The notes below the pieces were generated by a model, which was not told the DNA's origin, made no database searches, and saw only the letters and a program-made list of their open reading frames with translations. Below are positions 1 to 64,000 of a stretch of 64,000 bases of DNA, in pieces (within the stretch, counting starts at the first letter, position 1; each line of letters opens with the position of its first letter). Origin of the DNA: Macrostomum lignano (taxonomy: Eukaryota); assembly GCA_002269645.1 (NCBI GenBank), contig NIVC01000914.1, forward strand, positions 9,981-73,980, in the 5' to 3' direction. Both the position numbers and the translations under genes were made by a program.

Positions 1-428
1 ACATTGAAGAACGGAATGCAGCCCTGCTATCAAAATTTGCTGTGGCTGCTAAATTTCTAAGTTAGAAACAGTTGCCTGTTTGGATCGATTGCTGCAATAT
101 ACACCCAGTAGTGTACAATGGAGGCACTTCAGCTTCTACTCGAAAGAAATCGAACTTGTTGACATTCCACACTTGACTGGTTTGGTTTCACCTCTTCTTT
201 TTCAATTTTTCCCTGCGACTACTCGAAACATCCGTCTATATCGTCGGGAAGTGCAACCGCCAACAAACGGAAATGAGACCGCCAAAACGATTGGCACTTG
301 CGACTTGTTTTTGTTTTAGACTCGTTAGCAGTGTTGGACAGCGTTATTAAAAAAGTCTAATTCCGTTAGTGGGAAAAACGCGTTAGCGTTGAAATGAATA
401 ATAAGTAACTTCGTAACGGCATTAAGAC

Positions 429-1250
<822 letters not shown>

Positions 1251-1254
1251 ACAC

Positions 1255-1560
1255 CGACAGTACGACTCGCCGCTGCTGATGTGGCCTGCAAGCTGGATTC
1301 GCCCACGGCGCAACAGATCGATTGGACGGACCGGGCTGGCGCGGCGATACAGTGCCTCGTTGGAAATTCGTCGCTTGTCGCAGATCTTGAAGGCGGTGCG
1401 CAGCATCCACTTGTTGCTTCAGCGAGTCCGTCAGCGTCCAGGTCTCAGCGTTGTACAGCAGGACGGTCTCGACCACCGCCTGGAACAGCGCTGCCCTCTG
1501 GCGGTCAGACAGGGCCTCGGACTGCAGGACTGCCCTCACGGAACGGAAGGCAGCCCAGGC
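1255..1560 (-). mobile_element. Decayed non-LTR retrotransposon fragment (RTE-like RT C-terminal/thumb region), frameshifted
   Basis: Minus strand reads [23 protein letters not shown], then in a shifted frame LRTAFKICDKRRISNEALYRR...LLRRGRIQLAGHI. These match the LLYxxETW and NEEL...RRLRWxGHV motifs of non-LTR RTs. Confidence 0.8.
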
Positions 1561-3714
1561 AATGAATTTTAACCTCAATAATAATAATGGCTTCTTTAAT
1601 CAGGGGTTGTTACCTAAATGATGAGATTTCTTCTTAGTGATAATAACTGGCAGACGGTACTTACTACTAGTCTACTTGTGAAGAAACAGTAGACTAATGT
1701 GAACACGATCGGTTGCATGAAAATTTCTAAATGCATGATGACAGGAAGCAGAGCAGTTCAGCGGTAAACGCCTCTGCGTCCGACTCTCCACACGACCCGG
1801 ACACACATAAAGATTCGAGTATTCTGTTTGCTACATTTGATACCCAACGAAATCTTACTTCTGCTTTGATCAATTTGCTTATATTTGTTTCAGATCTGGT
1901 ACGTAAATGTAGAGTTGATGAATTCCGAGCAAATGGACTTGTATCCTGAAGAAACAGCTCAGGATTAAATATGATAATAGCCGCGGGAATAGATTTCTAC
2001 CCCCCTACTTAGGTGAGCATTTGTCTAAGTCGATGCAAAGCTATTCGCCTTGAAGCATCTATAATTCCTGCTTCATATGCAGTCTGTTAGCACTTTCTTA
2101 AACTTTTGCTGAGCTTCAAGTGAACTGAAACCCCCGCTTAGCTCCAACAGTTCTTTCTCTTGCTTTCAGCCTAGCTGAGCGCCAGCTTCCACTTTGCCTC
2201 CGACTCCCCAGCGCAGTGTCCAGCGTGTGCTTGAGTCGATTGCTCTCTGGCTATTTGAGCAAGCGGAACTCTCATGAATTGCCGATGAAACCTGTGCCAC
2301 AATTTGCGGCTGAAGTGACGAGCCTGCAGAGCAAATATGCTGGCCGCAGAGACCAATAGTGCTGGAACAGGCATCCCCAGAAAGGTCTCATTGAATTCAG
2401 CCTCTCCTATTCTTCCTTCGTTCTATGCAATTTTTAATTAACCAAAAAACCAACCACTGCCACCTGTTGTTGTTGGGATCAAAATTAGAAAGGCGACGAG
2501 AGAGAGAGAGGGAGAGAGAGTTGAGAGATCTCAGGCGGTTGCGTGCCCGGCAGACTGGCTGACCGGGCACAGGAAGAGCCGAGAGCGAGGCCGGGCAGAC
2601 GTCAGGAGACAGCCGCCCCCCCCCCTCAGGACGAAAAATGGGAATATTGGGAACTCTGAGTCTCTAAAATGCGAGTCTGAACTCCACCACCCCGGTGAAG
2701 TGAGGGGGGGGCAGGCCCGCGTGAGTGAGGCTGGAGCAGATCCAAATACTACCGAGATTGGCAGACAAGCCACCTGGTGATTTTAGCAAGTGCAAGTTGG
2801 GCCACCGAGCCATTGCTCTGGATGATCCAGCCTTTACTCACACATTGGAGAGAGCTGGGAGTCCAGCCGGGGCTTGGAGATGAAAAAAACCGCTCGCGCA
2901 TCGAGATGGAGATTCGATGTCAATTTTTTTTTAAAGCGCAGAGCAAAGTGCAAGCAAACTAGACTCGAACTCAAAACTAAATAGAGCTGCTTCCGACATA
3001 CAAGTACAGCGAAACATGAGCTCTGAGTGTCTTCTGCAGCTTAAAAAGGCACTGCGGAGAAATCCTCCGAGCTGTCACTCGCAACTGCAGGTGGGCCCGA
3101 TACTTACGAGGTAGTTTTCCCATTTCTCCAGTTGTCCCATGGGGTTCGTCCACTCTCTGGCTGACAGCCCCCCCTGGCCGTGGGTTTTTTGGAGGATTTC
3201 TCCTCTGAAATTTACTCCCGCATTGCAACCTCGGCCTGAAACCTGATCTCTTATCGCCTGCTATTAATGTCCGCATCGGGCCCTACAGATCCATGCATAA
3301 ATGGGCGCTAATTAGCATAAATTATCCGCCCTATCGTCGCCATCGAGGCGGAAATGAACGGCCGCAGGAAAGTCGCACACGAGGGCGAGAACGAACTGAG
3401 ATTTGCTTGGCCAGCCGCTGAGAGATTCCATTGATGTTCAGCTTGTATTTTTACTGTGCGTCGGACAGCGGCGCACCTGCTTGGGTCTGTCAATTACGCA
3501 AAGAGATGAACGCGGGAGGGTTACATTTTGTGGCGTGTGGAGGGAGGCGGTGTTTTGAAGGGCTCGCAAGAGCGCTAAAAGACAGCAATTGCTTCTTTCT
3601 GTTTCTAAATCCTTAGTCAGGGAGAGAAAGAGAGTCGCTAGATGGAATCCCGGGTCACTGGGTGCGCTCTCCTGGTTGTTCCGCTAAGTTTGTCGCCGTT
3701 TGATCATCTGCTCT

Positions 3715-6700
3715 TTAGATGCCCTCGGAGCCGAGGAAGCCGCTATCCACGATGCGACCGAATAGGGCGTAGGCCTCGCGGTAGGCGTCCTCGGGCATGC
3801 CGTCCAGGATCAGGTCGAGAACGCGGCCGTCGCGGGCGAATTCCATGGTGCGGACGAGTTTGTTGCGCTGCTCGGCGGTCAGGTTGACCTTCTTGGCGTA
3901 GTCATCCACGCTGCGCTCCTCTGTGGGGAGGGTTCAGGATGGGCAGGATGGGTCAGGATGGGTCAGGATGGGTCAGGATGGGTTAGGATGGGTCAGGATG
4001 GGCAGGATGGGTCAGGATGGGTCAGGATAGGTTAGAATAGGTCGAGATGGGTCAGAATAGGTCAGGCCGGGTCAGGGCAGGTCAGAATGCGTCAGGATTG
4101 GTCAGGATTGGTCAGGGTGGGTAAGAGTGGATCAGATGGATCAGGATGGGTCAGGATGGAGGATGGGTCAGAATAGGTCAGGCTGGGTCAGGGTAGGTCA
4201 GGATGGGTCAGGATGGGCAGGATTTGTCAAAGTAGGTCAGGCCGAGTCAGGGTAGGTCAGGGTGGGTCAGGATGGGTCAGGGTGGGTCAGGGTGGGTCAG
4301 GGTGGGTCAGAATGGGTCAGTTGGACTCAAAATAGCTTAGGCGAAGTCATATTAGATCAGAACGGACTAGATCAAGTCAGCTGTGAGATGAGTAGAGTCA
4401 GTTAAGTCCCTTATAGCCGTGAGAATAGTAGCTGAGCAACTTTGATCAATTTCTTCAGCACATGCGGCAGTCTGGTGGATTGCCTGACATATTATTTTTT
4501 TGAGTCATGCTATGAATTTCTGGATGGCAACTGAAAGAACCTGAAAGATCTTTTCTATTTCTTATTCTCTGCGTTGTGGGGGGGGGGGAACATCCAGTTC
4601 TGCTGCTGTCTGCAAAGGTTCTGCGACAGGCTTTGACATTCAATAATAGTTGAAGCAATTCGATTCAAGATGGAACAAAGATTTAGCCAATTTATTGTGT
4701 TTTTACTGTTCAAATGTTTGAGAAGACATAAAAAATGTTCTGGTCAATGTTTCCTGCTTTTGCATTTGCATTGACTTTTCTAATATCTCCTTTTTCGTGT
4801 CATTGTTCGTGGTTGACTTTCTGTGTCTGAGTTCAGGTCTTCTGTGCATTCGTAAGTCGGCTGTTCTCACCCTATCTCACCCTATCTTACTCCATCTACC
4901 TCCATCTAACTCTATCTCATCCTATCGCATCCCTTCTCACAATGTCTCATCCTATCTCATTATATCTCATTTCATCTCATCCAATCTCACTCTACCTCAT
5001 CCTTTTTCACCCTATTTCACTCCATCTATCCTTATCTAACTCCATCTCATCCCATCTCATCATGTCTCATCCCATCTCATCCCATCTCATCCCATCTCAT
5101 CCCATCTGACTTTATCTTATCCTATCTCATCCTATGTCATCCCATCTCACTCCATCTCATTCCATCTCACTCCATCTCATCCCATCTCATCCCATCTCAT
5201 CCCATCTCATCCCATCTCATCCCATCTCATCCCATCTCATCCCATCTGAATTCATCTTATCCCATCTCATCCTATGTCATCCCATCTCACTCCATCTCAT
5301 CCCATCTCACTCCATCTCATCCCATCTCATCCCATCTCATCCCATCTCATCCCATCTCATCCCATTTCATCCCATCTCATTTCATTTTATCCCATCTCAT
5401 CCTATGTCATCCCATCTCACTCCATCTCATCCCATCTCACTCAATCTCATCCCATCTCATCCTGTCTCATCCCATCTCACTCCATCTCATCCCATCTCAT
5501 CATGTCTCATCCCATCTCATCCCATCTCATCCCATCTCACCACATCTTATCCCATTCAATTCCATCTCACTCCATTTCAATGTCAGCCAAAAGTTCTTCA
5601 TATTCTGAATTCCTTCATCTCAATGAATATTTTCCTATTAAATTCTGCCAGTCACGATCGCGAACAGCAATATCTGTTTAACTAAAACAGAAAAAAATTC
5701 TGCATTTCTCAGACTCCCATTTCGTTCCCTTCAGTGCCGGATTCCCTGCCCGAGTTGCAGCTCTAAAAATGGACTTTAGAGTGTAGAAGCAGGATTGTTA
5801 ATAATCTCACTCTGTATTTCCGGGCTCCTCTTGCAGTATTTGAAGAACTTGAAAGCATCTCAGACAGACAGAAAGTGAAATGAGAATTAACGCTAATATA
5901 TTGTTTGAGAACTTTCGAACAGTGACTACTCGATGAGATTGGCTCACCGGTCAGCAGCTTGGACAGGGTGTCCGGGCTGCCCTCGCCCAGGACACCGGGG
6001 ATGAGCCAGTAGTGGAATCGTTGGATGAACATCTTCAGGATGATGCTGGCTGGCCGGTCCTCTGAAAGCATAGGAAAGTGCGCGATGTACTTTTGAGAGT
6101 GGACTAAACTCATTTAGGGTTTAGTACTGTAATAGTGCTGGGGTGAACTAGTGTCTGATAGAGGGAGTGAACTAGTGTCTGATAGAGGGAGTGAACTAGT
6201 GTCTGATAGAGGGAGTGAACTAGTGTCTGATAGAGGGAGTGAACTAGTGTCTGATAGAGGGAGTGAACTAGTGTCTGATAGAGGGAGTGAACTAGTGTCT
6301 GATAGAGGGAGTGAACTAGTGGGAGTATGTTTGATTTTAATATTTGATCAGATATGTTATTATAGTAAATTTTGTCCGAACAGCTCTGATAAGAATTCAT
6401 CTTACAAAGACAAATTTCACCCCCCACAGCGCAGGCCGAGCAGCCCGATGAACTTTTCCCACGCTACCGAAAAATAGGTTTATGCTCTCACAGCACTGCT
6501 CAGGGGGCTGCTGCTGGCTTCCGCCTTCTCCCTTTTTAGATGGGGCATTTTTTTCTGTCCCAAAAGTTTGGCTTCGGCCGCGCGCCCACCACAATGGAGT
6601 CCATATTGTGTCCCGCGTGCATTTTTACCTTTCATTTGCCCAATGAATTGCTTGCCCGACCGGGCTGTGATTAATGCTTTCGGGTGTTCGTATATGGTGG

Positions 6701-9700
6701 CTTCGGTAGTGCTTTCTACGGTTGTGCCGGGTGTTTTTTTCTGGGCTTTTTTGGGCTGCTAGCGATGTGTTTGACTGCGAGTTCATGTGTGTGCGTGTGT
6801 GTGTATGTGTGTGTGCGTGTGTGTGTGCGTGTGTGTGAAGAATGAAGAAACGTGAACATGAAGAATGAAGCAGCGTGAACATGGAGAATAAAGGAGAATG
6901 AACATGGAGAATAAAGGAGCGTGAACATGAAGAATGAAGGAGCGTGAACATGGAGAATGAAGGAGCGTGAACATGGAGAATAAAGGAGCGTGAACATGGA
7001 GAATGAAGGAGTGTGAACATGAAGAATGAAGGAGCGTGAACATGGAGAATGAAGGAGCGTGAACATGGAGAATAAAGGAGCGTGAACATGAAGAATGAAG
7101 GAGTGTGAACATGAAGAATGAAGGAGTGTGAACATGAAGAATGAAGGAGTGTGAACATGGAGAATGAAGGAGCGTGAACATGGAGAATGAAGGAGCGTGA
7201 ACATGAAGAATGAAGGAGTGTGAACATGAAGAATGAAGGAGTGTGAACATGAAGAATGAAGGAGTGTGAACATGGAGAATGAAGAAACGTGAACATAAAG
7301 AATGAAGGAGTGTGAACATGAAGAATGAAGGAGTGTGAACATAAAGAATGAAGGAGTGTGAACATGAAGAATGAAGAAACGTGAACATGGAGAATGAAGC
7401 AGCGTGAACATGGAGAATGAAGCAGCGTGAGAGAGTTTCTGCTTGCTTGGAGACAGGCGCATGGGAAATCCACTGATTTTGAAAGAAAAAATCAAATCCC
7501 AAAAGACATTCATACACAGTGAGCAAACGGACAATTTTATTTCAAAATGAAATTAGTAAATTCAGAAAATTCTGAAAATTCAGAAAAATCTCGCGCAGTT
7601 CCGCTTCGCTCTTGAATCCTTCAACCCTTGACGGAGTTGAAGAGGCTCAGAATCCATCCGAGTGCCTGCGACACTAAGGTGGGCTGCTGTCAGCTTCAAT
7701 ATATTGACATTTTTGCAGAGGACCTCACAGTGCGTCACTTATTCCCAGTGTGATTAATTCCTGATGCAGAATATTAGACTGACTTGATGACAAAAAAAAA
7801 CTTGATAAATACAAATCTCCAGTTGACAGGTGAATTTACAGAGGCTGTCACCCGGTCGCCTCCAGGTGACGGGAGCTGTGACAGGTTTTTGACACCCCGA
7901 AATTTTTAGCTGTCACAGCTCCTCAAACTGATAATTAAAATCGGTGACCGCTTAGACTGAGAATGAAGGAAATGTCAATCTATGTGAATGTGCATGTGAA
8001 TCGCTATTTAAATCTCTATGTCAATCTCTATGTCAATCTCTATGCAAATCTCTATGTCAATCTCTATGCAAATCTCTATGTCAATCTCTATACAAATCTC
8101 TATGTAAATCTCTATGTCAATCTCTATGCAAATCTCTATGTCAATCTCTATGCAAATCTCTATGTCAATCTCTATGCAAATCTCTATGTCAATCTCTATG
8201 CAAATCTCTATGTCAATCTCTATGCAAATCTCTATGTCAATCTCTATGCAAATCTCTATGTCAATCTCTATGCAAATCTCTATGTCAATCTCTATGCAAA
8301 TCTCTATGTCAATCTCTATGCAAATCTCTATGTCAATCTCTATGCAAATCTCTATGTCAATCTCTATGCAAATCTCTATGTCAATCTCTATGTCAATCTC
8401 TATGCAAATCTCTATGTCAATCTCTATGCAAATCTCTATGTCAATCTCTATGTCAATCTCTATGCAAATCTCTATGTCAATCTCTATGTCAGTCTCTATG
8501 TCAGTCTATTCAAATCTCTATGCAAATCTCTATGCAAATCTCTATGCAAATCTCTATGCAAATCTCTATGCAAATCTCTATGCAAATCTCTATGTCAGTC
8601 TATTCAAATCTCTATGTCAGTCTCTATGCAAATCTCTATTCAAATCTCTATGTCAATCTCTATGTCAATCTCTATGCAAATCTCTATGTCAATCTCTATG
8701 TCAATCTCTATGCAAATCTCTACGTCAATCTTTATTTAAATATATATATAAATCTCTATGCAAATCTCTATGTGAATCTCTACTCTCACCATGAGATTAA
8801 ATATAATTGTAGAAGATTCTGAATCTTAAGATTCTGAAAATTGAGAAGTTAGAAGTCTCACAATCTCACCCTGAGAGATTGAAAAGTGGAAGAACAAGCC
8901 CCTTTATCTCACCCTGAGACAAAGTAAGCAGAGAGGGCCGGGGCGGTTCCGCCCCCAATAAAACAGATAAATTTGCAGCGCACTGACCTGCAGGACTCAA
9001 TCAGGCTAATGGAGTCGAGTTAGTTGTTTGACTGACTATAAACTGAGCGGGAGAATTCCCACCTACTCCAGCAAACAAATGGGCCCTACCCAAGCCCGAC
9101 CACCTCTGGGTTCACCAGTCCAGCTAATGGCTAGTATCCAGCTGTAAATTAACATTCCTGCAAAGACTTTTAAAATAGCATCTGGACTGGAAAGTCTGAT
9201 GCCCGATTTCCATTCCTTTCGATTAGTTTGTCTCCCGAATCCAGATTCTTCCCGAATCCCAATTCTTTCCGAATCCCAGTTCTTCTCGAATCAGGATTCT
9301 TCCCGAATCCCAATTCTTCCCGAATCCCGATTCTTCCCGAATCCCGATTCTTCCTGAATCCCAATTCTTCCTGAATCCCAATTCTTCCCGAATCCCGATT
9401 CTTCCCGAATTCCAATTCTTCCCGAATTCCAATTCTTCCCGAATCCCAATTCTTCCCGAATCCCGATTCTTCCCGAATCCCGATTCTTCCCGAATCCTGA
9501 TTCTTCCCGAATCCCGATTCTTCCTGAATCCCAATTCTTCCTGAATCCCAATTCTTCCCGAATCCCAATTCTTCCCGAATCCCGATTCTTCCCGAATCCC
9601 GATTCTTCCCGAATCCCGATTCTTCCTGAATCCCGATTCTTCCCGAATCCCAATTCTTCCCGAATTTCGATTTTTCCCGAATCCCGATTCTTCCCAAATT

Positions 9701-12700
9701 TCCATTCTTCCCGAATCCCAATTCTTCCCGAATCCCAATTCTTCCCGAATCCCAATTCTTCCCGAATCCCAATTCTTCCCGAATCCCAATTCTTCCCGAA
9801 TTTCGATTTTTCCCGAATCCCGATTCTTCCCAAATTTCCATTCTTCCCGAATCCCAATTCTTCCCGAATCCCAATTCTTCCCGAATCCCAGTTCTTCCCG
9901 AATCCCGATTCTTCCCGAATCCCGATTCTTCCCGAATCCCAATTCTTCCCGAATCCCAATTCTTGCCGAATCCCAGTTCTTCCAGAATCCTTCCTAAGTC
10001 TTCTGAAATCCCCAAAACTGTCATTACGATTGTTTTCAAGTCTGAGTTCACAGGACTTCTAAAAAGAGCTCCTGGATAGGTGGCGTCCCTTATCCAACCA
10101 GCATATCGGAACTCAACCCCATCCAATAAGTCGCAGTTGCAGATGCTGTTGTTGGCAACAAGCCAATGCTTTAATACAAGGCCGCTTCCAGTCCAGATGC
10201 TATTTTTAGAAGTCCACAATTGGAACAGATCCTTCGCCATTTTTCTATACTCGGAAGGCTACGCATTCCAATAAGGATTTATCAGCTTCTCAGATGGGCT
10301 TTTGGCCATAGACAAATGCTGAGTAATCAACAACGCCGAAGGCTGCTCACTGGCGGTGCACAGCGCCTTGTCCTCGTCGTAGCCGTCGATGCAGTCGGCC
10401 CGGCCGTCGCAGATGAAAGCGAACGAGAGGCACTGGCCGCTCTTGCAGGGCCACGGAGTCGAACGGGGACAGTCGTTGCCAACAACTCCGGGGCCGGCTG
10501 CGGGATCCGGTTGGGAGATTTATGGGAAAACTGGGATTTTTGAAGAACTGGGTTTTGGGAAGAATTCGGACTCGGGAAGGATTGGGATTTGGGAAGAATT
10601 GGGATTTAGAAAAAAGGGAATTAGAAATTGGGATTTAGGGAAAATCAGGACTTAGGGATAATCAAGATTTAGGGAGAATTGGGATTTAGGGAGAATCGGG
10701 ATTTAGGGAGAATCGGGATTTAGGGAGAATCGGGATTTAGGGAGAATCGGGATTTAGGGAGAATCGGGATTTAGGGAGAATCGGGATTTAGGGAGAATCG
10801 GGATTTAGGGAGAATCGGGATTTAACGAGAATCGGGATTTAGGGACATTCGGGATTTAGGGACAATTGGGATTTAGGGAGGGATTAGGATTTAGAGAGAA
10901 TCGGGATTTAGGGAGAATCGGGATTTAGGGAGAATCGGGATTTAGGGAGAATCGGGATATAGGGAGAATCGGGATTTAGGGAGGGATTAGGATTTAGAGA
11001 GAATCGGGATTTAGGGAGAATCGGGATGTAGGGAGAATCGGGATTTAGGGAGGGATTAGGATTTAGAGAGAATCGGGATTTAGGGAGAATCGGGATTTAG
11101 GGAGAATCGGGATTTAGGGAGAATCGGGATATAGGGAGAATCGGGATTTAGGGACATTCGGGATTTAGGGAAAATCGGGATTTAGGGAGGGATTAGGATT
11201 TAGAGAGAATCGAGATTTAGGGAGAATCGGGATTTAGGGAGGGATTAGGATTTAGAGAGAATCGGGATTTAGGGAGGGATTAGGATTTAGGGAGAATCGG
11301 GATTTAGGGAGAATCGGGATTTAGGGAGAATCGGGATTTAGGGAGAATCGGGATTTAGGGAGAATCGGGATTTAACGAGAATCGGGATTTAGGGACATTC
11401 GGGATTTAGGGACAATTGGGATTTAGGGAGAATCGGGATTTAGGGAGAATCGGGATTTAGGGAGAATCGGGATTTAGGGAGAATCGGGATTTAGGGAGAA
11501 TCGGGATTTAGGGAGAATCGGGATTTAGGGAGAATCGGGATTTAGGGAGAATCGGGATTTAACGAGAATCGGGATTTAGGGACATTCGGGATTTAGGGAC
11601 AATTGGGATTTAGGGAGGGATTAGGATTTAGAGAGAATCGGGATTTAGGGAGAATCGGGATTTAGGGAGAATCGGGATTTAGGGAGAATCGGGATATAGG
11701 GAGAATCGGGATTTAGGGAGGGATTAGGATTTAGAGAGAATCGGGATTTAGGGAGAATCGGGATGTAGGGAGAATCGGGATTTAGGGAGGGATTAGGATT
11801 TAGAGAGAATCGGGATTTAGGGAGAATCGGGATTTAGGGAGAATCGGGATTTAGGGAGAATCGGGATATAGGGAGAATCGGGATTTAGGGACATTCGGGA
11901 TTTAGGGAAAATCGGGATTTAGGGAGGGATTAGGATTTAGAGAGAATCGAGATTTAGGGAGAATCGGGATTTAGGGAGGGATTAGGATTTAGAGAGAATC
12001 GGGATTTAGGGAGGGATTAGGATTTAGGGAGAATCGGGATTTAGGGAGAATCGGGATTTAGGGAGAATCGGGATTTAGGGAGAATCGGGATTTAGGGAGA
12101 ATCGGGATTTAACGAGAATCGGGATTTAGGGACATTCGGGATTTAGGGACAATTGGGATTTAGGGAGGGATTAGGATTTAGAGAGAATCGGGATTTAGGG
12201 AGAATTGGGATGTAGGGAGAATCGGGATGTAGGGAGAATCGGGATTTAGGAAGAATTGGGATTTAGGGAGAATCGGGATTTTGGGACATACGGGATTTAG
12301 GGAGAATCTGGATTTAGGGAGAATCGGGATTTAGGAACAATCGGGATTTAGGGAGGGATCAGGGTTTTGGGAGAATCTGGATTTAGGGAGAATCTGGATT
12401 TAGGGAGAATCGGGATTTAGGAACAATCGGGATTTAGGGAGGGATCAGGATTTTGGGAGAATCGGGATTTAGGGAGAATCCGGGATGTAGGGAGAATCGG
12501 GATTTAGGGAGAATCGGGATTTAGGGAGGGATCAGGATTTAGGGAGGGATCAGGATTTTGGGAGAATCGGGATTTAGGGAGGGATCAGGATTTTGGGAGA
12601 ATCGGGATTTAGGGAGAATCGGGATTTAGGGAGAATCGGGATTTAGGGAGAATCGGGATGTAGGGAGAATCGGGATTTAGGGAGAATCGGGATGTAGGGA

Positions 12701-13932
12701 GAATCGGGATTTAGGGAGAATCGGGATGTAGGGAGAATCGGGATTTAGGGAGAATCGGGATGTAGGGAGAATCGGGATTTAGGGAGAATCGGGATGTAGG
12801 GAGAATCGGGATTTAGGGAGGGATTAGGATTTAGAGAGAATCGGGATTTAGGGAGAATCGGGATTTAGGGAGAATCGGGATTTAGGGAGAATCGGGATTT
12901 AGGGACATTCGGGATTTAGGGAAAATCGGGATTTAGGGAGGGATTAGGATTTAGAGAGAATCGGGATTTAGGGAGAATCGGGATTTAGGGAGAATCGGGA
13001 TTTAGGGAGAATCGGGATTTAGGGAGAATCGGGATTTAGGGAGAATCGGGATTTAGGGAGAATCGGGATTTAGGGAGAATCGGGATTTAGGGAGAATCGG
13101 GATTTAGGGAGAATCGGGATTTAACGAGAATCGGGATTTAGGGACATTCGGGATTTAGGGACATTCGGGATTTAGGGACAATTGGGATTTAGGGAGGGAT
13201 TAGGATTTAGAGAGAATCGGGATTTAGGGAGAATTGGGATGTAGGGAGAATCGGGATGTAGGGAGAATCGGGATTTAGGAAGAATTGGGATTTAGGGAGA
13301 ATCGGGATTTTGGGACATACGGGATTTAGGGAGAATCTGGATTTAGGGAGAATCGGGATTTAGGAACAATCGGGATTTAGGGAGGGATCAGGGTTTTGGG
13401 AGAATCGGGATTTAGGGAGAATCCGGGATGTAGGGAGAATCGGGATTTAGGGAGAATCGGGATTTAGGGAGGGATCAGGATTTAGGGAGGGATCAGGATT
13501 TTGGGAGAATCGGGATTTAGGGAGAATCGGGATTTAGGGAGAATCGGGATTTAGGGAGAATCGGGATGTAGGGAGAATCGGGATTTAGGGAGAATCGGGA
13601 TTTAGGGAGAATCGGGATGTAGGGAGAATCGGGATTTAGGGAGAATCGGGATGTACGGAGAATCGGGATTTAGGGAGAATCGGGATGTAGGGAGAATCGG
13701 GATTTAGGGAGAATCGGGATGTAGGGAGAATCGGGATTTAGGGAGAATCGGGATGTAGGGAGAATCGGGATTTAGGGAGAATCGGGATTTAGGGAGAATC
13801 GGGATTTAGGGAGAATCGGGATACTCACACTTGCCAGTCCGCATGAGCTGCCTGTAGGCGGTCGCCGAACCCAGAAGGCACAGAACGACGGCAACGGCAG
13901 TTACAAAATTGGCTGCGGGGGGTGGTTAACAT
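3715..13932 (-). CDS. Prohormone-4 / IDLSRF-like secreted precursor (signal peptide + LDLa domain + helical C-terminal domain), 4 coding exons
   Basis: Exons 13829-13912 (may extend to the ATG at 13932), 10351-10497, 5948-6061 and 3715-3920; all junctions GT-AG and phase 1. Product: NFVTAVAVVLCLLGSATAYRQLMRTGKSGPGVVGNDCPRSTPWPCKSGQCLSFAFICDGRADCIDGYDEDKALCTAKDRPASIILKMFIQRFHYWLIPGVLGEGSPDTLSKLLTEERSVDDYAKK...FGRIVDSGFLGSEGI*. The LDLa-CTA-xxP...GFL layout matches prohormone-4 as I recall it. The start codon is uncertain. Confidence 0.8.
3935..4330. repeat. Degenerate 10-bp repeat (GGGTCAGGAT)n next to the last-exon acceptor
   Basis: Direct reading. Confidence 0.9.
4870..5580. repeat. Degenerate (CCCATCTCAT)n satellite, intronic
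   Basis: Direct reading; explains the SHPI-type ORFs. Confidence 0.92.
6143..6320. repeat. 24-bp minisatellite GAACTAGTGTCTGATAGAGGGAGT, about 7 copies
   Basis: Direct reading. Confidence 0.93.
6785..7430. repeat. (TG)n tract followed by 23-bp minisatellite GTGAACATG(G/A)AGAATGAAGGAG(C/T)
   Basis: Direct reading. Confidence 0.93.
7975..8780. repeat. 12-bp minisatellite AATCTCTATG(TC/CA)
   Basis: Direct reading. Confidence 0.95.
9225..9990. repeat. 17-bp minisatellite TTCTTCCCGAATCCC(G/A)A
   Basis: Direct reading; its reverse complement is related to the array at 10510-13821. Confidence 0.95.
10510..13821. repeat. 17-bp G-rich satellite (TCGGGATTTAGGGAGAA)n filling almost all of prohormone intron 1
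   Basis: Direct reading; about 3.3 kb, running to within about 10 bp of both splice sites. Confidence 0.97.
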
Positions 13933-14649
13933 GGTTTTTTGGCAAAGTTTCAAGTTGCAATCAGTGACAAATTTTCTAATACTATTAGATTAACCGGAGA
14001 CTCACGACTCATTGCCTGCCTCAGCTCTTTGCAGTTGCTTTTGTGATGAAGAAAAATCGGTTCCGCCGACTTCCAGAATATCGTGGATTTCTAAAAGATT
14101 TGGCGAGCGTTTGTCTTCTCCTGGGCGACTCTGCTACTGCGGCAGCGGCGGCGGCAGCGGCGGAGGCTGCCGCGCTGGCAGCTCTATGATGAGGCAGGAG
14201 GGGAGGCTGGGAGGGGAATCTGCCACAGCAGCTTGGATAGGGCAGGGCCAGCAGCCAACAGAAATGAATTGCCCGAGCGTAGCAGATCTGCTCCCAACCA
14301 GTTCAATGTTGCCACCAAAAAACTATTGGATAGATAATACAGCACAGCCCAGGTCTCAGTGAGAAGGCTTGAAACGTTTTTTTTAGAATTGAGTAGCAGA
14401 TAGTCAGCTGGGGATGGGGTTATAGCGATGAAGCTGCTGGATTCTGGGCCAACTTTTGTCATGCATAATTCAAGTTGCTAGGCTGCTACCCCCTGAGCTA
14501 CCGATCTGACATTCCAGAGCCGAGAGGTGTCTGGAGTAGTCGGGCTGGTTGGTGGCCGTCCATCATGCAGTCACTCAATCCGGGGTGCTTCACTCAGTGA
14601 AGCCACAGGTGCTGCTCTGAATTGATAACTCTACGACTCAAAAAGTGGG

Positions 14650-15000
14650 ATTGCTGCTCCGGCAGAGTATGAGAGAGGGGAGAGTAGGGGAAAGGGGACA
14701 GTAGGGGAAAGGGGAGAGTAGGGGGGAGGGAGAGTAGGTTGAGAAGGGAGAGTAGGGGAGAGGAGAGAGTAGGGGAGAGTAGGGTAGAGTAGGGTAGAGT
14801 AGGGGAAAGGGGAGAGTAGGGGGAGGGAGAGTAGGTTGAGAAAGGAGAGTAGGGGAGGGAGAGTAGGGGAGAGTAGGGTATAGTAGGGAGAAGGGAGAGT
14901 AGGGGAGAGAGTATGGGAGAGGGGAGAGTAAGGGGAGAAGGGAGAGTAGGGGAGAGTAGGGGAGAGGGGGAGTAGGGGGGAGGGGAGAGTAGGGTAAAGA
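14650..15000. repeat. Purine-rich low-complexity repeat (GGGGAGAGTA-like)
   Basis: Direct reading. Confidence 0.85.
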
Positions 15001-15609
15001 GTAGGTATGCGACAGCAGGTCCCGAGTACTTGGTGCAGCCAATTCCCATTTCTGACCAGCTCCCATTGTGCTGAGCAAGCGGGTCGCATTCCAGCTTTCG
15101 CAGTCAGTAACAATGGGCCAGAAGATTTTATCGAAGACTGCAGGCAGCAAATTGCTAGCCTGAGATCTCCTCAGAAAATTTTCATTATCAATAGAACGTG
15201 TCTTTTTTCTTTAAAAAATTCTTCTCTTTAAGGAAAGAATCAGCCATGCAGCAATTTCCTCTCCCAGTCTCCCCCTGTTCCCCATCAATTGATGCAGCAG
15301 CAGTAAGAATCAGATTCTGGGACGCAACTATTTGATCAGTCGCTGGCCTCTCAGGCCGACAGTCTGAGCAGCAGCCTCGACACTTGAGCTCGCTAAGCCA
15401 GCCGAAATCATTTCTTGGTCTGTTCAAATCTTTGGATTGCTCGGGCGGGAAGCCGCTGCGATTAGGGGGGGGGGGGCAACCAGACCGGCCTAGCAACGAA
15501 GTTGGTTCGGGAAAAACTATTGTTGCGCTTGGAAACCAGAAGCAATAGGTCGGTGGGAAAAGAAATGAGTCTAAATTTAGAAATGGGGCAAAGAGAAAAA
15601 GAATATGGA

Positions 15610-15800
15610 ACTACAGAAGTGTGAATGGAGTGACTACGGAAGTGTGAATGGAGTGACTGTAGAAGTGTGAATGGAGTGACTGCAGGTGTGAATGGAGTGA
15701 CTACAGAAGCGTGAATGTAGTGACTGCAGAAGTGTGAATGGAGTGACTACATAAGTGTGAATGGGGTGACTACAGAAGTGTGAATGGAGTGACAACATAA
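15610..15800. repeat. About 22-23-bp minisatellite GAAGTGTGAATGGAGTGACTACA
   Basis: Direct reading. Confidence 0.85.
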
Positions 15801-16134
15801 GCAATAATTCAGTGCTAACAGAAAGTGCGAAGAGGACCAGACATCAATAATAAATAAGTTTCGGGTGAAAACTCTAGCCATTTAAACTTGACCAGACAGA
15901 AAGACCTCCCCCCTCACGCACCGCTAAATTTTGAATTTTTAAAGTTCATTCAACTGTAAAATATTTCTCGGCAAATTTCTAATAAATGTAATGAGTACAA
16001 AAACTGGAGCCAGGGCTTGACTAGTCTAAGAGCCTTTGACAGATTTCAAGTCGGTTGCAAAGCTCCTTTGGGATTTGAGGGTGGTAAATTCAAGGGAAAA
16101 TTATCCCACTAGTCTGGGAAGAATTTATTTTTTC

Positions 16135-16750
16135 GCTAGGTTGAACGAGAGAGGGTAAAACAGAGGGTTGAAGCAGAGAGGGTAAAACAGAGGTTTGAAG
16201 GAGAGAGGGTAAAACAGAGGGTTGAAGCAGAGAGGGTAAAACAGAGGTTTGAAGGAGAGAGGGTAAAACAGAAGGTAGAAGAGGAGAGGGTAAAACAGAG
16301 GGTTCAAGGGGAGAGGGTAAAACAGAGGGTAGAAGAGGAGAGGGTAAAACAGAGGGTTCAAGGGGAGAGGGTAAAACAGAGGGTAGAAGAGGAGAGGGTA
16401 AAACAGAGGGTTCAAGGGGAGAGGGTAAAACAGAGGGTTCAAGGGGAGAGGGTAAAACAGAGGGTTTAAGAGGAGAGGGTAAAACAGAGGGTTTAAGAGG
16501 AGAGGGTAAAACAGAGGTTTGAAGGAGAGAGGGTAAAACAGAGGGTAGAAGAGGAGAGGGTAAAACAGAGGGTTCAAGGGGAGAGGGGAAACCAGAGGGT
16601 TGAAGGAGAGAGGGTAAAACAGAGGGTTGAAGCAGAGAGGGTAAAACAGAGGGTTGAAGCAGAGAGGGTAAAACAGAGGGTTGAAGCAGAGAGGGTAAAA
16701 CAGAGGGTAGAAGAGGAGAGGGTAAAACAGAGGGTTGAAGGGGAGAAGGA
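16135..16750. repeat. 27-bp minisatellite GAGAGGGTAAAACAGAGGGTTGAAG(NN)
   Basis: Direct reading. Confidence 0.93.
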
Positions 16751-17110
16751 AGGCAATCTACATGACTCATGTAGACTTCGTCAATTCCAGAATAGAAAAC
16801 CTCTGCACAAGCCGGACGCTCGCACAAGATTTCCAGCTCTGCGGCCCCCCTCGCCCCAGATTAATTGTTTCTTTGCTAGCTGGAACAACAACAGCAGCAG
16901 CAGATTGAGCTGGCGGCAGCTGCTGGCTGGCTTAGTGGCGCAGAGAGGGAGAAGGGGGAGAGGGACACGTCAGCACAGTTAGAGCCTTTCCGACTTCTTT
17001 TCCCTAAATTCTAGGAATAAATTCACGAGATCCCCCTGTGGGTCATCGGAGAGTCGAAACATTTCTTTTGCTTTTGTTAGCGTGCAGCGACGAACCAGTT
17101 TGTCCCGGCC

Positions 17111-17326
17111 ATGCTGCTGCTGCTGCCGCTTCTGGCCGGCCTGCTATCACCGATAGGCCCGGCCGAGGCTAAACGGGTGCTGGACATCACGGAGAAGAAC
17201 TTGGCCAGCGTTGTGGGCACCAAGACTCTGGCGCTGGTGCTGTTCTACTCGCCCGGCTGCCAGCCCTGCGTGGAGGTGCTCTCCGTCATGCAGCGGTAAG
17301 GCTGCCTGTGCGCCTGTCAGCCTGAC

Positions 17327-17391
<65 letters not shown>

Positions 17392-17404
17392 TTCTGTCTG
17401 TCTT

Positions 17405-17451
<47 letters not shown>

Positions 17452-17452
17452 T

Positions 17453-17509
<57 letters not shown>

Positions 17510-19853
17510 CTGTCCGAGTGTATGTCTGTCTGCCATTGAGTTCATAAAGCCCCAGAACTCGCAGACACCGAGCCCCGATCCGCCTCGCACCCGCAGCCTG
17601 GCCCTGTCCCACTCCGTTTCGCATCCGGACGTAAAATTCGGCCGCATCGACATCCGCCAGGAGCCGGTGCTGGCCATGCGGTTCCACGCCGATGAAGTGC
17701 CGGTGTTGAAGGCCTTCCCTCATTCGTCGACGCCGATCACCTTCTACGGCGAGGTGACCGAGGAGGCGCTGGTGAAATTCCTGCGCGGCCTTCGCCTGCA
17801 GAGTGCCGTCAAGGCCGGCCTGACGCGCTCCGGCGAGAGTCTCTACGGCGGCGCCTCGCTGGAGACCGCGACCGACGATGGCGGAGCGGCAGACGAAGGC
17901 GACTCAGCGAACCCGTGGACAACTGGCGCCACGGTGGTGGTGAACGCCAGCAGCTACGCGTCCGTGATCCTGGACAACGAGACCAACGCCATGCTGGCTC
18001 TGTACACGCCGGAGTGTGGCGAGCCGTGCGCGGTCTACGAGAAAATTGCCGACGTCTTCCGGCACGAGGGCCACCACGTGGTGTTCGGCCGGGCGGACGT
18101 GACCCGGGAACCTCAGCTGGCGAGGTTCTTTCAGGCGCAGAGGAACCCGACGCTGCTGTGGTTCCCCAGGGGCGACAAGAATAACATTGTGAGGTGAGGT
18201 GCCGAGTTTGAGACTTGCATGCTCTACTGCAACCCTTTGACCTAAATCACTAAGCCCATTGGGTGAACAGATGGTCCTCTAATCAGTTAGGCAAAATTTT
18301 AGACACGCAACCTTCCAATCAAACATGCAACCTTCCAATCAAACATGCAACCTTCCAATCAAACATGCAACCTTCCAATCAAACATGCAACCTTCCAATC
18401 AAACATGCAACCTTCCAATCAAACATGCAACCTTCCAATCAAACATGCAACCTTCCAATCAAACATGCAACCTTCCAATCAAACAGGCAACCTTCCAATC
18501 GAACATGCAACTTTTCAATCAAACAGGCAACCTTCCAACCGAACAGGCAACCTTCCAATCAAACATGCAACCTTCCAATCAAACATGCAACCTTCCAATC
18601 AAACAGGCAACCTTCCAATCAAACAGGCAACCTTCCAATCAAACATGCAACCTTCCAATCGAACATGCAGTCTTTCAATCGAACAGACAACCTTGATCCA
18701 ACAGCTGGGTGTTAACCCCCAATCGACAATCGTAACGCTCCGGTCAAACAGAACGATCTCGCCAAATCCCCTTAAACCAGATACGGCGGCGACGTGGACC
18801 TGCACGAGATTGTCGGTTTCATCAACGACATGACCGGGTCGCACCGCCAGCCGGACGGTAAGCTGGAGCCTGGCGCTGGCCGGGTGGCCCAGATCGAACG
18901 GCTACTCAGAGACCGAGCGGCCGACCTGGTGCTCGGCCGGAACCTGCAGCAGCTGTCCGAGGAGGTGGCGCAGGCGGCCAGTGATCTGCCGCACTCCAAG
19001 CGCTACGTGTTCTATTATCAGCGGCTGTTACGCCAGCTAATGAAGGTATCCAGCCAGACCGAATTATACTACTTGCTCAAGTAAATGAGTAGAGTATACA
19101 AGATTTTTATTTTATTATTCTAGAGGGTGCTCGTAGTTTACATAACAGTCCGCGAGTTGAAGCTCATCCTTAGACTAAATAAATCTTCAGAATGTTAAAC
19201 ATAAAGAGTGTGTTTGTCATGTGAAATCTATAGAAGGTATATGCGTGGAGACACACACAAGCAATGGCTACAGATTGCTTAAGACAAATAGAAAAGAATA
19301 TCTACTCAAAACGACGCCGCATGATCCTCAAGAAGGCCGGGTTCTCAAGTGTTTAGCGATTACAGTGTCTTTACTAAACCGAGGGTTGAACAGTGCAAAC
19401 ACGCTTTTCGCATCTCTTAAATGACTCCGGAATAGATCAAACAATCCGCGATTAAGTGTTGACTACATTGAAGCTTTGCCAGCTGAGTTGAGTAGCGAGG
19501 CGCTGACACGTCGGACTCTCGCGTTAAGGAAAGGTCCATGCATGCTGAGCGGTCTTGTCCGTTTGATTCAAGCCCCTCCAACCACAGGAGGACCAACCTC
19601 CAGAGGTCACACTTTTCTACATGCCTGACGATAAGAAAGTCGCGTCTGTTGTACACCCTGTGTGAGCGTGTCTGCGTAAGTATGCGCGCGTGCAGAGGAA
19701 TGAGTATGACTGCTTGCGGCTGCACTCGAAGCACCCATGCAGACAGCCAACTAACTAGCAAGTTAAACTAGCTAGCTAACAAACAAACAAACAAACAAAT
19801 TAACAAACTAACTAACTAGCTAACTAACTAACTAACTAACTAACTAGCTAACT

Positions 19854-19891
<38 letters not shown>

Positions 19892-19935
19892 CAACTAACT
19901 AACTAACTAACCAACTAACTAACTACTAACTAACT

Positions 19936-19979
<44 letters not shown>

Positions 19980-20002
19980 GCTAACTAACTAACCAACTAA
20001 CT

Positions 20003-20042
<40 letters not shown>

Positions 20043-20069
20043 GCTAACTAACTAACCAACTAACTAACT

Positions 20070-20119
<50 letters not shown>

Positions 20120-20147
20120 CAACTAACTAACTAACTACTAACTAACT

Positions 20148-20181
<34 letters not shown>

Positions 20182-21032
20182 CAACTAACTAACTAACTAA
20201 CTAACCAACTAACTAACTAACTAACCAACTAACTAACTACTAACTAACTACTAACTAACTAACTAACTAACTAGCAAATTAAACTAGCTAGCTAACAAAC
20301 AAACAAACAAACAAATTAACAAACTAACTAACTAGCTAACTAACTAACTAACTAGCTAACTACTAACTAACTAACTAACTAACTAACTAGCTAACAAACA
20401 AACAAACAAGCTAACTAATTAGCTAACTAACTAATTAACTAGCCAACCAACTAGCTAGGTAATTAACTAGCTAACTATCTAACTAAAATACGAGTATCGT
20501 ATACAACTAACTTGTAGTCTGGCTAGGTGAGAGTGCACTAGTTACCGTTGCAAGTTGAGCATGTCTAGTATGTGGGGCGTCTAACTGCTTAACTAGTAAC
20601 TTACTAACTAAAATTAGTAAATAATCCAACCCAGCTAACTGCTAGCTAATCAATCCTTCCAACACCGCACAACACTCCCCTCGGCAGGGGTCGCCAATCG
20701 ATCGAGTTCTCGAACGCGAGAACGCCGCCATCGACCAGCTGCTAAACGGTGGCGGCGGCGGCGGCGGCGGCATCGGCGGCGGCAGCAAGATGAGCAGGGC
20801 GGAGCGGGACGAGGCGCACAAGCTGCACAACATCATCTCCGGGGTGGTGGACATCATAGTCGATCATCTGCAAGGCGAGCGCCAGTCAGCTGAGGCAGCT
20901 GCCGTTGCCGAGAAGAGGCGCCTGATGGAGGAACAGCAGAAGCGGCTTCACGAGGAGGGCGAGTTGGCTGGTGATGAAGAAGAGTTCACTGAGCAGGCGG
21001 AGGCTGTGAAAGCGACGAAGGAGGAGCTGTGA
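17111..21032 (+). CDS. ER protein disulfide-isomerase-family protein, a-a'-D (two thioredoxin folds + ERp29 C-terminal domain), about 463 aa, C-terminal KEEL
   Basis: Exons 17111-17295, 17597-18193, 18781-19045 and 20688-21032 (phases 2, 2, 0; 1392 nt). Signal peptide [20 protein letters not shown]; Trx motifs FYSPGCQPC and [10 protein letters not shown]; [23 protein letters not shown] and [12 protein letters not shown] resemble the ERp29c domain; ends KATKEEL*. Confidence 0.85.
17325..17530. repeat. (CTGT)n microsatellite in PDI intron 1
   Basis: Direct reading. Confidence 0.95.
18308..18685. repeat. 20-bp minisatellite AACCTTCCAATCAAACATGC in PDI intron 2
   Basis: Direct reading. Confidence 0.95.
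19760..20500. repeat. (CTAA)n microsatellite in PDI intron 3
   Basis: Direct reading. Confidence 0.95.
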
Positions 21033-21129
21033 AACTATTTTAACGTGAAAAGATTGCGTGAATCGGAGTGAAAATGACTGAGCGAGTGAATTTCACAGAT
21101 AATTAGTCAATGTGTGACTACAAAGGGAC

Positions 21130-21720
21130 AGTATTCGAAAAATGAGTGAACATAGACTGGAAATGTGTGAAAATGAGTGAACATGGACTGGAAATGTGTG
21201 AAAATGAGTGAACATGGACTGGAAATGTGTGAAAATGAGTGAACATGGACTGGAAATGTGTGAAAATGAGTGAAAATGGACTGGAAATGTGTGAAAATGA
21301 GTGAACATGGACTGGAAATGTGTGAAAATGAGTGAACATGGACTGGAAATGTGTGAAAATGAGTGAAAATGGACTGGAAACATGTGAAAATGAGTGAACA
21401 TGGACTGGAAATGTGTGAAAATGAGTGAACATGGACTGGAAATGTGTGAAAATGAGTGAACATGGACTGGAAATGTGTGAAAATGAGTGAACATGGACTG
21501 GAAATGTGTGAAAATGAGTGAACATGGACTGGAAATGTGTGAAAATGAGTGAAAATGGACTGGAAATGTGTGAAAATGAGTGAAAATGGACTGGAAATGT
21601 GTGAAAATGAGTGAACATGGACTGGAAATGTGTGAAAATGAGTGAACATGGACTGGAAATGTGTGAAAATGAGTGAACATAGACTGGAAATGTGTGAAAA
21701 TGAGTGAACATGGACTGGAA
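21130..21720. repeat. 31-bp minisatellite GTGAACATGGACTGGAAATGTGTGAAAATGA just 3' of the PDI stop
   Basis: Direct reading. Confidence 0.95.
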
Positions 21721-22287
21721 TTGGACTGAGTGAAAATAGAGTGGCAGATGTCAATGGCAGACAGACGGTTTTATTAGTTAGTGATTAATGTTAGAAGTAA
21801 AAACATTTCGCCTTAAACGCAATTAGTAACAGGTGTGTTATTAATGCGTAAATAACGGCTTATAAACTGAAGTTTAACGCAATTTCTCAACCCTCACGTC
21901 ATCATAAAAAAATCGATGCACCCTACCCGCCCCATATCGCTTCCACTTAATACGCCAAATAAATATATAAGTCATAAAAACTGAATCAATCGATTCAATT
22001 CAAGAATAAACTTGCTAGGAGTTTAAAATTGTCCAAACAATTCCAATATAAGCAAATTCAAGTAAAAACTGCACCAAGGAATCATGCGCAACACTTGCTG
22101 CAGAGAAAAATTTATTGTATAATTTGAAATGTTGATTCTAACATTAAAAAATTGCTGAAGATGGGTGCTTAGTGGCTTTTGGAATGGGGAATATAGAAAT
22201 AGGGATTTGGGAGTTTAGATGCAGGGTTTCGACTAGACTTGGAAGCAGATTATGATTAGAAAGCTGCACTGCAAAGGAAGTAGCATA

Positions 22288-22967
22288 AGTCAGTCAGTCA
22301 GTCAGTCAGTCAGTCAGTCAGTCAGTCAGTCAGTCAGTCAGTCACCCATTCACTCAAGACAGTCAGTCAGTCAGTCAGTCAGTCAGTCAGTCAGTCAGTC
22401 AGTCAGTCAGTCAGTCAGTCACCCACTCAATCAAGTCAGTCAGTCAGTCAGTCAGTCAGTCAGTCAGTCAGTCAGTCAGTCAGTCAGTCAGTCAGTCAGT
22501 CAGTCAGTCAGTCAGTCAGTCAGTCAGTCAGTCAGTCAGTCAGTCAGTCAGTCAGTCAGTCAGTCAGTCAGTCAGTCAGTCAGTCAGTCAGTCAGTCAGT
22601 CAGTCAGTCAGTCAGTCAGTCAGTCAGTCAGTCAGTCAGTCAGTCAGTCAGTCAGTCAGTCAGTCAGTCAGTCAGTCAGTCAGTCAGTCAGTCAGTCAGT
22701 CAGTCAGTCAGTCAGTCAGTCAGTCAGTCAGTCAGTCAGTCAGTCAGTCAGTCAGTCAGTCAGTCAGTCAGTCAGTCAGTCAGTCAGTCAGTCAGTCAGT
22801 CAGTCAGTCAGTCAGTCAGTCAGTCAGTCAGTCAGTCAGTCAGTCAGTCAGTCAGTCAGTCAGTCAGTCAGTCAGTCAGTCAGTCAGTCAGTCAGTCAGT
22901 CAGTCAGTCAGTCAGTCAGTCAGTCAGTCAGTCAGTCAGTCAGTCAGTCAGTCAGTCAGTCAGTCAG
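22288..22967. repeat. (TCAG)n microsatellite, largely perfect, abutting the MVD stop
   Basis: Direct reading. Confidence 0.97.
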
Positions 22968-24560
22968 AATCAAACCAAGCGGCCGCCTCCGCCTGTGGAA
23001 TATCGAGCGCCCCCGGCCGAGCCGGCAGATCAGCAGCGATTCGATCCGGTGGCGCGCAGTCGCCCCCTCGCCGCCGCTGCCGTCGCCAGCCCAGTCTGAG
23101 GGAACCTTCGAATTGTCGGCCGCCTCGCCTAAGTCGCCGACCACCTGGCCGATGTCGAAGGCCCGCTGCAGACAACCAGCAGCCAGGTGTACATCGGCCG
23201 GCTGGGCCAGCAGGCAGACGTTCGGGCCGGCATCCGCTGTGTAGCCGAGAACGACTCGGCCGGAGGCTTCGTTCAGCCGGTGCACGAAGTCGATGATGGC
23301 GCGCGAAGCGTCGGTCAGGTAGTGCACGGGCGGGTAGGTGTCCGCGCACACCGCATGCAGGCAGTTGCTGTCCCGCATGGACATCTCGGCCAGGCTAGCG
23401 AAGTCGCGGCCGGCCACCGCCTCGCGCACCGCGGCCAGCCTGTCGGGCAGGCAGCTCAGCCTGGCCGGAAGCAGCGAGCTGGTGGCCACGGTCCGCGCCA
23501 TTGCCTGGGTGGACGGCGCCGATTTGGCGCCGGCGCCAACTACGCAGACGAGGACGCGCAGGTCCCAGTGGCCGGCCGAGGCCAGCTGGCTGGCGGTCGA
23601 GTCCACGCCGTCCGGACGCTGGCCGGCCGACCATTCGGCGAAGCCGGCGAACAGAGAGCGGCAGGCGGAGCCGGAGCCGAGCCGGGCCACCGTGCTGAGC
23701 CAGCGAAGGGTGTCGGCGCTGACGGTGCGGAGGAAGGGAATGGGTGTACAACTGGGGTGCTAGACTGACAAGATTACAACCATAACTGACAAGACTACAG
23801 CCACAGCTGACAAGATAACAATCACAGCTGACAAGATAACAATCACAGCTGACAAGATAACAGCCCTAGCTGACAAGATAACAGCCCCAGCAGACAAGAT
23901 AACAGCCCCAGCTGACAAGATAACAACCACAGCTGACAAAATAACAGCTCCAGCTGACAAGATAACAGCCCTAGCTGACAAGATAACAGCCCCAGCTGAC
24001 AAGATAACAGCCCCAGCTGACAAGATAACAACCACAGCTGACAAAATAACAGCCCCAGCTGACAAAATAACAGCCCTAGCTGACAAGATAACAGCCCCAG
24101 CTGACAAGATAACAGCCCCAGCTGACAGCTACACTCACTCGCAGCTGTCCGAACCGCCGTCGCCCACAATTCCGTACAGCCTGGCGACGGCAACCGCAAA
24201 GGCGCACAAACCCGAAGAGGAGCTGGCGAGGCCGGCAGCCGTGGGGAAGCTGTTCCTGGTGGCAACCCGCACCTTCCAGCTGGCCAAGTCCTGGCCCCGC
24301 TGGCAACGCTGACGCAGCGACTGCAGTACAGCGCGCATCCGGTCAGTAACCTCGACCGGTTTGCCGTTCAACTCAACAAAATCTTCGGCAAATTCTGGCG
24401 AAGCCGTTGCCATAGTAACCGTGCGCATCAGCTGGTCGTCAAGGGTAACGCTGATAGAGTTATTTAGCGGCAGCACCAGCCTGCTGTCTCGCTTGCCCCA
24501 GTATTTAATTAGCGCCAAGTTTGGCGCCGCCGCCGCGTAGGCAATAAAACTTTCGTCAGA
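22956..24560 (-). CDS. MVD: Diphosphomevalonate decarboxylase (394 codons without Met; initiator not found in the locus)
   Basis: Exons 24139-24560 and 22956-23718 (phase 2; 1185 nt). Motifs PNLALIKYWGKRD, LPLNNSISVTL, NSFPTAAGLASSSSG, ARLGSGSACRSLF, MRDSNCLHAVCADTYPP and YTADAGPN. Confidence 0.93.
23765..24128. repeat. 21-bp minisatellite GCTGACAAGATAACAGCCCCA filling the MVD intron
   Basis: Direct reading; the intron is 23719-24138. Confidence 0.95.
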
Positions 24561-24639
24561 CTGCAAAATGCACGTAAAATCAAACACTACTATGAGTAGC
24601 ACTGAATTTTACTATAAATAGCTTTGTAACTATAAAATG

Positions 24640-24935
24640 GAATCTATATAATTCCATCCTACTATAAGTAGCATCTCAACTGGAAAACTCGAATTCTATC
24701 TTACTATAAGTAGCATCTCGACTAGAAAACTCGAATTCTATCCTACCATAAGTAGCATCTCGACTGGAAAACTCGAATTCTATCCTACTATAAGTAGTAT
24801 CTCAACAGGAAAACTCGAATTTTATCCTACCATAAGTAGCATCTCGACTGGAAAACTCGAATTCTATCCTACTATAAGTAGCATCTCGACTGGAAAACTT
24901 TCATTCTATCCTACTATAAGTAGCATCTCAACTAC
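24640..24935. repeat. 42-bp minisatellite CTATAAGTAGCATCTCGACTGGAAAACTCGAATTCTATCCTA upstream of the MVD acceptor
   Basis: Direct reading; about 7 copies. Confidence 0.9.
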
Positions 24936-25895
24936 AAAACCCTAAACACTATTGCAAGCGGGCGTAAATCTAAAGCTAGAAGTTATTTGTAACTTTATAT
25001 AAGCTGTTGACTTGTACCATGGATTAATAAATCAAGGTGAATTAAAAGTAAGCAAACAAACAAGGATCACTTAGTTAATACATAAGAGTATGACAGACTT
25101 TCACCCGTAGGCTGTCACATTGCCAGTTACATAAGCGCCTTGTATATTTCGCTCAATTGGGAAGTGGACTTTAAGATAACTTCTGTCTAAGAGTGGAGAT
25201 TTGAGTGTAGCTGAGACAGGGGAGACACTGGGGCAGTTACCGGTAGTTAAATCCAAAAACCTGTGGTAATTAGACTGAGGGAGGCCAGGGGTTGGGGGCG
25301 CAAAAGCTTTAAAACAGTACTCGCGCATTAATCTGGTTGAATTTGCTACAGAAACACAGCTGGATACGGCACTGCTATTTGCGCACGGAATTATTAATCA
25401 AACGTATTTGTATTTAACAATAATAGATGCACACACATATATACTACTGCTATTCTTATCAGTAATCCGCTCAAATAAGTAGTACGTATAGCATGCATAA
25501 ATAAATGAATAAATAAATATTATGAAGACACACAAATTCTCACACTGATTACATAGACCCTGCATACAGGACAGACAGAGAGCAGTCTGGGGGGACCGAG
25601 ACCCAGCAACCCCGAAGCCCATTTGACCCCTAGAAAACGGCGCCTAGAATATATAACATAACAATGATAATAGTTAACAGTATTGTAGCACTGATAAATA
25701 GCAGGTACATTCTCCATCGAGGGGCGAAGAGGGGAGGGCAGGCGTTGGGGCGTCGGCTCCATTAATGCTAAGGAAACACCATCCGCAAAGTCTTTATTGT
25801 ATTATTATCATTAATTCTTATGATGAGCTGCAAAAACATATGATTAATAGTTGATAATAATAATAACAATAATCATTATTATCATTATCTATAGA

Positions 25896-28800
25896 TTAGC
25901 AGCATCCGCCACCGCCAGACTTGACCGGCTGAGTGCCCGGGTTGACTTTGATGGCCGGCCGAGTCTTTTGGTCGGCTGTCACAGGCCCCATTCGTGCCTT
26001 GATCTCCGAGGCCATGGACAAGAACGCCTGCTCCACGTTGGTGGCGTTCTTGGCGCTGGTCTCCAGGAATTGAATGCCCAGGGACTCGGCGTATTCCTGG
26101 TGGGTTGAGGGGTCAGGTGTGCAACTGGGTGTACAGTGGGGTCTGTGGGAGTGTGGCAGTGGGTGTACAGTGGGTCTATGGGGTGCGCAACTGGGTGTAC
26201 AGTGGGGTCTGTGTGGTGTGCGACTGGGTGTACAGTGGGTCTATGGGGTGCGCAACTGGGTGTACAGTGGGGTCTGTGGGGGTGTACAACTGGGTGTACA
26301 GTGGGGTCTGTGGGAGTGTGGCAGTGGGCGTACAGTGGGGTCTGTGGGGGTGTGAGTGTGGCAGTGTGTGAACTGTGAGGATGACTGGTTGTACAATCGG
26401 GTCGGTCTGTGGGTGTACATAAAGGGTTTCGAGAACAACCAGAGTACACTGGGATTCAAGGTTAACATCAACAGAAAGTAGCCTCACCTTGGCGGTGGCA
26501 AAGTCCACCACCTTGTTGGCCGTGAGGTCGCACTTGTTTCCCACTAGCAGGCGGTTGACGCTGTCGGAGGCGTAGCGCTCGATCTCCTGCAGCCAGTTCT
26601 TCACGTTGTTGAAAGAGTCCTGGTCGGTGACGTCATAGACTACGATGATGCCGTGGGCGCCGCGATAGTAGGATGAGGTGATGGTGCGGAACCGCTCCTG
26701 GCCGGCCGTGTCCCAGATCTAGAATGATGGTTGCGAAAGCAGAATTATATTTGTATGACCAGATTCTGTTGTGACTGCAATCTAGTCTGACCAGATACTG
26801 TTGTGACTGCAATCTAGTCTGACCAGATTCTGTTGTGACTGCAATCTAGTCTGACCAGATTCTGTTGTGACTGCAATCTAGTCTGACCAGATTCTGTTGT
26901 GACTGCAATCCAGTCTGACCAGATTCTGTTGTGACTGCAATCTAGTCTGACCAGATTCTGTTGTGACTGCAATCCAGTCTGACCAGATTCTGTTGTGACT
27001 GCAATCCAGCCTGATTAAAGATTATATTGTGACTGCAATCCAGTCTGACCAGATTATATTGTGACTGCAATCTAGTCTGGCTAGATTCTGTTGTGACTGC
27101 AATCCAGTCTGACCAGATTCTGTTGTGACTGCAATCTAGTCTGACCAGATTCTGTTGTGACTGCAATCCAGTCTGACCAGATTCTGTTGTGACTGCAATC
27201 CAGCCTGATTAAAGATTATATTGTGACTGCAATCCAGTCTGACCAGATTATATTGTGACTGCAATCTAGTCTGGCTAGATTCTGTTGTGACTGCAATCCA
27301 GTCTGACCAGATTCTGTTGTGACTGCAATCTAGTCTGACCAGATTCTGTTGTGACTGCAATCTAGTCTGACCAGATTCTGTTGTGACTGCAATCCAGCCT
27401 GATTAAAGATTATATTGTGACTGCAATCCAGTCTGACCAGATTCTGTTGTGACTGCAATCTAGTCTGACCAGATTCTGTTGTGACTGCAATCCAGTCTGA
27501 CCAGATTCTGTTGTGACTGCAATCCAGCCTGATTAAAGATTATATTGTGACTGCAATCCAGTCTGACCAGATTCTGTTGTGACTGCAATCTAGTCTGACC
27601 AGATTCTGTTGTGACTGCAATCCAGTCTGACCAGATTATATTGTGACTGCAATCTAGTCTGACCAGATTCTGTTGTGACTGCAATCCAGTCTGACCAGAT
27701 TCTGTTGTGACTGCAATCCAGCCTGATTAAAGATTATATTGTGACTGCAATCCAGTCTGACCAGATTATATTGTGACTGCAATCTAGTCTGACCAGATTC
27801 TGTTGTGACTGCAATCCAGTCTGACCAGATTCTGTTGTGACTGCAATCCAGCCTGATTAAAGATTATATTGTGACTGCAATCCAGTCTGACCAGATTCTG
27901 TTGTGACTGCAATCTAGTCTGACCAGATTCTGTTGTGACTGCAATCCAGTCTGACCAGATTATATTGTGACTGCAATCTAGTCTGACCAGATTCTGTTGT
28001 GACTGCAATCCAGTCTGACCAGATTCTGTTGTGACTGCAATCCAGCCTGATTAAAGATTATATTGTGACTGAAATCCAGTCTGACCAGATTATATTGTGA
28101 CTGCAATCTAGTCTGACCAGATTCTGTTGTGACTGCAATCCAGTCTGACCAGATTCTGTTGTGACTGCAATCCAGCCTGATTAAAGATTATATTGTGACT
28201 GCAATCCAGTCTGACCAGATTATATTGTGACTGCAATCCAGTCTGACCAGATTCTAATGTGACAAAGCTAATATTTGCAGTAAAAAATTGAAGTTCCTAA
28301 AAATTGAAAAAAAAACATAAATAACCTGCAGCTTGATAGTTTTGCCATCCAGTTCAATAGTTCGAATCTTGAAATCCACGCCAATGGTACTGATGTAGCT
28401 GTCTGTGTAAGTGTCATCAGCAAAGCGCAGCAGAAGGCAGCTTTTACCAACACCCGAGTCGCCAATAAGCAACAGCTTGAACAGGTAGTCGCTGATAGGT
28501 TTGGGCAAGGAAGTGAAGGAAAGTAAGTATTACATTACAGTTTGATTTTTTATCCAAAAAGTACAAATATACTGTAATATACTATTAATAATTGCTTCAA
28601 AACTGTCTTTAAGAATTTAGATTTTTTGTAAAATATGCTAACAAAAATTCTCAAAAGTCTAGATTAGCATGTCATATTAGTAATTAGATACAATGGTATA
28701 ATATATCATACTATAACATCTGCATAATATGCCATATTGCAATAATAATCTTATATAACATAAAGCAGGTAAATTAAGCAGCTTTAAACACTTTAAATGT

Positions 28801-31059
28801 TTGAACAATCCACTGCACTGTTTCACTTGCTATCATTCTAACCCACTCTCTTGTTGCATCATTATGTATCTTCTTGCCCTATGAATTTTATACAGTAATA
28901 TGTATATAAAATTAATAATTTATTTATTTATTTATTCCATTTGCCCCAATGTGCAATGGGCAAATGTGCAAAGATCAGCTCAGCTATAGTCTACTGCATG
29001 GTGCATCTGAAGGCTGCATATGGCTGTTTAGTCCAATGACTAAGGGGTTGCCATGCATACTTTCAATTATCCCAACTAATGCAAGCATCCATTTTACAGC
29101 TGGGTGAACTAAAGCAATGCAGAATTATGTTTTGTTTAAGGATTCAAATAAGATTGGGAATCAAACCCAAAACCTTTTAATCATAAGTCCAATGCTCTAA
29201 CCACTAGGCTATAACCCCCGTAATATATATATGCCTTGACTAACTACCTCTAATGCCCAAGGTGCATGCATATCATCATGGGTTTTTTATACGTTGCTCC
29301 CCTTAATCATAGAGAGCATCATTGCAGGGGTAGATCCAGAAGAGGGGCCAAGGGAGCCATGGCCCCCCTTAGCTGCGGCCAAAGAAATTTTGATCATATT
29401 TTTTTGGCCTACTACTATGCCAAATCTTTTTTATTTTAATTTCCTTTAATTCTAATTTAGTTTATTGGCAAAATAAAATATTTGATTGCTTTGGGACCTA
29501 CCTTGCTATGTTTATTGTTTATACCCCTACTTTGCTCATGTCTACCTCTGTTTTAGACATTGAAATAAATAATAAATAAAGTAATTTAATTTATACAAGT
29601 TTAGAAAAATACTTAAGCATATTATATTTCTAATATAATACATGCTATTAATATTTAACAATATATTTTATATTATATTTTATATATTTTATATATTATA
29701 TTTTATAAAATATATTTTATATTTTATATTATATATAAATAAAATATAAAACTATATCTATATATATAATAGTCTAGCCTATAATAGAAAGAGAAGTTTA
29801 AAATTCTTAAAATCTTTTTGTTTGTCTATTTTATTTATTTAATTAGGCTTATAGCCTAATTTTTTAATATTGATCATTTTAAACAATTAGCTAATCTTTA
29901 AATTAAAAAGAAATCTTTATTTTGTAGTAGTTACCTACTACATAATAATTTGTCAAGTTATTAACTTAACTGTATATTATTTCAAATGGTTTAAAGATAT
30001 TATTTTTTTCTAATGGGAACATTATAATATAAAATTAAAAAATAACCAGTAAAACTAAGAAAGTTAACTCAGTGACAACCCATGTCATGTTAACCATTAG
30101 GTCTAGCCATTGCAATTTGAATATCACAAAAGATACAAATATACAATGGCAGTGCTTATCCCCTCGGTACCGTAGGAATAATTTCTGTCTTATTCCAATG
30201 ATACCGTGCGAATAATTTTCTGCTTATCTGCACGGCACACTGACGAGATAGCTGCCCTATCTTCTACATATGCCGTGTGGGAAGTTTAGTACATACGATT
30301 TGAGTGCAGTATAACAACTTTGTTGAATTATTGTTGAATAAGTATACAGAAGGGTATCAGTAAAGCAGAATAACACGCATTTACACATGCATATACTAGT
30401 CTAGAACTGATTCAAGTTTATACATCATCAAGATCAACAGCTTCTTAGTATCCTCAGTTCAAATTCCCTTTCAATAAGCTATAAACTATTCACGCACAGC
30501 ATATATATGTAGCAGATAAAAACCGATAGGGCAGCTAGTAAAGCAGAGGGAATAAAACAGAGGACGTGTAGGGCAGCTATCTCGTCAGTGTGCCGTGCGG
30601 ATAAGCAGAAAATTATTCCCACGGCATATGTAGAAGATAGGGCAGCTATCTCGTCAGTGTGCCATGCGGATAAGCAGAAAATTATTCGCACGGTACCGTT
30701 GGAATAAGACAGAAATTATTCCTACGGTACTGTGGGGATAAGCACTGCCATATTATCATATACAATACTGTCAACACAGATGCTTAAAATACATACATTC
30801 ATTATCCTTTATGACACCAAAGCAAGATAGGTAAGCTAAGTTTAATTTTATTTAATATGCAGCATTATCACTTTATATCTTAGCTATATCTTATATTATA
30901 TATCTGATTTTATATCTTATATCTATACTACTTTAGGTCTAGACTACTATAGATACAAACAAAGTAAAAAAGCATGAGTGTATAACCCAATGAGATAACA
31001 GGAAAGCTACTAAATGAGCAAGGAATAATTCAAATCGTTACTTACTATTCTGGAGTCAT
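25896..31059 (-). CDS. RAB1: Ras-related protein Rab-1 (203 aa)
   Basis: Exons 31046-31059 (ATG ACT CCA GAA TA|gtaagt), 28326-28491, 26488-26718 and 25896-26096; 612 nt. [22 protein letters not shown]...WDTAGQE...NKCD...ETSAK...GGGGCC*. Confidence 0.97.
26120..26375. repeat. Degenerate GGGTGTACAGTGGG-containing minisatellite in Rab1 intron 3
   Basis: Direct reading. Confidence 0.85.
26755..28255. repeat. 32-bp minisatellite GATTCTGTTGTGACTGCAATC(T/C)AGTCTGACCA with higher-order variants, filling Rab1 intron 2
   Basis: Direct reading; near-identical ORF-track hits spaced 194 and 324 bp show higher-order periodicity. Confidence 0.96.
28915..29214 (-). mobile_element. Old tRNA-headed CORE-type SINE copy in Rab1 intron 1, with 3' hairpin and (AATA)n tail
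   Basis: The reverse complement aligns by eye to the SINE at 46302 (tagcctagtggttagagc... gttcacccagctgtaaaatgg... cagccttcagatgc). Confidence 0.8.
30147..30750. mobile_element. MITE-like element with long (about 140 bp) terminal inverted repeats TGGCAGTGCTTATCCCC...GGGGATAAGCACTGCCA
   Basis: 30147-30287 is the near reverse complement of about 30620-30750; part of the right arm is internally duplicated; no clean TSD. Confidence 0.75.
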
Positions 31060-31430
31060 CTATATGAGTACGGAAATTTAGTTACTAAGTTACAAATACA
31101 AAATATTACACAACAATTTCGATAAGTAAGCTCAAGTAAAAGGTGGTTCCACTTTCAAGGAATCAACATTTAAATCCTAGACAACGCTCGTTGTTTAAAG
31201 TAAAACAAAGTGAAAAACATCTGCAACAATTTTAGGTAAAAATTACCAGTAAACTTACTTTTTCTATTTTAAAATAAAACATTTTTTTAGTTTGAAAATA
31301 ACATAGCAAAAAAATGTTTCGTCTCTCTAGTAACACATAGAACCATGTTCATTTTAAATTACTTATTATAAAACACTATAAGAGGAATCCAAATAGTGAG
31401 TGATTAATACGCACCAAAACTGTCAACATA
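31060..31430. promoter_or_regulatory. Putative bidirectional promoter between the Rab1 and AK7 start codons, with an RFX X-box-like site GTCTCTCTAGTAAC at 31321-31334
   Basis: The ATGs are divergent and about 370 bp apart. The site fits GTHNYY-NN-RRNAAC about 100 bp upstream of a motile-cilia gene. Confidence 0.6.
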
Positions 31431-34400
31431 ATGGCTGCTGAAGCTACCAAGCCAGTTCGGATTTTCGTCAATCATGTTGACGAATATCAGGGATACCATA
31501 TTTCAAAGGTGAGTTTATATTTCTGTTTTGATAAGGGACAGAAAACTATTATTCAAGTTATTTGTATGCTAATTACAGTTGTTTTGATGGTAGAGGTCAT
31601 AGATATATTGATTTATTAAATATGTGATTTTATTATATATCTCTAAAATTACTATTCAGTCTTGCAGTCTTTAAAAACATCCTAGATAATCTCTATTATT
31701 TTTAATTTTACTTTTAATAAATTTTAAGTTTGCTTTATGATAAAAGTTTATTATGAATTTATGAGCACAATTTAAGTTGATTACTTGATTCCACCTAATA
31801 GAGAGCAGAAATTATTATTTGCTCACTTTTATAATTTCGGTCCAGAAACTAACCTAGAAGTTTAACTCAAAATTTCGCTCTTTTTAATGATTCAATAGCA
31901 GAACTGAAAAAGTAAATTCATATTACAATCATTTGACTTTCAGTACCTTTCACAATGCGCCGTTGGTGCTACTCTTGAAGACAACGAAGAAGAAGAGGAA
32001 GAGGCCGGATCTGTTCTCAGCGGAGACTTCCCAGTGAAGCCAAAGGAAGGCTGCTATGAAATCCATGGCACTTTGAAAAAGACAGAGGCCAAGCAGCCAG
32101 AGTTCGTGAAGGAGATCCTCAGCGTAAGCTTCTTATTCATTTGGGGTTTTATTCTGATTAGTCTGGAATACTGACGAAGATTTGACCGAATACCATAAAT
32201 GTTGCTTTTCTAGTACGACACCAGGGAGCAGATGTACGAACATCTGGTCGAGTGCGACGTTATTGTATACGACATCACCCAAGATCCGGACCAAATTGAA
32301 GAGGCGATGTGGGCTCTCACCGAGCTGCATCAAGACATTGAGAAGCTGGAGTCTCAGAAGGTTTTCATCCTCCTGTCCACCGTGATGACGTGGGCTAAGA
32401 GCAAACCGGCTGATGAGGTGAGCCTCGTGTGCAACTAGTAATTAATAATGCTTTTCGTACATCCGTCGAAATCCGAAACCGCATTTGCAGGAGGATCTTG
32501 AGAGTCCGCTGACCGAGGAGGACTATCGCAAACGGAAGCCGCACCAGAACTACAAGGAGCATCTGGCGGCGGAGAAGGCCGCAGTCAAGTATGGAAAAAC
32601 GGTGAGCTGCCCAGCCGTATTCTACCACGTGTCTGTACGCAAAATACACGTGTACCAAGATAGGATATGGTATTAGTACATGTACACCTGTGTCTGTCTG
32701 AGCGCTGTGCTAATTAGGGTCACGTTATCAGTACACATTTGAACACAAGTACATACCCTGTACCAATCGGTCCTCAGTTAAATTAATAATCCAACTAACC
32801 ACCTCACTCCCATTCGCAGAAGAAGAGCAGGCTCACAACTTACATTGTGGCCAGCGGTCTGACCTACGGCTGCGGAGAGAACATCTTCCACAGCTTCTTC
32901 AAGGCCGCCTGGCACAACGCCTTCACTCTGCCAGTTTACGGAAATGGTCAGAATGTTCTGCCCATGATTCACATCCGTGATCTGGCCGCGGTGTTGCAGA
33001 ACATCGCCGACAGCAAGCCGAAGGTGAAATATCTGGTGGCGGTTGACGACTCGCAGAACATGCTGGATGAAGTTGTCAAAGCAGTGTCTGTCGGCCTCTG
33101 CACTGGCAAGATTCGCACGGTGACAAAGGAGGAGGCCGCCCTATCTAAGGACATCGATGTGAGTGACGGGAATGAATGTTAAATCCTCATTGACTCCAAT
33201 CTCAACTAAAGCCATCGACTAATCTCATTCTGAAGTGCTGGACCAGTCGACTCAAAACGCTGAGACATCCTATCCACGTCCCTCCCTTGGGTTTCCGTGG
33301 AAATTATGGGATAAACTGAGGAAAATGACACAATTAGAAACTGTGGAATAGAACCAAAAAGTTTCGTAGTTCCTCAGGGTCGCACACGATCGGACAGAAT
33401 CGCAGCAGGAATGGCTCGGAATTTTCCAGTTTGGCTTCTGTCGTGCTCAAAAAACAGTCTGAAGGGACCGGGTTTTCTCTGTCTAAAATTCAACGATTCG
33501 CACTTTTACCATTGTTGCTCGTAAGTGTCTCAAGTGGACAGCTTTTCCCTCGAAACGCTTTCCATAAAAGTGCGCTGTCAGATCCTATAGGAACAGCATC
33601 ACAGGGCGCGTCTCTGCGCTTGGGCGCGAACATCGTAGTCGACAAAACGCCAAGTGCGCAGTCTGTCACCGCCGGTATGATGCTTGCAGTGTAAGCAGCA
33701 GCACCTCCTGCAGGCCGGCGCGGTGAGCTCGTATACAGTGCCGCGTTGGCCTGCCTCGCTCGTTGCTGGTCTTGAAGGCGGCGCGTAGCACGCACGCCGG
33801 GTCAAATTGCTGTTTTGAGCGAGTCCGTCAGCGTCCAGGTCTCAGTGTTCAGGTCTCAGCGTCCAGGTCGCAGGATGGTCTCGACCACCGCCTTCTGGTT
33901 GTCACTTAGGGCCTGGGGCGGAAACCATAAGGCATCACTGCACGAACTGTTTTACTGTTTTCTGGATGGAATCCCTCCGCGTTTCTTGTCGACTGGTACC
34001 GAAAGTCGGTCTGGTTAGCATCTTGGCTCGGGCTCCGTTCCACTGCTTACGTTGACGTCCCCGTTTTTGATCCCGCACAATGCCCGCGCCCGCCCCGCAG
34101 CAAGCCACGCTGGACCAGCTGATGCTCTCACTGCGTCTTGACGCCATCTACGTGAAGGAGAACTTCAAGATTAACTGGGCCTGCGAAACGGGCATCGTGG
34201 AGAACATCGACCAGATCATCAAGGAGTACAAGAAGGAGCGCGGACTCCAGCCGATCAAGGCGTGCATCCTCGGCCCGCCCGCCTCTGGCAAGTCGGTAAT
34301 TGTGAAGCAGCTCTGCGACTTCTACAAGCTGCATCACATCCGGGCTAAGGACGTCATCACGGAGGCCATCGCCAATCTGGTGAGTGCAAGAAGTTTCGGC

Positions 34401-37400
34401 TTTGGTCAGGCTTGTCAGGGCCTTACACGTGTTTTTAAGAGCTCAACTTGGCTGACTCTTGCGGCTTTTAATAACCGATTTTTTTATTCTCAACTCCAGC
34501 AACGCAGCGCCGCTCGCGCCGACGCCGAAGAGGAGGACGACGACGGCAAGGCTGCGGAAGACGCCGAGACGCTCGAGCAGGTCAACGAGAACATGGCCGA
34601 GAATAACGACCGATTGGATGACAGCTTCGTGATCAGGTATGCGGTCCTGGGAGTCAGTCAGTCAGTTACGAGCTGGTTAGTTGGTTAGTTAGTTAGTTAG
34701 TTGCAAATAATTCTCCTCTCCAATTATTTGCATGGCGCAGGTTCTTCCGAGAGAAGCTGGCCTCCAAGGCGTGCCAGAATCAGGGCTTCATCTTGGACGG
34801 CTTCCCGAAGACGAAGCAGCAGGCTGAGGATCTGTTTGCGCGTGAGTTCAACAGTTCAACTGGAGCGACATTCCGTTTCATACTACTAACTTGATATTTA
34901 AGTAGCATGAGATGAGCATGATGTGAAATAGCTATATTTCAGATGATAGATGATGAAAAAGTATATTAACTGGCAGTATAAGTGGCATATCCCTGCTACG
35001 AGCGTAACCTAGGAAACAGATGATAAATTAGAATACCAGAGATAGATTCTGCCATGGACTACTGAAGATGACACCTGGGCGGAAGAGATTTTTGCCAATA
35101 ATTAATTTACTAATTGGCCTAAAATAAAAATGTTTTCGATTAGGATAGATCAGATAAAACAGTTATACCATATTTAAAGGGCTTAAATCTAAGGAGCAAA
35201 AGTACAAACCGCATGTCGTAAGCGCGTAACGCCGCTTCTGTCCAGGATTTGAGGCAGTGGCGCCATTCTTTTTACGACTCAAACAGAGAGCAACAATTTT
35301 TATTGCCCTAACAAAGAGATCAAGCAGAACGACTTGCTTTTTTTGCACTTCCGGACTGTTCTGCTCTGAGAATTCACTGTTGCCTCAATATTGCAGGCCT
35401 CTAATCAGCAGATTAGTCTCTTTGATTTATTGGTTTGAGAGGCAGTTCGAACTTACAGTGCAGAAAAAATTAAGGATTTCTTAAAGAATTTTTGTCTACC
35501 GGTGGTTAGGCATCTTGACTGAGGAGCCGCTATAGATCTAGATCTATAGATATCAGATCTATAGACTGAGGAGCCGCTATAGATATCAGATCTATAGATA
35601 TCAGATCTAAAGACTGAGGAGTCGCTATAGATATCAGATCTATAAACTGAGGAGTCGCTATAGATCTAGATCTATAGATATCAGATCTATAAACTGAGGA
35701 GTCGCTATAGATATCAGATCTATAAACTGAGGAGTCGCTATAGATCTAGATCTATAGATATCAGATCTATAAACTGAGGAGCCGCTATAGATCTAGATCT
35801 ATAGATATCAGATCTATAGACTGAGGAGTCGCTATAGATATCAGATCTATAAACTGAGGAGTCGCTATAGATATCAGATCTATAAACTGAGGAGTCGCTA
35901 TAGATATCAGATCTATAAACTGAGGAGTCACTATAGATATCAGATCTATAAACTGAGGAGTCGCTATAGATATCAGATCTATAGACTGAGGAGTCGCTAT
36001 AGATATCAGATCTATAAACTGAGGAGTCGCTATAGATATCAGATCTATAAACTGAGGAGTCGCTATAGATATCAGATCTATAAACTGAGGAGTCGCTATA
36101 GATATCAGATCTATAAATTGAGGAGTCGCTATAGATATCAGATCTATAAACTGAGGAGTCGCTATAGATATCAGATCTATAAACTGAGGAGTCGCTATAG
36201 ATATCAGATCTATAAACTGAGGAGTCGCTATAGATATCAGATCTATAAACTGAGGAGTCGCTATAGATATCAGATCTATAAACTGAGGAGTCGCTATAGA
36301 TATCAGATCTAGAGACTGAGGAGTCGCTATAGATATCAGATCTAAAGACTGAGGAGTCGCTATAGATATCAGATCTAGAGACTGAGGAGTCGCTATAGAT
36401 ATCAGATCTAGAGACTGAGGAGTCGCTATAGATATCAGATCTAGAGACTGAGGAGTCACCTCCACCTCCACCAATTTCAACAGCCGATGAAGACGATGAA
36501 GAGGAAGGCGAGGACGGCGGCGGCCCCTTCAACAAGCGGCTGATGCCCGACCAGCTGTTTGTGCTGGAAGCCGGCGACGATTTCCTGAAGCGGCGAGTTA
36601 TGCAGCTCCCCGAAGCTGTGGTGGCCGGGACGCACAACACCGAGGAGGGCCTGCTTCGCCGACTGGGCGAGTACCGAGCCATCAACACCGAGGACGACTC
36701 CGTGGTGATGTACTTCGACGAGAAGGAAATTCATCCGGACGTATTCGACGTTTCCAAGGACGATTCGACGATGCACGCCGCCCTGGTTGAGCGAATCAAG
36801 AAGGCCATCGGCAAGCCGAGAAACTACGGCCTGACGCCGGAGGAGCAGGAGGAAATCCGGCGGCGGGAGGAGACCGAGCGGCTGGAGAACGAGAAGCGAG
36901 AGCGGGACGAGCGGGAGAGGCGCGAGAGGCAGGAGGCGGACGAGAGGAAGCGGCGCCAGGAGGAGTGGGTGAGTAGCGGGACTCGGTGCTCAATGGAGTG
37001 GCTGAGTAGCGGGACTCGGTGCTCAATGGAGTGGGTGAGTAGCGGGACTCGGTGCTCAATGGAGTGGCTGAGTAGCGGGACTCGGTGCTCAATGGAGTGG
37101 CTGAGTAGCGGGACTCGGTGCTCAATGGAGTGGGTGAGTAGCGGGACTCGGTGCTCAATGGAGTGGGTGAGTAGCGGGACTCGGTGCTCAATGGAGTGGC
37201 TGAGTAGCGGGACTCGGTGCTCAATGGAGTGGGTGAGTAGCGGGACTCGGTGCTCAATGGAGTGGGTGAGTAGCGGGACTCGGTGCTCAATGGAGTGGCT
37301 GAGTAGCGGGACTCGGTGCTCAATGGAGTGGCTGAGTAGCGGGACTCGGTGCTCAATGGAGTGGCTGAGTAGCGGGACTCGGTGCTCAATGAATTGGCTG

Positions 37401-38200
37401 AGTAGCGGGACTCGGTGCTCAATGGAGTGGCTGAGTAGCGGGACTCGGTGCTCAATGAAGTGGCTGAGTAGCGGGACTCGGTGCTCAATGGAGTGGGTGA
37501 GTAGCGGGACTCGGTGCTCAATGTAGTGGCTGAGTTGCTCGGGTTGGCCACAGACTGGTCTTCAGCCACTCCTGCATCCGCAATCAAATTAGTATAGAAC
37601 AATCCTGCAGCACTTCTCACTCGTGTTTCCCCTAGAAGCAGCAACGCAGCCCTGACAATTCTCAAACTCAAACAAACCACCAACAGGCTGCCAGACTTGA
37701 GGAGGTGAAGCGCGAGGAGCACGAGCTGCTGGAGATCCGCAGCGAGCCTCTGCGCAACTACCTGATGAAGCACGTGATGCCCAACCTCACCAAGGGCCTC
37801 ATGGAGTGCGCCAAGGTTCGCCCAGACGACGCCATAGACTATCTGGTGAGTCAACTGGGGTATAGAAAATCCCATTTGTCTCGAATAGGAGAAAATGGGG
37901 AGTCGATTTTTCCCATCGATTTTTCCCTTTCCGTCTTCTTCCCCAGCTACTGCTCTCAGGACACTTAAAAAGCATGTGTTTTGAGCGAATGGGAATTGCC
38001 ACACGGCCGCACAGTTACTCCCAATGTTCCCAGTCATATAAACTCATTCCCTCATTTCCCTCCCGAGCTCATGCAAGGCGGAAGCGCCCTGATTTATCCA
38101 CTTTTTCCCTTGCCCAAAATCCGTAATCCCAAATCCAAACCAACCGTTTGCACTTTTCCAGGCCGAGTACTTGTTTAGGAACAACCCGCAAGTCGACTGA
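31431..38200 (+). CDS. AK7: Adenylate kinase 7 (NAD-binding-like N-terminus, AK domain, coiled coil, Dpy-30 motif), about 703 aa, 11 exons
   Basis: Exons 31431-31508, 31944-32123, 32214-32417, 32491-32601, 32820-33158, 34101-34379, 34500-34636, 34741-34841, 36484-36968, 37687-37845 and 38162-38200 (2112 nt, phases consistent). Motifs [67 protein letters not shown] and [12 protein letters not shown]. Confidence 0.96.
33690..33900 (-). mobile_element. Second decayed RTE-like RT fragment, in AK7 intron 5
   Basis: Shares gagtccgtcagcgtccaggtctcag and ggtctcgaccaccgcc with 1425-1480; remnants WTLTDSL, LRAAFK and NAALY. Confidence 0.7.
35515..36458. repeat. 33-bp quasi-palindromic minisatellite ACTGAGGAGTCGCTATAGATATCAGATCTATAA next to the AK7 exon 9 acceptor
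   Basis: Direct reading. Confidence 0.96.
36963..37530 (+). repeat. 33-bp minisatellite GAGTGG(G/C)TGAGTAGCGGGACTCGGTGCTCAATG whose unit includes the AK7 exon 9 donor
   Basis: About 17 copies; the first copy overlaps the exon end GAGTGG|GTGAGT. Confidence 0.96.
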
Positions 38201-38709
38201 TGAAGCACAGCAGGGCCACGGAAGCTGGACGCAAATTTTTCTCTGCACTTTTTGTTGCTTCGCTCCTGACGCGAACTCCGCTGTGTTTTTTGTACTAATT
38301 TATTAACCACCAGAAATTGCCCTCCGTTGACTTGCAGCCCGGGAATTGATGGCATGCTCGTACATTATTTATTATCTGTTGGACTTTTTCCCTCCCACTT
38401 GGGACGAGACCTGGCCCTCCTACCCTACAGCATGTAAGCCGACACTTACTGACTAAAATTAAATTACTCCCATTCACCAACATTCTATGAATATAGTCTC
38501 CCTTTGTATCTTAGAAATAGCGTATACTATAGCGTATTGATGTAATTGAACAAATGCATAGAATAAAAATGACTTCTCTGGCTACAGACGTTTGCTAAAC
38601 GTTTGCTTTTTCGATAAACGAGACATTCTCGACAAAATAGACATTTGCAATTAGAGGGGGAAATCAACTAATTCAATAAATTTAATGGCAAATTGGTGGG
38701 GCTGGCTCT

Positions 38710-40110
38710 TAAGATCGTGTGTACATTGTTGGGGTTGGTCCCAAGGATCGTGTGTACATTGGTGGGGTTGGTCCCAAGGATCGTGTGTACATTAGTGGGG
38801 TTGGTCCCAAGGATCGTGTGTACATTGGTGGGGTTGGTCCCAAGGATCGTGTGTACTTTGGTGGGGTTGGTCCCAAGGATCGTGTGTACATTGGTGGGGT
38901 TGGTCCCAAGGATCGTGTGTACATTAGTGGGGTTGGTCCCAAGGATCGTGTGTACATTGGTGGGGTTGGTCCCAAGGATCGTGTGTACATTGGTGGGGTT
39001 GGTCCCAAGGATCGTGTGTACATTGGTGGGGTTGGTCCCAAGGATCGTGTGTACATTGTTGGGGTTGGTCCCAAGGATCGTGTGTACATTGGTGGGGTTG
39101 GTCCCAAGGATCGTGTGTACATTGGTGGGGTTGGTCCCAAAGATCGTGTGTACATTGGTGGGGTTGGTCCCAAGGTTCGTGTGTACATTGGTGGGGTTGG
39201 TCCCAAAGATCGTGTGTACATTGGTGGGGTTGGTCCCAAGGATCGTGTGTACATTGAGGGGGTTGGTACCAAGGATCGTGTGTACATTGGTGGGGTTGGT
39301 CCCAAGGATCGTGTGTACATTGATGGGGTTGGTACCAAGGATCGTGTGTACATTGGTGGGGTTGGTCCCAAAGATCGTGTGTACATTGGTGGGGTTGGTC
39401 CCAAGGTTCGTGTGTACATTGATGGGGTTGGTCCCAAGGATCGTGTGTACATTGGTGGGGTTGGCTCCAAGTATCGTGTGTACATTGGTGGGGTTGGTCC
39501 CAAGGATCGTGTGTACATTGGTGGGGTTGGCTCCAAGTATCGTGTGTACATTGATGGGGTTGGTCCCAAGGATCGTGTGTACATTGGTGGGGTTGGTACC
39601 AAGGATCGTGTGTACATTGATGGGGTTGGCTCCAAGTATCGTGTGTACATTGGTGGGGTTGGTCCCAAGGATCGTGTGTACATTGGTGGGGTTGGCTCCA
39701 AGTATCGTGTGTACATTGATGGGGTTGGTCCCAAGGATCGTGTGTACATTGGTGGGGTTGGTCCCAAGGATCGTGTGTACATTGGTGGGGTTGGTCCCAA
39801 GTATCGTGTGTACATTGGTGGGGTTGGTCCCAAGGATCGTGTGTACATTGGTGGGGTTGGCTCCAAGTATCGTGTGTACATTGATGGGGTTGGCTCCAAG
39901 TATCGTGTGTACATTGGTGGGGTTGGTCCCAAGGATCGTGTGTACATTGGTGGGGTTGGCTCCAAGTATCGTGTGTACATTGGTGGGGTTGGTCCCAAGG
40001 ATCGTGTGTACATTGGTGGGGTTGGCTCCAAGTATCGTGTGTACATTGGTGGGGTTGGCTCCAAGTATTGTGTGTACATTGGTGGGGTTGGCTCCAAGTA
40101 TTGTGTGTAC
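38710..40110. repeat. 33-bp minisatellite GGTGGGGTTGGTCCCAAGGATCGTGTGTACATT
   Basis: Direct reading; source of four spurious ORFs longer than 400 aa. Confidence 0.97.
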
Positions 40111-40849
40111 GTGTGTGGTGTTTTACAGAGTTAAATAAATCACGCAAGAGAATTTATTTAACATTTTTATCTCAACATAGAATATATTTAACACAGGATT
40201 ATGTTAATATATATTTTTATAAGAACTCCAAAACTAATTAGGCGATTTTGTTGACAGATTTATTGCACGACCCAGACAATTTCGAATTTTTAAGAGAATT
40301 ACGATCTGATCCCATACAGCACTAAATACTTCCGCATGCCTCTCTCAACTGTTTAAGCTAAAAAGCAGGGGTCACAAATCAGCAAAGCTCTCTAGCAAAC
40401 TGTGACTAAATAGTCGGGTAAAAGCATCTGGGAAGAACGATTTTGAAGACACGGTGAGAAAGAGAAAGATGGAGAGAGCTGGCTACGCACAATGACCACT
40501 GTTAGACTAAGCACGGAACCGATTCAAATCTAATGGGGATCTGGCTATACGTACATTTTGGCGCTTGACTATTATTATGAATATTATGAGAATTTGATGA
40601 CGCAACAGAATAAGCATCAATCTTTCATTGGACGATGTAAAGGGCGCGAATAGGCGGTGCAGTTCAAGTGTGAATCTGCTACGCAATGGTCGAGAGACTG
40701 TGCAATGCACTGTTATAATTTACACAATCTATACATGCAAGAGTATGTCGTAGCTTCTAAAAAATAGCGACCGCCGAAAAGGGCTAAAAGTACAAATAAA
40801 AAAATGGCAATTATATTTGCTTATGAGTACTGAAGAGCTTGAGGCGGGT

Positions 40850-41740
40850 ATGGTCCAGTGTACATTAGAGTTAGGTGGGATTGGCCAAATGGTCCAGTGT
40901 ACATTGGAGTGACGTGGGGTTAGCCAAATGGTCCAGTGTACATTGGCGTGAGATGGGGTTGTTCAATGGTCCAGTGTACAGTGGCGTGGGGTGGGGTTGG
41001 TCAATGGTCCAGTGTACATTGGAGCGAAGCAGGGTTGGCCAATGGTCCAGTGTACATTGGAGCGAAGCAGGGTTGGCCAATGGTCCAGTGTACATTGGAG
41101 CGAAGCAGGGTTGGCCAATGGTCCAGTGTACATTGGAGCGAAGCAGGGTTGGCCAATGGTCCAGTGTACATTGGAGCGAAGCAGGGTTGGCCAATGGTCC
41201 AGTGTACATTGGCGTGGATGGGGTTGGTCAATGGTCCAGTGTACATTGGATTGAGGTGGGTTTGGCCAATGGTCCAGTGTACATTGGCGTGAGGGTGGGT
41301 TGGTCAATGTTCAAGTATACATTGGCGTGAGGTGGGGTTGGCCAATGGTCCAGTGTACATTGGATTGAGTGGGTTTGGCCAATGGTCCAGTGTACATTGG
41401 CGTGAGGGTGGGTTGGTCAATGGTCAAGTATACATTGGCGTGAGGGTGGGTTGGTCAATGGTCAAGTATACATTGGCGTGAGGTGGGGTTGGCCAATGGT
41501 CCAGTGTACATTGGATTGAGTGGGGTTGGCCAATGGTCAAGTGTACATTGGCGTGAGGTGGGGTTGGTCAATGGTCAAGTGTACATTGGAGTGAGGTGGG
41601 GTTGGTCAATGGTCAAGTGTACATTGGAGTGAGGTGGGGTTGGCCAATGGTCAAGTGTACATTGGCTTGGATGGGGTTGGTCAATGGTCCAGTGTACATT
41701 GGAGTGAGGTGGGGTTGGTCAATGGTCCAGTGTACATTGA
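40850..41740. repeat. About 38-bp minisatellite GGTCCAGTGTACATTGGAGCGAAGCAGGGTTGGCCAAT (block A copy)
   Basis: Direct reading. Confidence 0.93.
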
Positions 41741-42409
41741 TGTTGGGCTGTTCCAAAGGCAATTTTAGCACAATGCCAAACTCCCATGCCTATAATAACC
41801 AATAAAAACACGAATCAGTGTCCGGACACAACGAATAGGAAAGCATGGAAAAGTAAAAAAAGAACTGGGAGAACAAAAACTATTTTAAAAAAACACACAC
41901 ATAAGCACTGGATTAGCGCAGTCTGATGCAAATGAAAAAATATTTCAGCCGACAAATAAATAGCATTTCTTGTCCAAGCAACTTTTTCTTACACAGAGAC
42001 TGTAATATAGGAGAATGAGCAATTTGCAGCTAGTGCCGAAATTTTCAATAGTTGCGGCAGCGACAAATATAATAGCAAGGCAACAAAAAGGCGTTTGTTA
42101 AATAGAACAATTTACATGCAGACACAAGTGCTTTAGATAAGGAAAACCCATAGCCAGTTGTCAAAGGTAACGAGAATGAAATCTGTATGGGCCTGAGTAG
42201 GCGGCAATATCTGTCAGCGCTTTATGGATCTGTAATTTTGCGCAACAACCTCTGTCTCGGATTGTGTTAAAATTACAGGTGAACCGTGAAGACTGGAGAT
42301 TGAGATTACTTCAAGCGCTTCTGGCTACACCTCCTCATTTAGTCATAAAACTGCTTTGCTGCGTCTGAAAGAGAATTCGCCGCAAGAGTACACAAAGTTC
42401 AGGAAAGAG

Positions 42410-43090
42410 AGGCGGGGAAGGGAGAGAGGCAGAGGGGAAGGGGAGAGGCAGAGGGGAAGGGGAGAGGCAGAGGGGAAGGGGAGAGGCAGAGGGGAAGGGG
42501 AGAGGCAGAGGGGAAGGGAGAGAGGCAGAGGGGAAGGGGAGAGGCAGAGGGGAAGGGGAGAGGCAGAGTGGAAGGGGAGAGGCAGAGGGGAAGGGGAGAG
42601 GCAGAGGGGAAGGGGAGAGGCAGAGGAGAGACAGGGAAAGGGAGGGCGACGGGGGGACAGGGAGAGAGGAAGAGAGGGGGAGAGAGGGGAGAGAGGGGAA
42701 GGGAGAGGGTAAAGGAGAGAGGGAGAGGAGAGAGGGAGGGGGAGTGAGAGGGGGAGAGAGGGTGGAGATGGAGAGGAGAGAGGGAGGGGGAGGGAAAGGA
42801 GGAGAGAGGGAGGGAGAGGGAAAGGAGGAGAGAGGGAGGGAGAGGGAAAGGAGGAGAGAGGGAGGGAGAGGGAAAGGAGGAGAGAGGGAGGGAGAGGGAA
42901 AGGAGGAGAGAGGGAGGGAGAGGGAAAGGAGGAGAGAGGGAGGGGAGGGAAAGGAGGAGAGAGGGAGGGAGAGGGAAAGGAGGAGAGAGGGAGGGAGAGG
43001 GAAAGGAGGAGAGAGGGAGGGAGAGGGAAAGGAGGAGAGAGGGAGGGAGAGGGAAAGGAGGAGAGAGGGAGGGAGAGGGAAAGGAGAGAG
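42410..43090. repeat. GA-rich polypurine tract 3' of BTBD7 (block A)
   Basis: Direct reading. Confidence 0.93.
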
Positions 43091-44039
43091 GAACACAGAT
43101 GAATCGATGACAGGAAGCAACGTGTTGTCCTCCGCTGAGAGCATCTCTGCAGTGCTAGTGAAATGTTACAGTTTGAAAATTGCGCAACTATTTGGGCGCA
43201 ACAAAGCCAAGGCTCCGCCCGCCCGCCCAGCCAGCCAGCCAGCCAGCCAATCAAGCGTGGAAGGCAACGTCGGGCAGGCGGCCCGGCAGGAGGGCGGCGG
43301 CGGAATCCGGCAGGCCGAACTCGCGCACGGCCCACAGCTGCGCCTGCCTGTGCAGGGCGGCCCGGTCGGCGGCCGGCAGGAGGCCAGCCCGGACGAACAG
43401 GCTGCCGGAGAGCAGCTCCTGGACACGGCGGAGCAGGCTGGCCGCGGTGGCCGGATCGATTGGCGAACAGCCGGGCGGCAGGGTGGCCACGAGGTCCGGG
43501 CCGCCGCCGCCGTGGCCGCCCCACAGACCCGCAGCGGCGGCGGCAGCGGAAGCCGCGTCTGGCGGCGCAACGGCGGCCGGCTGCGGACTGGCCGGTAGAC
43601 GGCGCGGCGGCTCCGGCGGGCACTGAGCCAAAGTGAGGTCGCGGGTTCGATCGCTGAGCACGGAGCGAATCTCCTCAAGATGCGGAGCGAACAGCCTGGG
43701 ATGCCGATAGCCACCGTCGGATCCGCCGCCGCCGCCGGCGTGCAGCCAGGCGGCCGGCCGGGACAGCCCGGCGTCCTTCGGCAGCAGCTTCCGCCTGACG
43801 GCCTCCTGCAGGCTGTCAGGGCACAGCAAGTGCTCCAATCGGAGTCCCTGTGACACCAGGTCGCCCAGCACAGAGGACAGCTCCTCTGAGGCCGCCGCTG
43901 CCGCTGCTGAACCGGCGGCTCGCTTCTGCCTGCCGCTGGACAAACCGCCCCCACCGCCAGTTTTGCGCGAGAAGCCTGCAGGTGCGCCCGTCTGTTGCGA
44001 CTCTGGATATGGAGATGGGGATGGGGGTTGCTAGGAAAG

Positions 44040-44310
44040 AGGAGCGATCCTTGATGAAGCTGGAGGCTGAGGGGCGAATATTGATGGAGCTAGAGGCTGA
44101 GGGGCGATTCCTAATAAATCTGGAGGCTAAGGGCGATTCTTGATGAAGCTGGAGGCTAAAGGGCGATTATAGATTAAGCTGGAGGCTGAGGGGCGATTCT
44201 TGATGGAGCTGGAGGCTAAGGGGCAATTCTTGATGGAGCTGGAGGCTGAAACGGCGATTCTTGATGGAGCTGGAGGCTGAAAGGGCGATTCTTGATGGAG
44301 CTGGAGATGT
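44040..44310. repeat. About 30-bp degenerate repeat CTTGATGGAGCTGGAGGCTGAGGGGCGATT (second copy about 54370-54570)
   Basis: Direct reading. Confidence 0.85.
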
Positions 44311-45114
44311 AGAGCAATCCTCCAGGAAGCAGGAGGTAGGGGGTTGGGGCGATTTTTGCTTGGAATGAAGGACAAATTTTAGTGGAAATTGATGGCTCTA
44401 AATCGAACTTCCCCAGAGAGTGATTTTCTCAATCAAAGTGCCTCAGCTTAGCTTGTTATCTCAACAAAAAATCAGATACCAGTTCTATCGCTAATTAGCC
44501 CCAAGCTTAGCCATTCATCTCTTGTCTCCTCAGGGAGGGGGGCAGTCTACGCCCCCACAGTTTAACCGGCCATGCAGGTAAACACAGCGGGGCAGTTAAC
44601 TAACTAACCCCAGCTTCCCCCATCTCTCTCCATCCTTCCTCCCTCAATTCCGCTTCTCCATCTCATTCATTATAAATTTTGCAGCGCCAACAAGCGGCGG
44701 TGCGCCTCTGTGTCAAAACCGCGCCGGCTTCTCAAGCAATTAAAAGAGCGCCAGGCTTCAACCCTAAGCCAGGTGCAGGTAGGCGTAGCATTAGTGCAGC
44801 TCAATAGCTGCTTAGAAGCCGTTCAAAGGGAATAACAGGAGAGGGATCCCCTTTCTAGGCTTGGCTGTTTTTGAAGAAAAAAACGACTTTTAAACATCAA
44901 CTGTTCCGTTAGCGAAAGTGCAAGCGGTAGTTTAGCGCTTCTAGCTGTTCTGTTCCTTGCATAATTAGGGTAGTGTTTTTTGCCACGGCGAAAATTTTAC
45001 TTTAATTTGAATTCCATCTATCCACGTACACTAAAATTGAGTTGCTTCTAGGTATCCATGGGGATTTCAAGGGGTCAGCTGTCCGCTTATCATCTTGGTC
45101 ATGTTTCTTGGGGA

Positions 45115-45750
45115 AAAATCTAGTCGATGGCGCTAAAATCTAGTCTGTGGCGCTAAAATCTAGTCTATGGCGCTAAAATCTAGTCTGTGGCGCTAAAATC
45201 TAGTGTCTGTGGCGCTAAAATCTAGCCGATGGCGCTAAAATCTAGTATATGGCGCTAAAATGGCGCTATAATCTAGCCTGTAGCGCTAAAATCTAGTCGA
45301 TTGCGCTAAAATCTAGTTTAGGAACAAAAATCTAGTCTGTGGCGCTAAAATCTAGTCTGTGGCACCAAAATCTAGTCTGTGGCGCTAAAATCTAGCCGAT
45401 GGCGCTAAAATCTAGTCTGTGGCGCTAAAATCTAGTCTGTGGCACCAAAAGCTAGTCTGTGGCGCTAAAATCTAATCTGTAGTGCTAAAATCTAGTCTAT
45501 GGCGCTAAAATGGCGCTATAATCTAGCCTGTAGCGCTAAAATCTAGTCGATTGCGCTAAAATCTAGTTTAGGAACAAAAATCTAGTCTGTGGCGCTAAAA
45601 TCTAGCCGATGGCGCTAAAATCTAGTCTGTGGCGCTAAAATCTAGTCTGTGGCACCAAAAGCTAGTCTGTGGCGCTAAAATCTAATCTGTAGTGCTAAAA
45701 TCTAGTCGATGGCGCTAAAATCTAGTCTGTGGAGCTAAAATCTAGTCGAC
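45115..45750. repeat. 20-bp minisatellite TGGCGCTAAAATCTAGTCTG (block A)
   Basis: Direct reading. Confidence 0.93.
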
Positions 45751-46301
45751 GGTTAGAAAACTAAAAACTAAGTGGTTAATTAACGAGACTTAGGACTGCG
45801 ACTGGCGCAACTTTTACCAGACATTCGACAGAAAGAAAGCAAAGCTTATTGCTTTACTAACAGACCACGTGACCTTAAACTGCGCGTAGCAGATAGCAAA
45901 ACTCGTTAGTAGGACGTGAATCTCCCAAATCCATTGGCAGTCCCGCCATAAATTATGGCCGAAAGCAGCAGTTCGGCATTTGATTCGCTATTTCTGTTGA
46001 AGCAATAAAATCCGCAGACTACAGACGCGATTGGCAAGCAAGGCAGCAGCAGGTAGGAGCAGAAAATTTTCCAGAACAGTAGTCAATCTTGACATCGCCT
46101 TGTTTACTTTATACATCTCGCCTCACTCTGGCTCCCCTCCATAACACGCGCAGACGCCATGATTGATGAGGGAGGTGGTTAGGGCCAGTCCAGCATCCCG
46201 GAACACCTCATCAAGTGCCTTCTTTGCCAAGTACAAGAGAAACAAACTGGGGTATAAAAGTGCGGCCAGTTGCCGAAGAGAAGATCATTAACTGGCAAGA
46301 T

Positions 46302-46550
46302 GTTAAGCCTAGTGGTCAGAGCGTCGGACTCGCGACTGGAAGGTCTGGGGTTCGATTCTCGGCCCACTCGGAACAATTTGTGTCCTTGAGCAAGACACTT
46401 AACTCTGCATTGCTTCAGTTCACCCAGCTGTAAAATGGGTGCCAGCATTAGCTGGGATAATTGAGGGTGTGTGTGGCAACCCCCAGTCCTTGGACTGAAC
46501 AGCCGTACGCAGCCTTCAGATGCGCCACGCAATAGCTGCGGCTGAGCTGT
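46302..46550 (+). mobile_element. tRNA-derived CORE-type SINE (block A)
   Basis: A box TAGTGGTCAGAGCG and B box GGTTCGATTC, followed by GTGTCCTTGAGCAAGACACTTAACTC...CAGTTCACCCAGCTGTAAAATGGG, which resembles the MIR/CORE domain. Confidence 0.85.
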
Positions 46551-46989
46551 CGGTTATTATGGCGAGTGTAGTAAAAAACAACTCGTACTGGACAACCTTC
46601 TTATCTAAAGTCAACTCATGATGCTCCAGCCTTACCAAATAAGTTAGCTAAGGTCACCGAATCCGCAAAAATATCAAGTCAGTCGTGTCCATCGAAGTAA
46701 AATAATTTTAGGGTTAATTAGGGTCACGAAAGCAAAGAAGCCTAGGACATTTAAGGTCATACAAACCATTGAAATTCTATCCTAAGGTCAGTTAGGGTCA
46801 TCAAACCCGGGAATCTTCGGGTCATTAGGGTGACCGAACCATAAAATCCTGGGGTTATTTAAGGTCACAGAAACCTCGCAGAGCCATAGGGTCAATTAGA
46901 GCCACCGAAACTAAGCATTCAAGGGTCAGTTAGGGTCACCGAACTCCGATATCCTAGGGTCCATTAGGGTTTTTCAAAACGCGAGAATC

Positions 46990-47385
46990 TTCGAGTTAAT
47001 TAGGGTCACCGAACCACAGCATCCCTGGGTCAGTTAGGGTCACCGAACCCCAGATCCAGGGTCAGTAAGGGTCACCGAACCCCAGATCCAGGGTCAGTTA
47101 AGGTCACCGAACCACAGCATCCAGGGTCAGTTAAGGTCACCAAACCACATCACCCAGGGTCAGTTAAGGTCACCGAACCACAGCATCCAGGGTCAGTTAG
47201 GGTCACCGAACCCCAGCATCCCAGGGTCAGTTAGGGTCACCGAACCCCAGATCCAGGGTCAGTAAGGGTCACCGAACCCCAGATCCAGGGTCAGTTAGGG
47301 TTACCGAACCCCAGATCCAGGGTCAGTTAAGGTCACCGAACCACATCACCCAGGGTCATTTAGGGTCACCGAACCACAGCATCCA
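46990..47385. repeat. About 30-33-bp TTAGGGTCACCGAACC-core minisatellite at the BTBD7 intron 3 donor end (second copy about 59130-59400)
   Basis: Direct reading. Confidence 0.88.
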
Positions 47386-47834
47386 GGGTCCATCTCGTAG
47401 ACATACCCGCGGCAATTTCGGCAGCCCTGGCGGCCACCTGCGCCTCGCCCCAGGCGATGAGGGCGCTCAGCACGTCAGACTCGGCCGCTTGTAGAAAGTC
47501 GGACCGCAGAGCGGCCAGCAGCTCCCGGCGGCTCAGCTGAGTCAGCACACGCGGCGCCTGGACGGCTAGCGCGGCGAATTCCTCGCACAGGAACAGGCGC
47601 GCCTGTCGGTGGACCCAGGCGGAACCGGTGCCGGCGCCGGACCAGTCCAGGACAGGCACCAGGGTGTCCGGGCACAGGGACTCCACCAGTAGGTCTTCAC
47701 TAGCCCGGGTGAGACAGGGCAGCTCAAGGAAACGGCCAATCTCGTGCAGATCCATCAGGTCCTGGGCATGAGCAGACGGAGGGTCACTGATACTACCGGC
47801 TAAGTAACTGCGGAACGAGCAACCCAATCTACCC

Positions 47835-48212
47835 GAATGCAAAACAAAGACTACTCCAACAGACAAAACAAAGACTACTCCAAAAACTGAAACCAAGGCT
47901 ACTTCACAAGTCAAAACAAAGACTACTCTAAAAGACAAAACAAAGACTACTCTAAAAGACAAAACAAAGACTACTCTAAAAGACAAAACAAAGACTACTC
48001 CAAAAACTGAAACCAAGGCTACTTCACAAGTCAAAACAAAGACTACACTAAAAGACAAAACAAAGACTACTCTAAAAGACAAAACAAAGACTACTCCAAA
48101 AACTGAAACCAAGGCTACTTCAAAAGCCGAAACCAAGACTACTTCAAAAGACAAAACAAAGACTACCCAAAAAGCCAAAACAAAGACAACTTCAAAAGCC
48201 AAAAACAAAGAC
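47835..48212. repeat. A-rich repeat (AAAACAAAGACTACT-like) in BTBD7 intron 2 (shorter copy about 59850-60080)
   Basis: Direct reading. Confidence 0.88.
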
Positions 48213-48321
48213 TCACCCGCAGTGCCAGGCAGTCGGGCAGGCGGTCGGTGTACAGGCAGGTCAGCATAGCCGGCGCCAGGCGGCGCGGCAGCACAGCCTC
48301 GTCGAGCACCAGCGCCAAAGG

Positions 48322-48710
48322 TGGGGTTGGTCCCAAGGATCGTGTGTACATTGGTGGGGTTGGTCCCAAGTATCGTGTGTACATTGATGGGGTTGGTACC
48401 AAGGATCGTGTGTACATTGGTGGGGTTGGTCCCAAGGATCGTGTGTACATTGGTGGGGTTGGTCCCAAGGATCGTGTGTACATTTGTGGGGTTGGTCCCA
48501 AGGATCGTGTGTACATTGGTGGGGTTGATCCCAAGGATCGTGTACATTGGTGGGGTTGGTCCCAAGGATCGTGTGTACATTGATGGGGTTGGTCCCAAGG
48601 ATCGTGTGTACATTGGTGGGGTTGGTCCCAAGGATCGTGTGTACATTGGTGGGGTTGGTCCCAAGGATCGTGTGTACATTGGTGGGGTTGGCTCCAAGTA
48701 TTGTGTGTAC
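48322..48710. repeat. Partial copy of the 33-bp GGTGGGGTTGGTCCCAAGG satellite at the duplication junction
   Basis: Direct reading. Confidence 0.95.
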
Positions 48711-49140
48711 GTGTGTGGTGTTTTACAGAGTTAAATAAATCACGCAAGAGAATTTATTTAACATTTTTATCTCAACATAGAATATATTTAACACAGGATT
48801 ATGTTAATATATATTTTTATAAGAACTCCAAAACTAATTAGGCGATTTTGTTGACAGATTTATTGCACGACCCAGACAATTTCGAATTTTTAAGAGAATT
48901 ACGATCTGATCCCATACAGCACTAAATACTTCCGCATGCCTCTCTCAACTGTTTAAGCTAAAAAGCAGGGGTCACAAATCAGCAAAGCTCTCTAGCAAAC
49001 TGTGACTAAATAGTCGGGTAAAAGCATCTGGGAAGAACGATTTTGAAGACACGGTGAGAAAGAGAAAGATGGAGAGAGCTGGCTACGCACAATGACCACT
49101 GTTAGACTAAGCACGGAACCGATTCAAATCTAATGGGGAT

Positions 49141-49220
49141 CACAGTCGAAGGCTTTTATAGTTAGTTAAGTTTCCGACTATTCTTAAAACCTTCAAACAG
49201 ATTCCCAGAGATTTGCAGTG
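49141..49220. mobile_element. 80-bp insertion with CAC...GTG termini and GAT 3-bp duplication, absent from block A
   Basis: Block A 40531-40550 reads taatggggat|ctggct; block B reads taatggggat[cacagtc...tgcagtg]gatcttggct. Confidence 0.6.
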
Positions 49221-49544
49221 GATCTTGGCTATACGTACATTTTGGCGCTTGACTAATATTATGATTATTATGAATATTATGAGAATTTGATGACGCAACA
49301 GAATAAGCATCAATCTTTCATTGGACGATGTAAAGGGCGCGAATAGGCGGTGCAGTTCAAGTGTGAATCTGCTACGCGATGGTCGAGAGACTGTGCAATG
49401 CACTGTTATAATTTACACAATCTATACATGCAAGAGTATGTCGTAGCTTCTAAAAAATAGCGACCGCCGAAAAGGGCTAAAAGTACAAATTAAAAAATGG
49501 CAATTATATTTGCTTATGAGTAATGAAGAGCTTGAGGCGGGTAT

Positions 49545-51990
49545 GGTCCAGTGTACATTAGAGTTAGGTGGGATTGGCCAAATGGTCCAGTGTACATTGG
49601 AGTGACGTGGGGTTGCCAAATGGTCCAGTGTACATTGGAGCAAAGCAGGGTTGGTCAATGGTCCAGTGTACATTGGAGCGAAGCAGGGTTGGTCAATGGT
49701 CCAGTGTACATTCGATTGAGGTGGGGTTGACCAATGGTCAAGTGTACAATGGCGTGAGGGTGGGTTGGTCAATGGTCAAGTGTACATTGGAGCGAAGCAT
49801 GGTTGGCCAATGGTCCAGTGTACATTGGCGTGAGGTGGGGTTGGTCAATGGTCAAGTGTACATTGGAGTGACGTGGGGTTGCCAAATGGTCCAGTGTACA
49901 TTGGAGCGAAGCAGGGTTGGCCAATGGTCCAGTTTATATTGGAGCGAAGCAGGGTTGGCCAATGGTCCAGTGTACATTGGAGCGAAGCAGGGTTTGCCAA
50001 TGGTCCAGTGTACATTGGAGCGAAGCAGGGTTTGCCAATGGTCCAGTGTACATTGGAGCGAAGCAGGGTTGGCCAATGGTCCAGTGTACATTGGCGTGGA
50101 TGGGGTTGGTCAATGGTCCAGTGTACATTCGATTGAGGTGGGGTTGGCCAATGGTCAAGTGTACATTGGCGTGAGGTGGGGTTGGTCAATGGTCAAGTGT
50201 ACATTGGAGTGAGGTGGGGTTGGCCAATGGTCCAGTGTACATTCGATTGAGGTGGGGTTGGCCAATGGTCAAGTGTACATTGGCGTGAGGTGGGGTTGGC
50301 CAATGGTCCAGTGTACATTGGAGTGAGGTGGGGTTGGCCAATGGTCCAGTGTACATTGGAGCAAAGCAGGGTTGGTCAATGGTCCAGTGTACATTGGAGC
50401 GAAGCAGGGTTGGTCAATGGTCCAGTGTACATTCGATTGAGGTGGGGTTGGCCAATGGTCAAGTGTACATTGGCGTGAGGTGGGGTTGGTCAATGGTCCA
50501 GTGTACATTGGAGTGAGGTGGGGTTGGCCAATGGTCCAGTGTACATTGGAGTGAGGTGGGGTTGGCCAATGGTCCAGTGTACATTTGATTGAGGTGGGGT
50601 TGGCCAATGGTCAAGTTTACATTGGCGTGAGGTGGGGTTGGTCAATGGTCAAGTGTACATTGGAGTGAGGTGGGGTTGGCCAATGGTCCAGTGTACATTG
50701 GAGTGAGGTGGGGTTGGCCAATGGTCCAGTGTACATTGGAGTGAGGTGGGGTTGGCCAATGGTCCAGTGTACATTGGAGTGAGGTGGGGTTGGCCAATGG
50801 TCAAGTGTACATTGGCGTGAGGGTGGGTTGGTCAATGGTCAAGTATACATTGGCGTGAGGTGGGGTTGGCCAATGGTCCAGTGTACATTGGAGCGAAGCA
50901 GGGTTGGTCAATGGTCCAGTGTACATTGGATTGAGTGGGGTTGGCCAATGGTCAAGTGTACATTGGCGTGAGGTGGGGTTGGTCAATGGTCAAGTGTACA
51001 TTGGAGTGAGGTGGGGTTGGCCAATGATCCAGTGTACATTGGCGTGAGGTGGGGTTGGTCAATGGTCAAGTGTACATTGGAGTGAGGTGGGGTTGGCCAA
51101 TGGTCCAGTGTACATTGGAGCAAAGCAGGGTTGGTCAATGGTCCAGTGTACATTGGAGCGAAGCAGGGTTGGTCAATGGTCCAGTGTACATTCGATTGAG
51201 GTGGGGTTGGCCAATGGTCAAGTGTACATTGGCGTGAGGTGGGGTTGGTCAATGGTCCAGTGTACATTGGAGTGAGGTGGGGTTGGCCAATGGTCCAGTG
51301 TACATTGGAGTGAGGTGGGGTTGGCCAATGGTCCAGTGTACATTTGATTGAGGTGGGGTTGGCCAATGGTCAAGTTTACATTGGCGTGAGGTGGGGTTGG
51401 TCAATGGTCAAGTGTACATTGGAGTGAGGTGGGGTTGGCCAATGGTCCAGTGTACATTGGAGTGAGGTGGGGTTGGCCAATGGTCCAGTGTACATTGGAG
51501 TGAGGTGGGGTTGGCCAATGGTCCAGTGTACATTGGAGTGAGGTGGGGTTGGCCAATGGTCAAGTGTACATTGGCGTGAGGGTGGGTTGGTCAATGGTCA
51601 AGTATACATTGGCGTGAGGTGGGGTTGGCCAATGGTCCAGTGTACATTGGAGCGAAGCAGGGTTGGTCAATGGTCCAGTGTACATTGGATTGAGTGGGGT
51701 TGGCCAATGGTCAAGTGTACATTGGCGTGAGGTGGGGTTGGTCAATGGTCAAGTGTACATTGGAGTGAGGTGGGGTTGGCCAATGATCCAGTGTACATTG
51801 GCGTGAGGTGGGGTTGGTCAATGGTCAAGTGTACATTGGAGTGAGGTGGGGTTGGTCAATGGTTAAGTGTACATTGGAGTGAGGTGGGGTTGGCCAATGG
51901 TCAAGTGTACATTGGCGTGAGGTGGGGTTGGTCAATGGTCAAGTGTACATTGGCGTAAGGTGGGGTTGGCCAATGGTCCAGTGTACATTG
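49545..51990. repeat. Expanded about 38-bp minisatellite (block B) with an internal 759-bp higher-order duplication
   Basis: Direct reading; near-identical ORF pairs offset by 759 bp (50617/51376, 50801/51560). Confidence 0.94.
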
Positions 51991-52659
51991 ATGTTGGGCT
52001 GTTCCAAAGGCAATTTTAGCACAATGCCAAACTCCCATGCCTATAATAACCAATAAAAACACGAATCAGTGTCCGGACACAACGAATAGGAAAGCATGGA
52101 AAAGTAAAAAAAGAACTGGGAGAACAAAAACTATTTTAAAAAAACACACACATATGCACTGGATTAGCGCAGTCTGATGCAAATGAAAAAAAATATTTCA
52201 GCCGACAAATAAATAGCATTTCTTGTCCAAGCAACTTTTTCTTACACAGAGACTGTAATATAGGAGAATGAGCAATTTGCAGCTAGTGCCGAAATTTTCA
52301 ATAGTTGCGGCAGCGACAAATATAATAGCAAGGCAACAAAAAGGCGTTTGTTAAATAGAACAATTTACATGCAGACACAAGTGCTTTAGATAAGGAAAAC
52401 CCATAGCCAGTTGTCAAAGGTAACGAGAATGAAATCTGTATGGGCCTGAGCAGGCGGCAATATCTGTCAGCGCTTTATGGATCTGTAATTTTGCGCTACA
52501 ACCTCTGTCTCGGATTGTGTTAAAATTACAGGTGAACCGTGAAGACTGGAGATTCAGATTACTTTAAGCGCTTCTGGCACACCTCCTCATTTAGTCATAA
52601 AACTGCTTTGCTGCGTCTGAAAGAGAATTCGCAAGTACACAAAGTTCAGGAAAGAGAGG

Positions 52660-53415
52660 CGGGGAAGGGAGAGAGGCAGAGGGGAAGGGGAGAGGCAGAG
52701 GGGAAGGGAGAGAGGCAGAGGGGAAGGGGAGAGGCAGAGGGGAAGGGGAGAGGCAGAGGGGAAGGGAGAGTGGCAGAGGAGAGACAGGGAAAGGGAGGGC
52801 GACGGGGGACAGGGAGAGAGGAAGAAAGGGGGAGAGAGGGGAGAGAGGGGAAGGGAGAGGGTAAAGGAGAGAGGGAGAGGAGAGAGGGAGGGGGAGTGAG
52901 AGGGGGAGAGAGGGTGGAGATGGAGAGGAGAGAGGGAGGGGGAGGGAAAGGAGGAGAGAGGGAGGGAGAGGGAAAGGAGGAGAGAGGGAGGGAGAGGGAA
53001 AGGAGGAGAGAGGGAGGGAGAGGGAAAGGAGGAGAGAGGGAGGGAGAGGGAAAGGAGGAGAGAGGGAGGGGGAGGGAAAGGAGGAGAGAGGGAGGGAGAG
53101 GGAAAGGAGGAGAGAGGGAGGGGGAGGGAAAGGAGGAGAGAGGGAGGGAGAGGGAAAGGAGGAGAGAGGGAGGGAGAGGGAAAGGAGGAGAGAGGGAGGG
53201 AGAGGGAAAGGAGGAGAGAGGGAGGGAGAGGGAAAGGAGGAGAGAGGGAGGGAGAGGGAAAGGAGGAGAGAGGGAGGGAGAGGGAAAGGAGGAGAGAGGG
53301 AGGGAGAGGGAAATGACAGAGGGAGGGAGAGGGAAAGGAGAGAGGGAGGGAGAGGGAAAGGAGGAGAGAGGGAGGGAGAGGGAAAGGAGGAGAGAGGGAG
53401 GGAGAGGGAAAGGAG
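52660..53415. repeat. GA-rich polypurine tract (block B)
   Basis: Direct reading. Confidence 0.93.
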
Positions 53416-53571
53416 AGAGGAACACAGATGAATCGATGACAGGAAGCAACGTGTTGTCCTCCGCTGAGAGCATCTCTGCAGTGCTAGTGAAATGTTACAG
53501 TTTGAAAATTGCGCAACTATTCGGGCGCAGCAAAGCCAAGGCTCCGCCCACCCAGCCAGCCAGCCAGCCAG

Positions 53572-56500
53572 TCAAGCGTGGAAGGCAACGTCGGGCAGGC
53601 GGCCCGGCAGGAGGGCGGCGGCGGAATCCGGCAGGCCGAACTCGCGCACGGCCCACAGCTGCGCCTGCCTGTGCAGGGCGGCCCGGTCGGCGGCCGGCAG
53701 GAGGCCAGCCCGGACGAACAGGCTGCCGGAGAGCAGCTCCTGGACACGGCGGAGCAGGCTGGCCGCAGTGGCCGGGTCGATTGGCGAACAGCCGGGCGGC
53801 AGGGTGGCCACGAGGTCCGGGCCGCCGCCGCCGTGGCCGCCCCACAGACCCGCAGCCGCGGCGGCGGCGGAAGCCGCGTCCGGCGGTGCAACGGCGGCCG
53901 GCTGCGGACTGGCCGGTAGACGGCGCGGCGGCTCCGGCGGGCACTGAGCCAAAGTGAGGTCGCGGGTTCGATCGCTGAGCACGGAGCGAATCTCCTCAAG
54001 ATGCGGTGCGAACAGCCTGGGATGCCGATAGCCACCGTCGGATCCGCCGCCGCCGCCGGCGTGCAGCCAGGCGGCCGGCCGGGACAGCCCGGCGTCCTTC
54101 GGCAGCAGCTTCCGCCTGACGGCCTCCTGCAGGCTGTCAGGGCACAGCAAGTGCTCCAATCGGAGTCCCTGTGACACCAGGTCGCCCAGCACAGAGGACA
54201 GCTCCTCTGAGGCCGCCGCTGCCGCTGCTGAACCGGCGGCTCGCTTCTGCCTGCCGCTGGACAAACCGCCCCCACCGCCAGTTTTGCGCGAGAAGCCTGC
54301 AGGTGCGCCCGTCTGTTGCGACTCTGGATATGGAGATGGGGATGGGGGTTGCTAGGAAAGAGAAGCGATCCTTGATGAAGCTGGAGGCTGAGGGGCGATT
54401 AAAGATTAAGCTGGAGGCTGAGGGTCGATTCTTAATGGAGCTGAAGGCTAAGGGGGTTCTTGATGGAGCTGGAGGCTGAAGGGCGATTCCTAATATAACT
54501 GGAGGCTGAAGGGCGATTCTTGATGGAGCTGGAGGCTGAAAGGGCGATTCTTGATGGAGCTGGAGATGTAGAGCAATCCTCCAGGAAGCAGGAGGTAGGG
54601 GGTTGGGGCGATTTTTGCTTGGAATGAAGGAAAATTTTAGTGGAAATTGATGGCTCTAAATCGAACTTCCCCAGAAGTGATTTTCTCAATCAAAGTGCCT
54701 CAGCTTAGCTTGTTATCTCAACAAAAAATCAGATACCAGTTCTATCGCTAATTAGCCCCAAGCTTAGCCATTCATCTCTTGTCTCCTCAGGGCTGCAGGG
54801 AGGGGGGCAGTCTACGCCCCCACAGTTTAACCGGCCAAGCAGGTACTTGTAAACACAGCGGGGCAGTTAACTAACTTACCCCAGCGTCCCCCCCTCTCTC
54901 CATCCTTCCTCCCTCAATTCCGCTTCTCCATCTCATTCATTATAAATTTTGCAGCGCCAACAAGCGGCGGTGCGCCTCTGTGTCAAAACCGCGCCGGCTT
55001 CTCAAGCAATTAAAAGAGCGCCAGGCTTCAACCCTAAGCCAGGTGCAGGTAGGCGTAGCATTAGTGCAGCTCAATAGCTGCTTAGAAGCCGTTCAAAAGG
55101 AATAACAGGAGAGGGATCCCCTTTCTAGGCTTGGCTGTTTTTGAAGAAAAAAACGACTTTTAAACATCAACTGTTCCGTTAGCGAAAGTGCAAGCGGTAG
55201 TTTAGCGCTTCTAGCTGTTCTGTTCCTTGCATAATTAGGGTAGTGTTTTTTGCCACGGCGAAAATTTTACTTTAATTTGAATTCCATCTATCCACGTACA
55301 CTAAAATTGAGTTGCTTCTAGGTATCCATGGGGATTTCAAGGGGTCAGCTGTCCGCTTATCATCTTGGTCATGTTTCTTGGGGAAAAATCTAGTCGATGG
55401 CGCTAAAATCTAGTCTGTGGCGCTAAAATCTAGTCTATGGCGCTAAAATCTAGTCTGTGGCGCTAAAATCTAGTGTCTGTGGCGCTAAAATCTAGCCGAT
55501 GGCGCTAAAATCTAGTATATGGCGCTAAAATGGCGCTATAATCTAGCCTGTAGCGCTAAAATCTAGTCGATTGCGCTAAAATCTAGTTTAGGAACAAAAA
55601 TCTAGTCTGTGGCGCTAAAATCTAGTCTGTGGCACCAAAATCTAGTCTGTGGCGCTAAAATCTAGCCGATGGCGCTAAAATCTAGTCTGTGGCGCTAAAA
55701 TCTAGTCTGTGGCACCAAAAGCTAGTCTGTGGCGCTAAAATCTAATCTGTAGTGCTAAAATCTAGTCTATGGCGCTAAAATGGCGCTATAATCTAGCCTG
55801 TAGCGCTAAAATCTAGTCGATTGCGCTAAAATCTAGTTTAGGAACAAAAATCTAGTCTGTGGCGCTAAAATCTAGCCGATGGCGCTAAAATCTAGTCTGT
55901 GGCGCTAAAATCTAGTCTGTGGCACCAAAAGCTAGTCTGTGGCGCTAAAATCTAATCTGTAGTGCTAAAATCTAGTCGATGGCGCTAAAATCTAGTCTGT
56001 GGAGCTAAAATCTAGTCGACGGTTAGAAAACTAAAAACTAAGTGGTTAATTAACGAGACTTAGGACTGCGACTGGCGCAACTTTTACCAGACATTCGACA
56101 GAAAGAAAGCAAAGCTTATTGCTTTACTAACAGACCACGTGACCTTAAACTGCGCGTAGCAGATAGCAAAACTCGTTAGTAGGACGTGAATCTCCCAAAT
56201 CCATTGGCAGTCCCGCCATAAATTATGGCCGAAAGCAGCAGTTCGGCATTTGATTCGCTATTTCTGTTGAAGCAATAAAATCCGCAGACTACAGACGCGA
56301 TTGGCAAGCAAGGCAGCAGCAGGTAGGAGCAGAAAATTTTCCAGAACAGTAGTCAATCTTGACATCGCCTTGTTTACTTTATACATCTCGCCTCACTCTG
56401 GCTCCCCTCCATAACACGCGCAGACGCCATGATTGATGAGGGAGGTGGTTAGGGCCAGTCCAGCATCCCGGAACACCTCATCAAGTGCCTTCTTTGCCAA

Positions 56501-59500
56501 GTACAAGAGAAACAAACTGGGGTATAAAAGTGCGGCCAGTTGCCGAAGAGAAGATCATTAACTGGCAAGATGTTAAGCCTAGTGGTCAGAGCGTCGGACT
56601 CGCGACTGGAAGGTCTGGGGTTCGATTCTCGGCCCACTCGGAACAATTTGTGTCCTTGAGCAAGACACCTAACTCTGCATTGAGTCAATTCACCCAACTG
56701 TAAAATGGGTGCCAACATTAGCTGGGATGTGTGGCGACCCCCCAGTCCTTGGACTGAACAGCCGTACGCAGCCTTCAGATGCGCCACGCAATAGCTGCGG
56801 CTGAGCTGTCGGTTATTAGGGCGAGTATAGTAAAAACAACTCGTACTGGAAAACCTTCTTATCTAAAGTCAACTCATGATGCTCCAGCCTTACCAAATAA
56901 GTTAGCTAAGGTCACCGAATCCGCAAAAATATCAAGTCAGTCGTGTCCATCGAAGTAAAATAATTTTAGGGTCAATTAGGGTCACGAAAGCAAAGAAGCC
57001 TAGGACATTTAACCTCTATTTGACTGCAGTTTTAGGCGCTTATAACCGTTCCCGACGGATAGGCCGAAAACAGCCATAGACAGTTTTCAAATTTACGATC
57101 ATAAATGTTGCTGCTACCACCGTTCCCGCCTATAGTCTCGCTTAAATTTAGTGTCTGTTCGCTTATTTAATTCATTTATACGGACTGCTTTATATGAGCA
57201 TTTTACTTTTAGTTTAGTTTTGACTAGTTATGGATCTCATTTACACGTCGGACTCGGACAATTTTCTCACTGACGACGAGGACGGATCGTTTTATTTTGA
57301 TGAAGAGCCAGGTGAGGATGGTGACAACGTTGAAAGCGCCAGCAGCTCAGATGAGGACGTCGAAATGGAGGAAGAACACGAGTGGCACCAAGCTATCGAA
57401 GGGACGGACGACAGGCCCACGGCTGTCCAGAGTTCATTGGCACCCCAGGTTTTCGGCCGGACTGGGTACCACCACAATCAGCGAATGGCAGTGAGTCAGA
57501 GTTTTTGCATCAATACCTAACCGACGAGCTGTTCGAGAACATTGCAAGGTGGACGAACGAACGGGCCCGGAGTTTCGCTCAGGAAAGGTCAGCTGATGAG
57601 TTACCAAAGGTTGTGTCTACATGGAAGGATTGCAGTGTTGACGAGGTGAAGAAGCTGATCGGCATCGTGTTGCTTATGGGCATTGATGACAAGCCGGAGA
57701 TCAGCTCATACTGGGCAAAGGATCCTGTGTACCACTGCACGTTTCTGGCTCAGCCACATTCACTTTCGCGCGATCGTTTCAAGCAGATTCTCTCCTGCCT
57801 TCGCTTTTACAGTAGCGCTGGTCCCGCTCCTCAAAGCCCTGTGGACAAAATCTCTCCATTCCTTGCTCTTGTGCAGCACGCCTGTCGGAACAACTACATG
57901 CCCGATCAGAATCTATCAATTGACGAGACTCTGGTCATGTACAAAGGACGGGTACAGTTTAGGCAGTACATTCCTTCTAAGAAGAGCAAGTATGGTATCA
58001 AGTTATACTGCCTGTGTGAGGCCAAGTCCGGATACCTGTGGAACTTTGCCGTTCACACAACGCAGCAGGAGAATGCCAGGTTTGGTGCCGGACTGGACTG
58101 TGAGGCCCTGTCCTTTAGTGAGCGAGTCGTAGCCGAGCTATGCCGCGACATTCTACATCTTGGCCATCGCATCTTCACCGACAGCTGGTTTACATCGTAC
58201 CGACTGGCTTCGTGGCTACTGGCCCGCGACACCATGCTGACTGGCACCGTGCGCAAAGATCGTGGACCGCCGCCACTGCTGCGAGACACTAACCTGCACC
58301 CCACATCATCAGCATTCGCAAGGTGTGGCAACGTGCTGGCGTGCAAGTTTGTAGACTCCAAGAACAGTGGCAAGAAGACTGTGTACTTGCTGGACACGGC
58401 AGGTAACGCGCAGTGCCACGATGTAGCCCGCGTTCGCCCTGGTGGTCAGCAGCAAGTGGTGGCGAAGCCGGTCAGCATCACCACGTACAGTCGTTGTATG
58501 GGTGGAGTGGACCGCATGGACTCTAACACGAGTCCCTACATAGCAAACCGCAAGTCGCTGCGCTGGTTCAACAAGCTGGCTTTCCATCTGATTGTGCTGC
58601 TTGTCCGCAACGCCTGGATCTTGTACAATTACCACGGCGGCAGCATGTCCTTCCTCCACTTCTTGCGCAAGGCGTTAGATATTCTGGTTGCGGAAACCGG
58701 TGTTGCCGAGGTTATATATAGCAGTCAGTAGTCCTTATACATAATATTTATATGGCCGTTTTCGGCCTCTAGTCGTCGGGAACGGCTGTGGTAAAAATTC
58801 CAACAAATTTGGCCCATAGAGATTGATTTTATGCCGTCTAGCTTGGAGGTAGACAGAATGGACGAAAACGGCCATCCGTCTGCCTATGGTTAAGGTCATA
58901 CAAACCATTGAAATTCTATCCTAAGGTCTGTTAGGGTCATCAAACCCGGGAATCTTCGGGTCATTAGGGTGACCGAACCATAAAATCCTGGGGTTATTTA
59001 AGGTCACAGAAACCTCGCAGAGCCATAGGGTCAATTAGAGCCACCGAAACTAAGCATTCAAGGGTCAGTTAGGGTCACCGAACTCCGACATCCTAGGGTC
59101 CATTAGGGTTTCAAAACCCGAGAATCTTCGAGTTAATTAGGGTCACCGAACCACAGCATCCCTGGGTAAATTAGGGTCATCGAACCCCAGCATCCCAGGG
59201 TCAGTTAGGGTCACCGAACCACAGCATCCCAGGGTCAGTTAGGGTCACCGAACCACAGCATCCCAGGGTCAGTTAGGGTCACCGAACCCCAGATCCAGGG
59301 TCAGTTAGGGTCACCGAACCCAGCATCCCAGGGTCAATTAGGGTCACCGAACCACATCATCCCAGGGTCATTTAGGGTCACCAAACCACAGCATCCAGGG
59401 TCCATCCCGTAGACATACCCGCGACAATTTCCGCAGCCCTGGCGGCCACCTGCGCCTCGCCCCAGGCGATGAGGGCGCTCAGCACGTCAGACTCGGCCGC

Positions 59501-61730
59501 TTGTAGAAAGTCGGACCGCAGAGCGGCCAGCAGCTCCCGGCGGCTCAGCTGAGTCAGCACACGCGGCGCTTGGACGGCTAGCGCGGCGAATTCCTCGCAC
59601 AGGAACAGGCGCGCCTGTCGGTGGACCCAGGCAGAACCGGTGCCGGCGCCGGACCAGTCCAGGACAGGCACCAGGGTGTCCGGGCACAGGGACTCCACCA
59701 GTAGGTCTTCACTAGCCCGGGTGAGACAGGGCAGCTCAAGGAAACGGCCAATCTCGTGCAGATCCATCAGGTCCTGGGCATGAGCAGACAGAGGGTCACT
59801 GATACTACCGGCTAAGTAACTGCGGAACGAGCAACCCAATCTACCCGAATGCAAAACAAAGACTACTCCAACAGACAAAACAAAGACTACTCCAAAAACT
59901 GAAACCAAGGCTACTTCACAAGTCAAAACAAAGACTACTCTAAAAGACAAAACAAAGACTACTCCAAAAACTGAAACCAAGGCTACTTCAAAAGCCGAAA
60001 CCAAGACTACTTCAAAAGACAAAACAAAGACTACCCAAAAAGCCAAAACAAAGACAACTTCAAAAGCCAAAAACAAAGACTCACCCGCAGTGCCAGGCAG
60101 TCGGGCAGGCGGTCGGTGTACAGGCAGGTCAGCATAGCCGGCGCCAGGCGGCGCGGCAGCACAGCCTCGTCGAGCACCAGCGCCAAAGGCGGCTCCGCCA
60201 GTTGAGCATCGCCGACGCCGTCACCGCCGCCGTGAACCGCGCAGCGGACAAGGCGCCGGCGTCGGTGCCTCCTGGCGGCGGCCAGGCGTTTCTCGACAAC
60301 GCCGGCAAAGAACGGCGATCGACAGGCCAGCAGGGCCCGGTGGCAGGGCAGCTCGATTCGCCTCGCCCGCGGTTCGGCCTCCTCAAATATTAGCACGCAG
60401 TCGGCCAGGTGGCCGGTGTCCAACAGTTGGGCTAAATCGTCGGACAGACGGCCGGGGGCGCCGAGCTCGTGGCAAAGGGCGGCCACAGTGGCCGGTGCGC
60501 TGAGGCGGGCCAGGCTGACCTCGCCGCAGTACAGGTAGGCCAGGAGGGCCCGGAGCAGCTCGGGGTCGAGGCCGCCAGGGACGCACAGGTCCAGTGGGTA
60601 ATCTATGGAATGGGGTGGTGGCGTTGAGTGCACAGTTAATGTCCTTTATATCAGATTCTTGTACAAGCGTTTTGACGATTGTACAAGTTGAATCCTCGTT
60701 ACAGCTCGAAGTCACCCAGCTGGAGTCCCGCGGGGTCAATCAAATTCACTTTGTTATCAGCTAAAATCAGGGTCACCTTGTAATCGGGGTCAATTAGGAT
60801 CATCCTGCAAGCGGGGTCAATTAGGGTCACCCTGTAACCGGGTCAATTAAGGTCACCCTGTAATCAGGTCACCTAGGGCCACTGTAATCGGGGTCAATTA
60901 GGGTCACCCTGTAATCGGAGTCACTGTCATAGATGTCAATTAAGGTCAACCTATAATCGGGTCACCTAGGGCCACTGTAATCGGGGTCAATTAGGGTCAC
61001 CCTGTAATCGGGGTCAATTAGGGTCACCCTGTAATCGGGGTCAATTAGGGTCACCCTGTAATCGGGGTCAATTAGGGTCACCCTGTAATCGGGGTCAATT
61101 AGGGTCACCCTGTAATCAGGTCAATTAGGGTCACTGTATTCGGGTCAATAAAGGTCACCCTATCATCGGAACACAAAAAAGCTCACCAGCGCCCCCAGTT
61201 GCGGCCGAGTCATAGTCCTCGCCGTTGGCAAACAGCCTAGCAAAGAAGTTGCTCCTAGCGGCCAGCACCGCCCGATGGACAGGGAAGGCGACACCGCCCA
61301 GGATCAGGCGAGTGTCGGAGCCGAGCCCGGTGCGCAGCAGGCAGCCGAGGTCCTGGCACAGGCTGCTGCACTGCGGCCTCGCTGCCGCAGCGCCCAGATG
61401 AGCATCTTTAAGCGCGTGCAGCGCCTCAAATTCGTCCAGCAAGACGCGCAGATCGGCGGAGCTCCAGTCGGCGATGAAGGCGCGAAATTGCTTGGCCGGA
61501 TCCGGCGAAGATCGTCGCCGAAGCCAGGCGACTCGCCGTTTCAGCGTCTGCTGCAGACGGGCCGTCGCCGACGAGGAAGACGACGATTGGCGGCTGTGAC
61601 CGGACGGCGCAAAGGAATTCGCCGAGCCAGTCGACAACGGCTGGCTCTTTTCTGAGCTGTTGCCATGGCAACCAAACTGTCCTAACGAAGCGGAGCTCGA
61701 GTCAGTCAGAGCAGATGGAGCGGCCCCCAT
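53572..61730 (-). CDS. BTBD7: BTB/POZ domain-containing protein 7 (two BTB domains + BACK-like region), about 713 aa
   Basis: Exons 61187-61730, 60085-60602, 59419-59773 (acceptor choice less certain) and 53572-54296; 2142 nt. Motifs LKRR...DPAKQFRAFIADW, FPVHRAVLAARSNFF, LDEAVLPRRLA, WSGAGTGSAWVHRQARLFLCEEF, SDFLQAAESDVL, HPRLFAPHLEE and AVREFGLPD match BTBD7 in order. Confidence 0.92.
55385..56020. repeat. 20-bp minisatellite TGGCGCTAAAATCTAGTCTG (block B)
   Basis: Direct reading. Confidence 0.93.
56572..56812 (+). mobile_element. tRNA-derived CORE-type SINE (block B)
   Basis: Paralogous to 46302-46550, with several substitutions and a short deletion. Confidence 0.85.
57013..58889 (+). 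mobile_element. piggyBac-superfamily DNA transposon (1877 bp) flanked by TTAA, in BTBD7 intron 3
   Basis: TTAA at 57009-57012 and 58890-58893; a single TTAA at the paralogous site 46751-46754; subterminal inverted repeats at about 57045-57078 and 58751-58787. Confidence 0.93.
57230..58731 (+). pseudogene. piggyBac (PGBD4-like) transposase split by a -1 frameshift near 57410-57430 and lacking the C-terminal Cys-rich domain
   Basis: Acidic N-terminal ORF 57230-57520 plus ORF 57382-58731 with LSIDETLVMYKGR, QYIPSKKSKYGIK, FTDSWFTS, GTVRKDR and MGGVDRMD (DDD triad); ends AEVIYSSQ*. Confidence 0.88.
60770..61160. repeat. 27-bp minisatellite GGGGTCAATTAGGGTCACCCTGTAATC in BTBD7 intron 1
   Basis: Direct reading. 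Confidence 0.92.
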
Positions 61731-62457
61731 TTGGTGGGCAGCTGTCTAAAGGCAAACTGCACAATGTCAGTTGGCCTAGGAGAACTTATTGCTCTTCTAG
61801 CTCTTAAATAAAAGTGCAAATGTTAACTAGAGTACATCTGAAAATTTAGAATAGCCATCTTTGGTTGAATTAAGACACTGTAAATACTATTTATACTATT
61901 TACATTACTCTCTCTGCCCTTTCTCCATCAGCCCAAGTGCTCTCTTTAAAATGAAAAATTGGACATTTTGCATAGTCTTAGACTAAGTTTGTTGTATCAT
62001 AACATGCATCATGATATATTAACCTTAATTTTGACATTCTAACATTGGATCTAAGATACCAAATTGGCACTTTGGATACTACTTAAGTTCAAGATTTTAA
62101 TAATTCAATAATTATAGGTCTTGGGATTCTTAAGACTTCTATCAATTATCAAATTTGAATATATAAACATGGAGTTTATAGTCTTTTTCAACTTCTATAA
62201 GTCAGATAGGCTTAGTAATATAAAAGATGAAAGTAAAAATATTAACATTTTGTTTAATAGATTTTTGGAATTTTTACTTTTTTTACCTTAAATTTTGACC
62301 CAAGTAACTAAAGACTAACAACTTTTTACTATGGTTTCTGGTCTTGTAGATAAGTTATATAATTTTATCATTAATCAATAGGTGATAAAAGTATTTTTTA
62401 AATATATTTATTACTAGATTTTAGTTTCAATGACATTAGTAAAAGTTATATTAATTA

Positions 62458-62877
62458 GGCAGTTGTCATTGTTATGGTGACCGTATAAATAGCGAGACAG
62501 TTATTTTTACGGTTAACACTTAAAACAAGTACCATCTAAATGAAGTGATGAACTTGCTATGCAAATACTATGATAGTTGAATTTAAAAAATAAAGAAACG
62601 TTTTATTAATAAATACCATGGTAACTTCTAGTGGTTCTTGTCATGGTAGCTTACTTTAGGTAATTGTTACTATTACCTTGTAATTTAACAGAAATTTCTT
62701 CCACATGACCATAAAAATAGCCATTTTGCTTCCCATCTATGGTGACCATAAAAATAAGTTTTGCTATTTATATGGTTACATTAAGTAAAGACCATAGGCC
62801 CACATAGTATCTTATGCGTTAACCATAAAAATAACCGTTTTGTTGTTTATACAGTCACCGTAACAATAACAACTGCC
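62458..62877. mobile_element. 420-bp MITE with about 60-bp imperfect TIRs (GGCAGTTG...CAACTGCC) and 8-bp TSD ATTAATTA
   Basis: ATTAATTA at 62450-62457 and 62878-62885; the two arms align by eye as reverse complements. Confidence 0.8.
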
Positions 62878-64000
62878 ATTAATTAAGGATATTAAAATTC
62901 TAAACTCTTATAAAATCAAAATGCTCAAAAAGAAGTGATATATTATATATCACTATCTTTATACTATATACTATATATTACTTCATAAAGAGTTTACAAG
63001 GCTTAACTTTTCTCTACTAAATCTTTAATCATCTTAGACTTAGACTAGTTTTTTTGTAAAAATTGAGTGGTATTTGGCACTTTAATCCAAAATCAGGGTG
63101 CTAAATCAGAAATCAGGGTGCCAATTAGTACTCATCAAAATGTTTAACTTAATTATTCAATGCTAATTTTTTATATTAATCCTTATCATTAATCCTGAAA
63201 ATTCCTAGAAAAAATGTAAAATATTGTTAGACATTAATATTACTTATTATTACTCATTCAACTTTTTCCTATATAAGTATTGAGATAATATATTACCTAT
63301 GCAGTAATATATACACTACACTTCAATGATGTCATCTTTACTCTATTATAAAAGTACATTAATTTCTTGGCAGCAGCAGGCTAAAAATTTATGGTGGCCA
63401 TTTTGGCAATATAGGTCTAATTCAAGGTGCCAAACAAAATTTTGAGGTATCATGGCAACCATTTGGCACAAAAAACCTAGGACTTAGGATAATGGTCTTT
63501 AATATTTGTTAATCAAAGGCAGGATAGAGCCTAAGAGCTTTAAACTACTATTGATATAATGGTATAAGACCAAGATGGCCACTCACCAAGATGGCCATAA
63601 CATTGAATCTTTATTATATCTACTCTATTTCTACCAGTAATTAGCAATATAAAAGCTATAGTTATATAAATTATCATATTTAATCAATCATATTCATAAA
63701 TACTAATACAATAATAGATTTGAAACGAATTACTTATAATACAAAATGCCACATTTAGAGACAAGGTAGCCATGTCTACGAGGGTCAGTCAAAAAGTAAT
63801 GATAATTTTTGTTATAACGCCTAAAATATCAGAGTTATTGATAAGTGTTATTGATAATTTATAAAGTGGATAATAATGTGAAGGCTTATTTTCACAAAAT
63901 TTCAAAAAATTTTCTCGATCGATCTGAAACATTATATATTAAATATTTAGTGCAGTCAAATAGGTTCTTATAAATAATTATTCTTGGAAAAGAAGAGTAT

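What the first reader, a model, noticed from the sequence alone, without database searches (positions are those of the whole stretch)
24139..25900. MVD has no genomic start codon: probable spliced-leader-donated AUG and a Rab1-MVD operon
Seen: the MVD frame begins right after a strong acceptor (tgcattttgcag|TCT GAC GAA, 24560) in phase 0. There is no in-frame ATG before the conserved NLALIKYWGK, and adding one Met gives MSDESFIAY..., 395 aa, a normal full-length MVD. Rab1 ends about 1.3 kb upstream on the same strand, with AATAAA about 100 nt after its stop. Established: flatworm spliced leaders end in AUG, which can act as the initiator, and trans-splicing resolves polycistronic transcripts. 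Inference: an essential mevalonate-pathway enzyme depends on SL trans-splicing and may be the downstream cistron of Rab1.
Basis: partly seen in the sequence, partly recalled or inferred. Interest (0 to 1): 0.75.

Follow-up and report, generated by a model that had tools for sequence, protein, structure and literature searches.

The report
Flatworm MVD gene borrows its start codon
In the flatworm Macrostomum lignano, the gene for the mevalonate-pathway enzyme MVD has no start codon of its own and almost certainly gets its AUG from the trans-spliced leader, a mechanism already known in flatworms; the proposed Rab1-MVD operon remains unproven.

Summary
The window is Macrostomum lignano contig NIVC01000914.1, and the genes in question lie on the minus strand. 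MVD (BOX15_Mlig028088g3, annotated 'partial') opens at ttttgcag|TCT (24560) and runs 394 codons with no genomic ATG before the conserved KYWGK motif. The published 35-nt M. lignano spliced leader (SL) ends in ATG and contains no other ATG. Joined in silico at 24560, it gives a 395-aa MSDESF... protein. Its N-terminus length equals the median of 105 MVD homologues. The acceptor matches the published trans-splice motif. Gene models from two assemblies start at exactly this nucleotide without a Met. I could not reach any reads containing the SL-exon junction, so the support is strong but indirect. SL-donated initiator AUGs are established in Schistosoma (Cheng 2006) and have been noted for Macrostomum, so this is a new example of a known kind. 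The operon claim is borderline. The only AATAAA lies 98 nt after the Rab1 stop, leaving about 1.2 kb to the acceptor, or about 920 nt after subtracting repeats. The published cut-off is 1 kb and the mode is about 100 nt. One unexpected result: a sister haplotype (g1) carries ATG exactly where the window has the acceptor CAG. This is either a real allele with the start codon encoded in the genome, or an artefact of polishing the assembly with RNA-seq reads.

The parts
25896..26096 (-). Last exon of Rab1 (BOX15_Mlig021247g3), ending in stop codon TAA at 25898-25896. The other Rab1 exons are 31059-31046, 28491-28326 and 26718-26488.
   Evidence: The spliced CDS gives 203 aa. This exact protein is in the collection as PAA74913.1, Ras-related protein Rab-1A.
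25793..25798 (-). AATAAA poly(A) signal of Rab1, 98 nt after the stop. It is the only AATAAA or ATTAAA in the spacer.
24561..25895 (-). Rab1-MVD spacer of 1335 nt. It is either the MVD outron or an intercistronic region. It is AT-rich, has no Rfam hit and no other copy in the window, and carries 10 ATGs in its last 400 nt.
24993..25001 (-). TATATAAAG. This could be a TATA box for an MVD promoter, or a variant distal poly(A) signal of Rab1. It is not significant on its own.
   Evidence: One match in the window, with 0.48 expected by chance.
24650..24940 (-). Tandem repeat of 42-nt units, 6.9 copies, inside the spacer. It is about 330 nt longer in haplotype g1.
24561..24575 (-). 3' splice site region. 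It holds a candidate branch A at 24575 (-15), a pyrimidine-rich tract and the acceptor TTGCAG. Haplotype g1 differs at 24575 (A>C) and at 24563-24562 (CA>AT), which turns CAG into ATG.
   Evidence: The motif [T/C]TNCAG is from PMC8629364.
24139..24560 (-). MVD exon 1 (422 nt). It is open from its first base and has no ATG before codon 45.
23719..24138 (-). MVD intron (GTGAGT...CAG), mostly a 21-nt tandem repeat (23765-24127).
22956..23718 (-). MVD exon 2, coding part, with stop TGA at 22958-22956. The G5 run at 23014-23010 is one G shorter than in g1 and g2, which shifts the frame of the last 19 codons.
22111..22967 (-). MVD 3' UTR. It consists of a (CTGA)n microsatellite at 22288-22967, which contains the stop codon, followed by AATAAA at 22116-22111.

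Best explanation
The MVD pre-mRNA of M. lignano is trans-spliced at the acceptor ttttgcag|TCT (window 24560, minus strand). The 35-nt spliced leader CGGTCTCTTACTGCGAAGACTCAATTTATTGCATG replaces the AT-rich, AUG-laden outron. The leader's 3'-terminal AUG then lies in phase 0 directly before the Ser codon and serves as the initiator, giving a 395-aa diphosphomevalonate decarboxylase that begins MSDESFIAY. Shown here: the gene structure, the lack of a genomic ATG, the fit of the acceptor motif, the in-silico ORF, the normal N-terminus length, and gene models that start at this exact base. Taken from the literature: the SL sequence, and the fact that flatworm SL AUGs can initiate translation. Inferred: that SL is really joined at this site and that the SL AUG is the one used. 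Where the primary transcript starts is unresolved. I put an own promoter in the 1.2-kb spacer at about 0.6 and read-through from Rab1 (an operon) at about 0.35.
For: P0001 is 100% identical to the window protein and is named BOX15_Mlig028088g3, partial, M. lignano. The locus is NIVC01000914.1. The SL sequence ends in ATG, and 30-39% of M. lignano genes are trans-spliced. TTGCAG fits [T/C]TNCAG, the top motif at trans-splice acceptors. SL plus exon 1 makes the SL AUG the first AUG, opening 395 codons. The next AUG is at codon 46 and would remove the conserved PNLALIKYWGK segment. The distance from the N-terminus to the KYWGK motif is 19 residues, equal to the median (IQR 16-21) of 105 Met-started homologues. 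The g1 model in Mlig_3_7 and four WormBase/ML2 models all begin at SDESF without a Met. The Mlig_3_7 pipeline cuts 5' ends at trans-splice peaks after trimming the SL. The last 400 nt of the outron carry 10 ATGs, so an unspliced leader would translate poorly. Pfam finds MVD-like_N, GHMP_kinases_N and MDD_C domains, and identity to animal MVDs is 44-46%. [quoted passage not shown] The Macrostomum SL ATG has been noted as a start codon. Haplotype g1 has ATG at exactly -3..-1, which independently points to Met-Ser-Asp as the N-terminus.
Against: No read or cDNA containing the SL-exon junction could be inspected. No MSDESF... protein exists in the 15-billion-protein collection. The g2 and g3 models start 24 nt inside the exon, not at the acceptor. 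The supplement tables held for the genome papers do not list this gene. The context of the SL AUG (U at -3, U at +4) is not a strong Kozak context; I read this from the sequence and did not test it. Flatworm acceptors are often shared between cis- and trans-splicing.
Confidence: 0.8

Rival explanations
1. Rab1 and MVD form an SL-resolved operon. One promoter upstream of Rab1 drives a polycistronic precursor, Rab1 is polyadenylated, and MVD is released by trans-splicing. This is compatible with the SL-AUG explanation; it competes only with the own-promoter reading.
For: The two genes are adjacent on the same strand with no gene between them in all three haplotypes. The repeat-adjusted distance from the inferred Rab1 poly(A) site to the acceptor is about 920 nt, below the 1-kb rule of PMC8629364. 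About 40% of trans-spliced M. lignano genes are assigned to operons by that rule. If TATAAA near 24997 is a distal Rab1 poly(A) signal, the repeat-adjusted gap falls to about 120 nt, close to the published mode.
Against: The distance lies at the edge of the cut-off, far from the ~100-nt mode, and three times the 300-nt criterion used for other flatworms. The spacer is large enough for a promoter and contains a TATA-like element. The spacer is no more conserved between haplotypes than the coding sequence, so there is no sign of special constraint. No precursor RNA evidence was available.
Confidence: 0.35
2. A cis-spliced upstream exon in the spacer supplies the ATG, either alone or with extra N-terminal residues, and splices to the same acceptor.
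For: 41 ATG...|GT combinations in phase exist in the spacer. Two have a GT[AG]AG donor: ATG 25762 to 25544|GTGAGA (73 codons) and ATG 24716 to 24705|GTAAGA (4 codons). Flatworm acceptors are often shared by cis- and trans-splicing.
Against: The GTAAGA donor lies in one tandem-repeat unit and is specific to g3. The 73-codon extension has no counterpart in 105 homologues, whose N-termini are 15-47 residues (median 19) before KYWGK. GTACAA does not fit the donor motif seen at 65% of M. lignano introns. No gene model in either assembly carries such an exon.
Confidence: 0.07
3. The real genomic state is ATG, as in haplotype g1, and MVD is a conventional gene. On this reading the CAG in the window is an error, or a dead allele.
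For: g1 has ttttgATG|TCT and an intact 391-codon frame.
Against: Two separately assembled contigs (g2 and g3) both have CAG. Upstream of the g1 ATG lies an even longer ATG-rich repeat, and no model includes the Met. Mlig_3_7 was polished with RNA-seq reads, which could have written SL bases into g1.
Confidence: 0.04

Closest known systems
Flatworm mRNAs whose initiator methionine is the 3'-terminal AUG of the spliced leader (Cheng, Cohen, Ndegwa & Davis 2006, J Biol Chem 281:733, Schistosoma mansoni)
   Same: The SL ends in AUG. The acceptor places that AUG in frame directly before an ORF that has no genomic start. The encoded protein is a conserved housekeeping enzyme of normal length.
   Different: The species is different: a free-living macrostomorph. 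No SL-junction cDNA or translation assay has been examined for this gene. No catalogue of such genes for M. lignano was found in the searchable literature.
[quoted passage not shown]
   Same: The acceptor motif TTNCAG, the conserved-gene class, a same-strand neighbour, and a repeat-inflated spacer.
   Different: The repeat-adjusted spacer of about 920 nt is at the cut-off rather than at the ~100-nt mode, so membership of the operon class is uncertain.
Diphosphomevalonate decarboxylase (MVD/ERG19, GHMP kinase superfamily)
   Same: Pfam finds PF22700, PF00288 and PF18376. Identity to insect and vertebrate MVDs is 44-46% over about 82% of the length. The xPxNIAxIKYWGK and GSGSACRS motifs are present.
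   Different: The last 19 residues of the window copy are frameshifted relative to the g1 and g2 copies (G5 versus G6). The stop codon lies inside a (CTGA)n microsatellite.

Membership tests
SL-AUG-initiated trans-spliced mRNA (flatworm type) | The organism's spliced leader ends in AUG | tested here: met
   The organism was identified as M. lignano. The published SL ...TTATTGCATG comes from PMC8629364. The SL has a single ATG, at nt 33-35. The SL gene itself is not in the window.
SL-AUG-initiated trans-spliced mRNA (flatworm type) | The first coding exon begins at a 3' splice acceptor of trans-splice type | tested here: met
   ttttgcag|TCT fits [T/C]TNCAG. The 20 nt before the AG are 65% pyrimidine, and GC content steps from 29% to 54% at the boundary.
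SL-AUG-initiated trans-spliced mRNA (flatworm type) | The ORF is open in phase with the SL AUG and has no genomic in-frame AUG before essential conserved residues | tested here: met
   The next AUG is at codon 46, beyond PNLALIKYWGK.
SL-AUG-initiated trans-spliced mRNA (flatworm type) | Adding only Met gives a full-length protein | tested here: met
   There are 19 residues before KYWGK, which equals the median of 105 homologues.
SL-AUG-initiated trans-spliced mRNA (flatworm type) | cDNA or reads with the SL joined to this exon | not testable with these tools
   There was no access to read archives. Indirect evidence: five gene models begin at this exact base without a Met. No MSDESF... entry exists in the protein collection.
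SL-AUG-initiated trans-spliced mRNA (flatworm type) | Translation starts at the SL AUG | not testable with these tools
   This needs Ribo-seq, N-terminal proteomics or a reporter assay.
SL-resolved operon (Rab1-MVD) | Same-strand adjacent genes with no intervening gene | tested here: met
SL-resolved operon (Rab1-MVD) | Short intercistronic distance (M. lignano rule: under 1 kb after subtracting repeats, mode ~100 nt; parasitic-flatworm rule: 300 nt or less) | tested here: inconclusive
   The distance from the inferred poly(A) site is about 1215 nt raw and about 920 nt after subtracting the 291-nt repeat. This passes the 1-kb rule narrowly and fails the 300-nt rule.
SL-resolved operon (Rab1-MVD) | A polycistronic precursor and no internal promoter | not testable with these tools
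   This needs RNA-seq, RAMPAGE or RT-PCR.
Diphosphomevalonate decarboxylase | Domain architecture and homology | tested here: met
   PF22700, PF00288 and PF18376 are found. E-values to annotated MVDs are 1e-79 to 1e-72.

The most novel reading that the evidence does not exclude
The CAG/ATG difference between haplotypes is real. If so, within one M. lignano genome the same MVD gene exists as an allele that depends on the SL-donated AUG (CAG acceptor, g2 and g3) and as an allele in which the acceptor, and a candidate branch A at -15, have been replaced by a genome-encoded ATG at the identical position (g1). That would be a direct snapshot of how dependence on the SL AUG is gained or lost. The intermediate AAG would keep every step functional.
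Probability: 0.4. Interest if true: 0.55.

Novelty: new member of a known kind. Interest (0 to 1): 0.3.

Why it matters
The finding explains why all three MVD copies are deposited as 'partial' proteins. The SL, including its ATG, was trimmed before annotation. Genes that rely on the SL AUG will therefore be systematically mis-annotated as 5'-truncated in this and probably other flatworm genomes. It adds a conserved metabolic enzyme to the small set of documented SL-AUG-dependent genes. It does so in a free-living model flatworm where transgenesis makes the mechanism testable. It also matters practically: an MVD transgene or rescue construct built from genomic sequence alone would lack a start codon. 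The CAG/ATG haplotype difference is either a warning about polishing assemblies with RNA-seq in trans-splicing organisms, or a rare view of start-codon turnover.

Tried and rejected
- Transcript-derived proteins: I looked up MSDESF... and SL-frame-extended variants of all three copies by exact sequence in the 15-billion-protein collection. None is present.
- ML2 locus: I tried to fetch the contig encoding P0002. It is not on record.
- Supplements: I searched the supplements of Wudarski 2017 and Grudniewska 2018 for Mlig028088, MVD and diphosphomevalonate. There were no occurrences.
- Primary papers: Cheng 2006 and Rajkovic 1990 are not held, so Cheng 2006 is cited only through papers that summarise it.
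- SL gene: I searched the window for it, allowing up to 2 mismatches. It is absent.
- Spacer content: I looked for an RNA gene or a repeated element in the spacer. Rfam and self-BLAST found nothing except the spacer's own tandem repeat.
- Wider annotation: I tried to extend the annotated-gene survey to the rest of the window with two long ORFs. Neither is on record.
- Constraint on the spacer: rejected. Its divergence between haplotypes (about 0.4% per haplotype upstream of the repeat) is no lower than that of the CDS.
- Bacterial promoter/terminator scan: judged irrelevant for a metazoan locus and not run.
Full report
**Identity of the locus.** A protein search with the spliced ORF returned a 100%-identical entry, 'hypothetical protein BOX15_Mlig028088g3, partial [Macrostomum lignano]'. 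The next hits were MVDs from insects, fungi and vertebrates at 44-46% identity, carrying Pfam PF22700, PF00288 and PF18376. The encoding contig is NIVC01000914.1 of assembly GCA_002269645.1 (Mlig_3_7). Locus L003 is an exact reverse-complement piece of the window. All genes discussed here are on the minus strand.

**Checking the observation.**
- The acceptor tgcattttgcag ends at 24561, and the exon starts with TCT at 24560.
- Exon 1 (24560-24139, donor GTGAGT) and exon 2 (23718-22956) give 394 codons with no ATG until codon 45. Upstream in frame there are 16 ATG-free codons and then two stops.
- Rab1 was rebuilt from four exons: 31059-31046, 28491-28326, 26718-26488 and 26096-25896. The exact 203-aa product is deposited as Rab-1A, BOX15_Mlig021247g1-3.
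- The spacer from the Rab1 stop to the MVD acceptor is 1335 nt. Its only AATAAA or ATTAAA is 98 nt after the stop.
- Every factual element of the finding is therefore correct.

**Evidence that the AUG comes from the spliced leader.**
- M. lignano uses one 35-nt SL, CGGTCTCTTACTGCGAAGACTCAATTTATTGCATG. Between 30% and 39% of its genes are trans-spliced. The top motif at trans-splice acceptors is [T/C]TNCAG (PMC8629364 and PMC5730564). The MVD acceptor, TTGCAG, fits that motif.
- The SL has a single ATG, at its 3' end. Joining the SL to exon 1 in silico makes that the first AUG of the mRNA, in phase with a 395-codon ORF beginning MSDESFIAY. The next AUG, at codon 46, would delete the conserved PNLALIKYWGK segment.
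- With one Met added, the N-terminus lies 19 residues before KYWGK. That is exactly the median (IQR 16-21) of 105 Met-started homologues, so no upstream coding exon is missing.
- The last 400 nt of the outron contain 10 ATGs and are 29% GC, against 54% in the first 100 nt of the exon.
- The g1 model of Mlig_3_7 and four WormBase/ML2 models start at precisely this Ser codon without a Met. The Mlig_3_7 pipeline defines 5' ends from SL-containing reads after trimming the SL. This explains the 'partial' label.
- I could not reach any read archive, and no Met-bearing version is in the protein collection. The junction itself therefore remains inferred.

**Rival: an upstream cis-spliced exon.** Of 41 in-phase ATG...|GT combinations in the spacer, only two have a consensus GT[AG]AG donor.
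- One adds 73 residues (ATG at 25762 to the donor at 25544), which is unlike any homologue.
- The other (donor at 24705) lies in a single tandem-repeat unit and is specific to this haplotype.
- I give this rival about 0.07.

**The operon claim.** Rab1 and MVD are adjacent on the same strand in all three assembled haplotypes. They are flanked by an adenylate-kinase/Dpy-30 gene and a thioredoxin-domain gene on the other strand.
- From the inferred Rab1 cleavage site (about 25775) to the acceptor is about 1215 nt. Subtracting the 291-nt, 42-mer tandem repeat at 24650-24940 leaves about 920 nt.
- The published M. lignano rule counts pairs under 1 kb after repeat subtraction as operons. The real mode is about 100 nt, and 1 kb is the valley between the two modes. 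The rule used for parasitic flatworms is 300 nt or less. This pair therefore sits on the boundary.
- The spacer has no Rfam hit and no other copy in the window.
- It contains one TATATAAAG (25001-24993). That could be a TATA box or a variant distal poly(A) signal, and it is not statistically significant.
- Divergence of the spacer between haplotypes is no lower than that of the CDS.
- I rate the operon at about 0.35 and treat it as unresolved.

**An unexpected result in the sister haplotype.** The three copies (g1 = L001, g2 = L002, g3 = window) are mosaic haplotypes about 1-2% apart.
- Downstream of the tandem repeat, g2 and g3 are identical, and all 8 differences in 524 nt are specific to g1. 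Three of these fall at -15, -3 and -2 of the acceptor. The chance of at least 3 of 8 differences falling in that 15-nt stretch is 0.0012.
- The effect is that g1 reads ttttgATG|TCTGAC where the window reads ttttgCAG|TCTGAC. The candidate branch A (ttttAcg) is a C in g1.
- Adjacent double substitutions are common in these haplotypes: 26 pairs in 17,735 aligned columns. One landing on exactly these two bases and producing ATG is still unlikely by chance, roughly 1e-4.
- One non-random explanation is an artefact. Mlig_3_7 was polished with Pilon using RNA-seq reads mapped by STAR, so SL-bearing reads may have overwritten the bases next to the junction. The same group reports a full SL sequence sitting at the 5' end of another protein-coding gene in the assembly.
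- The other explanation is a real allele in which the start codon is encoded in the genome and the splice signals are lost. The -15 change is not an SL base, which favours this reading slightly.
- Either way, the result points to an mRNA or protein that begins AUG-UCU-GAC, which supports the main claim.

**Comparison with what is known.** SL-donated initiator AUGs are established in flatworms. In S. mansoni the SL AUG is in frame in 28% of trans-spliced mRNAs, and more than 40 cDNAs need it (Cheng et al. 2006, as summarised in PMC9851317; also cited). For Macrostomum, Wiberg et al. [quoted passage not shown] No paper in the searchable library catalogues SL-AUG-dependent genes in M. lignano or mentions MVD. 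This is therefore a new member of a known kind, not a new mechanism.

**Verdict.** The SL-AUG interpretation is supported at about 0.8. The operon is not established. Interest is modest (0.3). The main value lies in annotation, where 'partial' proteins may flag SL-AUG genes, and in the CAG/ATG haplotype difference, which is worth a simple k-mer check in DNA reads.

Noticed in passing
window 24575 and 24563-24562; L001 9986 and 9998-9999: Haplotype g1 has a genomic ATG exactly where the window has the acceptor CAG, and a C where the window has the candidate branch A. This is either a real start codon encoded in the genome or an artefact of polishing the assembly with RNA-seq (Pilon).
   Followed up: partly
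window 23010-23014: The window copy has a G5 run where g1 and g2 have G6. This shifts the frame of the last 19 MVD codons (GRGRSIFHRRRRPLGLILTD versus GRGALDIPQAEAAAWFDSD). It is probably a homopolymer error from long-read assembly.
   Followed up: partly
window 22288-22967: A (CTGA)n microsatellite of about 680 nt (170 copies) contains the MVD stop codon and makes up most of the 3' UTR. The AATAAA follows at 22116.
   Followed up: partly
window 31046-31066: The Rab1 ATG sits directly after an acceptor-like tcatatag| in all three haplotypes, and its first exon is only 14 nt. If Rab1 is trans-spliced there, the SL AUG and the genomic AUG would be tandem and in frame (MMTPEY...).
   Followed up: no
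window 28326 and 26488 (Rab1 donors of exons 2 and 3): Both Rab1 donors are phase 0. Read-through cis-splicing to the MVD acceptor would therefore give in-frame Rab1-MVD chimeras. This is relevant because flatworm acceptors are often shared between cis- and trans-splicing.
   Followed up: no
window 29153-29212 (-): There is a tRNA-like Rfam hit (34.6 bits, model positions 7-64 of 71) inside Rab1 intron 1. ARAGORN does not call it. It is possibly a tRNA-derived repeat or a pseudogene.
   Followed up: partly
L001, L002 and L003 over their whole length (window 12956-34536): The three assembled copies are mosaics. In L003 0-6 kb, g3 is the odd one out; in 6-11 kb, g1 is. This indicates recombination or gene conversion between haplotypes of the duplicated chromosome. 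Introns and spacers are full of tandem repeats whose copy number differs between haplotypes.
   Followed up: partly
window 17087-17111 (L003 about 17426-17450): The thioredoxin-domain (PDI-like) gene has an acceptor-like gtgcag| 23 nt before its ATG. g1 shows an adjacent double substitution immediately after that acceptor. An SL AUG joined there would be out of frame with the main ORF.
   Followed up: no
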